A DNA stretch of 63,996 nt, filler included, from an uncultured Methanosarcinales archaeon (GTDB lineage: Archaea > Nanobdellota > Nanobdellia > Woesearchaeales > JAGLXL01): assembly GCA_964472345.1 (NCBI GenBank). It is 7 parts of 7 records of this genome, joined end to end, with 100 filler letters (N's around TTAATTAATTAA, not from the genome) between each part and the next. Parts side by side here need not be neighbours in the genome. Positions count along the whole stretch, not along the records: positions 49,082 to 58,432 come from CAYYLB010000052.1; 6 more parts are not named here. One strand, 5' to 3'. The notes beneath the pieces were generated by a model, which saw only the letters and a list, made by a program, of their open reading frames with translations, was not told the origin of the DNA and did not search any database. The translations under genes were made by a program, and so were the position numbers. Within the stretch, counting starts at the first letter, position 1; each line of letters opens with the position of its first letter. Positions 1-63,996 of the stretch are shown here, piece after piece.

Positions 1-222
1 TGCCGCCGTTTTATCCTACCTCCATTATTTTCCGCTCTTGCTGATGCGTGCATACATTTTACTGAACCGCTGCCGATAATCCTTACTCACCTATCTTCTG
101 ACAAGTGCATCGATTGCGGCTGCCGGTACCATTAGTTTAAAACTCTTGTCAGGCATGCCTTCTCTTTCTCTGCTTGCGGTAAGTGCATTTTCAAGCTGGG
201 ATACCCATCTACACCACATGAT

Positions 223-768
223 TCACCTTAATCTTTTCGGCATTCGCGTATACTGCCATCCCTTTACTGTTCCATTATGGATTGAAAAGATCCTATTTCC
301 TTCACGGACCAATGCGTCCGCAGCTAGCGTAAATAATCTGTTCCTCACCGTGTCAAAGATACCAAAGGAACGGATACCAAAGGAATCAACGTGGTAAATG
401 ATGATCCTGCCGCCCATGGATATATAGCATTCATATATGTGGTTTATTATCTGTGCCAGCTCTGGTTCGGTTGGTCTAAGATCAAAACCAACTATTCTGT
501 GGTGCTCACTGTAGCTGTAGTTGGGTTTATCTTCTCCCGTTTTAATCCCCGTTATCTCGCCAACCACGTAATCGCCTTTCTCGTCTATATACTTGATACG
601 TCCTGTTTCCACGTATTTAACTTCGTCATGCCTCATAACGGCACGTGCGGCATTCAAGCGGCTTTCGAGTGTTTTAGGGGACACATCCCTCATTCTGACT
701 TCACTACAGATTTGGTCCTTGACATTTCTGCTGACTTTAATCCCTATCAGGAGTGGTTGATCCTTCAT
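223..768 (-). CDS. hypothetical protein (orphan, AT-rich), divergent from Lrp regulator
   Basis: 181-aa ORF, AGGTGA RBS just upstream of ATG; no recognisable motif. Confidence 0.7.
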   Translation of the reverse strand: MKDQPLLIGIKVSRNVKDQICSEVRMRDVSPKTLESRLNAARAVMRHDEVKYVETGRIKYIDEKGDYVVGEITGIKTGEDKPNYSYSEHHRIVGFDLRPTEPELAQIINHIYECYISMGGRIIIYHVDSFGIRSFGIFDTVRNRLFTLAADALVREGNRIFSIHNGTVKGWQYTRMPKRLR

Positions 769-922
769 TTTGATTCACCTTTGGTGATAGTCAATTCCCG
801 AATTTTTAGTTACACCATAGTAGTATAACCTTAGATTATTAAGTCTTTCTATGATTTTTCCATAACTTTTCGATAAATTTAAATAATAATACGGATTATT
901 AGGAAAACAGGGGGTACAAGAG

Positions 923-1396
923 ATGAAGCAGCCCGAGTTTTTCGACCAAAAAGACAGGCAAATCCTGCTTATCCTGCAGGAGAACGGGAGAGCGACACTC
1001 ACAACCATCGCTAAAAAGGTGAACCTGTCTATTGACAGCGTAAAGGCACGCATAGAAAAACTTCACGAAAAAAAGATTATCGGCAGAATAAAGGCACTGC
1101 TGATACCAAGAAATATGGGCTATCCATTGGTAGCGGATGTCAAAATCAAGCTGCAGAACAATACTCAGGAAGACACCGACAAGTTCATGTCGTACTTAAA
1201 AAAGCACCCCCGGGTGATAGAGTTGCTCAGTCTTATGGGCGACTATGATCTTACCTGTGTCCTCATCGCAAAGGACCCAGCAGAACTAGAAAAAATCCAG
1301 CAGGAAATCAGGCAAAAATTCAACACCATCATCTCAGACTGGAGGGGATTTCTGATTTTGAACGTGCATAAGTTCGAAGACTATTCACTGGAGTAG
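923..1396 (+). CDS. Lrp/AsnC family transcriptional regulator
   Basis: N-terminal DQKDRQILLILQENGRATLTTIAKKVNLS HTH; C-terminal RAM domain with GDYDL. Confidence 0.92.
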   Translation: MKQPEFFDQKDRQILLILQENGRATLTTIAKKVNLSIDSVKARIEKLHEKKIIGRIKALLIPRNMGYPLVADVKIKLQNNTQEDTDKFMSYLKKHPRVIELLSLMGDYDLTCVLIAKDPAELEKIQQEIRQKFNTIISDWRGFLILNVHKFEDYSLE

Positions 1397-1419
1397 TTCG
1401 CCTGGTCTGTCAAAGTCCC

Positions 1420-1473
1420 CTATCCGCTCTTCCACAGCCAGACCGCCATCGCTCCGGAGGCGAGGAAGGCGAT
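1420..1473 (-). repeat. vestigial duplicate of the 3' end of the gene at 2681..2878
   Basis: 1423-1472 matches 2687-2736 at 47/50 nt; encodes IAFLASGAMAVWLWKSG-stop. Confidence 0.9.
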
Positions 1474-1560
1474 GTGTAATGGCGGATTCGCCGCTCCGTC
1501 GTCCGATCCCAGCACTATATTTATATACTACCAGTTTATATATCTAAACTTAGGGTTTAT

Positions 1561-2154
1561 ATGAAAGAAATCACCAAAGCGGAAATGGACATTGTGCTCA
1601 AACTCGTAAAAAGCCCGGAAGCAGATTACAATGCGAACACTATCGCGAAAGCCGTAGGGATCACTGCCATGGGCGCACTCAAAATACTCAAACGGCTGGA
1701 AAGCGAATCGATCTTACAGTCAAGGAAAATCGGCAAAGCGGTCATCTATCGGGTACCTGCCGGGAACGCCTACGCTCACCGCTATGCGGGATTGCTCCTG
1801 TCCCGGGAGGCCCTGCACGCGAATCCCAACATAAAAAGATGGGTCCGGGAATTGGGAAAGATAAAAAACGCTGACCTCATCGTTCTCTTCGGCTCTGTCT
1901 TAAAGACGCCCAACCCCAACGATATTGATGTTCTCCTGGTAACCGACCAAAAGCGATTCTCCAAACTCCAGCAGGAGATAAAGGAACTCAATGGCATGGG
2001 CACGAAGAGGGTCCATCCCCTGTACCAGACAAACAGCGACATCATCAACAACATCAAAAAGCGGGACAAGCCCATCCTCCATGCAATCAAGGGCATCGTT
2101 GTTGCGGGAGAGGAAAGGTTCCTTGAGATCTACCATGAGTCACGCAAAGAATAA
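1561..2154 (+). CDS. wHTH plus minimal nucleotidyltransferase (MNT) antitoxin-like protein
   Basis: N-terminal wHTH; LFGS...NDIDVL motif; overlaps downstream HEPN gene. Confidence 0.85.
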   Translation: MKEITKAEMDIVLKLVKSPEADYNANTIAKAVGITAMGALKILKRLESESILQSRKIGKAVIYRVPAGNAYAHRYAGLLLSREALHANPNIKRWVRELGKIKNADLIVLFGSVLKTPNPNDIDVLLVTDQKRFSKLQQEIKELNGMGTKRVHPLYQTNSDIINNIKKRDKPILHAIKGIVVAGEERFLEIYHESRKE

Positions 2155-2650
2155 GGTCGCATGGTGCCTGAACAAGGCAAAGAAGGAGCTGCAGGAGGGA
2201 AAGCGGCATCGCGGGCTGGTCAGCGTTGCTGCCGATCCTGAAAAGGCGAGGGAACACGTCGCCAAAGCGGAGCATAACCTTATGGTCACCTTCTATCTTC
2301 AAAAAGGGGGATATACAGACTGGTGTTCCAGCAGCTTATTTTATGTCATGTACCACTGCTTTCTTGCCATCCTCGCGAAGCTTGGCTACGAAACACGAAA
2401 TCAGGAGTGCACCTTTGCCCTCATCGCCAGCCTCATCGAAGACAAACGCATCGCCATCGGCCAGGAAGACCTGGAAAAAGTGAGCATGCTCAACATAATA
2501 GAGACACAGGAATCCCCGGAGACGGCGGTAAGCATCAGGGAAGAGTATCAGTACAGCACAAAAGTGTCCCTGGAAAATAATGAGTACCAAGAGCTCCTTC
2601 AGCTCGCAAAACGCATCCTCAATCAAACAAAAGAAACATTGGAGATGTAG
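2135..2650 (+). CDS. HEPN domain protein
   Basis: KAEHNL...FYVMYH helix pattern, REEYQY (Rx4Y); start taken at ATG 2135. Confidence 0.85.
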   Translation: MSHAKNKVAWCLNKAKKELQEGKRHRGLVSVAADPEKAREHVAKAEHNLMVTFYLQKGGYTDWCSSSLFYVMYHCFLAILAKLGYETRNQECTFALIASLIEDKRIAIGQEDLEKVSMLNIIETQESPETAVSIREEYQYSTKVSLENNEYQELLQLAKRILNQTKETLEM

Positions 2651-2680
2651 GCGGGCGCTTCTGCCTGCGGCGAACTCCCG

Positions 2681-2878
2681 TTACCTTCCGCTCTTCCACA
2701 GCCACACGGCCATCGCTCCGGCGGCGAGGAAGGCGACATAGCTCACCGGCACGGGAATCGTAATATTGTTGATGGCTGCGGGCCAGGCGGCGATGCTGCG
2801 CAGCAGGTGCAGCAGCGCAATCAGCGCGAACAGCACGCTTGCGGTCGTCACGGCTGCGTTGGGTTGCTTGGATGGCAT
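2681..2878 (-). CDS. small two-TM membrane protein
   Basis: GAGGTG RBS before ATG 2878; two hydrophobic helices (LFALIALLHLLR; VSYVAFLAAGAMAVWLW). Confidence 0.75.
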   Translation of the reverse strand: MPSKQPNAAVTTASVLFALIALLHLLRSIAAWPAAINNITIPVPVSYVAFLAAGAMAVWLWKSGR

Positions 2879-3085
2879 GGGAATCACCTCTTGCATCCCC
2901 ATCATCTCCTCTATCTATATAAATCTGCCTGCGAAAACGTACTGCAGAAGGAGGGTGGAAGCGGCAATCACCTCAAGCGTCCAGCCATGACGGACTTCAA
3001 CTGCCCTGCTGTGCGCGCATAAACGACGCGGTCACTTCTCCTGCGGTGGAAAGGTATAAAAGAGCGGCGTATTTTCCGCGTACCC

Positions 3086-4483
3086 ATGCACGCGCAGGCG
3101 ATCTCCATTCCGAAAGCAAAAATAGGCCTTGAGATCCATGTGTATGTCGCGGTGGAAAACCGGCAGAAGCTCTTCTGCACCTGCCGCATCGATCCTGAAG
3201 CGGCACCGAACACGACCGTCTGCCCCATCTGCACCGGCCAGCCCGGGGCGAAGCCGATGCTGCCCAACGCCGATGCTGTCAAAAAGATCCTCAAGGCGGC
3301 GCTGATGCTCAACTGCACAACAAACAACGAGCTGGTCTGGCAGCGCAAGCATTATGACTACCCGGACCTGCCGAAAGGCTACCAGAGCACGATGTCGGGG
3401 AGCTATGCGGTGCCGGTCGGGGAGCAAGGGCATTTCCTCGGCATCGGAATCCGGGAGTGCCATCTTGAGGAAGATCCTGCGCGGTGGGATCCGGTGACGG
3501 GGTGCGTCGATTACAACCGCTCCGGCTATCCGCTGATCGAGATCGTGACAGAGCCGGACTTTACCGATGCATCACAGGTCCGCGAGTGGCTCAGGAAGCT
3601 GATGACGACGCTCAGCTACGTGAAGGCTGCGGAGCGCGGGATGGGCATCAAGTGCGACGTGAATGTGTCCATCGCCCCCGCTTTTATGAGGGTGGAGGTC
3701 AAGAATGTCAACTCGTTCACCTCGATCATCGCTACCATTGAGCACGAAATCGTTCGCCAGCAGCGCGAGCCGGTCAGGGAGCAGCACACACGCGCGTGGT
3801 CAGAGGCAGAGCAGGCAACGAAATTCATGCGCTCGAAGGAGCAGGCGCTGGACTACATGTTCATCCCCGACCCTGACCTGCCGGTTGTCGAGGTGACGGA
3901 GAAGATGCTGGCTGCGATCCGGGAAGAACTGCCGGAGAAGCCCGAGCAGAAGCTGAAAAAACTGCTGAAGGCGGGCGTGGAGCAGACGACGGCTGAGGTG
4001 ATTGCGACTGACCTGCCGCTGTCTGAGCTGTTTGAGCAGCTGTCGCGGAGCGTGAAGCCTGCGCTTGCGGGGAACTGGATCCGGAAGGAGCTGCTGCGGG
4101 TGATGAACGACCGCGATGCGCCGTTTGACGAGCTGGGGCTGCGGGAGGAGCATATCACAGAGCTGCTGGAGCTGCTTGAGGCCGGGAGCGTGACGGAGCA
4201 GGTAGGACGCGAGCTGCTGCGGAAGCTGCTGGAGAAGCCGTTCTCGCCGAAGCAGCTGGTGAAGAAGGAAGGGCTGGAAGCGATCGGCGGGGCGGCAGAG
4301 CTGGAGAGGCTGTGCAAGGAAACGCTTGCGAAAAACCCCGGGCCGGCTGCGGATTACCGCGCGGGAAAAGAGGAGGCGCTGAACTTTCTCGTCGGGCAGG
4401 TCATGAAAGCGACGAAAGGAAAGGCGAAGGCGCAGGAGGTGAAGGGGATCTTCGGGAGGCTTTTGAAGAGCACGGCGGGATGA
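3086..4483 (+). CDS. gatB: Asp-tRNA(Asn)/Glu-tRNA(Gln) amidotransferase subunit B
   Basis: IGLEIH, KLFC, RKHYDYPDLPKGYQ, HLEED, DYNRSGYPLIEIVTEPD, RVEVKN, FLVGQVMK. Confidence 0.96.
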   Translation: MHAQAISIPKAKIGLEIHVYVAVENRQKLFCTCRIDPEAAPNTTVCPICTGQPGAKPMLPNADAVKKILKAALMLNCTTNNELVWQRKHYDYPDLPKGYQSTMSGSYAVPVGEQGHFLGIGIRECHLEEDPARWDPVTGCVDYNRSGYPLIEIVTEPDFTDASQVREWLRKLMTTLSYVKAAERGMGIKCDVNVSIAPAFMRVEVKNVNSFTSIIATIEHEIVRQQREPVREQHTRAWSEAEQATKFMRSKEQALDYMFIPDPDLPVVEVTEKMLAAIREELPEKPEQKLKKLLKAGVEQTTAEVIATDLPLSELFEQLSRSVKPALAGNWIRKELLRVMNDRDAPFDELGLREEHITELLELLEAGSVTEQVGRELLRKLLEKPFSPKQLVKKEGLEAIGGAAELERLCKETLAKNPGPAADYRAGKEEALNFLVGQVMKATKGKAKAQEVKGIFGRLLKSTAG

Positions 4484-4531
4484 TCCTGCGCTGCCGCTTC
4501 CCATTCCTAATTGGCCGCTGCTTTTGGCAGC

Positions 4532-5140
4532 CTAGAGCATCTGTTCTATCTCCTTTCCGAATTCTTCTGCCCGTTCCAGGGACGTTTTTGCTTTGGCAGC
4601 CTTTATCTCCTCCGTTGATTCGTACTGGAATACGGAGCGTTTCTGCCTTTCAAACTCAAAATTCTGCAGAAGATTGTCGGATAATGCCAGCGCTTCCCCG
4701 CCCGCCAACTCATATTCCTCAATGAGGTGGTCTTTCAGCCTGTTCCTGACAAAGACGATGAGCGCATCAGCGGTTATGGCGAATCTCGTTATTTATCAAA
4801 CTTTTCCGAGATTCGCTAGAATAGCAAATTGCGGGTAAAAAGTTTGAAAATTTCCGCAATTTGCTATTACCTTATGCGCGACTTTCGAGCCGATCTTGTA
4901 ACCGATGCTGTACAGCAGGGCATTTGCGAGGTAAAACATGGAATAGTAGCTTATGACGACCACCCAGAGGTTCGAGAGCTTCTCATCCAGGAGCCTCCTC
5001 GCCGCCAGCAACGACTCACGGTGGTTTCTGAGATAGGTTTCAAAGACGATCTTCCTGAACTGCTCCTTCCTGATCAGCCCTTCGGACAGGTACACGCTGA
5101 CGCTCTTTCCTGCCTCTTTTACCCGCTCATTGCTTAACAT
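4532..5140 (-). pseudogene. HEPN domain gene interrupted by a 90-bp insertion
   Basis: N-half ends AHKV; frame resumes TADALIVFVRN...RSVFQY...EQML-stop at 4532 after removing 4777-4869. Confidence 0.88.
4777..4866. mobile_element. 90-bp double-hairpin element, TTA target duplication
   Basis: Two adjacent hairpins; TTA at 4774-4776 and 4867-4869; precise removal restores the HEPN frame. Confidence 0.85.
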
Positions 5141-5708
5141 CGCCCACCATCCGGTAAAATATCTCCGTCCCGTAAAGGATTACATTGTTTTTAACAATCT
5201 CATTCCCCACATTGAACTCCCTGCTTTTGAGCATTGCGAGAAAGTCTCCTGATGTGAATTCCTGCATATGAACATTAATAGGGGTTATGCCCAAAAGTGC
5301 CTGTGCCTCCTTCGTGACCTCCGGATCGTCCGTGATGAGGCAGAGGTCTATGTCCGAGCCTTTTTGGCTGGTTTTGTTCGCATACGAACCGAAAAGGAGC
5401 AGGCAGTAAAAAGGCCTTTTCACTTCTTTGATCCTTTTGTCGACGAGCCTGATGTCTTTGTTCCTGAACAGTTCCTGCTTCCGCATCTCCTCGATTTCAA
5501 CGATTTTGTTGGTATAAGTGTAATGAAACGTGCATACGTTGGCGTTTCCGTGCTTCGTCATCGTTATTAACCCTTCTTTCTCTAATTTCATCACCTCCTC
5601 ATAGGCAATCCTATAGTTCATCTTTAATGCTTCCGCTGCCTTTTTTATCGTAAATGTCCGGCCCTTGTTCTCCACAAACAGCCTGAGCACTCTGAGGTTG
5701 TTGTTCAT
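5127..5708 (-). CDS. wHTH plus MNT antitoxin-like protein
   Basis: wHTH N-terminus; FGSYANKTSQKGSDIDL (GSx10DxD). Confidence 0.88.
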   Translation of the reverse strand: MNNNLRVLRLFVENKGRTFTIKKAAEALKMNYRIAYEEVMKLEKEGLITMTKHGNANVCTFHYTYTNKIVEIEEMRKQELFRNKDIRLVDKRIKEVKRPFYCLLLFGSYANKTSQKGSDIDLCLITDDPEVTKEAQALLGITPINVHMQEFTSGDFLAMLKSREFNVGNEIVKNNVILYGTEIFYRMVGDVKQ

Positions 5709-5793
5709 TTTTTATTACTCCCTGCGCAACAATAATTACTTTTTTGTAATAGAACTATTATCTTTTTGTAATAGTATATAAAGGTTTCGGAAA

Positions 5794-7002
5794 TTACCCT
5801 AACCCCAGCACCTTCACCGCCCCCTTCTTCACGCGCTCCTCGAAGTCGCGCACCGTCTCGCCGTCGTTCTTCTCGGTCATCAGGGCGTGCATGAGCTCTT
5901 TGGTCAGCGCGGTTTCCTTCCCAGCGTCAATCCCGTCCATCCTGATCTGCTGGACGTGCTCGCGGATGAGCGCTTCCTCAAGCTCCTCAATGGGCTTCTG
6001 CTCGACCTTGATCTCCTCGAATTCCCTGCTGTGGAGCGCAGCCGTGTTGCGGAGCACGGCAAAGGCGCCGTCGCACTGCGCGAGCACTTCGCTGATATTG
6101 ATGTCGCTCACCTTTCCGCTTTTCAGCGTGCCCTCGAGGCGGAGCGTGACGATGGCATCATGAATGTCCTGCCGTTTCAGCTCAGCGGCGAGCAGCTCCT
6201 GGACGTCGCCGGGGGTGCGATCGTCGCAATTCAGCGTGATGGAGACGCGCTCCTTCAGCTTGAGCGCGATCCATTCGAGCCGGCCATCTTCAACGAGGTA
6301 GAAGCCGCCGTGGCCGTAGTCCTCGAGCTCCCTGAACGAGTTCGGGAAGAGCGCTCCGGGGTAGGTGACCGCGGCATAGTCCGGCTGGCGGTACTCGACG
6401 CGGTGGTGGATGTGGCCGCCGGCATAGTAGCGGAAGCCGCGCGGGAGGAGCGAGAGCGCGTAGGCGTCCATCTGCGCGAGATGCGCCGGCTTCAGCTCGG
6501 AAATCGCGGTGTGGAAGAGGAAGATCTTGTAGCCGGGCTCCCGCTCAAGGGACTCGCGGTCGAGATCCTCATAATAGAAGCGGTCAAGCATGCCCTTCTT
6601 GCCGAGCATGCCGGTGATCTTGACGCCGGTCTTCCTGTCGGTGGTGAACTTCAGGCGCAGCTTCTTTCCGATGACCTCGCCCTTGCAGACGTTGATGAGC
6701 AGGCCGGCGCTTTCGAAGACGTCGATCATCGTCTTCCCCGATGGCGAGAAGTCATGGCTGCCGGGGATCACGTAGACGGGAATGCCCCTGTCCTTGAGCT
6801 CCTTCAGCTTCTTCGCGGCCATGTTGAGCTTGTCAACGGCCGGCAGCGCAGTGTTGAACAGGTCGCCCGCGAAGAGGATGAAGTCAACGCTTTCCGCGAT
6901 GCAGCGCTCCATGGCCGCGAGAAAGACGGCGGTGCTCAGCTCGCGCAGCCGCGGGTCGCGCCAGCCGCCGATGTGAAGGTCGGAAAGGTGGGCGAATTTC
7001 AT
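5794..7002 (-). CDS. mre11: DNA double-strand break repair nuclease Mre11
   Basis: HLSDLHIG, AGDLFN, PGSHD, FHT, GGHIH phosphoesterase motifs; near herA. Confidence 0.92.
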   Translation of the reverse strand: MKFAHLSDLHIGGWRDPRLRELSTAVFLAAMERCIAESVDFILFAGDLFNTALPAVDKLNMAAKKLKELKDRGIPVYVIPGSHDFSPSGKTMIDVFESAGLLINVCKGEVIGKKLRLKFTTDRKTGVKITGMLGKKGMLDRFYYEDLDRESLEREPGYKIFLFHTAISELKPAHLAQMDAYALSLLPRGFRYYAGGHIHHRVEYRQPDYAAVTYPGALFPNSFRELEDYGHGGFYLVEDGRLEWIALKLKERVSITLNCDDRTPGDVQELLAAELKRQDIHDAIVTLRLEGTLKSGKVSDINISEVLAQCDGAFAVLRNTAALHSREFEEIKVEQKPIEELEEALIREHVQQIRMDGIDAGKETALTKELMHALMTEKNDGETVRDFEERVKKGAVKVLGLG

Positions 7003-7047
7003 GGGTGTGGTGGGCGAAAAAGTGTTTATATTGATTTCTCCACTGGA

Positions 7048-7803
7048 TTATCCTTCTTTCGGAGCCAAACCTTGATGACATAAGATGGATCCAATGGCAC
7101 CAGCAATCGTTCGGTTTCCTTCGAATTCTGGAAGACCATGCAGGTCTGCATCAGGAGCCATACGCTTTTTGACGGCTGCATAATCTTTCTCCATGAATTC
7201 AAGCTCTGCGAAGCTTGTTTCTGGCTTTAGCGACGTGCCTCGCCGCAGGAACTCTTCTCCTTCAAATCTGTCTACAAATGCGAACATTATCCCTATCACA
7301 AGCCGGATTGCAGTGTATACCAGCCTCTCACGGTTTTCAGGGTTGATTCTTTGTGATCGTTCGAACAGATAAGGGAAGAAATTCTTCGCGAACACCGGCT
7401 GATTGTAACCGTCGATTATATTGTAAAGGAGGTAAGCTTGATCGCATACTACTTTGGGGGCTTTATCATCAGGGCTTTTTTGTGCATATAAGTAACCAAA
7501 TGTGTGTACTGCAAACCGGGGATTGTTATAACTCATCAATGTCTGAAAAAATTCATATGCCTCATTCACAATCTCCCCCTTTTTTTCGGGAGGAGCATCC
7601 TTACACAGTGCCGCCACATCAGGATACACGAATGTGAACCATGATACCTGTCCGCCTTCTTGAACATGATTCTGCATCAGAGAAAAAATCTTTATATCAG
7701 GGGGTTCTGTGCCTTGCGGAGGTAAAGGAGCCTCTCCAAACAAGTATGTGATTTTTTCTCTGGAACTTGCTAATTCTTCCAATCCCACCTTGACCCCCCA
7801 CAC
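7048..7803 (-). CDS. hypothetical protein (AT-rich orphan)
   Basis: 251-aa ORF with upstream TTTATAAA box; start uncertain. Confidence 0.7.
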   Translation of the reverse strand: MWGVKVGLEELASSREKITYLFGEAPLPPQGTEPPDIKIFSLMQNHVQEGGQVSWFTFVYPDVAALCKDAPPEKKGEIVNEAYEFFQTLMSYNNPRFAVHTFGYLYAQKSPDDKAPKVVCDQAYLLYNIIDGYNQPVFAKNFFPYLFERSQRINPENRERLVYTAIRLVIGIMFAFVDRFEGEEFLRRGTSLKPETSFAELEFMEKDYAAVKKRMAPDADLHGLPEFEGNRTIAGAIGSILCHQGLAPKEG

Positions 7804-7915
7804 CTCAGAAAGTGCATCACCTGTTCGGTTTATAAATCTTGTTGTTTTTAACTATTTATTGGTAGCAAATGTTTCTCCGTAAGTTATTTATATCTCTTTG
7901 TACTCCGCAAACTTT

Positions 7916-8347
7916 ATGTATGAAGCAGCACAAATAAAGAGACAGATAGCACATATTAAAAAGCGTATTAGTCTTAACGCACTGGGAGTTGTTGATATCC
8001 AGGTTTTGATTAATTATGTTAAGACGCTTAAGAGGCAGCTTCTCGGTGTTAGGGCTGATTTTCTTCCGTTAAAGGCCACGTGCGAGGTATACCTGGTGGC
8101 ATTTGATGGCGCGACCAACTGGAAACATATCAAGCTTTTAGAGGGGTCTGCTGTTCATGTCAATAACATTCTTGTCATTGCTCGAACGCTTGCGAAGAAT
8201 CCTAAGCAAGCTAAAGAAGAGTATGGGGATTTTGCCACTATCAAGGCTGATCTCGAGCTCTCATTGCAACATCTTATAGAAGCTTTAACTGCTACTATCG
8301 AAGATGTTAGAGCACTCGCCGCCAAACGAGAACTTGCGAAAGTCTAA
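7916..8347 (+). CDS. hypothetical helical protein (AT-rich orphan)
   Basis: ORF with TTTATAT box about 25 nt upstream of ATG 7916. Confidence 0.65.
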   Translation: MYEAAQIKRQIAHIKKRISLNALGVVDIQVLINYVKTLKRQLLGVRADFLPLKATCEVYLVAFDGATNWKHIKLLEGSAVHVNNILVIARTLAKNPKQAKEEYGDFATIKADLELSLQHLIEALTATIEDVRALAAKRELAKV

Positions 8348-8368
8348 CTTTACTTCTCCTTGGAATGT

Positions 8369-9979
8369 TTAATCTTTTTGGTTGGTTGTTTCAATCCCAG
8401 AAAATTCTCGCTGCGGCTGCGGTCCTTCTTTCTTCCGGGCAATCATCTCCCCCAGCATCGGCACCTTCACCGGAATCGCGAACCTGGTGAACGTGCTGGT
8501 GATGATCGCCTCGCCCTTGTCCAGCGATGCGATGTTCCTGCTGTCGCTGCTGAGGTCCTGCGCCGCGGAGTCGATGATCGCGTCACGCTCGGGCTTCATC
8601 TCCAGGCCGAGGATGATCTTGGTGTTCATGCTGGCAAGAATGCTCCGCGGGAGCGCGCTGGGGAGCTGGGTGATGGCAAGCAGGCCGATCCTGAACTTCC
8701 GGCCTTCGCGCGCGATGGTGTCGAAGATGTTGCTCCCTTTCTCGAGCATGTCCTTGCCGAGCACGCGCGGTGCCTCTTCCAGGACGACGGAGACGACCGG
8801 CTTCTGACCAAGTGCGCCTTCGCGTTTGTAGTGCTGGTACCGCTTCAGCAGCTCGGTGACGATGATGCTGCCCACGAGGATCTCGACAGAGCTTGAGCAG
8901 CTTGAGGTGTCTACAATCACGATCCTGCCCCGCTCAAGCTCATTGCAGATGTCGCTGACGGTGGCTGCGCCCGCCTCCGCCGAAAAGATGCCCTGGCCGG
9001 TCAGCTGGCCGCCGTGCGCCCGGACGCCGAGGAGCCCCATCAGCTTACGCTTCACGACAGCGAGCGTCGCAGGGTGGAACAGCGACAAGTCGCCAGCGCC
9101 CCCTTCCGATGCCGCTTCCACCATAGCTTCCCCCGTCGGCTCTCCTGCCGAGCCTTCCGCGCGCTCATCTGCCGCGAGGAGCCGCCCGATCCAGCTTTTC
9201 CCGAAGCGGCTGTACGCGAGATGGACGGCCTGCTGCTGCGCATCCGACCAGCCGGCAACGCCGTCGAAATGCTTCGGCCGGATGTCCGTGATGTTGATCT
9301 TCAGGCTCCGCGCCCCCGGCGGAGGGCTGCTCGGCGTGTAATATGCAAGGCGGGTGCGCGCGTCGGGATGGTCTTTCAGTCCGAGTGCGGTGCGGCCATA
9401 ATACTCGTCATGCGGATCAAGGACAAGCATCCCTGCGAACTGCCCATGCAGCACGCTCCAGAGCATGACGCTGGTGAGGTTTGACTTGCCCCGTCCGGTG
9501 GTCGCGGGAATGAGGATGTGGTGGCTGAGCACTTCCTCTGCAGGCAGGAAGACATCAACATCAAGCACGCTGCGGCCGCTGCGGAGCCTGCCGACGAATA
9601 ACGCGTGCGCCGGCCTGCTGAGAAAGGCGACATCATCCCTAGTGATGGTGCGGAGCGCAGCAAAGAACGGCGGCAGCGTCTTGCACAGCGCTGCCTCATC
9701 CCTGCGGAGCGCGAGCAGCGGCTTGGCGAAGGCGAGCACGTAATTGCGCAACTCTGCGTCAAGAAACTCGATCGGTGCGGCGCCTTCGAGGTGCATGCCG
9801 GAGATCAGCTCGAGGTTCTGCGGAGAAATCTGCGAGCCGTAGACAAGCTCGTATACCTGGAGAAGGATCTTTTCGCCGCCGTGCTCGGCAATGAGCAGCT
9901 CGCCAAGCTGGAGCTGCTCTGCGGCTTTCTGCCGGATGATGATCCTGCCAAGCTCGCCGCCAATGACCTGGCCCTTCAT
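8369..9979 (-). CDS. herA: HerA-family helicase/ATPase
   Basis: HAS-like N-terminus, [13 protein letters not shown]alker [27 protein letters not shown]. Confidence 0.9.
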
Positions 9980-10052
9980 GCGGCGTGCGGACTGCTGCAG
10001 CTATATAAACGTTTAGCGAGCCTGGTATGCCAACAAACATCAAATGAGGCAA

Positions 10053-10175
10053 TTACCCGCGGCATCGATCGCAGTAGTACCGGTTGGCGTTTTCCACCAC
10101 AATCTTGGTGTTGCACGACTTGCAGTACCGCTGGATCTTAAACTTCTTGACGTCTGCAAAGACGTATTGCTTCAT
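10053..10175 (-). CDS. 40-aa zinc-ribbon microprotein (below the ORF-track cutoff)
   Basis: MKQYVFADVKKFKIQRYCKSCNTKIVVENANRYYCDRCRG; two CxxC; AGGTGA RBS. Confidence 0.7.
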   Translation of the reverse strand: MKQYVFADVKKFKIQRYCKSCNTKIVVENANRYYCDRCRG

Positions 10176-10253
10176 CCATTCACCTTTTTTTACAACGAGC
10201 TAGGGGTAGAAAAAACGCTTTGCTATATATAGTTTTCGGCTGTTTTCGACGGA

Positions 10254-10353
10254 NNNNNNNNNNNNNNNNNNNNNNNNNNNNNNNNNNNNNNNNNNNNTTA
10301 ATTAATTAANNNNNNNNNNNNNNNNNNNNNNNNNNNNNNNNNNNNNNNNNNNN
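10254..10353. other. artificial contig linker
   Basis: N-run with TTAATTAATTAA six-frame stop. Confidence 0.98.
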
Positions 10354-10463
10354 TGCAAGCAGCAGAAGTGCGCTTCTGAGCTTGCAAACTCGGAGAGCTT
10401 TGCAAGCACATGCGCACGCCTCGTTCGCGCAGAGCAGGCAGTGCATCGGGCTTCTGCAGAGCC
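10354..10463. repeat. partial MITE-like repeat at contig edge
   Basis: Shares CGCCTCGTTCGC..GAGCAGGCAGTGCATCGGGCTTCTGC with about 57303-57343; ends TTCTGCAGAGCC like the 20557 TIR. Confidence 0.7.
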
Positions 10464-10507
10464 TTTGTCCGGCTACCTTTAAATAATCGTGCTCCCTCCA
10501 GTGATGC

Positions 10508-12115
10508 ATGAAGGCTTCTGACCTGCTCGTGCAGTGCCTTGAGGCAGAAGGGGTGACGCACGTGTTCGGTGTGCCGGGGGAGGAGAACGAGGAGCTGCTG
10601 TTCTCGCTCGAGCGGTCCTCGATCAGGTTTGTCCCGACACGGCATGAGCAGGGCGCTGCGTTCATCGCGGATGTCTATGGCCGCCTGACGGGAAAGGCAG
10701 GCGTCTGCCTCGCGACGCTCGGCCCGGGAGCGACAAACCTCGTGACCGGCGTTGCGGACGCGCAGCTTGACAAGAGCCCCCTGGTCGCGATCACCGGGCA
10801 GGCGAGCACGCACCGGCTGCACAAGGAGAGCCACCAGTTCATCGATGTGGTGAACATGTTCAGGCCCATCGTGAAGTGGAACACCTCGATCAACCGGCCG
10901 GAGATCATCCCGGAAGCGGTGCGGAAGGCGTTCAAGCTTGCGGAGATGGAGAAGCCGGGGGCGACGCATCTTGAGCTGCCGGAGGATGTTGCCGGCCAGG
11001 AAGTGAAGCCATTGCGCCCGCTGCTGCGCACGCGCGTGCGGAGGCCTGCGCCTGACTACAAGGCATTCATGCAGGCGCTTGAGCTGCTGGCGCGCGCTGA
11101 GCGGCCCATCATCATCGCCGGCAACGGGGCGATCCGCAAGCTCGCGTCAAGGCACCTGCGCCTGTTCGTCGAGAATACGCACATCCCCGTGGTCAGCACG
11201 TTCATGGGCAAAGGCGCAGTCGCCGGCAGCGATGCCCGGGCGGTCGGGACGATCGGCGTGCCGGCGGACATCGCGCTTGAAGCGGTGGAGCAGGCGGACG
11301 TGGTGCTGTGCGTCGGCTATGACATCGCGGAGGTCGATCCCGGGCGGTGGAACCCGCGCAAGGACAAGAAGATCATCCACATCGATTTCAGCCCGGCGGA
11401 AGTGTATGAGTATTACCTTCCGGACGTCGAGGTTGTGTGCGACATTTCCGCGGTGCTGTGGGAGTTCAACGAGCGGCTTGCGCACGACGCGCTGGTGTTT
11501 GATGATGCCTGGTTCCAGCCCATCCGGCGGCGGCTGCGGGAGGATATCGCATCGTATGCAGATCAGCGCCTGACGGTTCCTGGGACCGTGACGATCCTGC
11601 GCAGGCTGCTGCGCGCGGATGACCTCCTGATCTCCGATGTCGGGATGCACAAGCTGTGGATTGCGCGCAACTATCTCGCGGAAGAGCCGAACACCTGCAT
11701 CATCTCGAACGGCCTGGCGAGCATGGGGATTGCGGTGCCGGGCGGGATCGCTGCGAAGCTCGCGCATCCGGAGAAGCGTGTGGTGGCTGCGAGCGGCGAT
11801 GGCGGCTTCCTGATGAATTCGCAGGAGATCGAGACGGCAAAACGCCTCGGCGCGGGGTACACGATCGTGGTGTTCAATGACAATGACTACGGGCTCATCA
11901 GCTGGAAGCAGGAGCGTGATGCCGGCAGGACGTTCGGGACGAAACTGACGAATCCCAATTTCAAGAGATACGCGGAAAGCTTCGGGATCCGCGCGTACGC
12001 GCCGCGGACCGTTGAGGAGCTTGAAGCAGCGCTGCGCGAGGCGATTGAAAGCGGGCAGCTGTGCCTCGTTGCGGTTGACATCGATCCAACGGTTAATGCG
12101 AGGCTGATGAGGTGA
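10508..12115 (+). CDS. ThDP-dependent enzyme, acetolactate synthase-like (possibly 2-oxoglutarate decarboxylase type)
   Basis: FGVPGEEN, RHEQGAAF, GPGATN, GDGGFLMNSQE...NDNDYG. Confidence 0.9.
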   Translation: MKASDLLVQCLEAEGVTHVFGVPGEENEELLFSLERSSIRFVPTRHEQGAAFIADVYGRLTGKAGVCLATLGPGATNLVTGVADAQLDKSPLVAITGQASTHRLHKESHQFIDVVNMFRPIVKWNTSINRPEIIPEAVRKAFKLAEMEKPGATHLELPEDVAGQEVKPLRPLLRTRVRRPAPDYKAFMQALELLARAERPIIIAGNGAIRKLASRHLRLFVENTHIPVVSTFMGKGAVAGSDARAVGTIGVPADIALEAVEQADVVLCVGYDIAEVDPGRWNPRKDKKIIHIDFSPAEVYEYYLPDVEVVCDISAVLWEFNERLAHDALVFDDAWFQPIRRRLREDIASYADQRLTVPGTVTILRRLLRADDLLISDVGMHKLWIARNYLAEEPNTCIISNGLASMGIAVPGGIAAKLAHPEKRVVAASGDGGFLMNSQEIETAKRLGAGYTIVVFNDNDYGLISWKQERDAGRTFGTKLTNPNFKRYAESFGIRAYAPRTVEELEAALREAIESGQLCLVAVDIDPTVNARLMR

Positions 12116-12120
12116 ATCCC

Positions 12121-13485
12121 ATGGCATTCCGGTCCATAAACCCCGCGACGGGAAGGGTCATTGAGACGGTCGAAGAGCATACGGCTGCGCAGGCCGGGCA
12201 GATCCTGAATGCGGTTGACGCTGCATTTCAGCAGTGGAAGGCGACTTCATTCGCGGAGCGCAGCAGGCTGATGAAGCGCGCGGCTGGGCTGCTGCGCGCG
12301 AAGAAAGAAACGTACGCGCGCATGATGGCCGAGGAGATGGGCAAGCCGATCACGCAGGCCATCGCAGAGGCGGAAAAGTGCGCGCTCGCATGCGACTATT
12401 ATGCGGAGCATGCGGAGGAGTTTTTGAAGCAGGAGGCGGTTGCGACGGACGCGGGCAAGAGCTACGTGCGGTATGAGCCGCTCGGCACGGTGCTTGCGAT
12501 CATGCCGTGGAATTTCCCGTTCTGGCAGGTATTCCGGTTTGCGGCGCCTGCACTGATGGCGGGAAACGCCTGCGTCCTGAAGCATGCATCAAATGTTCCT
12601 CGCTGCGCGCTGGCCATCGAGCAGGCCTTCCGGGAGGCGGGCTTCCCTGAAAACGCGTTCCGCACGCTGCTGACAGGCTCAGCGCAGGTCGAGCAGGTGA
12701 TTGCGCATCCCGCCATCAGGGCAGTCACGCTGACGGGCAGCAACAGGGCCGGCGCAAGCGTCGCGGCGATTGCAGGGAAACACATCAAGAAGACGGTGCT
12801 CGAGCTTGGCGGAAGCGATCCGTTCATCGTGCTCGCGGACGCGGAGATGGGCGGCTGCGCCGCGGGGGCGGCTGCCAGCAGGCTGGTGAATGCCGGGCAG
12901 AGCTGCATCGCGGCAAAGCGGTTCATCGTGGTGAATGAGCGCGTGAATGAGTTCGAAGAGGCCATTGCAGCGCTGATGAATGGCAAAACGATCGGTGATC
13001 CGCTCGATCCTGCAACAGAAATCGGGCCGCTCGCGCGCAGCGAATTCGTCGATGAGCTCGAGCGGCAGGTAAACGAGTCGGTTGCGCAGGGCGCGCGGCT
13101 GGTGACCGGAGGCAGGAGAGTGCCGCGCGCCGGCTTCTTTTACGCACCCACCGTGCTGGGCAGCGTGAGGAAAGGGATGCCGGCGTTCGACGAGGAAGTG
13201 TTCGGGCCGGTCGCTGCGGTCATCGCTGTCGCTGACGAGGAGGAAGCGATCCGCGTCGCGAATGACCATATCTATGGGTTGGGCGCGAGCATCTGGACGC
13301 GCGACACGGAGAAGGCGGAGCGGCTGGCGGCGCGCATCGACGCCGGCCATGTCGCGATCAACGGAATCGTGAAAAGCGATCCGCGGCTGCCGTTCGGCGG
13401 CGTCAAGGCGAGCGGCTACGGGCGCGAGCTCGGCTGCCACGGCATCAGGGAGTTTGTGAATGTGAAGAGCGTCTGGGTGAGGTAG
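12121..13485 (+). CDS. NAD(P)-dependent succinate-semialdehyde dehydrogenase-like aldehyde dehydrogenase
   Basis: PWNFPFWQVFRF, LKHASN, LELGGSDP, GQSCIAAKR, EEVFGP, LPFGGVKASGYGRE. Confidence 0.92.
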   Translation: MAFRSINPATGRVIETVEEHTAAQAGQILNAVDAAFQQWKATSFAERSRLMKRAAGLLRAKKETYARMMAEEMGKPITQAIAEAEKCALACDYYAEHAEEFLKQEAVATDAGKSYVRYEPLGTVLAIMPWNFPFWQVFRFAAPALMAGNACVLKHASNVPRCALAIEQAFREAGFPENAFRTLLTGSAQVEQVIAHPAIRAVTLTGSNRAGASVAAIAGKHIKKTVLELGGSDPFIVLADAEMGGCAAGAAASRLVNAGQSCIAAKRFIVVNERVNEFEEAIAALMNGKTIGDPLDPATEIGPLARSEFVDELERQVNESVAQGARLVTGGRRVPRAGFFYAPTVLGSVRKGMPAFDEEVFGPVAAVIAVADEEEAIRVANDHIYGLGASIWTRDTEKAERLAARIDAGHVAINGIVKSDPRLPFGGVKASGYGRELGCHGIREFVNVKSVWVR

Positions 13486-13676
13486 GTTTCTCCGGGGGTA
13501 CGCGGCACGGCCCGCAGGGAGCGTGGCACTGCGCTCCTGGCAAACCATGCGGCGCGAGCGGAGGCGCCGAAGCCTTTAAATAGGACTTACCATCGTTGTG
13601 CATCAACCTATGATTAATGACGCCTCGCACAGGGGCGGAATGAGGGAGCATTCTGATCGCTCCAGGAGGATATCCC

Positions 13677-13997
13677 ATGGCTGAGAAAAACGTCGAAAAA
13701 ATCCTTGAGGCTGTTGAGGTCGCGCGGACGACGGGAAAGATCCGCAAGGGCTCGAATGAAGTGACGAAGGCGATCGAGCGCGGGCAGGCAAAGCTTGTCG
13801 TGGTGGCGCAGGACGTCACTCCGAAAGAGATTGTCATGCACCTCCCGCTGCTCGCGAAGGAGAAGAGCATCCCTTACGTCGAGGTGCCGAAGAAGGACGA
13901 GTTGGGCGCGAGCGCGGGCCTTGGCGTTGGCACCGCAGCGGTTGCGATCGTCCAGGAAGGCGAGGCGAAGAAGCTCGTTGAGGAGATCGTGCGCTGA
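13677..13997 (+). CDS. rpl7ae: 50S ribosomal protein L7Ae
   Basis: [16 protein letters not shown]; conserved L7Ae-S28e-L24e-ndk order. Confidence 0.96.
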
Positions 13998-13999
13998 TC

Positions 14000-14353
14000 A
14001 TGGCAGACGAGCAGAAACCGGCGGAGAAGGGGCAGCAGCAGGCTGAGAAAGCAAAGCAGCCGCCGGGGGAAGCGCCCAAGGAAGCGGCACGGGAGGCTGC
14101 GCCGGCTGCTCCTCCCGCACCCCGCGGTGACATCACCTTCGCTGAAGCGGTCCCTGCGCAGGTCAAGGAGATTGTCGGGCGGACAGGGATGCGCGGCGAA
14201 GGCGTGCAGGTGCGCTGCCTGATCCTCGAAGGGCGCGACAAGAACAAGACCATCCGGCGGAATGTGAAAGGGCCGATCCGTGTCGGCGACACCCTCATGC
14301 TGACCGAAACAGAAATCGAGGCCCAAAGGCTCAACACGGGCAGGCGAGGATAG
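14000..14353 (+). CDS. rps28e: 30S ribosomal protein S28e with N-terminal low-complexity extension
   Basis: [14 protein letters not shown]...[16 protein letters not shown]. Confidence 0.93.
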
Positions 14354-14557
14354 ATGGCACGGTGCTCATTTTGCGAAGAAACGCTGCGGCCGGGAACGGG
14401 AAAGATGTATGTGAAGAAAGAAGGGAAGATCATGTACTTTTGCTCAGGAAAATGCGAGAAGAACCTGCTGAAGCTGCGGCGGCGCGCCGTCAGCCGGCGC
14501 TGGACACGCGCCTCGCGCAAGCGGAGGACGGCTGCGGGCACGCAGGCATCCCCATGA
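14354..14557 (+). CDS. rpl24e: 50S ribosomal protein L24e
   Basis: CSFC...PGTGKMYV...FCSGKC. Confidence 0.95.
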   Translation: MARCSFCEETLRPGTGKMYVKKEGKIMYFCSGKCEKNLLKLRRRAVSRRWTRASRKRRTAAGTQASP

Positions 14558-14568
14558 GGTGGTGACGG

Positions 14569-15135
14569 ATGAAAGAAAAAACACTCGTTTTGATCAAGCC
14601 GGACGGAGTGCAGCGCGCGCTGGTGGGCGAGATCCTGCGGCGCATCGAGCAGACGGGACTGAAGGTCATCGCCCTGAAGATGGTGTATGCGAGCAAGGAG
14701 CTTGCCGCCAAGCACTACGCAGATGATGAGGCATGGCTCCGCAGCGTCGGCGAGAAGGCAAGCAAGGCGGCGCGCGAGCGGGGGGACACGGTCAGCGAGA
14801 CGCCGCTGGAGATCGGGAAGCGCATCCGAAAGCAGCTGATGGACTATATCTCCATGAGCCCGTCGGTCGCTGCCGTCATCGAAGGGCATAACGCGATCGC
14901 GACGGTGCGCAAGCTGATAGGCCCCACAAGCCCCGAGCATGCCGCTCCCGGGACGATCCGCGGCGACTTTACCCATGAGACCTACGTGATGGCGGACGTG
15001 AGAGGGCGGCCGATCCAAAACCTTATCCACGCGTCCGAGTCGGTGAAGGAAGCGGAGCGGGAGATCAAAATCTGGTTCAAGGCAGGCGAGCTGCACGCGT
15101 ATGTGCGCGTCGATGAGGGCCTGCTGTACCGGTGA
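14569..15135 (+). CDS. ndk: nucleoside diphosphate kinase
   Basis: LIKPDGVQR, PGTIRGDF, NLIHASES. Confidence 0.96.
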   Translation: MKEKTLVLIKPDGVQRALVGEILRRIEQTGLKVIALKMVYASKELAAKHYADDEAWLRSVGEKASKAARERGDTVSETPLEIGKRIRKQLMDYISMSPSVAAVIEGHNAIATVRKLIGPTSPEHAAPGTIRGDFTHETYVMADVRGRPIQNLIHASESVKEAEREIKIWFKAGELHAYVRVDEGLLYR

Positions 15136-15140
15136 ATGAG

Positions 15141-17324
15141 ATGGCGGAGAAGTTTGTTGAAAAGATCATACGCCTGATTGGGGTGCGCGACCGCATCCGC
15201 AACATCGGGACGAGCGCCCATATCCACCACGGCAAGACCGCATTTTCTGACAACCTCATCGCCGCGGCAGGGCTGATGTCGCAGGAGCTCGCGGGCGAGG
15301 CGCTGGTGCTGAATTTCCGCCAGGACGAGATTGACCGCTGCATGACCATTGATTCGGCGAATGTCTCGATGGTGCATGACCACCAGGGGGAAGAGTACCT
15401 GATCAACCTTATCGACACGCCCGGGCACGTGGATTTCAGCGGCGACGTCACCCGGGCGATGCGGGCGATCGACGGCACCGTGCTGCTCGTGTGCGCGAGC
15501 GAAGGGGTGATGCCGCAGACGGAGACCGTGCTCAAGCAGGCGCTGCGCGAGCGCGTCAAGCCCGTGCTGTTCATCAACAAGGTCGACCGGCTGATCACGG
15601 AGCTGAAGCTGACGCCCGAGCAGATCCAGGAGCGGTTCGTGAAGATCATCACGCATGTGAACCGGCTCATCAAGGAGATTGCAGAGCCCCAGTACGGGGA
15701 AACGTGGCAGGTGAATGTCGCGGACGGCAGCGTCGCGTTCGGCTCTGCGAGAGAAAACTGGGCATTGAGCGTGCCCCACATGCAGAAGAAAAGCGTTTCC
15801 TTCAAGGACATCATCGATATCTACAAAGGATGGGAAGGCAAGGAGCGCGAAGTGCAGCTGTTCCAGAAGGCGCCGTTATTTGAAGTCGTGCTCGACATGG
15901 TGATTAAGCACCTGCCAAGCCCGGTGGATGCGCAGAAGTACCGCATCCCGAAGATCTGGCATGGCGATGTGGAAAGCGAATTCGGAAGGTCGCTGCTGAA
16001 CTGCGATGAGGGCGGCAGGCCTGGCTTTGTGGTGACCAAGATCACCATTGAGCCGCAGGTCGGAGAGATCTCGTACGGCAGGCTGTTCTCCGGCATGATG
16101 ACCAAAGGGATGGAAGTCTGGCTGAACCGCGCGAAGCAGAAGCAGCGGGTGCAGCAGATCTTTGTCGCGTACGGGGCGAAGCGCGAGCTGGTCGAGAAAG
16201 TCACCGCGGGGAACATCCTCGGCATCGTCGGCCTGAAAGCGTGGGTGGGCGAAACCGTCACCCTTGAGCCGGAAACGCCGTTTGAGGAGATTGTGCACAT
16301 CTTCGAGCCGGTTATTTCAAAGGCGATCGAGCCGGCCAAGCCGAGCGACCTGCCGAAGCTCGTTGAGGTGCTGCGGAAGGTGAGCAAGGAGGATCCCACC
16401 ATCCGTGTCGAGATCAACGAGGAGACCGGCGAGAACATCATCAGCGGCATGGGCGAGCTGCACCTTGAAATCGTGGAGAACCGCATCAGGACCGAGCGGG
16501 GGCTTGACGTCAAGACGGGCGGCCCCATCGTGGTGTACCGCGAGGCAATCACGCGCCAGGGCCCGGAAGCGGAAGGCAAGTCGCCCAACAAGCACAACAA
16601 GTTCTACATGAAGGTCGAGCCCGTGGCTCCGGAACTGGCCGCGCTGATCAAAAACGAAAAGATACCGGGCGGACGGTTCAAGAAGAAAGACGACGCGCTC
16701 ATTGAGGGATTGCGCAGCATCGGCTGGGACGCGAAGACCGCGAACCGGGTGAAGGCAATCCACAAGGGAAATGTGTTCCTTGATGCGACGCGGGGCGAAG
16801 TGTACATGATGGAAGTCATTGAGATGGTCATCGAAATGTTTGAGGACGTGATGGGCGCAGGCCCATTGGCGCGCGAGCCGTGCGTGAACGTGATGGTGAC
16901 GCTGACCGATGTCAAGCTGCACGAGGATGCCATCCACCGCGGGCCTGCACAGGTGTATCCGGCGGTGAGGGATTCGATCCGCGGCACGATGATGCTCGCA
17001 GGCCCCGTGCTGTACGAGCCGCTCCAGCTCCTGCGCATCGAGGCTCCGGCGGACTTCATGGGAGCGCTTTCGGGGCTGGTGACGTCAAAGCGCGGGCAGC
17101 TGATCGACATGACGCAGGAAGGCTCGCTTGCGGTAATCAAGGCAAAGATGCCGGTCGCGGAGATGTTCAGCTGGAGCAGCGACCTGCGGAGCGCGACCGA
17201 AGGGCGGGGCACCTTCTCGATTGTCGACCAGGTGTTTGAGAAGGTGCCGAACGAGCTGCAGGCAACGGTGCGCGCGGACATCATCAGGCGCAAGGGACTC
17301 AAGCCCGGGGAAGTCGGGGCGTAG
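15141..17324 (+). CDS. fusA: archaeal translation elongation factor EF-2
   Basis: AHIHHGKT, DTPGHVDF, NKVD, GMGELHL, SPNKHN, DAIHRGPAQ diphthamide loop. Confidence 0.96.
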   Translation: MAEKFVEKIIRLIGVRDRIRNIGTSAHIHHGKTAFSDNLIAAAGLMSQELAGEALVLNFRQDEIDRCMTIDSANVSMVHDHQGEEYLINLIDTPGHVDFSGDVTRAMRAIDGTVLLVCASEGVMPQTETVLKQALRERVKPVLFINKVDRLITELKLTPEQIQERFVKIITHVNRLIKEIAEPQYGETWQVNVADGSVAFGSARENWALSVPHMQKKSVSFKDIIDIYKGWEGKEREVQLFQKAPLFEVVLDMVIKHLPSPVDAQKYRIPKIWHGDVESEFGRSLLNCDEGGRPGFVVTKITIEPQVGEISYGRLFSGMMTKGMEVWLNRAKQKQRVQQIFVAYGAKRELVEKVTAGNILGIVGLKAWVGETVTLEPETPFEEIVHIFEPVISKAIEPAKPSDLPKLVEVLRKVSKEDPTIRVEINEETGENIISGMGELHLEIVENRIRTERGLDVKTGGPIVVYREAITRQGPEAEGKSPNKHNKFYMKVEPVAPELAALIKNEKIPGGRFKKKDDALIEGLRSIGWDAKTANRVKAIHKGNVFLDATRGEVYMMEVIEMVIEMFEDVMGAGPLAREPCVNVMVTLTDVKLHEDAIHRGPAQVYPAVRDSIRGTMMLAGPVLYEPLQLLRIEAPADFMGALSGLVTSKRGQLIDMTQEGSLAVIKAKMPVAEMFSWSSDLRSATEGRGTFSIVDQVFEKVPNELQATVRADIIRRKGLKPGEVGA

Positions 17325-17366
17325 AAGGGAGTCCCTCCCGGCTGGAAAGAATTATGCGATTTACCA

Positions 17367-18248
17367 CTACGGCAGCCGCACCCGCCCTTTCTCCCGCACG
17401 ACCAGATGATCTTTCTCAAGCCCGGCAAGAATGCTCCCCAGGGCTCCCTTCGGCTTCCTGAGCGACCTGCGCAGCGCGGCGAGCGCCATCGCATGAGCTT
17501 CCGTCTCCTTCAGCATGCGCAGCACCATCCCGCGCAGCTGACGGCGCGAGCCTTCAAAGCGCGACTGCGGCCTGCCGACGCGCAGAAACGACTCCTGCTT
17601 CCCGCAACGATACGCCGTACAGCTCTTCCGCAATGGGCAAAGGCCGCATTTCGGCGCAGCGGCGGTGCACACCAGGCTGCCGAAATCCATCAGCGCATTG
17701 CCCCAGTCGCTCCCGCGGCCGTGAGGGACGGCGCCTGACGCGACACGGTCGATCTTCTTCAGCGTGCCGGCGCCATTGAAAAAATACCGTGAGAAGATGC
17801 GGCGGATATTGGTGTCGATCACGGCAACATCCCGGCGGAAGGCAAAGCACTCGAGCGCACGCGCCGTGTAGGGGCCGATGCCCGGCAGGAGCCTGAGCTC
17901 GCCGAACGCCGACGGAAACGAGCCGCGCTCCACAATGGCCTGCGCAGCCCGCTGCAGACTGACCGCACGCCGGTTATAGCCAAGCCCCGACCAGAGCATG
18001 ATCACCTCGCTTGTCTTTGCGTGAGCAAGCTTCCGTGCCGTGGGGAATGCCTTCAGAAACGCCAGGTACTTCGGCACGACACGATCAACCTGCGTCTGCT
18101 GCAGCATGATTTCAGAAACGAGGATCCGGTAAGGCTCGCCGATGGTGCGCCACGGAAGCTCGCGCCTGTTTGATTGATACCAGGAAAGGACCGCGTGCCG
18201 GAACAATCGCAGATGCGCGGCAGTTTTGCTGGATACGCCGGGAGGCAT
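17367..18248 (-). CDS. mutY: A/G-specific adenine glycosylase (HhH-GPD, Fe-S)
   Basis: LPWR, SEIMLQQTQV, WSGLGY, LPGIGPYTA, DTNIRR, C-x6-C-x2-C-x5-C. Confidence 0.9.
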   Translation of the reverse strand: MPPGVSSKTAAHLRLFRHAVLSWYQSNRRELPWRTIGEPYRILVSEIMLQQTQVDRVVPKYLAFLKAFPTARKLAHAKTSEVIMLWSGLGYNRRAVSLQRAAQAIVERGSFPSAFGELRLLPGIGPYTARALECFAFRRDVAVIDTNIRRIFSRYFFNGAGTLKKIDRVASGAVPHGRGSDWGNALMDFGSLVCTAAAPKCGLCPLRKSCTAYRCGKQESFLRVGRPQSRFEGSRRQLRGMVLRMLKETEAHAMALAALRRSLRKPKGALGSILAGLEKDHLVVREKGRVRLP

Positions 18249-18315
18249 GGCAGGCGGAGCCCGGGACAATTTAAAAAACCTCGCAACCGGCCATCCACCA
18301 AACAAAAAGAATTCC

Positions 18316-18720
18316 CTACTGCGGCGCCTGCTCCGGCTGCTCCTTCACTTCTTCCGTCGCCTTGCTGCGGTAAATCTCCGCGAAGCTCGGGACCGCGACA
18401 AGGTAATCCTCGCCAAAGCCCGCAATATCGCCCTCAATAGCATCGCAGGTCTTCTTCAGCTTGTTGATCGCCCGCTTCAGCTCGACGAGGTCCTTCTCTT
18501 TCAGCGGCTTGATGTTGACCAGCGCCACGGTAAACCCCTCGCGCAGCGCATCAAGAATGGGCTTCACGTCCTCAAAATCATCGAGCATGAACGGCCGGAC
18601 AATCACCTTCGCCTGCGACGCGGCGTCCGTGCCGAGCTCCACATACTCCTGCAGGTGCTCATCCCCATGATTTGACTTCGAGGACAGCTTTTCTTTCAGG
18701 CTCAGGAAAAAGTTTTTCAT
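18316..18720 (-). CDS. sepF: cell division protein SepF
   Basis: ILDALREG..ALVNIKPL...LKRAINKLK...GDIAG..EDYLVAVP. Confidence 0.85.
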   Translation of the reverse strand: MKNFFLSLKEKLSSKSNHGDEHLQEYVELGTDAASQAKVIVRPFMLDDFEDVKPILDALREGFTVALVNIKPLKEKDLVELKRAINKLKKTCDAIEGDIAGFGEDYLVAVPSFAEIYRSKATEEVKEQPEQAPQ

Positions 18721-18877
18721 GCTCACTTCCTCGTATCGTTGCACAAACGGCGGAGCTATATAAAGATTACTATTTTTGGGTGTATACGGCGCCGGAAGGA
18801 TGGCAGCACGCACGGTGAACACTCAGGCAGGGTTTTCCATCGGAAACTATTTATAGCAGTGCGCCCCCCATCGATGG

Positions 18878-19168
18878 ATGGTACGGCGCATCGGCGGCGC
18901 GCGGCGCAAGTCACGGAGCAAATTTAAGAAGCACTATCAGCAGCGCGGCAAGATAAGCCTGCGGCGCTTCTTCCAGCGGTTTGACGCTGGCGAGCACGTC
19001 GCCCTTGTCGCGGAGCCAGCCTACCAGAAAGGCATGTACCGCGCGCGCTTCCACGGCAAGGCCGGCACGATCCAGGGCATGCGGGGGCGCGCCTACGAGG
19101 TCATGATCCACGACGGGAACAAGGAAAAGACGCTCCTTGTGCACCCCGTCCATCTCAAGAAGGTGTAA
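18878..19168 (+). CDS. rpl21e: 50S ribosomal protein L21e
   Basis: KGM...RFHGKAG, RGRAYEV, KTLLVHPVHL. Confidence 0.95.
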   Translation: MVRRIGGARRKSRSKFKKHYQQRGKISLRRFFQRFDAGEHVALVAEPAYQKGMYRARFHGKAGTIQGMRGRAYEVMIHDGNKEKTLLVHPVHLKKV

Positions 19169-19169
19169 C

Positions 19170-19517
19170 ATGGTCAAACCGCAATTGCTCAGTGAAACGC
19201 CGATGAGCCTCGTAGAGGTCAAGGCAGAGATTGAGCGGATCAAGCAGCGCGATACGCAGCTGAATTTCCGCACCGGCAAGTGCGAAGAATATGTGAATGA
19301 CATCGTCTCATTGAGCGCTGAGCAGGCCGCCGCCGTGCGGAAAAAGCTCCGGGAGCTGGGCATTTCCCGCCTCAAGGAAGAGCACATCATCAAGGTCGTT
19401 GATCTTCTCCCCAAGACGCCCGAGGACGTGCGCATTGTCCTGCAGGGCAGCGCAAGCCACCTCGCAAAGAAGGATCTCGAGCAGATCGCAGCGGCAGTCG
19501 CGGAAGCCGCAGGGTAG
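19170..19517 (+). CDS. rpo4: RNA polymerase subunit F (Rpo4)
   Basis: Between rpl21e and DUF655 gene; KVVDLLPKTPEDVRIVL. Confidence 0.85.
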   Translation: MVKPQLLSETPMSLVEVKAEIERIKQRDTQLNFRTGKCEEYVNDIVSLSAEQAAAVRKKLRELGISRLKEEHIIKVVDLLPKTPEDVRIVLQGSASHLAKKDLEQIAAAVAEAAG

Positions 19518-19527
19518 GTGAATTCTC

Positions 19528-20129
19528 ATGAGCGCCGCAGAACCATCACCAGAGCCAGCAACCCCCCCTCATCCTGCTGAAATGCCTGAAGGTGAGCGAA
19601 GGCGCGATCGCGGGCCCTCGGAAAAGGAGGAGTACGCCGTCGTGCTCGATTACCTGCAGAACGGCTATGCGTTCGACCCCCGGCCAAGCCACCAGAAGAC
19701 GCCGATTGCGCAGGCTGCCGGCAAGAAATTCTTCACCCTGCTTGAGCTCGTCCCCAAGAAAGATGTATTTCTCCAGCCCCATGAGGATGTGTACATCGGC
19801 GACGGCAAGCGCGACAAGATCCACCACATCAAGGGGAGGCTGCCGTTCGACCAGCTCACCGCAACGGCACAGTCGGAGCTTGCCGTCGTTGTGCAGGAGC
19901 TTGTGGAGAAAGACGAGCCGCATTTTGTTGAGTTCTTCAACAAGGCGCAGCCGCTGACAACACGCATGCACCAGCTTGAGCTGCTTCCCGGCCTTGGAAA
20001 GAAGCACATGTGGGAGATCATCGAGGTGCGGAAGGAGAAGCCGTTTGAGAGCTTCCTCGACATCCGCAAACGCGTGCGGCTGATGCCGGATCCCAAGGCG
20101 ATCGTCGTGAAGCGGATTCTCGAAGAACT
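19528..20129 (+). CDS. DUF655 putative RNA-binding protein, 3' truncated at contig end
   Basis: YAVVLDYL, FTLLEL, RMHQLELLPGLGKK; conserved operon position. Confidence 0.85.
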
Positions 20130-20229
20130 NNNNNNNNNNNNNNNNNNNNNNNNNNNNNNNNNNNNNNNNNNNNTTAATTAATTAANNNNNNNNNNNNNNN
20201 NNNNNNNNNNNNNNNNNNNNNNNNNNNNN
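20130..20229. other. artificial contig linker
   Basis: N-run with TTAATTAATTAA. Confidence 0.98.
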
Positions 20230-20287
20230 GCAGGCGGGGAAAGAGTGCAGAGAGATGCCTGGAGCAGTTAAACCTTTCGATGGAGGA

Positions 20288-20463
20288 GGGGTTGGTGCGA
20301 AATGTGCACTGCCCTTCCCTTGCGAGCGACGCCGGCTGCTGCTTGCAGGGCACGCTGGAACCGAAATCCTTCCGGGAAATCAGACAGGGGACGGCGGGAA
20401 ACGTTTGGGATTTCGGCGGAGTGAGCTGGCAGTGCCGCGACAGCGAATGACGCACCAACCCCC
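20288..20463. mobile_element. MITE-like element with GGGGTTGGTGCG termini
   Basis: 12-bp inverted termini; imperfect flanks ATGGAGGA/ATGGATGG; related ends at 25129-25214 and 49710-49721. Confidence 0.7.
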
Positions 20464-20556
20464 ATGGATGGACGTTGCAGGAACCCGCTGCAGGATCTGC
20501 CTCCGCAGCCCTCAGGGCATCGTGCGTTCCGCCGGTGAACACGCGAGAGGGGAAGC

Positions 20557-20785
20557 GGCTCTGTAGAAAAGTGGCCGTAGCCGTCAGCTGGAGCAGCACC
20601 GGAGCCGCATGGCGGAGGTCTGCTCGACGGCTGACGCCAAGCAAATCGGGGATTTGCGGGCACCAAAAGCGAAGCTTTTGCGTGCGCCGGGGGATGCGCC
20701 CGAGCGAGGCGAGCGGTGTGCCAGCAATTGCGGATTGCTCTGCACCCCATCCGGGGTGGCGCGTAGGCCACTTTTCTACGAAGCC
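20557..20785. mobile_element. MITE, IS1595-family-like
   Basis: 20-bp TIR GGCTCTGTAGAAAAGTGGCC (2 mismatches); perfect 8-bp TSD GGGGAAGC at 20549-20556 and 20786-20793. Confidence 0.9.
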
Positions 20786-20829
20786 GGGGAAGCGAAGTGT
20801 TTTTAAACTCCCCGCACGCGGAAACAGGC

Positions 20830-21537
20830 ATGCGCCGCCCCCGGGAAAGATTCAAGACCTACAAAGGCGTCTTCGACGAGTTCACCCTCCGCAACATCTT
20901 CAAGCTCGCCAGCGAAGGCCACTTTGAAGGGCTGGTGAGCCCCATCTCGATCGGAAAGGAAAGCAATGTCTTCAGCGCAAGGACGAAAGAGGGTGCCTTC
21001 GTCGCCGTCAAGATCTACCGCCTCGAGAACTGCGACTTCAACCGCATGTACGATTATATCAAGGGTGATCCGCGCTTCATGGGTTTGCTCAAGCAGCGCA
21101 GGAAAGTGATTTTCGCCTGGGCCCAGAGGGAATACCGCAACCTGCTGATTGCGCACGAAGCCGAGGTTGCGGCGCCGCTGCCCATCACCGTCAAGAACAA
21201 CATCCTGGTGGAGGAGTTCATCGGCAACAGCAGTGCGGCTCCGCGGTTGATCAACGCACCCCCAAAGGATCCGGAAGCCTTCCTCGGCCAGCTGCTCACG
21301 GAGATGCGCAGGCTCTGGCAGCACGGCCTGACGCACGGCGATTTGTCCGCCTTTAATATCCTCAACCACGGCGAGAAGCCCATCCTCATTGATCTTTCGC
21401 AGGCGACGGTGCGCGACAGCGCGCGCTTCGGGGAGCTCTTCGAGCGGGACTGCCGCACGGTCGCAGAGTACTTCACAAAGATCGGGTGCGCGGTGACGGC
21501 AGAGCGGATCATGCGGCACGTAGGGGGTGCGCCATGA
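20830..21537 (+). CDS. rio1: RIO1-family serine/threonine kinase
   Basis: ISIGKESNVF, VAVKIY, WAQREYRNL, HGDLSAFNIL, IDLSQA. Confidence 0.92.
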   Translation: MRRPRERFKTYKGVFDEFTLRNIFKLASEGHFEGLVSPISIGKESNVFSARTKEGAFVAVKIYRLENCDFNRMYDYIKGDPRFMGLLKQRRKVIFAWAQREYRNLLIAHEAEVAAPLPITVKNNILVEEFIGNSSAAPRLINAPPKDPEAFLGQLLTEMRRLWQHGLTHGDLSAFNILNHGEKPILIDLSQATVRDSARFGELFERDCRTVAEYFTKIGCAVTAERIMRHVGGAP

Positions 21538-22091
21538 ACGACGAGTTCTCCTACACGCTGCGCATCCCCAAAGACCGTGTCGGCGTCCTGATAGGGAAGT
21601 CCGGCAAGGTCAAGAGGGATATCGAGCACGCGACCGGGACGCGCATGGGAATCGACTCCAAGGAAGGCGAAGTCGCCATCGTTGCGGATGACGGCCTGCG
21701 CCTCTATGAGGCACGCGAGGTCATTCGTGCCATCGGCCGCGGCTTCAATCCCGAGATTGCGCTACAGCTCCTCAAGACCGATGCCGCATTGGAGATCATC
21801 GATGTCACGGCAGTCACGGGCAAGAGCAAGAACGCCCTGCAGCGCCTCAAAGGCCGTGTCATCGGCGCCGAAGGGAAGGCGAAGCGTGAGATCGAGCGCC
21901 TCACGGGGTGCAGTATCTCGGTCTACGGCAAGACGATTGCCCTGATCGGCGAAGTCACGGATGTGACGGCCGCGCGCCTCGCCGTCGAGAACCTGCTGCA
22001 GGGCGCGACCCACGCGACCGTCTACCGCCTTCTCGAGAAGAGGCGACGCGAGAGGAAGTTCGAAAGGATGCTGGGGAAGAACGACGCGTAA
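21534..22091 (+). CDS. KH-domain RNA-processing protein (Dim2/Pno1-like)
   Basis: VLIGKSG, AIGRGF, KGRVIGAEG, SVYGKT; follows RIO1. Confidence 0.9.
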   Translation: MNDEFSYTLRIPKDRVGVLIGKSGKVKRDIEHATGTRMGIDSKEGEVAIVADDGLRLYEAREVIRAIGRGFNPEIALQLLKTDAALEIIDVTAVTGKSKNALQRLKGRVIGAEGKAKREIERLTGCSISVYGKTIALIGEVTDVTAARLAVENLLQGATHATVYRLLEKRRRERKFERMLGKNDA

Positions 22092-22102
22092 AAGCCCCAA
22101 GC

Positions 22103-22298
22103 GGCCGAGGTGAAAAAGTCGTGCGCCAAGAACTGATGAGCGAGCAGGCGTAAACTTTAGTCGCCCGAGGGAGCCATTTCCTTCCGAGAGAAAGAACGGA
22201 ACCGCAACAAATGAAGCGAGCGGGAAACGGCTGAGTGGGTGCCTGTCGGCGCGCAGCGCGGCTCGCGTTTCACTGCGCCGGACTTTTTCACCGGAGCC
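22103..22298. mobile_element. MITE
   Basis: TIR GGCnnnGGTGAAAAAGTC; flanks GCCCCAAGC/GCCCCAAAC (8/9). Confidence 0.8.
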
Positions 22299-22343
22299 GC
22301 CCCAAACATAATTTTATAAACCATCGCCAGCTCCTCGGCGCGC

Positions 22344-23960
22344 ATGGCGAACATCGCAGAGCAGCTCGCAGCCAAGCAGCGTGACATTTCCGTCGCGGAA
22401 TTCTTTGAGCGCAACCGCCACCTGCTGGGTTTCGACAACAAGCGCAAGGCACTGCTCACGACGATTAAGGAAGGTGTTGACAACAGCCTCGACGCGTGCG
22501 AGGAGGCCCGCCTGCTGCCGGAAGTCAGCATCGAGGTCATCGAGATGGCCGAAGAGCGCTTTCGCGTCATTGTGGAGGACAACGGTCCCGGCATCGTCAG
22601 GAAGCAGGTCCCAAACATTTTTGCCAAGCTCCTCTATGGCAGCAAGTTCCACACCATGGTCCAGCAGCGGGGGCAGCAGGGCATCGGGATCTCCGCCGCG
22701 GTGCTGTATGCGCAGCTCACCACCGGCAAGCCCGCGCGCATCACCTCACGGATAGGCAAAAAGCATCCCGCCCATTACTTCGAGCTTCATATCAACACGC
22801 AGGACAACACCCCCGAGATTGTCACGGAGAAGGAAGTCCCCTGGAACAAGGAGCAGGGAACGCGGGTAGAGCTCGATCTGGAAGCGTCCTACCAGAAAGG
22901 CGACCAGAGCGTCGACGCCTATCTCAAAGGCACGGCCATCGTCAATCCCCATGCGACCATCATCTACACCAACCCCAGGGCGGAGCAGGTGATATTTGCC
23001 CGCGTGACGGAAAAGCTGCCGCCGCAGGCGAAGGAGATCAGGCCGCATCCCTACGGCGTCGAGATCGGCACGCTGGCCAAGATGCTGCGCGCGACCGATG
23101 CGCGGACGCTGCAAAGCTTCCTGGTGAACGAGTTCTCCCGCGTCGGCCCAGGCACGGCAAAGGAAATCTGCGCGAACGCAAGGCTCCTGCCCGCGACGAA
23201 GCCGGGAGAGATGAGCATCCCGCAGGTCGAGCAGCTCGCCGAGGGCATCAAGAAGACAAGGATCATCGCCCCCCCGACCGACTGTATTATCCCCATCGGC
23301 GCGGAGCTCCTCGAGCGGGGATTGCGCAAGGAAGTGCAGGCGGAATTCTACACCTCTGTCACGCGCTCGCCCGAAGTGTACCGGGGGATCCCCTTTTGCG
23401 TCGAGGTCGCGCTCGCCTACGGCGGCGCGCAGCCTGCCGACCAGCCGGCAAGCGTGCTGCGGTTCGCCAACCGTGTCCCCTTGCTCTACCAGCAAAGCGC
23501 ATGCGCGATGTATAAGTCCGTTGCCGCCACGGGCTGGAAAGCCTATGGCCTGCAGCAGAGCCAGGGCGCATTGCCGGTCGGCCCGCTGACCATGGCCATC
23601 CACCTTGCGAGCGTCTGGCCGCCCTTCACCAGCGAAGCGAAGGAAGCCGTGGCGCAGTACCCGGAGATCGTCAAGGAAGTCAAGCTCGCACTGCAGGAAT
23701 GCGGCCGCCATCTCGGAATGTACGTGCGCAAGAAAGGCCGCGTCCATGAGCAGCGCGAGCGGGCCAGCCTCTTCGAGAGGTACATCCCCGAAATAGCAGA
23801 CTCGCTCGCGGCCCTTGCGGAAGAGAAGAAGGAGGCCATCCTCGAAGCGCTCAGGAAGATGGTGAAGAAACCCGAGATCATCCAGCAGCTCCAGATAACA
23901 CCCCCCCAGGATGAGGACCAGGCCAAGATCAAGCTCACAGCGAGGGAAGATGATGAGTAA
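22344..23960 (+). CDS. top6B: DNA topoisomerase VI subunit B
   Basis: [40 protein letters not shown]. Confidence 0.96.
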
Positions 23961-25113
23961 GAACCTATCCCGCTTGGCACAGCGAGAGTTGCATGCGCCG
24001 GGAGCGGAATGGGGAACAGTCCCACCAAGCGGGAGAGGTTCCAGGCCGGTCCTGGCGCTCACGGAGCTCGGAAAGAAGCTCGTCAGCGACATCAGGAAGG
24101 GCAGGAACCCGACGATTGAGTTTTCCCAGCGTGGCCTGGGCAACGTCGTCTTTGACGCCAAGTCGAAGAAGCTCCAGCTGGGCGAGCGGCTCGCATCGCG
24201 CAGCTTCTTCAACGTCGGCCATGCGAAAAAGTTCCTGCAGACCCTTGAGGTCGCGAAGATCAGCAAGACGCTGCTCGGCGTGAAGAAGCATGCCAGCCTC
24301 AGGGACGTCTTTTACATGGCGAAGCGCACCATCCCTGACTCAAACATCAACATCGTTGACGAGCAGAAAGAGACGGACAAGGCGATTGAGGATCTCGAGC
24401 TCATCAGCGAGTTTTCCCGCGAGCAGCTTAATATCAACGCGAACAAGATGGGCTCCGTCGCCGGCAAGGTGCTCATCGAGGACAAGGGCGACGTGATTGA
24501 CTGGTCCAGGCTCGGCTCGGGGGGCTGGAGCATCCCGAGCAACGTCGAGGAGATCTCATTCAGGAAAGTCTCCGCAAAATATGTCATTTACATGGAAAAG
24601 GCGGCGGTGTGGGAGCGCCTGCATGAGGACAGGTTCTGGGACAGGCAGGACTGCATCATCATGAGCTCGCAGGGACAGACGACGCGCGGCATCCGCAGGC
24701 TGCTGCAGCGCCTCAGCAAGGAGGCGAAGCTGCCGATTTATGTGCTGACGGACTACGATCCCTGGGGGGCATACATTTACTCTGTCATCAAGTTCGGCTC
24801 CATCAGCCTCGCGCACATGGCAGACACCCTCGCCGTTTCCGATGTCAGGTTCCTCGGCATCACCTCTGATGACATCGAGAAGTTCGGGCTCAGGAAGCAC
24901 TTCATCAAGCTGACGGAGCAGGATCTTGCCCGCCTGAAGCAGATGGCAGACTACGAGTGGTTCAGGAGCAACAAGGCCTGGCAGCGCGAGTTCAAGATGA
25001 TGAGGCAGTTCGGCGCGAAAGCCGAGATTCAGGCGCTGAGCAGCAGGGGCATTTCGTTCATTTCCGAGAAGTACCTGCCGGAGAAGATCAGGAACAAGGA
25101 CTGGATTGACTGA
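23950..25113 (+). CDS. top6A: DNA topoisomerase VI subunit A, with an in-frame palindromic insertion near the N-terminus
   Basis: LRDVFY catalytic Tyr, MEKAAV, TDYDPWG, KAEIQAL. Confidence 0.95.
23961..24041. repeat. 81-bp palindromic element inside top6A
   Basis: GAACCTATCCCGCTTGG / CCAAGCGGGAGAGGTTC inverted repeat (16/17); related sequence at about 63079-63106. Confidence 0.8.
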
Positions 25114-25128
25114 TCCTGTGCGGCAGCA

Positions 25129-25214
25129 TGGGTTGGTGCGGTCGCCGGTACCGCTGCGTGATTTGCCCCGCCGGCGTGCTTCGCAGCGGCACGGAAAGGC
25201 TCCGCACCAGCCCC
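25129..25214. repeat. short MITE-like element (GGGTTGGTGCG family)
   Basis: GGGTTGGTGCGG...CCGCACCAGCCCC inverted termini; GGCAGC on both flanks. Confidence 0.65.
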
Positions 25215-25298
25215 ATAGGCAGCGTAGCGTTTCTCTCATCGGTTGCCGCGTTGCGATAGGTATATAAACAACATCCCGCACGAATATGTGTTGTAACC

Positions 25299-25646
25299 AT
25301 GTCCGAAAGCCAGTCACGGTATAGCATCGTCGAGCGGCTGACCCAGACCAAGCTCGACATCATGAGCGCGAAGTCTGAACTCAAGGAGGAGTTGAAGGGT
25401 CGCGCGCAGAAAATCACTGAACTGAAGAAAGACCTCGATAACTGGAACAAGGATGTCGAAGAAGACGTCCGGCGGGAGCGCAGGAACAAGGAAAAGAATA
25501 TCGAGAAGGCCCAACAGGACTACGAAAACCTGAAGGAGCGCCTTGCAGAGAAGGAAAAAGTCTACGATGAGAAGGCCCGGGCGATTAACGAGGCGCTGAA
25601 GGCGATCGAGGAAATCAGCAAGACGTCACCGACGGTGCAATCATAG
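25299..25646 (+). CDS. coiled-coil hypothetical protein
   Basis: 115-aa E/K-rich heptad ORF with upstream TATATAAA box. Confidence 0.8.
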   Translation: MSESQSRYSIVERLTQTKLDIMSAKSELKEELKGRAQKITELKKDLDNWNKDVEEDVRRERRNKEKNIEKAQQDYENLKERLAEKEKVYDEKARAINEALKAIEEISKTSPTVQS

Positions 25647-25717
25647 TCCGCGAACAAACATCCAACGCCATGTGCGTGCGGACGTCTGGCAACAAATCTG
25701 CAAAGCCATGTGCTGCT

Positions 25718-25774
25718 ACCCCTGTGGTTCGAATCCACACCAGAATGACGAGGTGAGAGTCCTCGTCATGGGGT
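25718..25774 (+). ncRNA. candidate structured RNA with two T-loop-like hairpins
   Basis: ACCCC/GGGGT closes TGTGG-TTCGAAT-CCACA and ATGACGAGG-TGAGAGT-CCTCGTCAT. Confidence 0.45.
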
Positions 25775-25898
25775 CTTCCTTCTTCCGGTGCTGTAGGAAG
25801 CAGGCCGAGTGAGCCGGCAGTGCCGAGCGTACGCGAGGGGGTTTCTGCAGGGCCTGGAAATGACAATGTTTTTATAGTTCTCATCCATTAAGGAGGGT

Positions 25899-26537
25899 AT
25901 GAACAAGCAGCTGCTCACGTCCTACTGGCAGGGCAAGCTCAGTCAGAATGTCCTTGAGGCTTTCCAGACCGTTCCGCGGGAAGAATTCGTCGCCGCAGAG
26001 CTGCGCAGCCGTGCCTATGAGGATGTTCCATTGCCCATCCTCCGCGGCAAGACCATCTCCCAGCCGAGCACCGTGCTGATCATGACCGAGGCACTCGAGG
26101 TGAAGCCCGGCCAGAAGGTCCTGGAGGTTGGTTCAGGCTCAGGCTACCAGGCCGCACTGATCGCAAAGATCGCGAATCCGGGGATGGTCATCACCACGGA
26201 AGTCGTGCCGGAGCTGGTCTCATTCGCCCAGAACAACCTCAGGCGCACGGGAATAGCGAATGTCAGGGTACTCGAGCACGACGGCAGCCAGGGGTGCGAG
26301 GACGAGGCGCCGTACGACCGCATCATCATGACTGCAGCAACACCAACGCTGCCGCTCCACCTCCTCAGCCAGCTCAAGATGGATGGGATCCTCATCGCGC
26401 CGGTCGGCGACCTCAACGCGCAGCAGATGGTGAAGCTCATCAGGCGCCAGAACCGCGTCGAGCAGCAGAGCCTCGGCGAGTTTGTCTTCTCCCCGCTGAT
26501 AGGGAAGTTCGGGTTTGATGAGGAGAAGATGAGCTAA
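25899..26537 (+). CDS. pcm: protein-L-isoaspartate O-methyltransferase
   Basis: VPREEF, TISQP, VLEVGSGSGYQAA, APYDRI, FVFSPL. Confidence 0.93.
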   Translation: MNKQLLTSYWQGKLSQNVLEAFQTVPREEFVAAELRSRAYEDVPLPILRGKTISQPSTVLIMTEALEVKPGQKVLEVGSGSGYQAALIAKIANPGMVITTEVVPELVSFAQNNLRRTGIANVRVLEHDGSQGCEDEAPYDRIIMTAATPTLPLHLLSQLKMDGILIAPVGDLNAQQMVKLIRRQNRVEQQSLGEFVFSPLIGKFGFDEEKMS

Positions 26538-26571
26538 TGAGATCTGCTAATCTTGGGAAAAAGCGGGAGAG

Positions 26572-26661
26572 TATGAATCTTTGCGTTAATAAGTTAAGTT
26601 TTTAGGCAAAGATTCATATTAGAAATGCGTTATTTCTTACACCAATCAACGCATTTCTCTA
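26572..26661. repeat. degenerate copy of the 90-bp double-hairpin element
   Basis: TATGAATCTTTGC/GCAAAGATTCATA followed by AGAAATGCGTT/AACGCATTTCT; no TSD retained. Confidence 0.55.
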
Positions 26662-26739
26662 TATTTCGATTCAGTTTTGAGTTAACAAGCCAGCTCACCA
26701 ACTACAAAGTTGGGATAGCAACGATGGAAATCTTTCCGT

Positions 26740-27723
26740 TTACTTGGCAGTTTTTAACATTTCCTGATAGGCGGGCATCCACGTTTCATAAATCATGATC
26801 AAGTGTTCATAATTCCTAATGACATGGGGAAATTTCTGCCGCAAGTCATTGATGATTTGATTGAAGTGCTGGTAGCTTTCGACAGCAAACTCAAATTCAA
26901 CCTCCCAAGGAGCTAAACTTCTGATGTAATACAGTGCATAGGGGTTGGTCCGCATCCACTCAAACAAGGCTCTCTCGTCCCTTTCAGATAATGTTCTGAA
27001 GTAGATGATAGCCTTAAAAAATTCCAACCCTAATTTATTCAAATCTACGGACAACCGATAACCAAGAATAATTCCTTTCGTTTCCATCCTCCGCATCCTC
27101 CCGCGGATAATTTCAATCGTGGATTTGACCTTCCGTGCAAGCTCAGCCAATGGAATGCGCGCATCATTCGCAAGAATATTCAGAATTTTGTAATCAAGAT
27201 CATCAATCTTGTTATCGGTGACATTTCCGCCAAAAACAACAACGGAACTATCGCGTTCCTGCGTAAAGAATTTTTTGTTGTATTGCTTGGTGTCCACCAT
27301 GGTTCCCAATATTTTGCTCACAATAAGATGCTCCCACGTTGAAAGCAGCATGTTTATTTTCTCATAATATTCCGTAATCCCCCGAGAAAGAATGGCAAAA
27401 ACGCAATCAAACGCCCCGTCAGATATCCCCAGCCAATAAATATCTTTATTTTGCTTTAACTGGTCAAAAAATTTCTCTCGCTCTGCCGGGATGTTCTCCA
27501 GCTTCAGGTACACCTTGAACATAAAATAGCCAAGCTTGTTCGGGTTAATTGATGTGATGAATCCATCAATAACGCCGCTTTTCTGCAACTGTTGAATTCT
27601 ATATTTGACCGCTTCTCTCGACTTATGCACCTTCTTTGCTAAAATCGAGTTTGGGACTCGGCAGTTTTTATCCAGTTCAGCAAGGATCTTCTTGTCTACT
27701 AAATCTAACTTTATTTTCTCCAT
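26740..27723 (-). CDS. tandem-duplicated Lrp/AsnC regulator
   Basis: Two HTH+RAM units (DLVDKKILAELDKNCR; DDLDYKILNILANDAR). Confidence 0.9.
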   Translation of the reverse strand: MEKIKLDLVDKKILAELDKNCRVPNSILAKKVHKSREAVKYRIQQLQKSGVIDGFITSINPNKLGYFMFKVYLKLENIPAEREKFFDQLKQNKDIYWLGISDGAFDCVFAILSRGITEYYEKINMLLSTWEHLIVSKILGTMVDTKQYNKKFFTQERDSSVVVFGGNVTDNKIDDLDYKILNILANDARIPLAELARKVKSTIEIIRGRMRRMETKGIILGYRLSVDLNKLGLEFFKAIIYFRTLSERDERALFEWMRTNPYALYYIRSLAPWEVEFEFAVESYQHFNQIINDLRQKFPHVIRNYEHLIMIYETWMPAYQEMLKTAK

Positions 27724-27914
27724 ATTTCAACCATAAAATGCACTTGAATATAAATATTTCTATAAATCGGTCAAAAAATGAAAGAAAGTTTAATATGTAT
27801 AATGTAATAATTAAGTGGTAACATGAGCAAAAATCAATTACGCTTGTGGCCAGATCTAGAGAGTGCCCGCATCTCACAGTACACGTGCCGTGCAAGAAAA
27901 TCTGCGAGTGAACT

Positions 27915-28436
27915 ATGGATAAGAAGCAAGTTGGCTATATCGGACAATGGATAACTGGTGCAGCAACGGGGCTTGCGATATGGTTCGGACTCGGACTTAG
28001 TCGCTATGTTGACCAGCACTGGGGGGGTTATCCTCCACTAGGTCGCTGGGATGAAGCAAGACCTTGGTGGAATCCCCCCGTTGATGACAAACCGGACAGT
28101 GAGCAGGAAAGGCGTAAGGAAGCTCGGGAGCTTTTCCTTAGCTTGGTTAATTTGGAGTTTACCATCAAAGTTAGCAAAGGAGAGACCCTTGAAGGGATAG
28201 CACAAGAGATCTATGGGGATGGAACTCGATGGGGAGACATATTTGATGTCAATAGTCCAAACAAAATAGAGAGAATCTATCCTAGCTTAGGCGGCAACGA
28301 ACAAAAATCAGAATATGCCCTTAGACCGTTCGAGGGAGATGGTGAACTTCGTGCTCGATTCAATCTTGAGCAAGCAAAAAGATTAAAGCAATTACATCCA
28401 GGAAGGAAATTTGATTATCTGGGCTATAAACCATAA
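27915..28436 (+). CDS. membrane-anchored protein with LysM-like segment
   Basis: N-terminal hydrophobic stretch; VSKGETLEGIAQEIYGDGTRWGDIFDVN. Confidence 0.7.
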   Translation: MDKKQVGYIGQWITGAATGLAIWFGLGLSRYVDQHWGGYPPLGRWDEARPWWNPPVDDKPDSEQERRKEARELFLSLVNLEFTIKVSKGETLEGIAQEIYGDGTRWGDIFDVNSPNKIERIYPSLGGNEQKSEYALRPFEGDGELRARFNLEQAKRLKQLHPGRKFDYLGYKP

Positions 28437-28549
28437 GCCGTCCCAAAACCCAATCAAAAGCCGCTTTCTGTTTTCCTTTGATGGGGATTTGGCGGCGCCA
28501 GCAGCGATGCCGTCTGCGAAATGTGCCGATAAGGGGATGAGCAGAAGGA

Positions 28550-28690
28550 CGGGCCCGGTGGGACTTTCATGCTCGTTCAGTCCCTTTCCGCAGGGCTGAA
28601 GAGATTCGAACCCACGACCTCCTGCTCACCTCGTGAGATAGAAGGCAGGCGCGCTCTCTGGCTGCCGTATCCAGGCTGCGCTACGGGCCC
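28550..28690 (-). tRNA. tRNA-Arg(TCT) with three introns
   Basis: GGGCCCG/CGGGCCC acceptor; removing 13-nt (D loop), 12-nt (37/38) and 41-nt (T loop) inserts gives a 75-nt cloverleaf. Confidence 0.88.
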
Positions 28691-28745
28691 ATCAGGAGCA
28701 AAGCGCAAAAACGTTTATAAACAATTCGTCTTTTGGCGTTCGCAA

Positions 28746-28857
28746 GCGGGGATGGCGAAGCGGCTAACGCAACCGCCTGCAGTCTGCTCAGGTGAGGCCC
28801 AAGGGCCTACGGCACGGTGAGAGCGGTCATTCGGGGGTTCGAGTCCCTCTCCCCGCT
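28746..28857 (+). tRNA. tRNA-Cys(GCA) with a 39-nt canonical intron
   Basis: GCGGGGA/TCCCCGC acceptor, ACCGC/GCGGT anticodon stem, U discriminator. Confidence 0.9.
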
Positions 28858-28900
28858 TGTTTACGGTAATTTTATAAATGATAATACATTCAAGAGTGTT

Positions 28901-29119
28901 ATGGTGCGGGTTGTCATTGACCAAAAGACCCGGCATGGGAAGCCCCTTATTGAAGGAACTCGCATTACAGTAGACGAAGTTCTTGGGATGCTTGAAGCGG
29001 GCATGACCTACGAAGAAATTGAGGAAGAATATGGTCTTACCAAGGAAGGCATACTCGCCGTCATCAGATATACTGCATCATTAATACGTGGTGAGGAAGT
29101 GCACAAAATCCCGGCATAA
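28901..29119 (+). CDS. DUF433 antitoxin-like protein
   Basis: RHGKPLIEGTRITV...GMTYEEIEEEYGLTKEGI. Confidence 0.9.
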   Translation: MVRVVIDQKTRHGKPLIEGTRITVDEVLGMLEAGMTYEEIEEEYGLTKEGILAVIRYTASLIRGEEVHKIPA

Positions 29120-29120
29120 G

Positions 29121-29492
29121 ATGAAATTCTTTCTTGATGAGAACATCCCGTGTTCCCTACGAATCGTGCTAGAAAAGCAAGGCTTTGAAGTTGAAGATGT
29201 TAAAACAAGCGGGCTAAGGGGGGCCGATGACGCAACGATAGCGAGCTATGCAAGGAAGCATAAATCAATTCTTATAACCAGGGACCTGGAATTTGGTAGT
29301 CTTTTACTCTATCCAGAAGGATCTCATTATGGTTGTCTCATCTTGCGGCTTCCATACGCGTTTAAAGTACAACAAATGGGAAAAGCGCTTGATGAATTTC
29401 TTCAGGATGTAAAAACGGACAATCTTATCGGGGCGATAACAATAGTGGAATTGGGAAGATTTCGTGTCCGTCGGTTTTCAAACGGAAATTGA
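29121..29492 (+). CDS. DUF5615 PIN-like toxin
   Basis: MKFFLDENIP, GADD, LITRDLEFG; paired with DUF433. Confidence 0.88.
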   Translation: MKFFLDENIPCSLRIVLEKQGFEVEDVKTSGLRGADDATIASYARKHKSILITRDLEFGSLLLYPEGSHYGCLILRLPYAFKVQQMGKALDEFLQDVKTDNLIGAITIVELGRFRVRRFSNGN

Positions 29493-29500
29493 TGATGACG

Positions 29501-29829
29501 ATGATCAAAAAAATCCTCCTCGCAAAGATGGGCAGGAAATTCTTCGTCAAGGATCTCGAGCACGACTTCCACACCCAGTTCGGCTATGTGACGGCAGCGG
29601 CGCTCAAAAAGGCGAAGCCCGGCGCCGTGCTCACCACCAACACCGGCACGGAGCTCTCCGTCCTCGCTCCCCAGTTCATCGACCTCTACCAGAAGATCGC
29701 GCGCGGCCCGCAGGTCATCACGCCGAAAGACATAGGCACCATCATCGCGGAGACCGGCATCGGCAAAGGAAGCGTGGTGCTTGACGCAGGCGGCGGCTCA
29801 GGCGCGCTCGCATTCTTCCTCGCCCACCT
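29501..29829 (+). CDS. trmI: tRNA (adenine-N1)-methyltransferase, partial
   Basis: FHTQFG, RGPQVITPKDIG, VLDAGGGSGAL. Confidence 0.85.
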
Positions 29830-29929
29830 NNNNNNNNNNNNNNNNNNNNNNNNNNNNNNNNNNNNNNNNNNNNTTAATTAATTAANNNNNNNNNNNNNNN
29901 NNNNNNNNNNNNNNNNNNNNNNNNNNNNN
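29830..29929. other. artificial contig linker
   Basis: N-run with TTAATTAATTAA. Confidence 0.98.
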
Positions 29930-29930
29930 A

Positions 29931-30575
29931 AAAGTAGTTCATGCTGCACGTGAGGGGCCTGGCTTGAAGAGGTGCCTGTTCGCATCAACCATGGGGGTGT
30001 ACGGCTGGCAGGAGAAGCACGAGCCATTTACGGAAGAGACAACGCTGCATCCCGCGTCGCCCTATGCGGCGGCGAAGTGTGCGGCTGAGGAGTATGTACG
30101 GATGGCGGGGCGCGCTTTTGGGCTGCCATACATTGTTTTGCGATGCTGCAACACGTTCGGGCGGAAGAATAACGCCGGTTTTGTGACTGAATATTTAGTG
30201 ACTTCAATGCTGGAAGGCGAGACGACGTATTTAGGGACGCCGGATGCGGTGCGCGACATGATGTTTGTTGATGACCACGTGAACGCGTATGTTACTGCGC
30301 TGAAGTCGAATGTCGTGAATGAGACGTTTGTGTTCGGGACGGGGAATAAACTCACGATGAAAGAGCTGGCGCTTAAAGTGAAAGAGATGACCGGGTTTAA
30401 AGGCGAGCTTGTGTTCAGCTTTCCGCCGGATTATCCGTGGAGGCCGGTTGTTGAGCCGTTCCTGTCGCTGAATGCGGCGAAAGCCAAACAGATGCTTGGA
30501 TGGACGCCTCGGTATAATGTTGAAGAAGGGTTGAAGAAGACGGTGGAGTGGTGGGAAGGATTGAGTGGGAAATGA
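29931..30575 (+). CDS. NAD-dependent epimerase/dehydratase, 5' truncated
   Basis: FASTMGVYG, SPYAAAK (YxxxK), VRDMMFVDD, LGWTPR. Confidence 0.9.
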   Translation, partial: KVVHAAREGPGLKRCLFASTMGVYGWQEKHEPFTEETTLHPASPYAAAKCAAEEYVRMAGRAFGLPYIVLRCCNTFGRKNNAGFVTEYLVTSMLEGETTYLGTPDAVRDMMFVDDHVNAYVTALKSNVVNETFVFGTGNKLTMKELALKVKEMTGFKGELVFSFPPDYPWRPVVEPFLSLNAAKAKQMLGWTPRYNVEEGLKKTVEWWEGLSGK

Positions 30576-31147
30576 AGCTAAGACTCAAAAAGAAATTTGA
30601 AAAAATAAAATATTATTCTTTAGTTAAAAAAATCTAGAAATTTATGCCAGAGTTCTTGATCGTCTTAAAGATAAAAAATAATCAAAAGTGATAAGCTCAT
30701 TTCTGACCTTGGCGAATATTTCTGTAAGGAATTGTTTGGCCTCCAACTTGCCAAGAATTCGAATCAAAAAGGATTTGATGCATTAAAAATGAAACGAAGT
30801 TTGAGGTAAAGACGCGAAATGGCACAATCTTCCCTTTTATAGTAAATCGCAATGATACCTGAACTTTTTCGTTGCGATTTACTATACTAGCAAATCTCCC
30901 AAATGTTAAATCATGAAGGAGATTTGCTATTAGAGCTGATATGACTAAAAAAACTTTTGACTATGCCCTGCTTGTTCGTGTTGATAATAGCTATTTACCC
31001 ACAGATATCTTTCAGATCCCATGGAGAATAATAAAAAAAAATAAGAAGAAAAATAACCGCTTTTACTTGAACAAAAAACTCATTGAAAAATACCATCTGA
31101 AAAAATTTCACATCTATGCCCATCCACGCTTTTCAGAATATGATTAA
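30572..31147 (+). pseudogene. frameshifted PD-(D/E)xK-like nuclease gene (DUF6998-like) with a 90-bp insertion
   Basis: Fragments ISDLGEYFCKELFGL, NQKGFDA, FEVKTR, FDYALLV in shifting frames. Confidence 0.6.
30840..30929. mobile_element. 90-bp double-hairpin element, TTA target duplication
   Basis: TAGTAAATCGCAA/TTGCGATTTACTA plus TAGCAAATCTCC/GGAGATTTGCTA; TTA at 30837-30839 and 30930-30932. Confidence 0.85.
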
Positions 31148-31176
31148 TTTAAGGTGATGCGGTATTATAGGCTCAT

Positions 31177-31270
31177 TTATAGTTGCTTACATTGCCCATA
31201 CTTCCTTCTCGTCACTCTCTTCCAAAACATCTGCAATATCGGCTTCACATACGACCGGAACTGCTTGCGG
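31177..31270 (-). repeat. vestigial duplicate 3' end of the glycosyltransferase gene at 32890..33636
   Basis: Encodes RKQFRSYVKPILQMFWKRVTRRKYGQCKQL versus RKQFRSYMKPVLEMVWKRILRKRYA; 21-bp identity 31250-31270 = 32948-32968. Confidence 0.9.
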
Positions 31271-31273
31271 CGG

Positions 31274-32771
31274 TCAGATGTACAACAAAAAGATGCTAAC
31301 CGGAACTGTTACAATATTCGCAGTCAAAGCGAACTGGCTTTTACTGATCATGCATCCCTTGCCGAAGCGCTTCAGCGCGATGTACTCATGCGACGCCAGC
31401 TGGTTTCGGTATGTTACGTCGAACGCATAACCCCTATTTTCATGCTTAATCACATAGTCAATCTCGTTGCCTTTCTTCGTTCTCCAGTAAAAGACGCATG
31501 CCGACACGTCGTATAAGTCTGTCGGCTTAAGGTTATATGCCGCGCGGGCAAGGTGATCACCCACGACGCCCTCAACAAGCTTCGACTTATTCTCTGTCGA
31601 GCCCAGGAACTCAATCGAAGCCTTAAACGAATCTCCTGCGGGGTTCAAGGACCATGATCGGAGCGCGTGGAAGATAAATGGGTTTATGATGTGGACTTTC
31701 TTCTCGCTTGCCTGCATCGGCTGTAGCTTCTCATCTATCCGATGAAAGACATCAAGAATAAACATGCTCTGGAGAATGCCGGCGTACTGCCCTACTGTCG
31801 GGGTGGAGGGTATGCCATTCTCTTTTGCAATCTTATTCCAGCTTGATCGAGAGCCTATCCTCGACACTATTGAAGCGATAATCTGTTTTGCGGTCCGCTC
31901 ATCGCGACCAACCCTGCTTATGTCGCCCATCAGCTGCCTTATATAGAGTTCATAGAGTGTTTGCGGCATCTGTTTGGTGTTTACGAAGCTATTCACCGCA
32001 AACATGATTCCGCCCGTAAGCAAATACTCGTCGAACAGCCTATCGAGTTCTGGCGCCAGCGGAAGCAAAGCATTGAGTGATTGAGGCGCCTCCCCTTTTG
32101 CCAGCATAACCAATTCTTTCGAACGGACAGCCTGATCATCAAGCCCGCGTTCCTTGACTTTGGCGTAAATCTCGGGCATTCTTATTTCAGCATATTCCGA
32201 GAACTTCATCGGCAGCAAAATCTTGTGCGTAGAAATGCCTTCCTTTTCGCCCGTCCTCCCCGGCAGCCGTTCCGTACTGTGTTCGATATCCAATGAATGC
32301 GAGCTTGTCAGGTAGAATGTGATATTCTTGTTACCGTACTGATCTACAAATCTTTTGATGGCTTTTTGCCATTCGGGGATTGATGATATCTCATCCAAGA
32401 AAATTCTTCTATGCCCATCACTCAATNNNNNNNNNNTCACTCAATGTATGATTCCAAGAATGATATGCTTCAAGCAGGCCGTACAGCATTCCGGGAGTTC
32501 TGATCAAATCACAGGCATAATAGAAGATATCCACAGGGTTTGTGTTTTTCTCTAAAAGATCCTTTATTATGACCTTAACAAGTGTTGTCTTACCGACCTG
32601 GCGCGGGCCACGGACACTGTAAATAACATCCTTGTCGAGCGGCATGTACTTTAGGATTCTCGGGCGCCATTTGACGGGGGCGGCAAGAAACTCCTTAATC
32701 TTAACATCTTCCCTGATTGCTTCTCTCTCGGCCCACCATGGGTTTTGAACTGCTAACCGTTGTATCTCCAT
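31274..32771 (-). CDS. AAA+ ATPase (AAA_14 plus DUF4143 type), split by a 10-N scaffold gap
   Basis: QNPWW, GPRQVGKTT, FLDEIS, LPGR, YLLTGG, YWRTKKGNEIDY; TCACTCAAT overlap across the gap restores the frame. Confidence 0.88.
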
Positions 32772-32889
32772 TTTGATATCTAAATATCAACTTATTTATA
32801 AATTAATCGATATCTTAATATCTAGTTATTTATAAATGACTCTATCTTAAGCCTATTCAATGGTAGGATAAGCTTATGCCCCGGACTCT

Positions 32890-33636
32890 TTAGGCATACC
32901 TTTTCCTAAGAATTCTCTTCCAAACCATCTCCAGCACCGGCTTCATGTACGACCGGAACTGCTTGCGGTAGTTCAGGTGCGACTTGCCGCTCTTTCTGTA
33001 AGTTATTGGCACTTCTTTGTAGGTAAAGCCGCGGGCTGCCGCTTTCAGCATGATCTCGACGTGCAGCCCAAAGCCGTTGTTCGTCAGGCTCATCCCTTCA
33101 AACACCTTTCTGTTGTACAGCTTGAAGCCGGTTGTCATGTCTTTGATGTTGACACCGGTAAGCACGCGAGCAAAGAGGTTGTAGCCGGTGCTGAAGAGCC
33201 ACCGCCTGGGGTTCAGCTCCGCTCTCCCGCCGGAAACATACCGCGAGCCGATGATGATGTCTGCTTCATGCCGTTTGCTGTACAGGCTGTGAATCTCATT
33301 GTAATCATGGGAAGCATCACAGTCCATGATAAGGATATATTCTCCGGTCGCGTTCTGCAGGCCTTCGCGCAACGAACTGCCTAAATCCCTGCTTGGACGG
33401 TTGTACCGCTGGATGACGCGCAGACGAGGATCATCTTTTGCTATTTCAGCGGCAATCTCGCCTGTCCTGTCGGTGCTGTGGTTGTTGAGGAAGAGAAGCT
33501 CGCCGCTGATCTTCGCCTGGCGGAAGAACCTGAGGACACCGCGCAGGACCTGCCCGACGAACCGCTCTTCATTGTAGCCGGAAATCACGACGGAGAGTTC
33601 CGGCCGCGCCCTCTTCTGCCGCTTACGCAGGTCCAT
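32890..33636 (-). CDS. GT2 glycosyltransferase (DPM1-like)
   Basis: LSVVISGYNEE, STDRT, MDCDASH, IIGSRY, DMTTGFKLY. Confidence 0.9.
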   Translation of the reverse strand: MDLRKRQKRARPELSVVISGYNEERFVGQVLRGVLRFFRQAKISGELLFLNNHSTDRTGEIAAEIAKDDPRLRVIQRYNRPSRDLGSSLREGLQNATGEYILIMDCDASHDYNEIHSLYSKRHEADIIIGSRYVSGGRAELNPRRWLFSTGYNLFARVLTGVNIKDMTTGFKLYNRKVFEGMSLTNNGFGLHVEIMLKAAARGFTYKEVPITYRKSGKSHLNYRKQFRSYMKPVLEMVWKRILRKRYA

Positions 33637-35131
33637 CTTCCACCGTTTTCCTTCGCAGGACAAGGGAGAGGTAAAACCTTATCTCTTTTGCGTCAATGAG
33701 CCTGAGCAGCCATATGCTGAGCAGATACAGCGCGAGCGCACCTGTGACACTTGCGGCAATCTCCGCGTAGGGGTTCAGCCGGATGAGGCTTCTTATGCCG
33801 TAGATGCCGCCGATGAAGACGAGCGCTGCGAGCGTTGTCCTGAGCCACGCGCGCCAGGGGAGCGGCGCCCGGATGAGCCGCGTCACTTTTGCTGTTGAAA
33901 GCAGCAGCGCGGCCGCGTAGCTTACCGCTGTCGCCAGCGCTGCCCCTTCGATGCCGAAGCGTGGGATAAGCAGGAGGTTTATGGCAACATTGAGCAGAGC
34001 TGCGGCGAAGACGATCTTGGTCACCGCTTTCGGGTTTCCCGTCGCCGCGATGATGCTGTGGTTGATGCCCGCGACGATGAAGAGCAAGACGCCGATGAGC
34101 AGGATCTGCAGCGCATGCGCTCCTGCAGCATACACCTCCCCGAAGAACACCTTGAGGAAGGCGGAGGCGAATGCGAACACCATGAGCACGAGCGGCGCCG
34201 CGAGGATGAATGTGTATTTATGGAGCAGCCTGACCCCGTCGGCGAGGCGCTTCTTGTCCTGCCGCGTCCAGAGCTCGGCGAACAGGGGAAAGGCGACCGA
34301 TGCGATCGATGAGCTGAAGAACAGGAATGCCATGGCGCTGGGCAGCGCGACGTTGTAAATCCCGACCTCTTCGAGCGAGCGGAAGCTGGTGAGCATGAGC
34401 GTGTCGATGTAGCCGATCACCTTGTCCCCGATGTCGGTCATAATCACCGGAAGCCCGAACAGGACGAGCTTCTTTGCCGTCTCCGTTACTTTCTCGAGCT
34501 TGTAGCGGAAGGGGTTGTAGACCTTTATCACCGCGGGGAGAAAGGCCAGCAGCAGGAGCGGTCCTGCGATGATGTACGCGAGCACGGGGGCGAACACGGT
34601 GAGATTGAGGGAAAAAAACGCGAGCACGAGGAGCAGCACGATGCCATTCTTTGCGGTGTCGATCAGCGCGAACACCCTGAACCGCTGGAAGCCGGCGAAG
34701 AATCCTTTGAGGAAGATGAAGACAATGCTGAAAAGTGTGTAGAATGCCATCAGGCGCACCATAGGCGCCGCCGCCTGGCTCTTGAAGTAGTGTGCTGCGA
34801 GGGTGTCTGCGAGGAGGAAGAAGAGCGCGCTGAAGAGCGCGGAGCTCGCAAGCTGGAGGAGGAGCATGGAAGCGATGGCTGACTTTATCTCATTGTAGCG
34901 CCTGAGGACGCGGAACTCGGCGATGTATTTTGTCAGCGCCTGGTTGAGGCCGAGGTCGCGGAAAAAGAGGAAGAAGATGACGAAGGTGAACACTGAGTAG
35001 AAAAGGCCGTATCCGGCAGGGCCGAGGGTGCGGGCCAGGACAAGGCGCGTCGCGTAGGCTATCAGGTACGCGACGAGGCTCATCACAAAAATCATGCCCA
35101 TGCCCCGGATCGCCTTCCTTGCGTAGCTCAT
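33623..35131 (-). CDS. Wzx-like flippase
   Basis: Multi-TM; LARTLGPAGYG, DLGL, IDTLML...VGIYNVA, LIPRFGIEGAALAT. Confidence 0.9.
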   Translation of the reverse strand: MSYARKAIRGMGMIFVMSLVAYLIAYATRLVLARTLGPAGYGLFYSVFTFVIFFLFFRDLGLNQALTKYIAEFRVLRRYNEIKSAIASMLLLQLASSALFSALFFLLADTLAAHYFKSQAAAPMVRLMAFYTLFSIVFIFLKGFFAGFQRFRVFALIDTAKNGIVLLLVLAFFSLNLTVFAPVLAYIIAGPLLLLAFLPAVIKVYNPFRYKLEKVTETAKKLVLFGLPVIMTDIGDKVIGYIDTLMLTSFRSLEEVGIYNVALPSAMAFLFFSSSIASVAFPLFAELWTRQDKKRLADGVRLLHKYTFILAAPLVLMVFAFASAFLKVFFGEVYAAGAHALQILLIGVLLFIVAGINHSIIAATGNPKAVTKIVFAAALLNVAINLLLIPRFGIEGAALATAVSYAAALLLSTAKVTRLIRAPLPWRAWLRTTLAALVFIGGIYGIRSLIRLNPYAEIAASVTGALALYLLSIWLLRLIDAKEIRFYLSLVLRRKTVEDGPA

Positions 35132-35133
35132 GT

Positions 35134-37374
35134 TCAGGTCACTTTGAGGACGATGGCTGCAGGCATCTGCTGGACCGTTGTGAAAAGGCCGGAGCGGATG
35201 ATCGTCTCGAGCGCCGCGGGAAGCTTTTCCGTAACTTCCTCTTTTGTGTGATTGGTGTAGCGCGGCAGCGTCCGGAATGCCATGGAATCGAGAAGGAGGT
35301 ACTCGTATCCCTGCGCCTTGAGGAAATCCCGCAGCTCCTGGGGGCTGTGATCAAGCTGGCGCTTTCTGAACTCAACATCTGCGGAGCACCAGTCGCAGGT
35401 GAATGCGTTCATGCCGATGGCGTTGACGCCGCGCCCTGAGTAGGGGAAGACTTTCGTGTTCGGCGGCAGGCTGAGCAGCCAGACATAGCCCTGGAGCTCA
35501 TCTGCGGAAACGAAGCCGCTGGGCCAATCGGGTGTGGTATTGACGGTGTATTTCTGGACACCCGAGGTCACGAGCATCCCCGTGATGAGGAGCAGGAACA
35601 GCGCGATGCTGCCGAAACGATAGCGCCGTGCAATGGCATTGAGAGCAAAGGCCCCTTCTGCTGCGAGAATTGCGACAGGCGTCGCGAGGTGCATCCAGGT
35701 CCGCCAGGGCTCGATGCCCAACGGGAACTTAAATGATGTCGGTGTGACGAGGATGAAGAACGTGACAAGCCAGAGCAGTGATGTTACTGCCCAGGCCGGG
35801 ATTTTCCCGCTTTCCGCGCTATCCTGTTGCGGCGCTTCGGTGTTCCCATGCTGTCTGGCCTGTCTTGCCTGCGCGATCAAGGCAAGGATTCCGAGCAGCG
35901 CCGCGGCGGCGTAGAACAGCAGGTCGAGCCACAGCGAGAAGAGCGGGGGAAAGAGTCCCATGCCTCCGATGAGCAGCGACGCGTAGCGGATCACGAGTAT
36001 GGCTGCGAGGGCAAGCGCGACTGCCTGTACCGCGAACGCAGGATACTTCAGCGCGGCGTGAGCCTCCTTAAACTGCTTCCTAGACAAAAATATCAGCACG
36101 ATGATGCCTATGAACAGCAGCAGGTAGATCACCACGCCGATTCCGATGGGGTTGTTGATCATGTTCTGCATCTTGACAAAGAAGAAATCTCCGAAGAAAT
36201 AGGTGCGCGTCCCTGTGCCTCCGGTCGGGCGGAAGTACGTCGGGATGAGCTTGAAGAACTTGAAGATGATGTCAAACCCGCCGCTGCCTTCCAGCGCGAT
36301 ACGCCACTCTGGCGTCCTTTCCGCGACGCCGGTGACGCTCAGCGCTTCGACCCATCTTCTTCCCGGAAGCCACCAGACAAATGAAAGCGCGAGCGCTCCG
36401 ATGCCGCTCGCCAACGGCTCCCAGAAGATGCGGCGGGCAGCAATGCTCCTGACGAGGACGAATGCGGCGAGGAAGAGGATAATGTTGAACGGCTGGCGGT
36501 GGTGGGTGAGGAGGAGCCCTGCGAATGCGAGAGCGGCGACGAAGTACCAGCGCCTGTCCTCTTCTGCCATGAGGAACGTATACATCCCGATGAAGAAGAG
36601 GCCCGGGATGAGCGCGTGGGACCAGATGAAGTGGCTCAGGAATGATGGGAGGAGCGTGAGAACGAGCGTCGCGAGCAGCGCCCTGCCCCTGTTTCCGATG
36701 AAGCGGAGCGTGAAGAAGTAAAAAAAAGGAATGCTCAGCGAAACAATGAGCGCGTTGAAGAACTTGAGCGTCCAGCTCACCTCGGGGGAGGTCTGATGCA
36801 GCACGGCGATGAGCGTCGCGTAGAGCGGGGGGTAGGGGTCGATGTAGCCGATGTCGTTCGGGTCCGTCCACGGCGGATCCTCGAGCGTCTTTTCCGTGGC
36901 GATGTACTTCGCTGCAAGCGCATATCCCCAAGGGTCATTGTCCTCGAGGTAGGGGTAGGCAAATGAGCCCTTCGTGTACATGAACAGCGTTGCAGCAAAG
37001 AAGAGCAGGATGATCAGGACGCTGAGGGTCGTCTTGGTCAGTGTGAGCTTTGGTCTCGGAAGCCTGAGCGTCCCTTTCCGGTACGCGTTCACCATGCCAT
37101 AGGCGGGGCCGATGAGGGAGAGCGCGAGGAAGAGCTTCCAGTCAATGGGGAGCCGGAGCAGGTTGAGCACCGCTGCGATGAGCGCAAAACCTGCGTAGCC
37201 AAGCCCCACGCGGCCGATGTCGCCGGCGTTTATTGCCTGAGAGTGCCCGGAGANNNNNNNNNNGATGATGTTGCGCTCGAACCAGTTCTCTGCGTTCCTG
37301 ACAAACAGGGTCGCGCTGTAGCCGAAGCCCCACAGGTAGACGAAGAAAAGAGCGATGGTGATGATGCTTGCCAT
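35134..37374 (-). CDS. large polytopic membrane protein, GT-C-like
   Basis: Many TM helices, EDNDPWGY and DPYPPLY loops; glycosylation context; contains a 10-N gap. Confidence 0.7.
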   Translation of the reverse strand: MASIITIALFFVYLWGFGYSATLFVRNAENWFERNIIXXXXSGHSQAINAGDIGRVGLGYAGFALIAAVLNLLRLPIDWKLFLALSLIGPAYGMVNAYRKGTLRLPRPKLTLTKTTLSVLIILLFFAATLFMYTKGSFAYPYLEDNDPWGYALAAKYIATEKTLEDPPWTDPNDIGYIDPYPPLYATLIAVLHQTSPEVSWTLKFFNALIVSLSIPFFYFFTLRFIGNRGRALLATLVLTLLPSFLSHFIWSHALIPGLFFIGMYTFLMAEEDRRWYFVAALAFAGLLLTHHRQPFNIILFLAAFVLVRSIAARRIFWEPLASGIGALALSFVWWLPGRRWVEALSVTGVAERTPEWRIALEGSGGFDIIFKFFKLIPTYFRPTGGTGTRTYFFGDFFFVKMQNMINNPIGIGVVIYLLLFIGIIVLIFLSRKQFKEAHAALKYPAFAVQAVALALAAILVIRYASLLIGGMGLFPPLFSLWLDLLFYAAAALLGILALIAQARQARQHGNTEAPQQDSAESGKIPAWAVTSLLWLVTFFILVTPTSFKFPLGIEPWRTWMHLATPVAILAAEGAFALNAIARRYRFGSIALFLLLITGMLVTSGVQKYTVNTTPDWPSGFVSADELQGYVWLLSLPPNTKVFPYSGRGVNAIGMNAFTCDWCSADVEFRKRQLDHSPQELRDFLKAQGYEYLLLDSMAFRTLPRYTNHTKEEVTEKLPAALETIIRSGLFTTVQQMPAAIVLKVT

Positions 37375-37466
37375 GCGTTGGCTGCACGGTGGAAGGTATA
37401 TAAAGATTGCGTGGCCTGTCCGTCAGCGGCACAACCTATTTAAACGTATGATGCCGTGGGGCAGCC

Positions 37467-38891
37467 ATGGTTTCGCGCGAACGAAAGTACCTGTGGCTCT
37501 GCGTTGCATTCATCCTTGTAGCAGCTCTTCTGCGCATCGCTTTTGTTTCATCGGAAGCGTTGTGGGGCGATGAGGTCTTCACGCTCCGCTTCGTTTCCGG
37601 CAGCTTTGGCGAGGTGCTTGGCAAGACCGTCCACGACGTGCATCCTCCGCTTTATTTCCTGCTGATGCGCGGCTGGGTGGGGGTTGCGGGCACGAGTGCT
37701 GCGGCATTGCGCGCGCCATCGGTGCTCTTCGGCCTTGCTGCGCTTGCAGTCTTTTACCTGCTGTGCCGGCGCCTGCAGCTGCCTGCGCTTCCGGGAACCG
37801 CGCTCTTCGCGCTCTCGCTGTCCGGCCTGGTCTATTCGCATGAGGCGCGCTCCTATACCCTGCTGCTGCTCCTCGCGCTGAGCATGTGGCTCTTTCTTGC
37901 AGGGATCATCGCCAGGCAGCGTGGCTACGCGCTGTACAGCCTCTCTGCCGCGCTGCTGCTCTATACCCATGTCGAGGGGCTGCTTGCGTTCGCGCTCACC
38001 GTTGCATTTGCCGTCTTTTCCTTCCCGCGGAAAGTATTCCTGGAGAAGCGGTTCATCGCCGCGACGGCTGCTCCCGTCCTGCTGTTCGCGCCGTGGCTGC
38101 CCGCGTTCTTCATCCAAATCAGGGATTTCCTGCCGCTGCTGCTCGAACGCCTGGCGCTTAATACTGGCGGGAGGGTAACACCTTCGCTTTTTTGGGCCGC
38201 TTTTGGCGCCGCGGCGCTTTTCGGTGCGGTGCTGCTCGCCTGGAAAGTATGGCGGGGAGATGGCTTTTCGCTGCTGAGGTGGTACCGGCAGCTCGCGGAG
38301 ATGATTCGGCTCCATCTGTGGCCGTTCCTCGCGGCCTGGGCTGCGCTGCTCATCGCCGCCTACAGCTTATTCGCCGCCACCAACCCTTTCGTCCGCTACT
38401 CCCTCTTCCTGCTCCCCGTCGTGTATCTCTTCGTCGCCGGCACTGTGGCAAGGAGAAAGGCGGCCGCGGTGGTCCTTATGCTCTTCTCCCTCAGCCTGCT
38501 CATCGTCAACGTCACGAGTGTCGACCGCTTCGACTGGAAGCACGCCGTTCCCTACGCACTTTCCTTCCACAGCGGCGACACGCTCTACGGCCTTGAGCGC
38601 GCCGGCACGTCGCACTTCCTCTTTGCATACTACGCCCGCGGGCAGGTGCCGGACATCGAGCGGTTCATGCTCAGGCTCCGTGTGGCGAACCTTGAGGGGC
38701 CTGATACATTTTATCCTGCCGGGCAGCTCGAGCCGGGCAAGCGGTACGTACTCGTCCTCTCAAAGCTCAAGGGAGAGCCGAGCTTCTACGAGCCCTATTT
38801 AAGAACGACGCACACGCTGCTCGCAGAGAAGGATTTCGCAGATGTGCGGGTGGTCGTGTTTGAGCCGCGGGCCAGCCCATCTGCCGGATGA
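37467..38891 (+). CDS. GT-C/PMT-like (family 39/83-like) glycosyltransferase
   Basis: LWGDE, DVHPPLYF, LRAPS, YSHEARSY, LYTH. Confidence 0.85.
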   Translation: MVSRERKYLWLCVAFILVAALLRIAFVSSEALWGDEVFTLRFVSGSFGEVLGKTVHDVHPPLYFLLMRGWVGVAGTSAAALRAPSVLFGLAALAVFYLLCRRLQLPALPGTALFALSLSGLVYSHEARSYTLLLLLALSMWLFLAGIIARQRGYALYSLSAALLLYTHVEGLLAFALTVAFAVFSFPRKVFLEKRFIAATAAPVLLFAPWLPAFFIQIRDFLPLLLERLALNTGGRVTPSLFWAAFGAAALFGAVLLAWKVWRGDGFSLLRWYRQLAEMIRLHLWPFLAAWAALLIAAYSLFAATNPFVRYSLFLLPVVYLFVAGTVARRKAAAVVLMLFSLSLLIVNVTSVDRFDWKHAVPYALSFHSGDTLYGLERAGTSHFLFAYYARGQVPDIERFMLRLRVANLEGPDTFYPAGQLEPGKRYVLVLSKLKGEPSFYEPYLRTTHTLLAEKDFADVRVVVFEPRASPSAG

Positions 38892-39009
38892 ACGTTTCCT
38901 GCTGTACCCTCGCATCACGGGTGACTGCGCCTTCTTTGCTTTGCGGCCACCCCATTTTTTGCCGCGGCCAAGAATCTTGCGCAGTCTGAGCGAAGCCCGT
39001 GCAGCCCGC

Positions 39010-39440
39010 TCAATGCGGATGATTGTATTCTCCCGATAAGATGATTTCCCTGGCTTCTGCAGCGTTGCGGGGCCGTGGATGCCGGTCCGTTTCGCCGGTA
39101 TAAACTGCATTGCCCGTGAGGCTCAATGAAATATGCCCTTTTTCGTTTGTCATGCCCCGGAACAGGCCGCGTCCGCACGTGCAGGCATAGAATTTTTTGA
39201 AACTTGCTGAGGCACCTAAACAGTACGCGTAATTATGTATTCCGCCTGGCACCATCTCATTTGCCCCTGCCTTTTTCCAAGTGATTCCGCCGTCAGTAGT
39301 CTCAACTACATTCTCTCCATGATGGCCAACGACGAGATGATCTGGATTGTTTGGATCAATTAAAACATTTTCATAATTAGGCATGTGGCCAAAATTATAT
39401 AACCATCCCAAAAAGGTTTCTTCACTTCCTCCACCTTCAT
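39010..39440 (-). CDS. Asp-box/beta-propeller protein, 5' truncated
   Basis: IDPNNPDHL, ETTDGGITW, TCGRGLF. Confidence 0.7.
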
Positions 39441-39540
39441 NNNNNNNNNNNNNNNNNNNNNNNNNNNNNNNNNNNNNNNNNNNNTTAATTAATTAANNNN
39501 NNNNNNNNNNNNNNNNNNNNNNNNNNNNNNNNNNNNNNNN
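39441..39540. other. artificial contig linker
   Basis: N-run with TTAATTAATTAA. Confidence 0.98.
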
Positions 39541-39542
39541 TC

Positions 39543-40175
39543 TGGACATCCATATTTGCAGGCGAGACTGCGACCGTCACCGCAACCAACACCGGCACGG
39601 TAACAGGCGTCGAAGACCTCAGCTTCAGCCTGGATCGCACGCGCTCGGGCGTTGTCGTCGAGGTGCGCTCTGCGACTGTTTCACAGCTGCCGGCGGGGGC
39701 TCCAAAGCCCGCTGCCAATGTGTACAGCTACATCGAGATCAAAGCGTCCGGAATCGAGAGCAGCGACCTCTCGGCAGCGGAAATGACATTCACCGTCCCG
39801 AAGGCCTGGCTCATCGAGCATGGTGCGACCCGCGAGGATGTTGCGCTCCACCGCCTTGTCGGCACCGAGTGGACGGCGCTTCCGACACGTGCGTTCACTG
39901 AAACGGCAACGGGTGTGACATTCAAGGCGACGCTGCCCGGCTTCAGCTTCTTTGCGATTGCGCTGAAGGGAGCTACTGCGGCTGTCCAGCCAGCGCCAAG
40001 CCCGACGCCTACGGAGCAGCCTGCGCCGGCCCCGACGGAAGCGCCTCAGGAGCCAACGAGGGCAATGGCGGAGAAGCCTTCGGCCAAGTCGAAGACGGGC
40101 ACGATTGCGCTGGTTGTCGTGCTGGTCATCGTCGTGCTGGCGGTGCTCATCTACATGATGCAGCGGAAGAAGTAG
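39543..40175 (+). CDS. PGF-pre-PGF domain surface protein, 5' truncated
   Basis: VYSYIEI, FTVPKAW, WTALPT, LPGFSFFAI, Pro/Thr linker, C-terminal TM and basic tail. Confidence 0.85.
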   Translation, partial: WTSIFAGETATVTATNTGTVTGVEDLSFSLDRTRSGVVVEVRSATVSQLPAGAPKPAANVYSYIEIKASGIESSDLSAAEMTFTVPKAWLIEHGATREDVALHRLVGTEWTALPTRAFTETATGVTFKATLPGFSFFAIALKGATAAVQPAPSPTPTEQPAPAPTEAPQEPTRAMAEKPSAKSKTGTIALVVVLVIVVLAVLIYMMQRKK

Positions 40176-40245
40176 GCTTTTTCAGCTTCTTTTTCAATTA
40201 ATTTTCTTCAGTTTCTTCTTCATTCCATTATTATACTGAGCATTC

Positions 40246-40569
40246 TCATCTTATTCTACCACTATTCTGCGGCTGCCACACCATTCTTTCACCGTCCCTT
40301 ATCGTGATGGTATGGGGCGTTTCGATGAGATAGGATGCGTTACGCTGCGCAGCATAGTAGGAGAACGGCCTGAGGCGCGTGCTCTCGATGACGCGCCTGC
40401 TGCTGTCAAGGAAGAGCAGGGTGAGGGGGAAGAAGACGAACCAGCTGTGGATGCGCATACGGCGCGGCCTGCGGAAGACAAAGAGGAGCGTCCGCCTGCG
40501 GGAGAACATGAGGCCGATGGCCTGGCTCAGGGGGGTTGCGCATATGCGGTCAACGGCAATCTTCTTCAT
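40246..40569 (-). CDS. DUF192 family protein
   Basis: GLMF, LLFVF, IHSWFVFFPL..LFLD, YLIE. Confidence 0.8.
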   Translation of the reverse strand: MKKIAVDRICATPLSQAIGLMFSRRRTLLFVFRRPRRMRIHSWFVFFPLTLLFLDSSRRVIESTRLRPFSYYAAQRNASYLIETPHTITIRDGERMVWQPQNSGRIR

Positions 40570-40717
40570 TCAGTCACCATCTCCTTCAATGTAATCCTCT
40601 CCTGGCCCTCTTNNNNNNNNNNNNNNNNNNNNNNNNNNNNNNNNNNNNNNNNNNNNNNNNNNNNNNNNNNNNNNNNNNNNNNNNNNNNNNNNNNNNNNNN
40701 NNNNNNNNNNNNCCCCA

Positions 40718-41635
40718 TCAGCCAGCCCTATCCTGATCAATCAGGCGATTAACAATCGGCCTGACCAGGTCGCTTTCGAGCGCAAAGCCAATGCTCTCAA
40801 GCCGCGAGGCTTTCAACGTGTTCACGCCGATCACATCTCCTGCGGCGTTCACCAGCGGGCCGCCGGAGTTGCCTGGGTTGATGGGGGCATCGAGCTGGAT
40901 ATAGGTGTTGCCGCTTGCGTCTTCCCTGCCAACGGCGCTGACGATGCCCTGAGTGACCGTGAAGTCGAGCCCGCCGGGGTTGCCTACGGCAATGACCTTC
41001 TCGCCGACACGGACGGCGCCCGAATCGCCGAAGCGCAGGCGCGTGAGGCCGCTGGCGTTGATCTTCATGACCGCGATGTCCGCGTTCCGGTCGAAGCCCA
41101 CCAGGCGGACGCGGTGCGTATCCCCGTCAGACGTCGTGACGCCGGCGGCCGTCGCGCCCTGCACGACATGGTAATTCGTGACGATGTAGCCCTCGCGCTC
41201 GATGATAAAGCCGCTTCCGCTGCCCGTGTCGGTGCGGATGCTGACGACCGCCGGGATCACCTGCTCGATAATCGCGGAGAAGTCCTCGTTTTGCAGCTTG
41301 AGGCTGGCGATGGTCTCTTCGAGCTGGGCGACCTGCTGCTCGCTCTGGGTGCGCAGCGTGTCGAGCTCGCCGCTGAGGCTCTTGATGGCAGATTCCTTCT
41401 TTTCGAGCTCGATGTTCAAGCCGGAAACAGCAGCCTGGAGCGCCTCTTCAAGCCGGCTGATCTGCCCATCGAGCTGCTGCTGCAGTGCGGTGAGCTGCTG
41501 CCCGAGCTGCGCGGCCTGGGACGCAAGGAGCTGGCGCGTCTCCGCTGTCTTGTAGTCCTGGTACAGCACGAGGCCGGCCACGGCGAGCAGGATGACCACG
41601 GCGTAGAGCAGGTGCTGCCGCATCTCCTTCTTCAT
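40718..41635 (-). CDS. membrane-anchored trypsin-like (HtrA-type) serine protease with coiled-coil stalk
   Basis: TNYHVV, DIAV, INPGNSGGPL; no PDZ domain. Confidence 0.92.
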   Translation of the reverse strand: MKKEMRQHLLYAVVILLAVAGLVLYQDYKTAETRQLLASQAAQLGQQLTALQQQLDGQISRLEEALQAAVSGLNIELEKKESAIKSLSGELDTLRTQSEQQVAQLEETIASLKLQNEDFSAIIEQVIPAVVSIRTDTGSGSGFIIEREGYIVTNYHVVQGATAAGVTTSDGDTHRVRLVGFDRNADIAVMKINASGLTRLRFGDSGAVRVGEKVIAVGNPGGLDFTVTQGIVSAVGREDASGNTYIQLDAPINPGNSGGPLVNAAGDVIGVNTLKASRLESIGFALESDLVRPIVNRLIDQDRAG

Positions 41636-41875
41636 GTGCCCGGAGAAGGCTGCCTGTTTTAAATAGGTTCGTTTTTCATGGGTTGTTTTTCTCCTGCATG
41701 TTTTTTGCCCACTGCTCCGCGCCAGCTTGTTCCGCGTGATTTCCTCCCGGAAAGCCTGCTGGCGCTTGTGCGCGTCGCGGGTCGTTGCGAAATCCCATCT
41801 TTGCTTCTTGTAAGAATAGAAACCTTTTTATATTATTGGTCATTTTTCTAACCATCTGGTCAAATAATTAACCAA

Positions 41876-42421
41876 GTGGCCAACATGGATGAATTATTCA
41901 AAAACAACACCTACAAAATACTTGAACTTTTTATAGAATTTCCGACCAAAGACTTTTCTGTGAGAGGCCTTGCCCGAAACCTGAAGATTAGCCACGCCAC
42001 CGTATTAAAATACATTGCTGATCTTGAAAAACTAGGCTTTATCAAAAAGAAAGAAGCAACTCTTTACCCCACTTATTTTGCGAATACTGAAAATCAAAAA
42101 TACAAATTCTATAAAAGAAATGGGCTTATTTTCAAAATTAATGAATCCGGACTTGTGAATCGCATCCAAAAAGAAGCTTTACCCTCATCCATCATCCTTT
42201 TCGGCAGCGGAGCAAAAGCGACTTTTACCGAAAAGAGCGACGTCGATATTTTTGTAGAAGCCAACCAAACAACATTCGATCTCACCAACTATGAGAAAAA
42301 ACTACATCGTAAGATTAACCTCCTCTTTGAGCAAAACATCAATCATCTCTCTAAAGAATTGCGGAACAATATTATTAATGGTGTTGCTTTATATGGTTTT
42401 ATCAAAATCAATAGAGGCTGA
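41876..42421 (+). CDS. wHTH plus MNT antitoxin-like protein
   Basis: wHTH; FGSGAKATFTEKSDVDIF. Confidence 0.88.
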   Translation: MANMDELFKNNTYKILELFIEFPTKDFSVRGLARNLKISHATVLKYIADLEKLGFIKKKEATLYPTYFANTENQKYKFYKRNGLIFKINESGLVNRIQKEALPSSIILFGSGAKATFTEKSDVDIFVEANQTTFDLTNYEKKLHRKINLLFEQNINHLSKELRNNIINGVALYGFIKINRG

Positions 42422-42423
42422 CG

Positions 42424-42843
42424 ATGGCAAACGAAATGAACTGGAAAGAATGTGTTGATGAGGGAATAATCACTCAAACAGTTCCTGATGAAGAGCGATC
42501 GAATCAAATGCTATCAATGGCAAATCTTCGGTTGAAATTCTTGGATACGAAAGTAGCAGACGAATTTATTGTCTTGAAGGTGGAGGCTTATTATGACATT
42601 ATCAAAGAGCTTCTTTTTGCTCATCTCTACAAGAATGGTTACAACTGCACAAATCATCTTTGCCTTATTGCCTATCTCAGAGAGAAGATTAAAGACTTTG
42701 ATTTTGAAATCCAAAAAATAGACGAGCTACGAAAAGTACGAAACGAAATCAATTACAGGGGATTAACCATCAAGAAAGATTATCTTGAAAGAAACGAATT
42801 GGAGTTCAAGAATATCATTAAAAGACTGAGCGAAGAACTGTGA
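42424..42843 (+). CDS. HEPN domain protein
   Basis: YYDIIKEL, NHLCLIAYL, RNEINY (Rx4Y). Confidence 0.82.
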   Translation: MANEMNWKECVDEGIITQTVPDEERSNQMLSMANLRLKFLDTKVADEFIVLKVEAYYDIIKELLFAHLYKNGYNCTNHLCLIAYLREKIKDFDFEIQKIDELRKVRNEINYRGLTIKKDYLERNELEFKNIIKRLSEEL

Positions 42844-43029
42844 AAATAACGCCTTCTCCCGTTTAATTCAGAAGTGCAAAAGATTGAAAGCAAAATCGCC
42901 ATGCCGAACCTCCCTGCTTCGGAAATGGGGGTAGGGGGAGCATGGGAGCATTCGCGCCAGCGCTGTCTTTCGCAACAACCCTTGCCTCCCAGAAATGTTT
43001 ATAAAGTTGCTTGGCGCGTTCCGGAGCAC

Positions 43030-43116
43030 AGCCCCGTAGTGTAGCGGACAAGCATAGGGGACTTTGGCGTGATCCGGAGATATCCCTTGACGCAGGTTCG
43101 AATCCTGCCGGGGCTA
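43030..43116 (+). tRNA. tRNA-Gln(TTG) with a 14-nt canonical intron
   Basis: AGCCCCG/CGGGGCT acceptor, GGGGA/TCCCT anticodon stem, GCAGG-TTCGAAT-CCTGC. Confidence 0.92.
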
Positions 43117-43118
43117 CT

Positions 43119-43295
43119 TCATTTCGAGATGTTGAGGCGCTGCTGCGCGCGGCTCTTTCTCCAGCTCTCGTCCACCCAGAAGCCGAAGATGCCCTTGTCC
43201 GTATGGCGCTCGGCGAGATAGTAGGTGCGGCCGCCCATCCGCCTGGTCAGATCCTCGCGGACGACGATCCTGCCCTCCTCGAGCCAGTCCTCCAT
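43119..43295 (-). CDS. 58-aa hypothetical protein (below the ORF-track cutoff)
   Basis: MEDWLEEGRIVVREDLTRRMGGRTYYLAERHTDKGIFGFWVDESWRKSRAQQRLNISK; backbone-like GC3, TATA-like box upstream. Confidence 0.6.
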   Translation of the reverse strand: MEDWLEEGRIVVREDLTRRMGGRTYYLAERHTDKGIFGFWVDESWRKSRAQQRLNISK

Positions 43296-43398
43296 CCCAG
43301 GGGCTACGGCGGCGGATTATTTAAGCTTTAAGGAAAAGAAATGGCCCACCGCACTGTAGCAGAACGCACAAACGTTCCATTATTCATGCGTTCTGCTC

Positions 43399-43602
43399 CT
43401 ACTTCCTGCTGATATAATAAATCATGTACAGCGCAGAGAGGCCGACAAGCGCGTACAGGGCCCGCGCGATGAGGCCGTTGCCCAGCAGCGTGCTCACCAC
43501 ATTCAGGTTTGCGAGCCCCACAAGCCCCCAGTTCAGTCCGCCGATCACGACCAGGACGAGCGCGACCGTTTCCCAGACATTCCTTTTTGCCAATGGAATC
43601 AC
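43399..43602 (-). CDS. DUF378 small membrane protein
   Basis: LVVIGGLNWGLVG...YALVGLSALY. Confidence 0.88.
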   Translation of the reverse strand: MIPLAKRNVWETVALVLVVIGGLNWGLVGLANLNVVSTLLGNGLIARALYALVGLSALYMIYYISRK

Positions 43603-43658
43603 CTCAAACAGCTTGATGGATGGATAGGGCGGTGTGCTTAAAAAGGTTTCTGGGAAAA

Positions 43659-43930
43659 GGCGTTATTGAAAAGTTCCCGTTCGCTATGCGGAAAAGTGCG
43701 CTTTTCCTGAGCTCGTACCGAGTCCGAGCCGCTCGACCTGATTGTCCTTCGGACTCGAGTCGAGCTGGAGCCTGGCAGGCGTCCCGCTTACGCCGGCACG
43801 GAGAACGTGCAGCGTCCTCCTGAGCCTCGTACCGAGTCCGAGGCGCACACTGGCCGTCCGCAGAAGTGCGCTTCTGGGACCCAAATCACTGCGGTGATTT
43901 TAGGGCATTGGCGAACTTTTCAATAACGCC
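43659..43930. mobile_element. MITE, IS1595-family-like
   Basis: Perfect 18-bp TIR GGCGTTATTGAAAAGTTC; perfect 8-bp TSD TGGGAAAA (43651-43658, 43931-43938). Confidence 0.92.
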
Positions 43931-44122
43931 TGGGAAAAGATGGTGCAGGCGCAGAAAAGAAGTCCACGGGGAGGTTCACGGTGCGCCCGCACACAAGCAT
44001 GAAGAGGTCACCGGGGCAGGGACGAGTCAGCAAGCGCGATTTCCCAGATCCGGTTGAGCAGGTGGTCAGTCCGGCTCATCGGCTGCCGTATCCCGAACCA
44101 GCCGCAGACAGTGCGGGACTGC

Positions 44123-44494
44123 TTATGATTGTGCATGCGCACCATAGTGCATCACCTCCGTTTGAGCGCGCGCGGCGCTTGAGCGCGGATAGAGTGGTGA
44201 TTCCTTGCTGACGTACATCATAAATTGCTCGCATCCCTTGTAGCCACTGCCATAGTTGCCCCACACCATCCGCGGTTTGATTGAGACGAGGATGCCGCCA
44301 TAAGCATCGCCGAAGTGGACACGCCGGCCACTCTCAGTCTTATAGAATGGCCCGCGCTCACCTTCGAACACATCACGGAGCATTCCATCCACCAAAATGG
44401 GTGTTCCCAGTTGATGCGCCCGGGGTGCCCGTGCAGCGATTCGTTCAAGCCTAAGCGGTGAATCCTGCGCCATTGGTGGTGGTTGCTCTTTCAT
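44123..44494 (-). CDS. hypothetical protein
   Basis: ORF from ATG 44494, sharing a divergent TATA region with the regulator. Confidence 0.55.
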   Translation of the reverse strand: MKEQPPPMAQDSPLRLERIAARAPRAHQLGTPILVDGMLRDVFEGERGPFYKTESGRRVHFGDAYGGILVSIKPRMVWGNYGSGYKGCEQFMMYVSKESPLYPRSSAARAQTEVMHYGAHAQS

Positions 44495-44567
44495 GTTGGG
44501 AATAAGAGCACAAAGCTTATATATACTTTCCGTACTTACACCCATTAAAGAACGTTTAGTATATACA

Positions 44568-45425
44568 ATGGACATCCGCCGCCTCGTCAAGTCAGGAGCC
44601 GCTTCGCATACCCTCGCGCTTCCGATCGCCTGGATCCAGAAAAACAGGCTGAAGAAAGGGGATCTGCTCTCCGTCACCGAGCAGGACAACAGGCTCGTGA
44701 TCAGCACGGCGACCGATCAGCCCGCCGAGCAGAAGGCCGTCACGATCGAGCTTGAGAAAAAAGATATCGGCACCGTCCGCCGCGAGACGATTGCAGCCTA
44801 CCTGAACAACGCGACGGTCTTCACCTTCACCGGAGACATCACCGCGCTCCTGCCGGAGATAAAAAAGGTTCTCGATAACTTCCTTGCGCTCGAGATCATC
44901 GAGCAGACGCCCAAGCGCCTCGTGGCGAAGGACTTCCTCAACCTCAGGGAGTTCTCCCCGCCCACCATCGTCCGCCGCATGGACATGCTCGTCCGCTCCA
45001 TGCTTGATGATGTCACGCAAAAGCAGGCCGCTGCGCTCGAGCTGACCGATTATGAGGTGGACAAGCTCTACTTCCTCATCTCGCGCCTCTTCCGCGCAAC
45101 GCTTGCGCAGGCAGGCAGCAGCAGCCTCGGGCTCTTCAGCCAGTGGTGGCTTGCCAAGAACCTCGAGAACATCGCCGATGCCGCAAAGAACCTCGCTCCG
45201 CACATGACCAAAGAAACCGCGAAGCACCTCGCAAGCGCACGCGCCTATTACCTCGACTGCGCAGCCGCCTACTTCAAGGGCGACAAGCGCGCTGCCGACC
45301 AGCTCATGGCAGCGCGCGCCGACCGCATCAGGGAATTTGACACCATCACCTCACATGGCCGCGAGCTGCTCAAGCAGATGGTCAACACGTCGAGAAACAT
45401 CGCGAAGAGCGTGGTGGATAATTAG
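44568..45425 (+). CDS. AbrB-PhoU phosphate uptake regulator-like protein
   Basis: RRLVKSGAASHTLALPIAW AbrB domain; DYEVDKLY and LENIAD PhoU-like helices. Confidence 0.82.
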   Translation: MDIRRLVKSGAASHTLALPIAWIQKNRLKKGDLLSVTEQDNRLVISTATDQPAEQKAVTIELEKKDIGTVRRETIAAYLNNATVFTFTGDITALLPEIKKVLDNFLALEIIEQTPKRLVAKDFLNLREFSPPTIVRRMDMLVRSMLDDVTQKQAAALELTDYEVDKLYFLISRLFRATLAQAGSSSLGLFSQWWLAKNLENIADAAKNLAPHMTKETAKHLASARAYYLDCAAAYFKGDKRAADQLMAARADRIREFDTITSHGRELLKQMVNTSRNIAKSVVDN

Positions 45426-45799
45426 CGTTTCTTCATCTGCCGGAACGTCTCCTCGATATCAATCATGTACTTCCCTTCGCCAACGCGCACGATCACCGGG
45501 TCTTTCTTGAACAGGTGCACGAGGTCGATCTCATACTTCCCCGGCTGCGCAACATGGATGCTCTCGAAGTCCAGCACCACCGGCCGCTCCTCATCCGCCT
45601 GCACGTCAACGAGATCGAAGACGTCCCGCTCAATCTGCTTCTTTTCTTCGTCAGAAAGCGCACTGACCATGCTCCGCGCGTCATCGAGATGCTTCTGCCT
45701 GATGAAGAAGAACAGCCGCGCGCCGCACGGACAGCCTTTCAGGATCTCCTGCGCGCCGTCGCCATACATCATGCTGCAGCGCACGCACTGGTGGGGCAT
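45422..45799 (-). CDS. oapC: Zn-ribbon protein (DUF2072)
   Basis: MPHQCVRC...ILKGCPCG...FFF; GKYEIDL. Confidence 0.85.
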   Translation of the reverse strand: MPHQCVRCSMMYGDGAQEILKGCPCGARLFFFIRQKHLDDARSMVSALSDEEKKQIERDVFDLVDVQADEERPVVLDFESIHVAQPGKYEIDLVHLFKKDPVIVRVGEGKYMIDIEETFRQMKKR

Positions 45800-45800
45800 C

Positions 45801-46193
45801 TCAGCTCCGCCGGCGCGTCCGTCTGCGCGCCTCGTGCGTCGAAAGCTCGATGCTGTTGGGGTTCTTCCTGATGGCCTTCACCACGCTTGCAGGGCCGATG
45901 ACCGTGATCCCCTGGCGGTTGCCCAGCAGCACGCTTGCGAGCCCGTACTTCAGCCGCTGCATGCCGCCCAGGTCAGCAAGCTGGGGATCAATCACCGCGA
46001 GCTCGATGCCTTTGAACCGTTCACCGATTTCCTCCATCGTGATCTCAATCAGGTCAGCCTCCTCCTGCTTGGTAAGCCTGCCTTCGAGCAGCACGATCTT
46101 GTTCTGCTTCACGATGTTCAGGAGCTTGTTCACGCGCTTGGCGCTGCTCAGCTCGTCAATCTCATGATAGGGGACAAAGTTGAACGTCACCAT
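45801..46193 (-). CDS. oapB: DUF2073 protein
   Basis: IVLLEGRL..QEEADLIEITM, FKGIEL, TVIGPA. Confidence 0.85.
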   Translation of the reverse strand: MVTFNFVPYHEIDELSSAKRVNKLLNIVKQNKIVLLEGRLTKQEEADLIEITMEEIGERFKGIELAVIDPQLADLGGMQRLKYGLASVLLGNRQGITVIGPASVVKAIRKNPNSIELSTHEARRRTRRRS

Positions 46194-46229
46194 TGCCCCT
46201 CACCAGCCGAACGGACAGATTCCATGTGC

Positions 46230-46865
46230 TCACCGGACGAGCTTGAACAGATGCTCGTAAAACTGCTCGACATTTGCGCCCTTCCGCGCGCTGATCCCGA
46301 CGACCTGGTACTGCGGGAATGCCGCCTCCACGCGCTGCACCCTCGCGCGCCGCAGGTCGGTCTTGTTCGCGACAATCAGCACGGGGATGTCCCGCGCCTG
46401 CAGGTTGCCGACAATCGTGATATTGACCTGCGAATAAGGATCCTGCGTCGCGTCCAGCACCACGGCGACCGCATCCATCTGGTCAAGCCATTTGATCGCC
46501 TCGATCACGCCCTTGGTCGCCTCCTTGGCGCGCTTCTTTGCCACCGACTCCTTCAGCCCGCGCCTGATGAAGTCCTCATAATCGATTTTGGTCGCGATGC
46601 CCGGCGTGTCGACGAGCGAGAAGCTGAGCTGCTTCCCCCGCTTGTTCTTGATCGAAACTTCTTCCTTCAGCAGGATCTCCCGCGTCTCGTGGGGAATGTT
46701 CGAGACGACCGACATCTCCTCACCAAGCCAGTCCTGGCAGATGCGGTTGGCAAGGGTCGACTTCCCGGCGTTCGGAGGGCCATACAGGCCGAGCTTGACG
46801 TGGTTCCGGTTGCGAAAGATGTTGCGGAAAAGGCGGTTGAACAGATGCGTGACGAGATTTGCCAT
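46230..46865 (-). CDS. oapA: Era-like GTP-binding protein
   Basis: GPPNAGKSTLANRI, PHETR, DTPG, ANKTD, ISA. Confidence 0.88.
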   Translation of the reverse strand: MANLVTHLFNRLFRNIFRNRNHVKLGLYGPPNAGKSTLANRICQDWLGEEMSVVSNIPHETREILLKEEVSIKNKRGKQLSFSLVDTPGIATKIDYEDFIRRGLKESVAKKRAKEATKGVIEAIKWLDQMDAVAVVLDATQDPYSQVNITIVGNLQARDIPVLIVANKTDLRRARVQRVEAAFPQYQVVGISARKGANVEQFYEHLFKLVR

Positions 46866-47003
46866 GACTCCCTCATCCCGAAGTGCCTGCTGGCGAGTAT
46901 ATAAAGATTTCGGGGGTGCCGCGCGGGGAAAAAAGCTGCTGGCAACGTGAGCGCAGCCGTAAAACCAGAACCTTTTTTAAACCCCGCGAGCTTCCCACGG
47001 CGC

Positions 47004-47570
47004 ATGCACGACGAGGTACGGAAGGACATCCTTGCCATCCTGCAGCGCGCGAACGAGATCCTTGAGCAGCGCGAGCCGAAGGATGTCATCGAGCTCAGGG
47101 GGCTCAGCGACCACACCCTGCATGATATCTCCACCTATCAGGACATTGACGCCGTGCAGATCGCGGTGCTCATCTATGCCCTGTACAAGCTCCTCGAGCG
47201 GGGCTCGCCATTCTCTGATGCAAGCTGCCAGCGGCTGCGGAAGGCCATGCAGGACGCCTACGCATCGCTGCTCGCCGGCAAGCTCGGCACCTACAACGAG
47301 CAGGTCGAGCTGATGTTCGCGCTCATCAGGAAAATCGACGAGCGCATGCGCACCTACCTTGACGAGGTGCTCGACAAGGCGCGCATCACGAAAGGCAGCA
47401 GGCTCTTCGAGCATGGGCTGAGCGCCAAGCGCGCCGCGGAGATCATGGGCGTGAGCGAGTGGGAGCTCATCAATTACACCGGCAAGACCAGGATTGCCGA
47501 CCGGCAGCCCGCAGGCATCACGACCAAGCGACGGCTGGCGCACGCGCTGAAGCTTTTTGGGGTCTCATGA
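47004..47570 (+). CDS. hypothetical protein with C-terminal HTH
   Basis: HGLSAKRAAEIMGVSEWEL; backbone codon usage. Confidence 0.75.
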   Translation: MHDEVRKDILAILQRANEILEQREPKDVIELRGLSDHTLHDISTYQDIDAVQIAVLIYALYKLLERGSPFSDASCQRLRKAMQDAYASLLAGKLGTYNEQVELMFALIRKIDERMRTYLDEVLDKARITKGSRLFEHGLSAKRAAEIMGVSEWELINYTGKTRIADRQPAGITTKRRLAHALKLFGVS

Positions 47571-47620
47571 AATGAAAATCCCAATCACCGCAAGCGGTGG
47601 GATACCAACCCAGTGAACAA

Positions 47621-48346
47621 ATGAAAACGCTCCTCTTTGACAGCGGCCCGGTCATCTCGCTCACCACCAGCAACCTGCTCGACATCCTCGAGCCGCTGAA
47701 GCAGCGCTTCGACGGTGACTTCTTCATCACCCCCGCAGTGAAAAACGAGCTTGTTGAGCGCCCCCTGAAGATAAAAAAGTTTGAGCTTGAAGCGCTGCAG
47801 GTCAGCAAGATCATCCATGAGGGCGTCCTGGCCGTCGCGGACGTTGACGTCGCCCGGCGCAGCGCCATGCTCCTCAGGCTCGCCAACCGCTGCTACCAGA
47901 GCAAGGGCAAGGACCTTCACATCGTCCACGAGGCAGAAGTCGAGCTGCTCGCGGCAGCCTGCAAATTCCCCGAAAGCACCCTGGTGATCGACGAGCGCAC
48001 CATGCGGCTCCTTCTCGAAGATCCCGAGGGCCTGCGGCTCCTTCTCGAACAGCGCCTCCATACGGATGTGGCCCTGCACAAGGACGCGCTCGCGCAGCTG
48101 CAGCGGGAAGCAGGCACCGTGCGCATGATCCGCTCCGCTGAGCTCGCGGTCGTTGCTGTTTCCATCGGCGCACTGCAGGGGCTCGCGCCGCACGGGCGCT
48201 ACGGAGAGGAGCTGCTGCTCGACGCAGTCCTGTGGCGCCTCAAGAGCAACGGCTGCGGCATTTCCGGAGAGGAGATCGAGGAGGTCAAGGCGCTGATGCG
48301 CAAGCGGGCACCGCGGAGGCAGCCGCCGGCAGGCAAGCCGCAATGA
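47621..48346 (+). CDS. PIN-like domain protein
   Basis: LLFDSGPVISL, PAVKNEL, AEVE, LVIDER. Confidence 0.7.
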   Translation: MKTLLFDSGPVISLTTSNLLDILEPLKQRFDGDFFITPAVKNELVERPLKIKKFELEALQVSKIIHEGVLAVADVDVARRSAMLLRLANRCYQSKGKDLHIVHEAEVELLAAACKFPESTLVIDERTMRLLLEDPEGLRLLLEQRLHTDVALHKDALAQLQREAGTVRMIRSAELAVVAVSIGALQGLAPHGRYGEELLLDAVLWRLKSNGCGISGEEIEEVKALMRKRAPRRQPPAGKPQ

Positions 48347-48957
48347 AACTGACGCTGCACCCCGCCATCAGGCTCGGCACGCTGTCCACATCAAGGACCG
48401 AACTGATCGACATCACGAAAGGCTGGATCGGCATCAGCATCGCCTTCGCCATCGCGGAGAGCGCACGCTCGCGCACCCCATTCTTCAGCACCCGGTTCGC
48501 TGAAGCGATCCTGCTTGCCGCGATCACCGTCGGCATCGGCTTCCTCCTGCACGAGCTCGCGCACAAGGTGCTTGCGCAGCGCTATGGCTGCTTTGCTGAA
48601 TTTCGCGCGTATGACCAGATGATTGTGCTTGCCATCGCGCTCTCCTTCCTCGGAGTCATCATCGCAGCACCCGGCGCAGTGATGATTGCAGGCGACGTCA
48701 CCCGGCGCGAGAACGGGCTCATCGCGGCTGCCGGCTCATGGGTCAATATCGCGCTTGCGCTTCTCTTCCTCGCGGCAGGGATCCTCGCTCCGGCGCTCAG
48801 CTTCATCGCAGGCTACGGCTTCGCAATCAACAGCTGGCTTGCCCTGTTCAACATGATTCCCGTCTGGATCCTCGACGGCAGGAAAGTTTTCACCTGGAAC
48901 AAGGCTGTCTGGCTGATGACCATCCTGAGCGCTGCGGTGCTGGTCTTTGCATTCTGA
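48343..48957 (+). CDS. M50-family membrane zinc metalloprotease
   Basis: HELAH, APGAV, FNMIP..ILDG. Confidence 0.88.
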   Translation: MKLTLHPAIRLGTLSTSRTELIDITKGWIGISIAFAIAESARSRTPFFSTRFAEAILLAAITVGIGFLLHELAHKVLAQRYGCFAEFRAYDQMIVLAIALSFLGVIIAAPGAVMIAGDVTRRENGLIAAAGSWVNIALALLFLAAGILAPALSFIAGYGFAINSWLALFNMIPVWILDGRKVFTWNKAVWLMTILSAAVLVFAF

Positions 48958-48981
48958 GCGCAGCTGCGCGGGGTGAGCCTC

Positions 48982-49081
48982 NNNNNNNNNNNNNNNNNNN
49001 NNNNNNNNNNNNNNNNNNNNNNNNNTTAATTAATTAANNNNNNNNNNNNNNNNNNNNNNNNNNNNNNNNNNNNNNNNNNNN
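48982..49081. other. artificial contig linker
   Basis: N-run with TTAATTAATTAA. Confidence 0.98.
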
Positions 49082-49184
49082 TTTCATAACCCCAATAAAC
49101 TTATCGTAGGGAAATAGTTTCGGGATAACACAGTTTGGGATTTAAGCGGCAGACTTATAAAGTCAGTTTCGCTCCATTTCCTTT

Positions 49185-49610
49185 ATGAAAAAGCAGGGAC
49201 TCAGTCCGTTGGGGTTTATTGGCAGCGCCGTCCTCATTCTTGTCATGATAGTATTGATTTTAACAGTCTTCCCGCCGAAATTTTTTAAAGGTGCGCAGCA
49301 GATTGGAGACGCCGGCGGGGTGACTGCGAACCAGCTGACTGTGTGCAAGCAGAAGACGCAGCTGCAGGAAGCCATGGGCAACCGCGTGACGGGGGATGAC
49401 AAGGACAAAGACGTCGATAGGCTGCTCGATGAGTGCGATCCGTGCGTCTGCAAGGACGAGAAATGCGAGAACAATCTTGACAGCGACGAGCTTCCCGAGG
49501 GCTGCAGGGATGATGAAGATCCGAAGAAGTTCAGCGCGGCAAAGTGCCCACCGGAAAAGCTGAAGAAGACGGCGTTTGGGATGCAGTGCGTCGAGCCGAC
49601 TCTTTCCTGA
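49185..49610 (+). CDS. pilin-like secreted protein, Cys- and Asp-rich
   Basis: MKKQG plus hydrophobic helix; DKDKD..LLDECDPC and LDSDELPEGC (TSP3-like Ca-binding pattern). Confidence 0.7.
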   Translation: MKKQGLSPLGFIGSAVLILVMIVLILTVFPPKFFKGAQQIGDAGGVTANQLTVCKQKTQLQEAMGNRVTGDDKDKDVDRLLDECDPCVCKDEKCENNLDSDELPEGCRDDEDPKKFSAAKCPPEKLKKTAFGMQCVEPTLS

Positions 49611-49766
49611 AAAAGCAGTATCTCCGCGCTGTCGCTTCGCGTGCGGTGCAAACCCGCAACGGCAAGCGGTCCGCCCGGAGTCAGGGACTGTCGGCGGCTG
49701 TGCACATCCCGCACCAACCCCCAATAAACAACAAACTAAATAAATCCATCCCGCTTCCTGCAGGGC

Positions 49767-50648
49767 ATGCGAAAGAGGTGGGGGAAGCGCGGCGACGAGG
49801 AAATCTACTACGCCATCTATGCAGTCATCATGACGGCAATCGTGGTGGTTTCGCTCTTCAGCTTCAAGGACCGGTTCGAGCGCGCGCAGGTTCTTGACGA
49901 GCTGTTCCTGTCGCGCGATCTCGCGCTGGCGCTGGATGCGCTGTTCGCGTCGCCGGGCGCTGTCCAGCTTGCGTACGACCGCGCAGGCCTCAATGCGTTC
50001 TCGCAGCTTGACTACCGGTTTGATGGGGGGCGCGTCGCCATCGGGCGCTCGGAGCAGTATCCCTATGCGCGCGACCTTCGGTTTGCGCCGTACCGCACCG
50101 TTGCGCGTGATAAGCCGCCGGGCGACCTCGGCGCCATCTCAAAGCCCGCGGAGCTTTTCCTGAGCAACTCCGGCTGGGAGGTTTCCATCCTGCCGCAGCA
50201 GCCCGCCCGGCAGCAGGCGCTCTTCCGGTACCCTCTCGTGGATGGCAGTCAAACGCAGGACATTGTGGTTGCCTTTACCGATCCGCTCTCGGTGGGGGAG
50301 GATTCCATCCTTCGGATGTTTGCTGGTGCGCCTCCGGTGCTTGCGGGATTGCCCGACGCTGACATGCTCATCATTGTCCAGTTTACTGAAGCGAAGCAGG
50401 TGGAGGCGCTCATCCCTCCTGCCACCGCGGCGCGGAGCAGGAAGCTCGCGTCGCTGCTCGTGAACCGGATCATCGGCTCCGAGGACGTGCCTGCTGCCAT
50501 CAGGCTGTCGGATGATCCGCGGCTGGCGCGCGCTCGCGAAGCGGCGGTGCTCGTGCGGCTGCCTGTGACGGCGCTCGCGGCGCCCGTGCGTGACGGCGGG
50601 AGCGCAGCGGCGGTTTTTGAGGAGTACCACAGCGGAGGGTCCCCATGA
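49767..50648 (+). CDS. class III signal peptide (pilin-like) protein
   Basis: GKRG plus hydrophobic helix; SRDLALALD..FASPG. Confidence 0.7.
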   Translation: MRKRWGKRGDEEIYYAIYAVIMTAIVVVSLFSFKDRFERAQVLDELFLSRDLALALDALFASPGAVQLAYDRAGLNAFSQLDYRFDGGRVAIGRSEQYPYARDLRFAPYRTVARDKPPGDLGAISKPAELFLSNSGWEVSILPQQPARQQALFRYPLVDGSQTQDIVVAFTDPLSVGEDSILRMFAGAPPVLAGLPDADMLIIVQFTEAKQVEALIPPATAARSRKLASLLVNRIIGSEDVPAAIRLSDDPRLARAREAAVLVRLPVTALAAPVRDGGSAAAVFEEYHSGGSP

Positions 50649-51277
50649 GCATCGGAAAGAGGGGATCGACGGTGTTCAACATCCTGATTCATGTGCTTCG
50701 CACCATCATGCTCATCATCGTCTTTGTCGCGATCACGGCAACGGCGTTTTACATTCTTGGGGTGACGTTTGCGCCTGAGCGGCAGGAGCTGCAGCTGCTT
50801 GCCTACCGGCTGCTCTATGCGCCTGGCGGCCTGTCGCAGTACGATCCCCTGACGAACCGCGTCATGCCGGGTGTTCTCGACCTGCAGCAGATGGAGACCG
50901 GGCAGTGGGCTGCGGCCCTGGATTTCGCGAAACCGTACCTTGCGGCGCAGGTGACGCTCCGTGACGCTTCCCAGCAGGAGCTGTGGCGCGGACAGTATGA
51001 TCCGGATCATTACCGGCTCTGGGCCCCATTGCGCGGCATCAGCGGCAAGGGAAGCGTCGTTGAGCAGCGCGTGCGGCTGCCGGTGCTCATTGAGAAAGGG
51101 GCGCTCGATATCCTCGTCGCGGAGCGCGAGCGTCGTGCTGAGCAAGAGCGCCTGGGAGAGAAGCCTGCGTTCACGAAGCCATCGCTTGAGAAGCTGGAGG
51201 CTGCGCGTGCGGCTGCCGGAAGCAAGAGAGCACTTGTGCCCGCGTTCCTCGAAATCCACCTGGTGAAACAACGATGA
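50645..51277 (+). CDS. class III signal peptide (pilin-like) protein
   Basis: GKRG plus hydrophobic helix; overlapping stop/start coupling. Confidence 0.7.
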   Translation: MSIGKRGSTVFNILIHVLRTIMLIIVFVAITATAFYILGVTFAPERQELQLLAYRLLYAPGGLSQYDPLTNRVMPGVLDLQQMETGQWAAALDFAKPYLAAQVTLRDASQQELWRGQYDPDHYRLWAPLRGISGKGSVVEQRVRLPVLIEKGALDILVAERERRAEQERLGEKPAFTKPSLEKLEAARAAAGSKRALVPAFLEIHLVKQR

Positions 51278-52050
51278 TGCCACGCATCCTGCCCAGGCAC
51301 CGTCCCGTTAACGCACGGTGCCGCTCGCTCGGCCGAAATCCCAATGCCCTGCATTTTTGCTGCTCCGCCCTTTTGTCGCAGGGATTTCGGTTCCGGGGCC
51401 GTGCAAGCAGTTGCGCCCGCCTCGCCCGCAGGGGAAGGGCACCTGTTAACGGGACAGTGCCCCTCTCTTTGGGGAAGAAAGGGGCGTTCCTGCAGGTGCC
51501 GACCTCCCTCACGATACTCCTCTCCGTCGGCGTGCTTGTGCTCGTGTTCCTTGTCGTTTTTCTCCTCATCAGCCTCACGCGCGGGTCCGACCCGGATTCA
51601 ATAACCATCGGCAGCGATGGAGCAATCCTGGAGGAGCTGCGGAAGATGGACGCGGGGTACATGCTTCCATTGTTTTTGCGCGCGCAGGCCGAGGTTGATA
51701 CCCATAATGTAACGACGGCTGAGCTGCTTTCGCTCGTCGATCAGGAGGTCCAAGAGGGGCAGACCTGCTTTGGTACGGCGCAGAGCATGCCATTGCGAAT
51801 CGGATCCGACTACTGCAGGCGCCTTGCGCAGCATGCGGAGCAATTCTTCAATGCCTCGGGCATTGCGCCGGATACGTGGCGCCTCTGCGCGGCATTTCGC
51901 GGCGATGACTGCTCTTCTCCAACGGATGCGCTTACCGTTGGAGGCGGCGACTTTCGCTGGGATTATGCAACTGCGGGGCTTCTCGTTCCGCTGCCCGGTT
52001 CGGAGGAGCCGGCGCTGGTCATGCTTGGTCTCGACTGGAGGGAGCGATGA
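51274..52050 (+). CDS. class III signal peptide (pilin-like) protein with an in-frame MITE in its leader
   Basis: GKKG plus hydrophobic helix after a 58-codon MITE-derived insert. Confidence 0.7.
   Translation: MMPRILPRHRPVNARCRSLGRNPNALHFCCSALLSQGFRFRGRASSCARLARRGRAPVNGTVPLSLGKKGAFLQVPTSLTILLSVGVLVLVFLVVFLLISLTRGSDPDSITIGSDGAILEELRKMDAGYMLPLFLRAQAEVDTHNVTTAELLSLVDQEVQEGQTCFGTAQSMPLRIGSDYCRRLAQHAEQFFNASGIAPDTWRLCAAFRGDDCSSPTDALTVGGGDFRWDYATAGLLVPLPGSEEPALVMLGLDWRER
51296..51461. mobile_element. MITE inserted in frame
   Basis: 17-bp TIR GGCACYGTCCCGTTAAC; interior homologous (inverted) to about 20311-20435. Confidence 0.8.
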
Positions 52051-53003
52051 AAAGCGCCCGCTCACGATCGGGAATCATCTTTGAGTTCGCGCTGGTCGTG
52101 TTCACCTCGCTGGTGCTGCTGACGCTGCTCTATTTCCTGCTGACGGATCCGCTCGCGCAGCGGCGCACCGCGCTCGGAAAGGTCGGGTTGGGTCTGCAGG
52201 CGATTGAACTCTATCAGGTTTATCAGGATGCAGAGAACGCGGCGTTTTACGCTGAGATGGCTGCACAGGATGCCGCGCGCCGCGCGCTCTTTGATCTCGC
52301 GGCTGCCGGCGGAGCTTCCGGCGAGGAAGCAGCACCATGCGGGGCGCTGCGGGCAGGGGAGGCGACGTATGCGGCGTGGAACACGCAACCCCCGCTGCTG
52401 GACTGCACGCCACCTTACCGCGAGGCGTTCCTGGCACGCATGTCCCCGCTGTTTGACGGCACTTATGCGGCCTACCGTGCCAGAAGCGTCTCCCTTGCCG
52501 GCTCAAAGCGTTTGGGCTCAAAGCGTTTGAAACGGCTATCCGTTGGGCTGCCTTCCGACAACTACCATCTCCTGCTCCATGAGCAGTGGCTCATCGGCGA
52601 TGCGAAGAAGCCGCTGCATGTCACGCGAAAGAACATTGACTATATCCTCTGGCCGTCGTTCCGCATCCTGCTGCCGCCGTCGCTTGATGAGTACACGCAT
52701 CTGACTGCCGGAGCGCGGAAACTGCTCGATGCGTGCAGCGGGCTCGCGGGCGATGCGCAGGAACTGTGCGTGACGGAGACGGTGCAAGCGCTCAGCACGC
52801 CCGGCGGCGAAGGGCGGAAATGGCATTTCGAGGAGTGCCGTGCGCGCGCGGCGCATCCCGATGCTGCTCCAGGTGATTCTCCTATTCGTGCGCCGCGCGC
52901 GTATTGCTTCTCTGTCGAAAGCGAGCGGGAGCTCTTCTCTGCAGCGTCAGGTGCAGCGGGGTTTGCGCGGCCCGTCTACCGGTTTGCGCTTCTCTTCGGA
53001 TAA
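52047..53003 (+). CDS. membrane-anchored secreted (pilin-like) protein
   Basis: RSRSG plus hydrophobic helix; Cys pairs; 15-bp tandem duplication at 52500-52529. Confidence 0.65.
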   Translation: MKSARSRSGIIFEFALVVFTSLVLLTLLYFLLTDPLAQRRTALGKVGLGLQAIELYQVYQDAENAAFYAEMAAQDAARRALFDLAAAGGASGEEAAPCGALRAGEATYAAWNTQPPLLDCTPPYREAFLARMSPLFDGTYAAYRARSVSLAGSKRLGSKRLKRLSVGLPSDNYHLLLHEQWLIGDAKKPLHVTRKNIDYILWPSFRILLPPSLDEYTHLTAGARKLLDACSGLAGDAQELCVTETVQALSTPGGEGRKWHFEECRARAAHPDAAPGDSPIRAPRAYCFSVESERELFSAASGAAGFARPVYRFALLFG

Positions 53004-53314
53004 AACCCCGCGCTCCCGGGCATTGAGAGCTGAACGGCGGCAGACGTAACCGCTCGCGCGCTTCAACCTGCGCCGGAAAATGACTCTCATGCGACGCGAG
53101 CGGGGCCTTGGGCTGCGGTGCACTGAAAACCGAGCGGCGGCGAGCGTTCTCCATCGCGCCTCCGCCTGCGGCTCCGGCGCTGCCTGGGTGCGGCACCGTC
53201 CCGGAGCTTGTGGCGGCTCTTCCTCATGCTCTTTGAATAATGTTTTGAACATTGCGTTTTGACCACCAAAAATTATTTAAACTATCGGCCGCAGTTCTGT
53301 TGCGGGTGATTGAG

Positions 53315-54319
53315 ATGCTGATGCTTCCTCTTGAACAGGTCAAAGAGCACATTCTTCAGAAAGGCAGCATTTCGGCTGAGGAGCTCGAGCAGCGCATCAG
53401 GAAGAAGATGCAGGAGCTTGCGGGCCTGATTTCCGAGGAAGGCGCGGCGCACATCGTCGCGAATGAGCTGGGCGTGCAGCTGCTCTCGGCGAGCATGTCG
53501 CTGAAGGTCGCGCATCTCAAGCCGGGGCTGCGGAATGTCGACCTTGTCGGCAAGGTGCTGCGGAAGTTCGAGCTGCGCGAGTTCCAGACGGCGCGCGGCC
53601 CGGGCAAGGTGGCCAGCTTCGTCCTCGGCGACGAGACGGGGACGGTGCGCGCGGTGCTCTGGAACAAGCAGGCGGAGCAGCTCGCGAAGCTGAACGAAGG
53701 GGATGTCACGAAAATCCATTCCGCCTACGCGCGCGACAACCAGGGGCGGCTGGAGCTGCACCTCAACGACCGCAGCGAGCTGCTGGTCAATCCCGAGGGC
53801 GAGAAGGTCGATGCGGTCGCCGCATTCACTGAGCCACTGCGGGCTGCAGCAGTGCGGAAACAGCTTGCGGAGCTGCGCGAGGGCGACGAGAATGTCGAGA
53901 TCCTGGTGACCATCGTCGATGTGTTCGATCCGCACTACTTCAGCGTGTGCCCGAGCTGCGCCAAGCGCGTGATGGAAAGCGGAGGAAGCACGCAGTGCGC
54001 GCAGCACGGTGCCGTACAGCCCGCGGTGTCCTACGTCGTGAATGCGGTCGGCGATGACGGCAGCGGCACGATGCGCATCACGCTGTGGAAGAACCAGGCG
54101 GAGCGGCTGCTGCGGCTGCCGCAGGATGCGATGCTGCGCTTCCGCGACTCTCCGGAGCAGTTCCAGGACGTGAAGCACGGGCTGCTGGGCGAGACGGTGA
54201 AGCTTACCGGCCGCGTGCGCAACAATGCGATGTTCGGCCGCCTTGAGTTCACCGCGCAGCTTGTCATTCTTGATCCGGATCCGAAGGAAGAGCTGAAGCG
54301 GCTAGAGGAAGCGGCGTAG
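53315..54319 (+). CDS. rpa: replication protein A (OB folds plus Zn finger)
   Basis: LISEEGAAHIVA, LGDETGTVRAVLW, CPSC...CAQH, DDGSG. Confidence 0.88.
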   Translation: MLMLPLEQVKEHILQKGSISAEELEQRIRKKMQELAGLISEEGAAHIVANELGVQLLSASMSLKVAHLKPGLRNVDLVGKVLRKFELREFQTARGPGKVASFVLGDETGTVRAVLWNKQAEQLAKLNEGDVTKIHSAYARDNQGRLELHLNDRSELLVNPEGEKVDAVAAFTEPLRAAAVRKQLAELREGDENVEILVTIVDVFDPHYFSVCPSCAKRVMESGGSTQCAQHGAVQPAVSYVVNAVGDDGSGTMRITLWKNQAERLLRLPQDAMLRFRDSPEQFQDVKHGLLGETVKLTGRVRNNAMFGRLEFTAQLVILDPDPKEELKRLEEAA

Positions 54320-54383
54320 CATAGCATTTTTTGGATACACCCACTTCATTTCTCCCCAAAATCAGCCGGCGAGGTGATAGGCA

Positions 54384-54848
54384 ATGATGGGGCACACGCA
54401 TCTGGCATTCGGGCTGCTTGCCGGGCTGCTTGCACTGCCGCTCGCTGAGCCGCGGAATGAGGTGCTGTTCGTCCTCCTGGCGGCGCTTGCGGGCCTGTTT
54501 CCGGACATTGACCATGAAAACTCGACGATCAACAGGCTGCTGCCCGTGACGCGGTGGTTCGCGAAGCTCTTCACGCACCGGGGCTTCTTTCACTCAATCT
54601 TTCCTGCGCTGCTGCTCTACGGGCTGTTCTGGTACCTGGCGCTGCCTGATGCCGGGCTGGCGCTTGCGCTCGGCTACCTGTCGCACCTGCTCTCCGACAG
54701 CGTGACCAAGATGGGCGTGAACCTGCTGCATCCGGTCGCGACGCTGCGCGTGCAGGGATTCATCACGACCGGCGGCGTGCTCGAACTGGCGGTGCTGGCG
54801 CTCATCGTGCTGGCGGCCGTGTGGAAGGTGTGGGTTCTGGCGGCTTAG
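54384..54848 (+). CDS. YdjM-like membrane metal-dependent hydrolase
   Basis: TH, PDID, HRGFFHS, GYLSHLLSD..T.MGV. Confidence 0.88.
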   Translation: MMGHTHLAFGLLAGLLALPLAEPRNEVLFVLLAALAGLFPDIDHENSTINRLLPVTRWFAKLFTHRGFFHSIFPALLLYGLFWYLALPDAGLALALGYLSHLLSDSVTKMGVNLLHPVATLRVQGFITTGGVLELAVLALIVLAAVWKVWVLAA

Positions 54849-55546
54849 AAGACGTCAGGTGCCGTCAGTCTCATCCGTTCTGCTGCGTTTCGCATTTTCT
54901 CCAGCGCCCGCGCTTTTCGTATACTTACTGTCCCCGGATCGATTTTAAGCATTTTCGCGATCTCGCCTCTTTCGTACCCCTGTCTTAGCAAGCCTATTAC
55001 CTCCATTTCTTTTTTGCTGAGCGTGCTGCTTAACGCTTCCACAAGTTCTGCGAGTTCGGTGTGGCTTGTTGCATCTCCGTTCACCGGCGCGATGCGCTCC
55101 CACTCCGTGCGGCTTCCGCCGTATTGGTCGGGGTGGTATGCATGCTCCCTTTTTTTTCCGTGCCGCAGCAGGTCAATGGCGTGGTGCTTCATTATGCTGT
55201 ACACATAGGTTATCAGCTTCGCTCTTTGATCAAATCCGTTTCGCGCTGTCATCCACTTCATGCAGAAATCACTCACAAGGTCACCGATCGTGTGGCCGTA
55301 CCGAGCTAGAACAGGGTATCTGCGCAAGACCCGTTCCGCTGCGCTTTCTGCGATCTGAAGAGCCTCTTCGAGAAGACTTCCTTCCGCTGTCAGGTTTCCC
55401 TGCGGTGCGGGAAGAATGCCGCCGGCAGCGTTGTTGTAGCCGGCCCTGTTTCCGCCCGCTTGTGCGCCGGGTGCGTATGCCCTGCTTTCTTCTGCGTACG
55501 CTGTTGCGGTCATAGCGGTTGCCCCGCGCAGCTCACCTGTAATCAC
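54845..55546 (-). CDS. ECF-type sigma-70-like factor
   Basis: Region 2-like DLVSD...FD..AKLITYVYSIMKHHAIDLLR; region 4 HTH LSKKEMEV...GYERGEIAKMLKIDPGTVSIRKARALEKMR; start may be 55513. Confidence 0.8.
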   Translation of the reverse strand: MITGELRGATAMTATAYAEESRAYAPGAQAGGNRAGYNNAAGGILPAPQGNLTAEGSLLEEALQIAESAAERVLRRYPVLARYGHTIGDLVSDFCMKWMTARNGFDQRAKLITYVYSIMKHHAIDLLRHGKKREHAYHPDQYGGSRTEWERIAPVNGDATSHTELAELVEALSSTLSKKEMEVIGLLRQGYERGEIAKMLKIDPGTVSIRKARALEKMRNAAERMRLTAPDVF

Positions 55547-55813
55547 TATTTAATGGTTTTGCCTGCGCTTCTTACACCTTGCGGCTTTCCTGCCCATTTT
55601 CCCCCGTGCGCTGCACTTGACAACTGCCCTGCGCGGCGATCCGCGGCTTTTACGGCTTTAAACACAAGAATCCTGCACTCGACACACTCGACAGGCGCCC
55701 GCGTGACGTATTTAAAGAAGCGCGCCATCGCCCTTTTCGTTGGCAAAGACCAACAACCTCACTCCCCTGTTAATGGGAGCTGAAACAAAAACCGAAAGGA
55801 AGAGGTAACCGAC

Positions 55814-56077
55814 ATGGCATCAGGAAACATACCTGAAAAGAAGTACCGGGCAGGCGCTGTCAGCGTCACCGTGTGGAAGAACAGCGGCACGAGCGCCGCA
55901 GGCGAGGCGTTTGAGTACCAGACCGTCTCGATCGAGCGTGGGTACAAGGACAAGACGGGTGCTTGGCAGAGCACGAATTCTCTGCGGGTGAATGATCTGC
56001 CCCGCGCGAGCATTGCGCTGCAGAAAGCGTACGAGTACATTGTCCTGAAGGAGCAACAGCTCTTCGCGAGCTCCTAA
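55814..56077 (+). CDS. small conserved-looking protein, putative nucleic-acid binding
   Basis: GAGGT RBS; PEKKYRAGAVSVTVWKN...RGYKDKTGAWQSTNSL; same strand, 23 nt before radA. Confidence 0.8.
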   Translation: MASGNIPEKKYRAGAVSVTVWKNSGTSAAGEAFEYQTVSIERGYKDKTGAWQSTNSLRVNDLPRASIALQKAYEYIVLKEQQLFASS

Positions 56078-56100
56078 ACACATATTAAGAGGTGAGTGAT

Positions 56101-57162
56101 ATGAAAACGAAAATTGTCCAATTGACGAACGGCCAGGTTGAGGCCGAGGAAGAGATGGTTGAAGAAAAGGCCGAGCCTGCCGGAAAGGGCGAGCTCGCCG
56201 GAGAGGGCCGCGTGAGCGAGCAGGCAGAGCCGCGCCTTGTCGACCTGCCGGGAGTGGGCGCTGCGACCGCGGAGAAGCTCGAAGCAGCTGGCTTTGCGGA
56301 CCTTATCAGCGTCGCGGTCGCGAGCCCGGGAGAGCTGGTCGAAGCAACCGGCGTGACGGAAGCGACGGCGCGCAAGATCATCCAGGCAGCCCGCGGAAGC
56401 CTGAAGATGGGCTTTGAGAGCGGCGAGGAGCTGCTGGCGCGCCGCGCGCGCGTCGAGCGGATCACCACCGGGAGCGCGTCGTTCGATGCGATGCTCGGCG
56501 GCGGGTTCGAGACGGGCGCGATCACGGAGTGCTTCGGAGAGTTCGGCTCAGGCAAGACCCAGCTTGGGCATCTGCTTGCAGTGAGCGTGCAGAAGCGCGA
56601 TCCGAGCGCTGTCGTCGTGTACATCGACACGGAGAACACGTTCCGGCCGGAGCGCATCGCGCAGTTTGCGAAGGGCGCGGGCCTCGAGCCGGAGCAGGCG
56701 CTGCGGAACATAAGGGTTGCGCGGGCATACAACTCCGACCACCAGATGCTGCTCTCGGAGAAGGTCGATGAGCTGATCACCAAGCAGGGGCTGAACGTGA
56801 AGCTTCTGGTCGTGGACAGCCTGACGGCGCATTTCCGCGCCGAGTTCCTCGGGCGCGGAACGCTTGCGGAGCGGCAGCAGAAGCTGAACAAGCACATGCA
56901 CCTGCTCCTGCGCGTGGCGGACAAGCACAACCTCTGCGTGTACGTGACGAACCAGGTCATGGCGAAGCCGGACGTGTTCTTCGGCGATCCGACGCAGGCC
57001 ATCGGAGGGCACATCGTGGCGCACGCGAGCACCTACCGCATCTACCTCAGGAAAGGCAAGAAAGGCAGCCGCGTGGCAAAGCTCGTCGACTCGCCGTCGC
57101 TGCCTGAAGGGGAAGCATGCTTCTTCGTGCGCGCCGAGGGCATCGAGGACTTTGCGGCGTAG
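56101..57162 (+). CDS. radA: DNA repair and recombination protein RadA
   Basis: HhH N-domain, [42 protein letters not shown]. Confidence 0.97.
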
Positions 57163-57242
57163 TTTCTTTCTTTTTTTCTTTTGTTCAACGGCTGCGTTTC
57201 ACAAAAACAAGCCGAATTCTGAAACGCGGCCTTTTTCAGCCT

Positions 57243-57349
57243 GCCCTACGGAAACCCTCCTGCTAAAGCCAGGCACTGCAAGCTCACTCGGGTGCAACTG
57301 AGCGCCTCGTTCGCACCGAGCAGGCAGTGCATCGGGCTTCTGCGGCGCC
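57243..57349. repeat. MITE-like repeat related to 10354-10463
   Basis: About 40-nt near-identical block; left boundary uncertain. Confidence 0.6.
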
Positions 57350-57433
57350 ATTCAACCGAAACTATTTAAATCACCCCCTCTTTTGGGCAGCTATTCCACG
57401 ATTCCCATTGTTTCGTGGAGGAGGAAATAACAT

Positions 57434-57736
57434 ATGTATCAGGACACGACGCCCCCGGTCAGTGAGGGGCAGGAATTAGAAGTAACCATCGAGGCGGTCG
57501 GCGCCAAAGGCGATGGAATCGCAAAAGTGAAGGGATTTGTCTTATTCGTGCCCGGCACGGCGGGCGGCGACCGCGTGAAGGTCCGCATCACGAAAGTGCT
57601 GCACAATGTCGGGTTTGCCGAGGTCTTGCAGCGCGCCGGGGGAACGGCAGAAGCGCCTGCTGCGGAAGAAGCCCAAGCGACGGAAGAGACGCCCCAACCT
57701 CAGGCAGAAGACAGCGAGACGTTCGGCGACGAGTGA
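57434..57736 (+). CDS. single TRAM domain RNA-binding protein
   Basis: PPV.EG...IEAVGAKGDGIAKVKGFVLFVP...FAEV; acidic tail. Confidence 0.92.
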   Translation: MYQDTTPPVSEGQELEVTIEAVGAKGDGIAKVKGFVLFVPGTAGGDRVKVRITKVLHNVGFAEVLQRAGGTAEAPAAEEAQATEETPQPQAEDSETFGDE

Positions 57737-57777
57737 GTTCCGAAAGGCTTTAATCTTCTTCTTTCTTTTCCTTTTTC

Positions 57778-58395
57778 ATGCGCCTCTTTGTAGGGATTCC
57801 GCTGCCGGAAGCGCTGCACGCCGGGATCCAGCGGCTGCAGGAGCAGCTTGCGGCGAGCGGAGCGGAGCTGAGCATCGTTCCTCCCGGCAACCTGCACTTT
57901 ACTGTGAAATTTCTTGGGGAGGTTGCTGCTGAGCACATTGAGGAAATTGCTTTGCAGCTCGCCAAGGTCGCGGAGCGGCACGCGCGCTTTTCCGTGTCAT
58001 TGCGGGGAGCGGGGGCGTTTCCGTCGCCGGACTTTGCCCGCGTGGTGTGGGTGGGCGTTGAGGACAATGCGGCGTTCGTTTCCCTGGTGCGCGATGTTCG
58101 GGAGCAGCTTGCGGCGTTCCGAAGCGAGGATCATGTCGCGCTGCAGATCCACCTGACGGTGGCGCGGGTGCGCCCGCCGAAGAGCAAGGAGCAGCTGGCA
58201 TATGTGATCAGGCAGTTTTCGGCTGAGGGCTTCGGCAGCTTTGTCGCGGAGCGGATGGTGCTATACGAGAGCGTGCTCCAAAAGAGCGGGGCAGCGTACC
58301 GCGCGGTGCGGACTTTCCCGCTGAAGGCTGCGGTTCCTGATGATGCCGCTTCTTATTCATCGTCGGTTTCGGGCTCAAAATCGGAAAGTTTATAA
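57778..58395 (+). CDS. thpR: RNA 2',3'-cyclic phosphodiesterase (2H family)
   Basis: MRLFVGI, HFTVKFLG, RVVWVG, HLTVAR. Confidence 0.9.
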   Translation: MRLFVGIPLPEALHAGIQRLQEQLAASGAELSIVPPGNLHFTVKFLGEVAAEHIEEIALQLAKVAERHARFSVSLRGAGAFPSPDFARVVWVGVEDNAAFVSLVRDVREQLAAFRSEDHVALQIHLTVARVRPPKSKEQLAYVIRQFSAEGFGSFVAERMVLYESVLQKSGAAYRAVRTFPLKAAVPDDAASYSSSVSGSKSESL

Positions 58396-58432
58396 AGAAG
58401 CGTGATTTTTCTTGGGGTTAAGAAAAGAGGCC

Positions 58433-58532
58433 NNNNNNNNNNNNNNNNNNNNNNNNNNNNNNNNNNNNNNNNNNNNTTAATTAATTAANNNNNNNNNNNN
58501 NNNNNNNNNNNNNNNNNNNNNNNNNNNNNNNN
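58433..58532. other. artificial contig linker
   Basis: N-run with TTAATTAATTAA. Confidence 0.98.
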
Positions 58533-58610
58533 CTTCTGCACGCTGCCGCGGCAGGTGACGAGGACGACCTGGCGGGGGCCGATGAGGGCTGGAATGGGGG
58601 CGGAAGGCAT
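58533..58610 (-). CDS. N-terminal fragment, possibly flavin reductase family
   Basis: MPSAPIPALIGPRQVVLVTCRGSVQK runs into the contig end; TATA box about 25 nt upstream. Confidence 0.45.
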
Positions 58611-58760
58611 GTGTCCAAGATTGGCAGAATGTATAAAAAGGTATGGGCGTCCGTTCCGGAACGTGAGCCCTCGGGCAGCGAAGGAGCTTGAAAACTCACC
58701 AGGGACTGCACATACGTTGGCGTCTACACCGTTCCCGGAGGTGTAGGGGGCATTACCGCC

Positions 58761-59270
58761 TTAAGGCGCGGCTGGTGTCAGGAAAAAGAGGACGTCTTTC
58801 TCTTCTTCAATGTCCTTTGCGATGACAAAACGTTCCCGCAGCTTCTGAACAATGCTTTCTTTTCCCTTCGCCTTCTTCAGCACCGTGATGACGACGGGCG
58901 CGCCAGGCCTTGCCACCCGTTTCATCTCCCGCAGCGCCTTATCCAGCTCAAAGTGGTGTATGGCTGTCACGCACAGCACCGCGTCAAACGTATGGTTCCT
59001 GAACGGCAGCGCTTCTGCCCGTGCCTGGAGCAGCTCCGGCATGCTTCTGTTGCGCGTGCTGTTGCGCGCCAGCCTGAGCAGCCCAAGGGAAGGATCGACT
59101 CCTGTCACGCAGTCGAACAGCTCCGCGCTCCAGCAGGGCCCAGAGCCGACGTCGAGGATTCTTGCTTCACGCGGCAGGGCGAGATGCTCCCGAATGATGC
59201 GCAGCTTACGCAACTGCTCCTCGCGGTGCAGCGCTTCGTAGGACGGGGCGATGGTGTCGTAGAAGGTCAT
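58761..59270 (-). CDS. class I SAM-dependent methyltransferase
   Basis: ILDVGSG, GVDPS, AEALPF..FDAV, EMKRV. Confidence 0.88.
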   Translation of the reverse strand: MTFYDTIAPSYEALHREEQLRKLRIIREHLALPREARILDVGSGPCWSAELFDCVTGVDPSLGLLRLARNSTRNRSMPELLQARAEALPFRNHTFDAVLCVTAIHHFELDKALREMKRVARPGAPVVITVLKKAKGKESIVQKLRERFVIAKDIEEEKDVLFFLTPAAP

Positions 59271-59617
59271 GGTTCAATGATAAGCGACGCGTTGCGGGGA
59301 TCAAGCAGCGTCCGGCATCGTTTCAGAAGCCCCATACCCATCAGCGGCAGCGGGGAATTGGTCCCAACAGCGTAAATCCGTTTGTGTTCCCCAAACCAGA
59401 GAATGCCGACTTCGTACACATTCGCGCTCATCGCATCGCCGTCAGCAGTGACGTACTCGGCCTCGCCGACGGGAACGCTGCCCATGCGATCAAGGAAGTC
59501 TGTGGGTAGCATCAACTGCCCATTAAATCCCGTATCAAGAAGGAGCTCAACGGTTTCTCCTGCGATGGTCAAAGAAACAAATGGCTGGTCGAAGACAAAG
59601 TGCCCGACCAGCTTCAT
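59267..59617 (-). CDS. clan AA aspartic protease-like protein
   Basis: LLDTGFNG, TADG, LMGMGLL. Confidence 0.82.
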   Translation of the reverse strand: MKLVGHFVFDQPFVSLTIAGETVELLLDTGFNGQLMLPTDFLDRMGSVPVGEAEYVTADGDAMSANVYEVGILWFGEHKRIYAVGTNSPLPLMGMGLLKRCRTLLDPRNASLIIEP

Positions 59618-59832
59618 CGCGGTACCGCCCCTACAAAATAGGTGTAGCGAAAGCCGATCCGCTTGAAGACAAATTTCTTCGTTGGGTGTTTTTTCCGTGC
59701 CTTGAGATACGCCTCTTCCTCCGTTTCGCCGACGAAATAGTCGCCCGTTTCCGTCTCGATGAGGACAAATTTCCCTTTATGCTGCCTGATGGACGGCTCG
59801 ATCCGCCGGTAAATCTCGTCTGCCCGTGACAT
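59614..59832 (-). CDS. DUF5678-like small protein
   Basis: HKGKFVLIE.ETGDYFVG..EEEAY..ARKKHP...KRIG; overlaps the protease start. Confidence 0.75.
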   Translation of the reverse strand: MSRADEIYRRIEPSIRQHKGKFVLIETETGDYFVGETEEEAYLKARKKHPTKKFVFKRIGFRYTYFVGAVPR

Positions 59833-59958
59833 GCCTCCGACATGGCGGTTCTTGCTTAAATAGTTTTCCGGAAGCCGGCATTCAGGTCTTCTCAAGCATC
59901 GCTCGTACAGCCTGATGTCAAAATGAATACTCCTTGCGTTTTGGGATACCACTCGTCA

Positions 59959-60408
59959 TCACGATCGCCATTCCCCCAAAACAATACATGTTTCTGTTTC
60001 TGCCACTTCATCCAACGCCCGGACGTTGTTGATGAGAAACCGGTTTAATTCCTCGACGTCGGTTGCAAGAACCTCTATCACAAAATCAATTCTCCCCATG
60101 AGCCGTTTGACAGAAAGGACTGCGGGGTGCTTTGCCACTTTTGCTTCAATGCCGCCAATGTTGCCCCGCGTGGCCTTCTCCAGCTGCTTATTCACCCTGA
60201 CGAAGATCAGCGCCCGCACATTTTTGCCTAAGCGCTTATGTTCAATGTCAATGGTGTAGCGCTTGATGACGCCTGCCTCTTTCAGCTTCCGCCTGCGGTT
60301 TAAAACGGTCGTCTGCGGAATCCCGGTCCTTTTTGAGAGCTGGTAGGTTGACCAGTCGGCATGCTCTCTCAAGAGCTCGAGCAGTTGCTGATCCTTTTCA
60401 TCAAGCAT
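59959..60408 (-). CDS. Lrp/AsnC family transcriptional regulator
   Basis: MLDEKDQQLLELL HTH; GVIKRYT; GRIDF RAM domain. Confidence 0.9.
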   Translation of the reverse strand: MLDEKDQQLLELLREHADWSTYQLSKRTGIPQTTVLNRRRKLKEAGVIKRYTIDIEHKRLGKNVRALIFVRVNKQLEKATRGNIGGIEAKVAKHPAVLSVKRLMGRIDFVIEVLATDVEELNRFLINNVRALDEVAETETCIVLGEWRS

Positions 60409-60541
60409 AATGACTCAAATAAGCAACATATTTATCTATTTTATGCTTTTTTAAATTGTATAAGTCACTATTTTTGAGTAAAATACTAATAGGCATAGCC
60501 CCCGACAAATCTGAGAGAAGCGAAAGACTGGGGTGAACACT

Positions 60542-61237
60542 ATGAAACACGACGTCACAACGTACCTACATGAAAACTATTTTCGTTTTGATAACTACGG
60601 AGGGAATGGACATCATTTTTTAGAAGTCATAGGAGCGGAGCGACCAAGAGTGGTTCATGTGGAGAATGGTGCTGATACTTTAAGGCGTATTCCTGCGGCG
60701 AGTGTTTTAGGTCTGGTTACGTTCTCTTTTGTTGATAGAAAAGGTGACCTCCATAGATATGAGGAAGACACTACTGAGCGTGCAAACCCAGTCATCGGCG
60801 TAGGGGGAATGCAGCGCGGTGTTCTGTACCAGCACCCCATTGCTGATGAAGGCGTAACCCTTGTTGGTGGAAGGGTAATGTACCATGCTGATGACCTATA
60901 CCACCTCTATGATTATGGCCCTTATGTTACTGCCATTCCCGCAAGCGTCGCCGACGCCACGATGAAGGCGTGGAATATTGCTATACAAAAAAGGCAAAAA
61001 GGGCGTAGAGCTACCCCCCGTGTAATACTGGTACGTACTGCTGTGGAGACGATTGTGGATTTCACGAGGTGGCGCGATCACTCCGTGTTACTGGGCAAAT
61101 TTTCAGAAGAACGTCTAGAAAATATAATTTCAGAAGAACTTCTAGAACCTATAATAAGGGATCTCCAAGATAGAACCGAGGTCATTGACGTAACGCCCTA
61201 TGCGGAGTGGCTGGCTGTAGTGCGACGAGTGTGGTAG
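60542..61237 (+). CDS. hypothetical protein (orphan), divergent from Lrp regulator
   Basis: 231-aa ORF with GGGGTGA RBS; lower GC. Confidence 0.75.
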   Translation: MKHDVTTYLHENYFRFDNYGGNGHHFLEVIGAERPRVVHVENGADTLRRIPAASVLGLVTFSFVDRKGDLHRYEEDTTERANPVIGVGGMQRGVLYQHPIADEGVTLVGGRVMYHADDLYHLYDYGPYVTAIPASVADATMKAWNIAIQKRQKGRRATPRVILVRTAVETIVDFTRWRDHSVLLGKFSEERLENIISEELLEPIIRDLQDRTEVIDVTPYAEWLAVVRRVW

Positions 61238-61270
61238 CTCCCTCATGAGTACGGCCTCTGCTCAACTCGT

Positions 61271-62221
61271 CTAGGAAGCCTCACCGGAAACCCCCGCTCC
61301 AGCCATAACTGCCATATCCTTCCTCGACCTCCGGAAGAAGTACGCGAGCACGCCGATCGTGATCACGGGAGAGAGCCACGCCGGCACGTGCAGCCCGAAG
61401 GCGTCCGCAAGCATCACCGCGCCAAGGAAGAACACCGAGTACATGGCGCCGTTCTTCAGGTACTTGTACTTCTTGACGCGCTCGATGTTGCCGAGGGTGA
61501 GCTGGCGCACGATGATCGCGCCGATCCCGTTGCCGAGCAGGATGAGCGGCACCGAAAGCGTGAACGCGAACGCGCCCAGAACGCCGTCGATGGAGAATGT
61601 CATGTCGATGACCTCCAGGTAGAGGATCTTGCTCCAGTCCTTCATGGAGCTGCCGTGCAGCATCTCGTGCTCCAGCTTCTCCGCGTTCTGCTTGAAGCCG
61701 TGGGTGATGAAGAATGCCGTTGAGCCGAGAACCGCGCCGAATGCCATGAGCGGCGTCCGCTGCAGCGCAAACCACACAACCGCGGAAAGGAGGATGGAAA
61801 CCACTGCAAAGAACCAGACGCCCTGCCGCTCAAAGAACTTCTCGGCATGCACCCCATAGCTCTTCGGCTCGAGGAAGAGCCAGTGGAAGAACAGGAAGAC
61901 GAGGAAGATTCCGGCGCCGCTCAGCAGCACCGGAGCAGCGGCTTCCATCGCCTGCGCGACCGCAGCGTCTTCCCTGAATGCTGAGGTGAAGATGCCCACA
62001 AGGCTGAGCGACGGCTGCGCCGCCCAGAGGATGAGCAGGGGCAGCAGCCCGCGCACGAGGAAGACGCCGATGAGGATGCCCCACCAGAGGAACCACTTCC
62101 GCGCCTTCTGCGAGACGGTGCCCAGCACTTCCGTGTTGATCACCGCGTTGTCGATGCTGTTGACGGTCTCGAAGAGGCCCAGGCCGATGATGATGAGGAT
62201 GGCAGAGAGGATGGTTGGCAT
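61271..62221 (-). CDS. DUF475 / TerC-like membrane protein
   Basis: E..SIDNAVIN, YLEVIDMTFSIDGVLGAFA, YKYLKNGAMYS. Confidence 0.88.
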   Translation of the reverse strand: MPTILSAILIIIGLGLFETVNSIDNAVINTEVLGTVSQKARKWFLWWGILIGVFLVRGLLPLLILWAAQPSLSLVGIFTSAFREDAAVAQAMEAAAPVLLSGAGIFLVFLFFHWLFLEPKSYGVHAEKFFERQGVWFFAVVSILLSAVVWFALQRTPLMAFGAVLGSTAFFITHGFKQNAEKLEHEMLHGSSMKDWSKILYLEVIDMTFSIDGVLGAFAFTLSVPLILLGNGIGAIIVRQLTLGNIERVKKYKYLKNGAMYSVFFLGAVMLADAFGLHVPAWLSPVITIGVLAYFFRRSRKDMAVMAGAGVSGEAS

Positions 62222-62452
62222 CGGAACGCAAGCTGCTGCCGCTTCTTAAGCTTTGCGCGCTCGCCCTACGCTACGGCTGCACGCGCGCTTCTCTCTTTAT
62301 CTTCTCATACGCGCGGTAAAAGCACGCCTGCGCGGAAGCCGCTGTGCGCGCTGGTTGAAATGAAGAATCCATCCCGCCGCCAGAGAAACCGGACGCCGCG
62401 CCAGCCGACAAAAACGAAAGGCTTAAATAGTTATATACACTTATACAACCCC

Positions 62453-62746
62453 ATGCCAGTATTGTTCCATCCAAAAACCAGGCACAAAGGCATCCTCCAT
62501 TACCCCCAGTTAGATACGGTGCTTATGGTCGAGAGATTCATCTATGAAAACAGCGGGGAATTCAAAAAGAAAGCCCTCTGGGAGCACCTGCCAAGGCAAA
62601 TGATGTACCAGACGTTCTGCGTCATCATCGATTACCTTATTGAATCAGGAAAAATAGCAGTAGACAATGAGGGCAAGATTGCGTGGGTGTGGGATCCTGA
62701 AGGGGTAAAAAGGTACTTGGCAAGGAAGGAGCTCTCATGGAGCTAG
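62453..62746 (+). CDS. wHTH-like protein, putative antitoxin
   Basis: YPQLDTVLMVE...LWEHLP..MMYQT...DYL.ESGKI; overlaps the RelE-like gene. Confidence 0.7.
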   Translation: MPVLFHPKTRHKGILHYPQLDTVLMVERFIYENSGEFKKKALWEHLPRQMMYQTFCVIIDYLIESGKIAVDNEGKIAWVWDPEGVKRYLARKELSWS

Positions 62747-63075
62747 CCTCCGAAGTGAAATTTGGTGATGAGAGCCTCAAAAAAGCGTACCTTGAGCTTG
62801 AAAAAGGGAAGTTCGAAGATAAGCAGCTCAAGGAGTGGCTTGATCGGGCAGTGGGTGACTTGGGGAAAAACGCCTTTTCCGGAATCCAGATAGCCAAACG
62901 GCTGATCCCTCAGGAATACTATCAGAAGTATGGTCCGTTGGATAACCTGTGGAAATACAATCTGCCGAACGCGTGGAGACTGATTTACACCATCAAACGA
63001 GATGAGGTCGTTGTCCTCAGCATCGTTCTCGAGTGGATGAAGCACAAAGAATATGAAAAAAGGTTTGGTTACTAA
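62737..63075 (+). CDS. RelE/ParE-fold toxin-like protein
   Basis: NLWKYNLPNAWRLIYTI...HKEYEKRFGY. Confidence 0.75.
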   Translation: MELASEVKFGDESLKKAYLELEKGKFEDKQLKEWLDRAVGDLGKNAFSGIQIAKRLIPQEYYQKYGPLDNLWKYNLPNAWRLIYTIKRDEVVVLSIVLEWMKHKEYEKRFGY

Positions 63076-63203
63076 ACACCTCTCCCGCTTGGTGGGACAG
63101 TTTCCCTTATGCGAGGATAAGCCACGGTGCTGTGGCCACTCCTCACCCATTGCGCTCATGCGGCGGGAACATGAGCAGATAGGGGTTAGCCCTAAAGAGA
63201 AAG

Positions 63204-63353
63204 CGAGCCCGCGAGGACCATCACTCCGCGCTCCTGCCGAAGCAAGCCGCTTGAGATTCGAACCCCGATCTGCAGGTGTCCTGCGGGGGCGCTGCTCGTT
63301 TCATCGCCTGCCCTCACCGAAGCCTGCCGTGCTGTCCATTACACTACGGGCCC
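63204..63353 (-). tRNA. tRNA-Arg(TCG) with two introns
   Basis: GGGCCCG/CGGGCTC acceptor; removing two 39-nt inserts (37/38 and T loop) gives a 72-nt cloverleaf. Confidence 0.88.
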
Positions 63354-63398
63354 ACGGCGGCATGCGCGCCACAGGATATAAAAAGCTGTCGCTTCAAA

Positions 63399-63519
63399 GG
63401 CTCAGGAGAAAAGTGGCCTGCGCGGCTGAGGACGCATCCGAGCGGATGCCGGCGTGCCAGCAATCTGCATTGCTCCGTGCTCTATCCTGGATGCCGGGCA
63501 GGCGATTTTCTGCAGAGCA
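63399..63519. repeat. degenerate short copy of the 20557 MITE
   Basis: GGCTCAGGAGAAAAGTGGCC start, shared GTGCCAGCAAT..ATTGCTC, TTTTCTGCAGAGC end. Confidence 0.7.
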
Positions 63520-63564
63520 TTTATCATCGCAACCATTTTAAACTTCGCAGGAATCGTCCTCAAC

Positions 63565-63966
63565 ATGATGCTGCTCAACCAGCTTCTTGTCGGAACTGTG
63601 GCGCTGCTCGGGATAGCCGTCGGGGTGCTGCTGGGGCTGCTTGTGCCGGAAGAAGCAGCCAAAGGGAGGCCGTACTTCACGATGCTTGAGCGCGTCCTGC
63701 TCGCTGCGGCTTTTGTCCCTGCGGCCGCGCTGCAGGCGCTTGCGCAGCAGTGGCTGGCTGTTGCGCTGCTTGCCATCCTTCTTGCCGTGGTGCTGCTGCT
63801 CCGGTTCCGCTGGCGGATCGCGCTTCACGTCGTGATATTTGTTGTGCTGCTCGCGCTGACGGTCTCGGATGAAAGCATCTTCCTGATCGAAGCGAGCCTG
63901 ATATTCCTGTACGGGCTGCCGGCGGGGACGCTGGCCGGGCTACTGTATAGTACCGAATTCACGTAA
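63565..63966 (+). CDS. small polytopic membrane protein
   Basis: Hydrophobic ORF; PEE...GRPYF and FLYGLPAGT. Confidence 0.75.
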   Translation: MMLLNQLLVGTVALLGIAVGVLLGLLVPEEAAKGRPYFTMLERVLLAAAFVPAAALQALAQQWLAVALLAILLAVVLLLRFRWRIALHVVIFVVLLALTVSDESIFLIEASLIFLYGLPAGTLAGLLYSTEFT

Positions 63967-63996
63967 CATTGATGTGGATACTCCAGCACCGAAATT

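Follow-up and report, generated by a model that had tools for sequence, protein, structure and literature searches.

A 90-nucleotide double-hairpin insertion in a HEPN-like gene, a probable member of a miniature transposable element family of Woesearchaeota-type DPANN archaea

In an uncultured groundwater archaeon of the Woesearchaeales (GCA_964472345.1), a defense-type gene, HEPN-like, is interrupted by a short, noncoding stretch that folds into two hairpins and is bounded on both sides by TTA. What is this stretch, what moved it, and why do its stems still pair after the sequence has drifted? The first-pass annotation took it for an element recognized by its fold, as single-stranded DNA or as RNA, and mobilized in trans, whose precise excision might switch the gene back on. 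We examined these proposals in the 63,996-nt stretch analyzed here (the window), in the assembly from which it comes (1.26 Mb in 120 contigs, 57% G+C, rated 100% complete), and in relatives and public contigs. Because the window is a chain of contigs, the two full copies of the element that it holds lie on different contigs.

Read in the window sequence, 4774-4869 consists of TTA, 90 nt, and TTA; the 90 nt (4777-4866) comprise two hairpins, of 42 and 45 nt, separated by a 3-nt spacer (Table 1). The second hairpin (module B) is the same kind of module as the first (module A) in inverted orientation. The stem of module A contains one G.T, at the second pair, and in its sublineage the loop motif CAAAC replaces GAAC. 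The other full copy in the window is in the opposite orientation: the reverse complement of 4777-4866 aligns with 30840-30929 over 90 columns with no gap, as the first-pass annotation had stated, and with 60 identities, and the stems and loops it quoted for both copies are correct as written. The 30 differences fall at 13 of the 50 stem positions and 17 of the 40 loop and spacer positions. Each strand of either copy, treated as single-stranded DNA, folds into the two hairpins at −22.7 to −24.3 kcal/mol (z, −6.3 to −8.6); none of 200 shuffles was as stable. Rfam gave no match at the element; across the whole window, two tRNAs alone reached the gathering score.

Table 1. Features at the interrupted gene and related modules elsewhere in the window (R1, dimer model; R2, module model)
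Feature	Position	Strand	Remarks
HEPN-like gene, C-terminal part and stop codon	4532-4773	−	Homologues unbroken; no Pfam match alone
Left copy of target duplication, TTA	4774-4776		Three letters at the joint 4773 to 4867 fit either side
Module A, 42-nt hairpin (12-bp stem, 18-nt loop)	4777-4818	+	R2, 51.4 bits
Spacer GAA, 3 nt, between modules A and B	4819-4821		
Module B, 45-nt hairpin (13-bp stem, 19-nt loop)	4822-4866	−	R2, 55.3 bits, minus strand
Right copy of target duplication, TTA	4867-4869		
HEPN-like gene, N-terminal part, 91 aa	4868-5140	−	HEPN, E = 0.0088, below Pfam cutoff (half protein)
Nucleotidyltransferase gene, upstream of HEPN-like gene	5127-5708	−	NTP_transf_2, E = 3.9e-07; Polbeta, E = 4.7e-07
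Second full copy, other sublineage, flanks TTA/TTA	30837-30932	−	R1, 106 bits; 45-nt module 30840-30884, spacer TAC, 42-nt module 30888-30929
Degenerate single module, third stem type TAGCAGAACGCA	43357-43398	−	R2, E = 5.6e-5; clean duplication not visible

With the insert present, the HEPN-like frame runs into stop codons; deleting 4774-4866 (93 nt) yields an uninterrupted minus-strand frame of 172 aa that reads ...HKVTADALIVF... across the junction. Uninterrupted homologues in relatives are exactly 172 aa long (70% and 73% identity), with HKVT(A/S)DAL spanning the junction; since they cross it unbroken, the insertion amounts to 90 nt plus one extra TNA. The proposal that a TTA-flanked 90-bp insert splits the gene, and the count of 93 nt for insert plus duplication, are thus both confirmed. 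HEPN genes usually have a nucleotidyltransferase gene as partner, and the interrupted gene lies beside one (Table 1). Two further paralogues of the HEPN-like gene are present in the same genome.

We compared the contigs of four public runs (X1, X4, X5, and X6) with positions 4300-5400. One contig each in X5 and X6, which belong to two other studies, carries the empty site in DNA: position 4773 is joined to 4867, exactly 93 nt are skipped, three letters fit either side, and the shorter side is 109 letters long. The X6 contig covers 4665-4773 and 4867-5315 and has 2 + 17 other letters in 558 (∼3%), so it derives from a related, slightly diverged strain. For X1 and X4, the runs closest to the window, no element-free bridging contig is listed, and contigs drop rare variants; those that reach the element break there. 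Summed contig depth is 108 to 295 over the element versus about 5 to 12 beside it, as a repeat would show. The X5 and X6 contigs prove that an unoccupied allele exists but do not demonstrate excision itself; an empty allele in a strain ∼3% diverged is most simply an unoccupied ancestral site. On this account, the copy at 4777-4866 would have landed in the HEPN gene and inactivated it.

A BLAST search, the dimer covariance model, and a scan for hairpins together identified 12 full copies in this genome and one disrupted copy, whose second hairpin harbors a double-hairpin element of another kind nested within it. The full copies fall into two main sublineages, the first of which splits once more; C46 and C50 share 60 of 90 positions with no gap. 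Three copies (C1, C43, and C55) are identical over all 90 nt and have TAA, TTA, and TTA flanks, respectively. It follows that the family has recently been active in this lineage and that the target, rather than the element, supplies the flanking triplet. Many differently flanked copies, the 3-nt duplication, and the empty site in related strains support a mobile, non-autonomous family, and on this point the first-pass annotation was right. Single modules with matching flanks also occur, two in this genome (C39 and C23) and two among public loci (L154 and L119). We do not take them as proof that a lone hairpin moves, since deletion between the modules' direct TAG..AAAT words would give the same picture.

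The site rule is sharp. An identical 3-nt TNA stands on both sides of all 59 dimers with distinct flanks (60 script rows minus one offset duplicate of the C50 copy): TTA in 34, TAA in 23, and TCA in 2. Read in the direction from short to long module (A to B), the triplets are TAA in 45 cases, TTA in 11, and TGA in 2, an orientation bias (45 versus 11) with a binomial p of 5e-6. T precedes the triplet in 1 of 58 and A follows it in 5 of 58, giving a preferred target of TAA preceded by a base other than T and followed by a base other than A. Genome copies outside the script's strict ends, C46 among them, obey the same rule by eye. The differing triplets of the three identical copies show that the target duplication is real. 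A stop codon target does not account for the orientation bias: in 5 of 58 cases a long frame terminates at the duplication, and the other two frames give 7 and 2.

Module alignment showed that both hairpins of the element are inverted copies of one ∼43-nt module. The module is itself palindromic: TAG at its start and CTA at its end enclose two complementary arms of 12 to 13 bp, and the loop between the arms carries a conserved T..GAAC(A/T)TTT motif. Two inverted modules amount to terminal inverted repeats of ∼42 to 45 bp joined by 2 to 3 nt. Across the family, the dimer spacer is GAA in 27 cases, GTA in 14, AA in 9, and something else in 8. Loop polarity is convergent in 58 of the 59 script-found dimers; departures from the rule comprise a single loop-flipped copy, which is in G057, and, among the metagenome loci, two tandem cases. 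One variant is 139 nt long and has a palindromic core of 52 nt; in others, 50 to 100 nt of small hairpins are inserted in the loop directly after GAAC; the longest forms reach ∼316 nt.

The covariance-model search that had been proposed as a check did find further copies: the dimer model matches 12 of 100 relatives, which belong to 11 different families of the order, and the module model matches 14 of 151 genomes sampled from the order, this one included. A scan for an exact 25-letter motif located 136 loci, of which 62 are in one-genome-per-species contigs and 74 in metagenome contigs; viral contigs had none. All 62 are in archaeal MAG records; judged by titles alone, these are mostly Woesearchaeota or Nanoarchae-, with several uncultured Methanosarcinales and one Aenigmatarchaeota.

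Do the stems covary? In this genome, 12 copies supply 10 distinct rows and 25 pairs, with 97.6% of cells paired and 6 pairs changed on both sides. None of 500 shuffles reached the observed pairing percentage or covariation score, and sliding the partner by 1 to 3 columns lowered pairing to 24 to 48%; the count of double-changed pairs, however, was reached by 108 of 500 shuffles, and the six double changes divide just three sublineages and so represent few events. It is the wider module sample, rather than this genome alone, that makes the covariation convincing. Among 47 distinct modules, 97.9% of cells are paired and 7 of 12 pairs are double-changed, with 77 such cells and a single one-sided cell; again, 0 of 500 shuffles reached the observed pairing or covariation score, and a slid partner paired in 24 to 46%. 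Among 109 distinct modules (from 145 matches), an alignment that leans towards structure because it was fitted to the model, pairing is likewise 97.9%, 8 of 12 pairs are double-changed, and there are 181 such cells. The claim that compensatory changes keep the stems paired is therefore upheld. So is the remark that an ordinary decaying MITE (miniature inverted-repeat transposable element) does not behave this way, as far as the stems go; it does not remove the element from that class, whose defining repeats, duplication, size, and copies are all present.

The kind of mismatch bears on which molecule pairs. What is a G.T pair on one strand reads as A.C on its complement. In the 109 modules, 18 wobble cells stand against 27 other mismatches among 1,307 cells; since wobble pairs are no commoner than other mismatches, the stem constraint looks like one on DNA pairing or symmetry and not like one on an RNA helix. 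The RNA half of the first-pass reading gains no support from these counts or from the Rfam search. Moreover, the two modules of one element differ in arm sequence, while each module's own arms stay complementary. Recognition of double-stranded ends by a single protein would not demand such complementarity within a module; that the arms have kept it despite drift suggests that intrastrand DNA pairing, as a single-strand hairpin or a cruciform, matters. Template switching that corrects one palindrome arm from the other is known from the quasipalindrome literature. Two causes may thus be considered: either selection would preserve the folded or symmetric form of the module, which the mobilizing enzyme would need during transposition, or template switching during replication would copy arm onto arm in these short palindromes.

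We looked for that enzyme beginning with the element's own ends. No autonomous copy was present at the 136 motif loci with flanks of up to 2 kb, nor any module partner at kilobase distance: 109 loci close into a module within 41 to 44 nt, 9 within 91 to 102 nt, and the remaining 18 are decayed, truncated, or cargo-bearing (up to ∼316 nt). Neither did module matches in five genomes include an autonomous element, and this genome contains no lone end with the terminal word. Lone module matches in G057, G023, and G083 were considered as autonomous ends and proved to be single modules, trimers, or members of a second dimer family; a repeated sequence beside two G057 contig ends, considered as a partner, is merely another hairpin. 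A 286-aa ORF follows one truncated copy (L141); it belongs to no Pfam family and, in a search run without a positive control, matched nothing in 101 genomes. All-against-all BLAST of this genome returned other short repeat families and no long repeat with the element's ends.

Protein families gave a divided answer. This genome has no match to the DDE families PF01609, PF13359, PF13586, PF13358, PF00665, and PF12762, the first three of which bear on the IS5/PIF type enzyme that the first-pass annotation suggested seeking; in favor of such an enzyme, DDE_Tnp_1 is present in all 12 carrier genomes versus 24 of 88 noncarriers (Fisher, 1.2e-6; 100 relatives, which as related genomes are not independent). 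The association of DDE genes with the element is real but nonspecific, because Y1_Tnp is enriched too (10 of 12 carriers versus 25 of 88 noncarriers, in the same nonindependent set). The carriers' insertion sequence transposases fall into at least six unrelated clusters. Their delimited DDE insertion sequences were rejected as parents, having unrelated ends and readable duplications of 6 to 9 bp rather than 3, and an IS630-like element in G023 was rejected for its different ends. TnpB (PF07282) has one sub-cutoff match in this genome (17.1 bits, E = 0.0068). MAG assemblies commonly lose multicopy insertion sequences, so absence of the enzyme from the assemblies is weak evidence.

Our searches of this genome turned up a single transposase-like gene; it encodes a Y1 HUH enzyme, classed by NCBIfam as an IS200-type TnpA. 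This gene and its counterpart in G086 score 98.9 and 82.5 bits with the IS200-type model (cutoff, 55) and 29.7 and 25.3 bits with the RAYT model (cutoff, 80). They carry their own, unrelated G+C-rich hairpins, and no element module lies near them. The HUH link raised by the first-pass annotation is accordingly not borne out by the one HUH gene that the genome offers.

Taken with the mobility, duplication, architecture, covariation, and distribution observed for the family, these results make it probable that the element belongs to a MITE family found in DPANN archaea of the Woesearchaeota type and owes its mobility to a trans-acting, staggered-cutting enzyme. Such an enzyme, supplied from elsewhere, would cut the target TNA with a 3-nt stagger and join the TAG...CTA ends, and repair would then duplicate the TNA. 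Insertion at TNA with a 3-nt stagger is characteristic of DDE transposases of the IS5 (IS1031/ISL2) and PIF/Harbinger types and of Tourist MITEs. Within the MITE reading, both the class of the enzyme and the reason for the pairing are things we infer, and we put the chance that the fold itself is needed for transposition at about even. A plain mechanism based on double-stranded terminal repeats gives the inner arm no reason to track the outer arm, which counts against it.

The element has most of what characterizes a MITE: it is short, noncoding, and multicopy, with terminal inverted repeats, a duplication of fixed length, and an empty site; what the 136 loci did not yield is an autonomous element with the same ends. 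It comes closest to the Tourist MITEs of the IS5 (IS1031/ISL2) and PIF-Harbinger groups, for which a 3-bp TNA/TWA target and duplication is the rule. Like them it is A+T-rich, duplicates a 3-bp TNA (mostly TAA or TTA), and folds into a stable hairpin. Unlike them, it has no parent element or matching transposase among those found, its ends begin with TAG and differ from those of the carriers' DDE_Tnp_1 elements, each terminal repeat is a perfect palindrome with covarying arms, and its host is a DPANN archaeon. We regard the family as a structurally unusual addition to a known kind of element, with self-complementary ends under a pairing constraint.

The main competitor would make the element REPIN-like, with folded single-stranded hairpins read by a single-copy HUH/RAYT-like or other enzyme encoded elsewhere; we judge this unlikely. 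To our knowledge, target duplication has not been described for IS200/IS605 or REP/RAYT systems, whereas here the 3-nt duplication is true and comes from the target. In favor of the idea are strict pairing of the arms, a Y1 HUH gene as the genome's only transposase-like gene found, and the enrichment of Y1_Tnp among carriers. As far as the sources we draw on describe REP doublets and REPINs, these share with the element small palindromic modules, a fixed terminal tag (here TAG), an overwhelming preference for inverted doublets with a very short spacer over rarer singles, and absence of an autonomous copy with the same ends. Set against this, the Y1 genes of this genome and G086 are of IS200 type and miss the RAYT model, have hairpins of their own, and lie apart from any module. 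The portions of the literature we cite describe REPs as having a tag at one end (GTAG or CGTC), being usually G+C-rich, and adjoining a RAYT gene (Bertels and Rainey 2011; Di Nocera et al. 2013), and do not describe them with a duplication; the element has a duplication and no RAYT. The REP/attC-like logic of the first-pass annotation is likewise not supported: REP and attC systems are not known to leave a target duplication, whereas here identical copies carry TAA or TTA.

A further reading, for which the likelihood is low, would keep one half of that logic: the modules would be read as folded DNA by an enzyme that is never encoded between their ends and that integrates them by a 3-nt staggered cut. 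Structure-recognized ends are known from REP/REPIN and attC, but we know of no described transposition system in which they go together with a true target duplication. The IS200/IS605-derived PATEs resemble the element in being miniature with hairpin ends. PATEs depend on TnpA and insert 3′ of a fixed tetra- or pentanucleotide with no duplication, and they have directly oriented hairpins on a single strand. Here, by contrast, the modules are inverted, a duplication is made, the middle base of the flanking triplet differs among copies and agrees between the two sides of each, and TnpB scores above the cutoff in 0 of 12 carriers (7 of 88 noncarriers).

Still less probable is spread with no dedicated transposase, in which host repair or replication, or an RNA copy, would have inserted the hairpin in the manner of mitochondrial hairpin elements. 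Those of Allomyces, double-hairpin elements reportedly described by Paquin et al. in 2000, are said to be mobile mitochondrial hairpin units. Such elements resemble ours in being mobile units of 40 to 80 nt with one or two hairpins and a tiny duplication, and no mobilizing gene was found here; they differ in being G+C-rich and organellar and in target and duplication length. Similar in format is yeast GC42, for which the part of the source used here gives a mobile 42-nt hairpin, a 2-nt AG duplication, a constrained fold, and no known enzyme (Wu and Hao 2015). What speaks against a transposase-free origin is the constancy of the 3-nt duplication at TNA (59 of 59) together with sharply conserved ends, which point to a site-specific, enzymatic staggered cut. 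The copies showed, besides, neither a poly(A) tail nor the variable-length duplication that reverse transcription leaves, and the lack of preference for wobble pairs argues against selection at the level of RNA.

That the element is a regulatory device, either an on/off switch of the HEPN gene by precise excision or a structured RNA, is very improbable: the insert plus one duplication copy is a multiple of three, an exactly element-free allele exists, and copy C55 lies in frame within an open reading frame with no stop, but the empty allele was seen in other studies' contigs from a diverged strain and not in X1 or X4, the other copies sit at unrelated places mostly lacking a long spanning frame, Rfam is silent at the element, and the interrupted gene has paralogues.

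Our literature search on MITEs in DPANN or Woesearchae- and on MITE hairpins and compensatory changes found no description of the element. In the portion available to us, a census of prokaryotic MITEs gives 105 per Mb for one Woesearchaea genome, which it places among the densest; its text there does not describe this family, although its supplementary lists may hold copies. The accessible part of a 2026 survey of archaeal insertion sequences likewise has nothing on the family.

DPANN archaea have tiny genomes whose DNA movers are little known, and the family offers a clean, testable case there, with a sharp target rule, an empty site seen directly in other samples, copies that invade genes, and DNA pairing kept despite drift. 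It poses the question of whether a staggered-cut transposase needs folded ends or whether short palindromes homogenize themselves. If the folded-DNA reading were true, few self-contained mobile units would be smaller than this 42- to 45-nt hairpin or its inverted pair, which would have spread across DPANN archaeal families. The module and dimer models are also of practical use, since they flag contig breaks and gene disruptions in Woesearchaeota MAGs.

Relative to the middle base of its target, the main family (the ~90-nt dimers of inverted hairpin modules) inserts with an orientation bias. Reading from the short to the long module across the 59 dimers with distinct flanks, family-wide, we found the target TAA 45 times versus 11 for TTA. 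The stop codons of neighboring genes, which we tested as a cause of this bias, do not account for it.

Some main-family copies carry 50 to 100 nt of cargo, consisting of two small hairpins and placed either in the central spacer or in a module loop, where it follows GAAC immediately. One portion of this cargo, a TGAGCATGCTCA-like palindrome, is found again across different genomes. One copy in the window's own genome (G000) lies within a 376-amino-acid open frame that starts at an ATG and has no stop across the element; provided that this start is used, the insertion would add 31 codons close to the N terminus.

At locus L011, the loop of the second module holds a nested double-hairpin element of ~88 nt, distinct from the main family, around which the duplication is TA or TAT. 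A 12-nt word in one arm of this nested element is also present at the end of an IS630-like element in genome G023; among five genomes carrying the main family, only G023 has an IS630-type DDE_3 gene. G023 also contains a second dimer family (n = 4; loci L080 to L083), ~95 nt in length, whose stems differ from those of the main family. The duplication length of this second family cannot be read because TA/TA flanks all four copies.

Besides the double-hairpin family, G000 has at least three further short repeat families (~175, ~230, and ~215 bp) with ordinary terminal inverted repeats and G+C-rich interiors, and additional copies of these also occur elsewhere in the genome. MITE-like repeats are abundant in this small genome, yet almost no transposase genes were found there. 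Its Y1 gene is not accompanied by TnpB and has G+C-rich hairpins on its flanks. Within the 101-genome sample, solo Y1 genes are present in 36 genomes, and TnpB scored above the cutoff in only 7.

Locations of the elements and genes described here
Feature	Position	Contig or context
Locus L011, with the nested double-hairpin element	2710-2890	G000 contig C67; outside the window
Sole IS200-type Y1 transposase gene in G000	857-1390	Contig C75; outside the window
Additional terminal-inverted-repeat families, window copies	20291-20462, 20557-20785, 43629-43858	Contigs C49 and C51
Cargo-bearing main-family loci	L112, L164, L123, L149, L170, L113, L195, L214, L092-L096	
Main-family copy in open frame	1842-1931 (= L036:1501-1590)	G000 contig C55

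Separately, a tRNA match in the window (positions 28746 to 28857) spans 112 nt, a length sufficient for an intron.

Follow-up and report, generated by a model that had tools for sequence, protein, structure and literature searches.

Rinke and colleagues are said to have described complete sigma factors in Archaea in 2013. Since then, Castelle et al. (2021, PMC8204110) have published the family fam00359 of sigma-70 genes, which lie on archaeal contigs, are most prevalent in Woesearchaeota and have no anti-sigma gene, and the occurrence of sigma genes in DPANN archaea is accordingly not a new phenomenon. In that study, the family is annotated as a primary sigma (K03086, Sigma70_r4). The literature that we searched, which included few subscription journals, yielded no ECF-type sigma genes in DPANN archaea.

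Here we describe an ECF-type gene from what is probably a small, Woesearchaeota-like DPANN archaeon from groundwater. The window, i.e. the whole stretch of 63,996 nucleotides that was analyzed, consists of seven contigs of a MAG of 120 contigs, with spacers of N plus TTAATTAATTAA between them. The gene lies on one of these, the 9,351-bp contig C52 (window positions 49082-58432), as do RPA, radA, and TRAM and LigT genes. This bears out an earlier note, in which it was placed on the same contig as archaeal RPA and radA; the six remaining contigs are uninformative on linkage. The best explanation overall, to which we assign a probability of about one half, is that an ECF-type gene was inserted here and that its protein acts as a stand-alone HTH regulator rather than as a classical sigma factor.

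Gene model and domain architecture

The open reading frame given in the earlier note is present (233 aa, 54845-55546, minus strand, GTG start at 55546), but its start probably has to be moved downstream. Two homologues, P0001 and P0004, have their N-terminus exactly at M12 of this long frame, 55514-55546 is covered by neither of them, and the GTG is directly abutted by the TATA-like ATTAAATA; the gene is therefore most likely the shorter form that begins at the ATG (Table 1). By its position and sequence, this box is a candidate archaeal TATA box belonging to the sigma-like gene itself. Scanning for sigma-70-type promoters returned one site where 0.6 were expected, a motif type that is irrelevant to an archaeon. 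The deposited gene call (P0002) comprises merely 138 aa and is missing about half of the sigma2 domain, and because such a call hides sigma2, genes of this kind may be under-counted in annotation.

Table 1. Features of the sigma-like gene, its protein and its surroundings (window coordinates).
Feature	Position	Strand	Remarks
RPA	53252-54319		contig C52
YdjM-family membrane hydrolase	54384..54848	+	PF04307, 91.9 bits; convergent with sigma gene, 4-bp overlap
Lineage-specific insertion: sigma gene and own upstream region, in YdjM-orf87 slot	54849..55650	.	right boundary approximate
Sigma-70/ECF-like CDS, most likely form	54845..55513	-	222 aa plus stop; ATG at 55513
Sigma4 / LuxR-GerE-like HTH, residues 148-213	54875..55072	-	four helices, pLDDT 90-98
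Sigma2-sigma4 linker, residues 126-147 (22 residues)	55073..55138	-	pLDDT 50-64, no secondary structure
Sigma2 domain, residues 43-125	55139..55387	-	PF04542; degenerate region 2.2; 7-residue insertion at 64-70
Disordered Ala/Gly-rich extension, residues 1-42	55388..55513	-	pLDDT < 50 at 1-32 and 34-40
Invariant first 12 residues, MTATAYAEESRA	55478..55513	-	identical in own protein, P0001 and P0004
Probable 5' leader, presumed noncoding	55514..55546	-	33 nt; upstream part of long GTG ORF
Candidate archaeal TATA box, ATTAAATA	55547..55554	-	33 nt before ATG; from sequence reading
orf87, conserved 87-aa gene	55814..56077	+	directly upstream of radA; divergent from sigma gene
radA	56092-57162		contig C52

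The gene is chromosomal and intact, and truly belongs to the ECF type (group 4) of the sigma-70 family. The NCBIfam model TIGR02937 (sigma70-ECF) matches at 70.2 bits (cut-off 42.9), with model positions 4-164 of 165 covered, and the AlphaFold model (mean pLDDT 78.6) has a sigma2-linker-sigma4 arrangement in which both domains reach a pLDDT of at least 90, with values of 91-97 for the sigma2 helices (43-65, 67-71, 76-93 and 100-125). The region 2-like and region 4 HTH sequences noted earlier are thus both present, although the profile search proposed at the same time bears them out in part: Pfam Sigma70_r2 (PF04542) passes with 37.1 bits against a cut-off of 24, whereas Sigma70_r4_2 (22.3 bits, cut-off 25.7) and Sigma70_r4 (23.0 bits, cut-off 24.1) stay 1-3 bits short in this protein. 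Both region 4 profiles exceed their Pfam cut-offs in P0001 and P0004. Pfam GerE (PF00196) matches at 33.3 bits (cut-off 23.5), and Sigma70_r3 gave no Pfam match in the protein.

The best PDB matches, by fold and by sequence, are bacterial ECF sigmas. At E ≤ 0.001, Foldseek returned 11 PDB matches, made up of 10 bacterial ECF sigma chains and one integrative sigma-RpoB model (9a7s_A); the chains include SigL 6dv9_F (3.8e-5), SigH and Bartonella RpoE, with both domains aligned, and E. coli sigmaE 1or7_A follows at E = 2.6e-3. Assignment to group 4 is based on the following features: 1) a sigma2 domain; 2) a sigma4 domain; and 3) neither region 1.1 nor sigma3, with only a short linker in between. 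Of the canonical region 2 residues, E, Q, W and N are replaced, and a co-encoded anti-sigma, which is typical of the group but not universal, was found neither next to the gene nor, as zf-HC2, elsewhere in the genome. The N-terminal extension is Ala/Gly-rich, as previously described (12 Ala and 8 Gly within residues 1-46), and its first 12 residues have no second copy anywhere in the genome when this is translated in six frames.

Insertion into a variable slot and evolutionary signal

The gene entered the lineage as a single-gene horizontal insertion in the slot that has ydjM on one side and the orf87-radA operon on the other. The order RPA-YdjM-slot-orf87-radA is kept in all four same-family genomes with a readable slot, which is empty (about 170-230 bp) in G005 and G006, occupied by an unrelated 132-aa ORF in G004, and some 480 bp long with no clear gene in G002. 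Searching the seven same-family loci by tblastn gave no match to the sigma protein, while orf87 was found in 7/7 at 57-74% identity, and YdjM is kept in relatives without the sigma gene (L074, L078, L079 and L080). Alignable orf87-radA promoter sequence begins near 55670. The orf87 product has no match in Pfam or PHROG and none by fold in Foldseek at E ≤ 0.001; its best VIA-align Z of 6.0 (3f42_B, HP0035) is below the level that would mean more than a common arrangement. The earlier observations on the surroundings hold: GC is lower than in the flanks (0.552 for the gene, with GC3 of 0.59 versus 0.70-0.84 in its neighbors), and no anti-sigma gene adjoins it, the neighboring YdjM and orf87 genes being also present in relatives without the sigma gene and zf-HC2 anti-sigma domains giving 0 matches in the whole genome. 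As accessory cargo in a variable slot, sigma-like genes would thus turn over between genera.

A lineage-specific single-gene insertion, absent from all sampled family relatives, low in GC3 and lodged in a slot whose content differs from genus to genus, may be a passenger, recently acquired, with little or no function and drifting towards loss. Its rarity fits such a history, with 2 relatives in 5.8 billion protein clusters (3 clusters counting its own), as do the degenerate region 2.2 residues, which vary from one to another of the three subfamily members. P0001 is 83% identical over the full length, with one in-frame indel, and its identity by part is 78% in the extension, 86% in sigma2, 82% in the linker and 83% in sigma4; judged from these sequences, the near-uniform divergence of disordered and folded parts looks like weak constraint. 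When neutral random walks were run to the observed 38 amino-acid differences, 15% of 400 trials stayed stop-free, so that intactness relative to P0001 alone is weak evidence of selection. Against a passenger, however, the frame is intact in its own genome, in P0001 and also in P0004 at 36% identity, the 12 N-terminal residues are invariant over this whole range, both domains are modelled at pLDDT > 90, and three of the four strain differences listed within the CDS are synonymous on manual reading. Furthermore, among 1.84 billion representatives no relative outside the subfamily is closer than about 35%, and no sampled donor can therefore have passed the gene on recently. On balance we consider a passenger gene unlikely. 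Of the recent, neutrally evolving singleton transfer that had been raised as a challenge to the earlier proposal, the single-gene, low-GC3, lineage-specific insertion stands, but intactness at 83% and 36% identity speaks against the remainder.

Phylogeny and distribution were surveyed as suggested earlier. Sigma70_r2 genes are present in 166 of the 401 genomes that were sampled from the phylum. The tree is star-like (4 of 56 inner branches starred), puts the protein into none of the DPANN ECF clusters, and gives no origin. Its 59 rows comprise the protein itself, P0001, P0004, 19 DPANN ECF ORFs and 37 of 127 representative hits, the 37 being taken from the highest-ranking hits in score and length. 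A genome contig scan via two short patterns yielded 11 loci at 23-47% identity, all from Firmicutes-type bacteria and with no bearing on origin, and the corresponding metagenome contig scan included no relative among 590 pattern matches. The nearest ESM Atlas clusters are bacterial and ECF-like; they come without alignment and serve as leads only. Within the sample of the order, the profile of the sigma-like protein matches mostly sigma4-only open frames of 60-106 aa. The same genome also encodes an XRE-HTH and Sigma70_r4 fusion (68.5 bits) adjoining rpl3. Sigma4 thus also occurs here apart from sigma factors, which favors a regulatory reading of the protein.

Region 2.2 and the host transcription machinery

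The 1.26-Mb genome encodes a single copy each of an Rpb1-type subunit, TBP and TFB, all archaeal, and gives 0 matches to the bacterial alpha-CTD in its whole length, in agreement with the earlier premise that archaeal RNAP initiates with TBP/TFB. The region 2 consensus residues E77, Q81, W103 and N110 are replaced by G, S, Y and H in the protein, and D78 is retained; in 101 reference ECF-like sequences, the residue most often found at these positions is, in order, E (57), Q (83), W (63) and N (60). Across the three subfamily members the Q81 position is S, N and H, and the E77 position is G or M. The region 2.2 Gln presumably contacts the beta-prime clamp helices, and we likewise take the AEDxxQE...W...N signature to function in core binding and at the -10 element. 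Eighteen other DPANN ECF-type ORFs largely retain these residues (E 16/18, D 17/18, Q 15/18, W 15/18, N 13/18). In the sigma4 recognition helix, T195, V196, R199, R202 and A203 all correspond to the majority residue of the 101 ECF-like sequences. Since the host has only an archaeal RNAP, TBP and TFB and the region 2.2 motif is lost, the protein is most likely not a classical sigma factor.

It might nevertheless be a sigma-like factor for the archaeal polymerase, with sigma2 on the RpoA' clamp coiled-coil, which is homologous to the beta-prime clamp helices, and sigma4 on DNA, so that it would add promoter specificity as an auxiliary to TBP/TFB. The two-domain ECF architecture is complete with its linker, and because sigma2 is well folded in the model and TIGR02937 extends across both domains, a sigma-like polymerase contact is possible. 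The RpoA' coiled-coil region is nearly invariant across 28 relatives, Sigma70_r2 genes are widespread in the phylum, and the core-binding motif kept by other DPANN ECF genes suggests that a polymerase-like partner constrains them. It is these very residues, however, that the present subfamily has lost (Q81 to S/N/H, E77 to G/M). Moreover, we know of no sigma-archaeal RNAP complex established in any archaeon, and none was found in the literature searched. A complex prediction pairing RpoA' 1-400 (28 rows) with sigma2 43-130 scored 0.00 and carries no weight either way. Taken together, such a role appears distinctly unlikely for this protein. In a more far-reaching version, to which we give little credence, DPANN ECF sigmas, possibly including the present one, would work with the archaeal RNAP by placing sigma2 on the RpoA' clamp, replacing or beside TFE/Spt4/5, with the 12-mer as a control element (a pro-peptide or docking tag). 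If true, this would add a bacterial-style layer of promoter specificity to an archaeal initiation system.

Proteins with a GerE-type HTH are ordinary DNA-binding regulators, in archaea as elsewhere. For a stand-alone HTH regulator, the reading that we prefer, single-gene horizontal insertion would have brought the ECF-type gene into the ydjM-orf87 slot, where it may be expressed from its own candidate archaeal TATA box. The protein would then bind DNA via the well-preserved sigma4 (LuxR/GerE-like) HTH and regulate transcription by itself, while sigma2 and the N-terminal 12-mer could serve as interaction or control modules.

Mobile elements, export and assembly

Differing slot cargo between genera and low GC3 could also be the mark of a small mobile or viral element whose regulator landed here, and the protein does match the phage sigma families phrog_351 (45.3 bits) and phrog_1740 (38.5 bits). 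Cellular ECF sigmas, however, give scores at least as good as these PHROG matches. The insertion consists of a single gene, and no integrase, tRNA or flanking direct repeat > 18 nt was found around it; a mobile-element regulator is, in our view, quite improbable.

The Ala/Gly-rich extension had been suggested earlier to be an export signal, and the protein to act as an effector on the RNAP of a bacterial host or partner. The export-signal reading is ruled out: the extension is predicted to be disordered, begins acidic, has no hydrophobic core (maximum Kyte-Doolittle mean over 15 residues of 0.61 within the first 60), and is neither signal-peptide-like nor Tat-like. DPANN archaea are frequently episymbionts and the protein is by fold a full ECF-type sigma, which would suit an exported factor that hijacks a foreign polymerase. 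This finds no support in region 2.2, where the conserved core-binding Gln is missing, and the known hosts of cultured DPANN archaea are, to our knowledge, archaea; we hold an exported effector to be very improbable.

Contigs of run X1 that are 99-100% identical to C52 cover it at depths of 13, 11.7, 11.4, 12.3, 8.6 and 13, of which 12.3 belongs to the sigma piece (54887-55807), and depth is even along C52 in both X1 and X2. X1 record 4 connects the sigma gene with the orf87 promoter, X2 record 15 extends from 55613 into radA, and the YdjM/sigma junction is spanned by X6 record 27 (54456-54921), which comes from another study. A relative in which the gene order is the same occurs in runs of two other studies, where its RPA-YdjM, sigma and orf87-radA pieces are ~89-96% identical. 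An assembly chimera or bacterial contamination is thus hardly credible, even in a stitched MAG of 120 contigs in which, among the matches listed, no single 99%-identity record crosses 54831-54886, given the even depth, the bridging records and an estimated genome contamination of 0.31%. The earlier judgment that simple contamination is unlikely is upheld, and the chimeric assembly that would have undone it is not borne out.

Comparison with known systems

The fam00359 genes of Castelle et al. resemble the present one in being bacterial-type sigma genes without an anti-sigma on archaeal contigs with marker genes, here RPA and radA. Unlike that family, annotated as a primary sigma, the present gene is of the ECF type. 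Group 4 versions thus exist alongside the reported primary-like family. Sigma genes in archaea without a bacterial RNAP are an unexplained oddity of the published record, and the present copy leaves that picture unchanged.

With bacterial ECF sigmas (SigL 6dv9_F, SigH 6koo_F, sigmaE 1or7_A, 9isn_F), the protein shares the succession of sigma2, short linker and sigma4 and the lack of regions 1.1 and 3. It differs from them in its host, which has no bacterial RNAP subunits, in the lack of an adjacent or zf-HC2-type anti-sigma, in its degenerate region 2.2 and 7-residue insertion, and in its 42-residue disordered extension with the invariant 12-mer; no ECF-like protein outside its subfamily exceeds ~35% identity to it. 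LuxR/GerE HTH regulators and archaeal Tfx (NCBIfam NF003056) are similar at the C-terminus, where GerE passes, but NF003056 scores 23.8 bits, far under its cut-off of 115. Those families have no sigma2, whereas the present protein has sigma2 in place of a receiver or ligand-binding N-terminal domain.

The nearest counterparts in setting are 21 distinct ECF-type ORFs of the same phylum, which are alike in size (theirs 151-244 aa), architecture and archaeal context, several of them on contigs 270 kb to 1 Mb long. Unlike the present protein, to which their pairwise scores are at most 19 bits, they keep AEDxxQE, W and N. Most sampled DPANN ECF-type genes thus retain the core-binding residues and the present subfamily does not, which provides a natural contrast for experiments.

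Gene model and family assignment

An open reading frame of 233 aa is present at 54845-55546 on the minus strand, and its protein matches TIGR02937 (sigma70-ECF, NCBIfam; cut-off 42.9) at 70.2 bits over model positions 4-164 of 165. In Pfam, Sigma70_r2 (37.1 bits, cut-off 24) and GerE (33.3 bits, cut-off 23.5) are exceeded, and Sigma70_r4 (23.0 bits, cut-off 24.1) and Sigma70_r4_2 (22.3 bits, cut-off 25.7) fall slightly under threshold; of the two profiles that the earlier note had proposed for checking, Sigma70_r2 and Sigma70_r4_2, only the first is therefore matched above its cut-off. Because residue 12 of this frame is the exact start of two homologues, and because a TATA-like ATTAAATA at 55547-55554 immediately adjoins the GTG at 55546, the gene is most likely 54845-55513, encoding 222 aa, and residues are numbered here on that form. 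The deposited gene call (P0002) is only 138 aa long and begins at residue 85 of this form, so that about half of sigma2 is absent from it.

An AlphaFold2 model built from an alignment of 104 rows (mean pLDDT 78.6) separates two helical domains by a linker. A Foldseek search of the PDB at E <= 0.001 returned eleven matches: the integrative sigma-RpoB model 9a7s_A and ten ECF sigma chains, among them Bartonella RpoE, SigH and M. tuberculosis SigL (6dv9_F, 3.8e-5); next, at E 2.6e-3, came E. coli sigmaE (1or7_A). The alignments extend over ~160-190 columns. The top PDB match by sequence is the ECF sigma 9isn_F (E = 0.0012). Fold and profile scores bear out the earlier note's naming of this gene as sigma-70/ECF-like.

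Features of the window and of the sigma protein
Feature	Position	Strand	Remark
Joins between contigs	10254-10353, 20130-20229, 29830-29929, 39441-39540, 48982-49081, 58433-58532		N runs around TTAATTAATTAA
Contig C52	49082-58432		9,351 bp; holds sigma gene
Pilin-like ORFs	49185-53003	+	on C52
RPA	53252-54319		on C52
YdjM-family gene	54384-54848		on C52
Imperfect third CACTSGACA copy	55614-55622
Tandem CACTSGACA	55676-55693
orf87-radA TATA box	55708-55717		TATWTAAA
orf87 (87 aa)	55814-56077	+	on C52
radA	56092-57162		on C52; Rad51 family, 282 bits
tRNA match, 112 nt	28746-28857		Rfam only, ARAGORN negative
tRNA match, 87-88 nt	43030-43117
N-terminus	residues 1-40		disordered (AlphaFold2)
sigma2 domain	residues 43-125		helical; pLDDT 91-97 (AlphaFold2)
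Linker	residues 126-147		unstructured (AlphaFold2)
sigma4 domain	residues 148-213		four helices; pLDDT 90-98 (AlphaFold2)

Contig context and authenticity

The window joins seven contigs (C46, C48, C49, C50, C51, C52 and C69) with N runs and TTAATTAATTAA spacers, and linkage claims that span these joins are meaningless; the genome bin comprises 120 contigs and 1.264 Mb. As the earlier note had stated, the sigma gene shares its contig with archaeal RPA and radA, and the same contig holds a TRAM-domain gene, a LigT-family gene and a run of pilin-like genes. A hydrophobic helix is found in each of five successive ORFs there (141, 293, 210, ~190-258 and 318 aa), at the N-terminus in all but one; the first ORF opens with a KKQGLSP-type sequence that resembles archaeal prepilins. 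Pfam gives no match above cut-off for any of the five, and the set looks like a pilin-like operon.

The stretch 53200-57200 is at least partly present in ten public runs from six studies, with 73-86% of its sampled words found in runs X1-X4. Contig pieces from X1 match C52 at 99-100% and at even depth (13, 11.7, 11.4, 12.3, 8.6 and 13), the piece at 54887-55807 carrying the sigma gene at 12.3, and record 15 of X2 extends from 55613 into radA. These two runs may be source samples and hence non-independent of the assembly. Two further studies (X5 and X6) contain a relative at ~89-96% identity, represented by RPA-YdjM, sigma and orf87-radA pieces. The YdjM/sigma junction is bridged by X6 record 27 (54456-54921), and none of the 99% records among those listed spans 54831-54886. 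The even X1 depth and the crossing of this junction in another study uphold the earlier view that bin contamination is unlikely, and a chimeric assembly, which that view had left as an objection, is very unlikely in light of the public runs.

Elsewhere in the window, two long tRNA matches probably contain introns. GC per kb varies between 0.38 and 0.65 (e.g. at 27-33 kb and 42-43 kb) in a genome of 57% GC, suggestive of a bin rich in foreign or fast-evolving DNA.

Insertion upstream of orf87 and radA

The order RPA-YdjM-slot-orf87-radA-TRAM-LigT, in which the slot is the variable space after the YdjM gene, is kept in same-family genomes. The slot is readable in four of these: those of G005 and G006 are short and empty, that of G002 lacks a clear gene, and that of G004 holds an unrelated 132-aa ORF (L078:4083-4481, plus strand) with zero Pfam or PHROG matches. 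G004 belongs to a different genus of the family, and the slot is therefore a site where accessory genes land recurrently. The sigma protein matches none of the seven same-family loci. Its gene is the sole minus-strand gene in this part of C52, its GC3 is 0.59 versus 0.70-0.84 in its neighbours, in agreement with the lower GC reported earlier, and an alignment of orf87 upstream regions places the right edge of the own-specific DNA at ~55650-55670. On this evidence, the sigma gene is an insertion.

The neighboring orf87 (87-98 aa, 57-74% identity) directly precedes radA in all seven same-family loci and has no matches in Pfam or PHROG. Its AlphaFold model (pLDDT 87.7) predicts four strands and one long helix, and its closest PDB likeness is weak (Z 6.0 to HP0035, 3f42_B; Foldseek E 0.1 to Pur-alpha and SSB). 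Directly upstream of the orf87-radA TATA box, the 9-nt repeat CACTSGACA occurs twice in tandem; in an alignment of four same-family genomes (L074, L078, L079, L080), G002 and G005 keep it fully, G004 and G006 partly, and the imperfect third copy lies inside the own-specific DNA. The tandem repeat is probably an operator for a conserved regulator of radA.

Divergence of the sigma protein

Across 101 ECF-like sequences, the majority residue is E (57) at position 77, D (83) at 78, Q (83) at 81, W (63) at 103 and N (60) at 110; in bacteria these residues act in core binding and in -10 recognition. The sigma protein carries G, D, S, Y and H at these positions. At position 81 the three subfamily members differ (S, N and H), and a 7-residue insertion at 64-70 is common to this protein and its homologue P0004. 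Region 2 is thus degenerate. The N-terminal extension is Ala/Gly-rich (of 46 residues, 12 are A and 8 are G), disordered, acidic at its start and devoid of hydrophobic stretches, which rules out a signal peptide and overturns the earlier suggestion that it could direct export. The three members share its first 12 residues without a single change, despite overall identity down to 36%, and this motif occurs nowhere else in the own genome; one reading is a control or docking peptide, another is DNA-level conservation around the start codon.

Only three of 5.8 billion protein clusters fall in this subfamily: the own protein, P0001, which has 223 aa and is 83% identical, and P0003/P0004, with 247 aa and 36% identity. 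Among 1.84 billion representatives, 127 match at E <= 0.001 and only the own protein reaches 1e-10, the best others scoring ~45 bits at 26-35% identity. The own profile matches 14 further genomes of 401 in the order at E <= 1e-5, two with both domains (G150 and G095). The rest are confined to sigma4, and most of them lie in open frames of 60-106 aa. Forty relatives searched at the protein level gave a single weak match. No close donor was found among the sampled sequences. Four giant proteins (P0005, P0021, P0044 and P0103; 1,193-3,836 aa) contain 5-7 separate stretches matching the sigma4 part.

Possible function

From its size and the make-up of its phylum sample, the own genome is probably that of a Woesearchaeota-type DPANN archaeon. 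It encodes a single Rpb1-type largest subunit and a single copy each of TBP and TFB, and has zero matches to bacterial alpha-CTD; there is no bacterial polymerase in the cell. Zero zf-HC2 anti-sigma matches in the genome accord with the earlier remark that no anti-sigma gene is adjacent. A second sigma-related gene (G000:C2:33653-33895; L002:1087-1812, plus strand) adjoins archaeal ribosomal protein L3 (rpl3) and encodes a 241-aa protein in which an XRE-type HTH (HTH_3, 25.3 bits) is fused to Sigma70_r4 (68.5 bits) without sigma2.

The missing bacterial polymerase, the lost region 2.2 residues and a sigma4 recognition helix that keeps the majority residues T195, V196, R199, R202 and A203 favor a stand-alone DNA-binding regulator, as do the XRE-HTH/Sigma70_r4 gene and the frequent sigma4-only small ORFs of the order. 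The protein would be expressed from its own archaeal promoter, with ATTAAATA as candidate TATA, and we give this reading a probability of about 0.5. The earlier note's observation is confirmed, and its interpretation finds support in part.

A passenger gene is an unlikely but serious alternative. Identity to P0001 is nearly flat (extension 78%, sigma2 86%, linker 82%, sigma4 83%), and in neutral simulations 15% of walks accumulate 38 amino-acid changes before any stop arises; against this, none of the three members has a broken reading frame, the comparison with P0001 showing one in-frame indel, and of four listed strain differences within the coding sequence, three are synonymous (read by hand). 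Constraint is therefore real at long range (P0004) and looks weak at short range. A sigma-like factor for the archaeal polymerase, which would draw on the retained ECF fold and contend with the altered region 2, is improbable. Carriage as cargo of a small mobile element is more doubtful still. An exported effector acting on bacterial RNAP, for which the ECF fold speaks and the extension does not, is highly improbable, and an assembly or contamination artefact is the least credible explanation given the public runs.

Comparison with sigma genes across the phylum

Sigma70_r2 matches occur in 166 of 401 sampled high-quality phylum genomes (161 above the Pfam cut-off; 163/398 excluding the unpublished G351, G263 and G410), in 0/4 archaeal controls and in 10/10 bacterial controls. 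The distribution proposed as a check by the earlier note is thus broad; the accompanying phylogeny, a 59-row tree, is star-like and does not place the sigma protein among the DPANN ECF ORFs. Castelle et al. 2021 (PMC8204110) describe sigma-70 genes (fam00359) as prevalent in Woesearchaeota, with mis-binning excluded, no anti-sigma factors found and a mechanism called unclear, and their supplement labels fam00359 primary sigma (K03086, Sigma70_r4). Given this report and the 166 genomes, bacterial-type sigma genes in these archaea are an already known phenomenon.

ECF-type sigma genes of DPANN were not found in the published literature searched, yet they are common in the phylum sample. Twenty loci with short frames from the Sigma70_r2 survey and three from other searches (L112-L131 and others) yielded 21 distinct ORFs of 151-244 aa matching the ECF-like profile, 18 of them at 88-149 bits, and the contigs that carry several of them measure 270 kb to 1 Mb. 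Their retention of AEDxxQE, W and N is odd without a bacterial polymerase to bind. Eighteen DPANN ECF-type ORFs other than this copy keep E in 16, D in 17, Q in 15, W in 15 and N in 13, whereas this copy is without E, Q, W and N; it adds a new and atypical member to an oddity that was already known.
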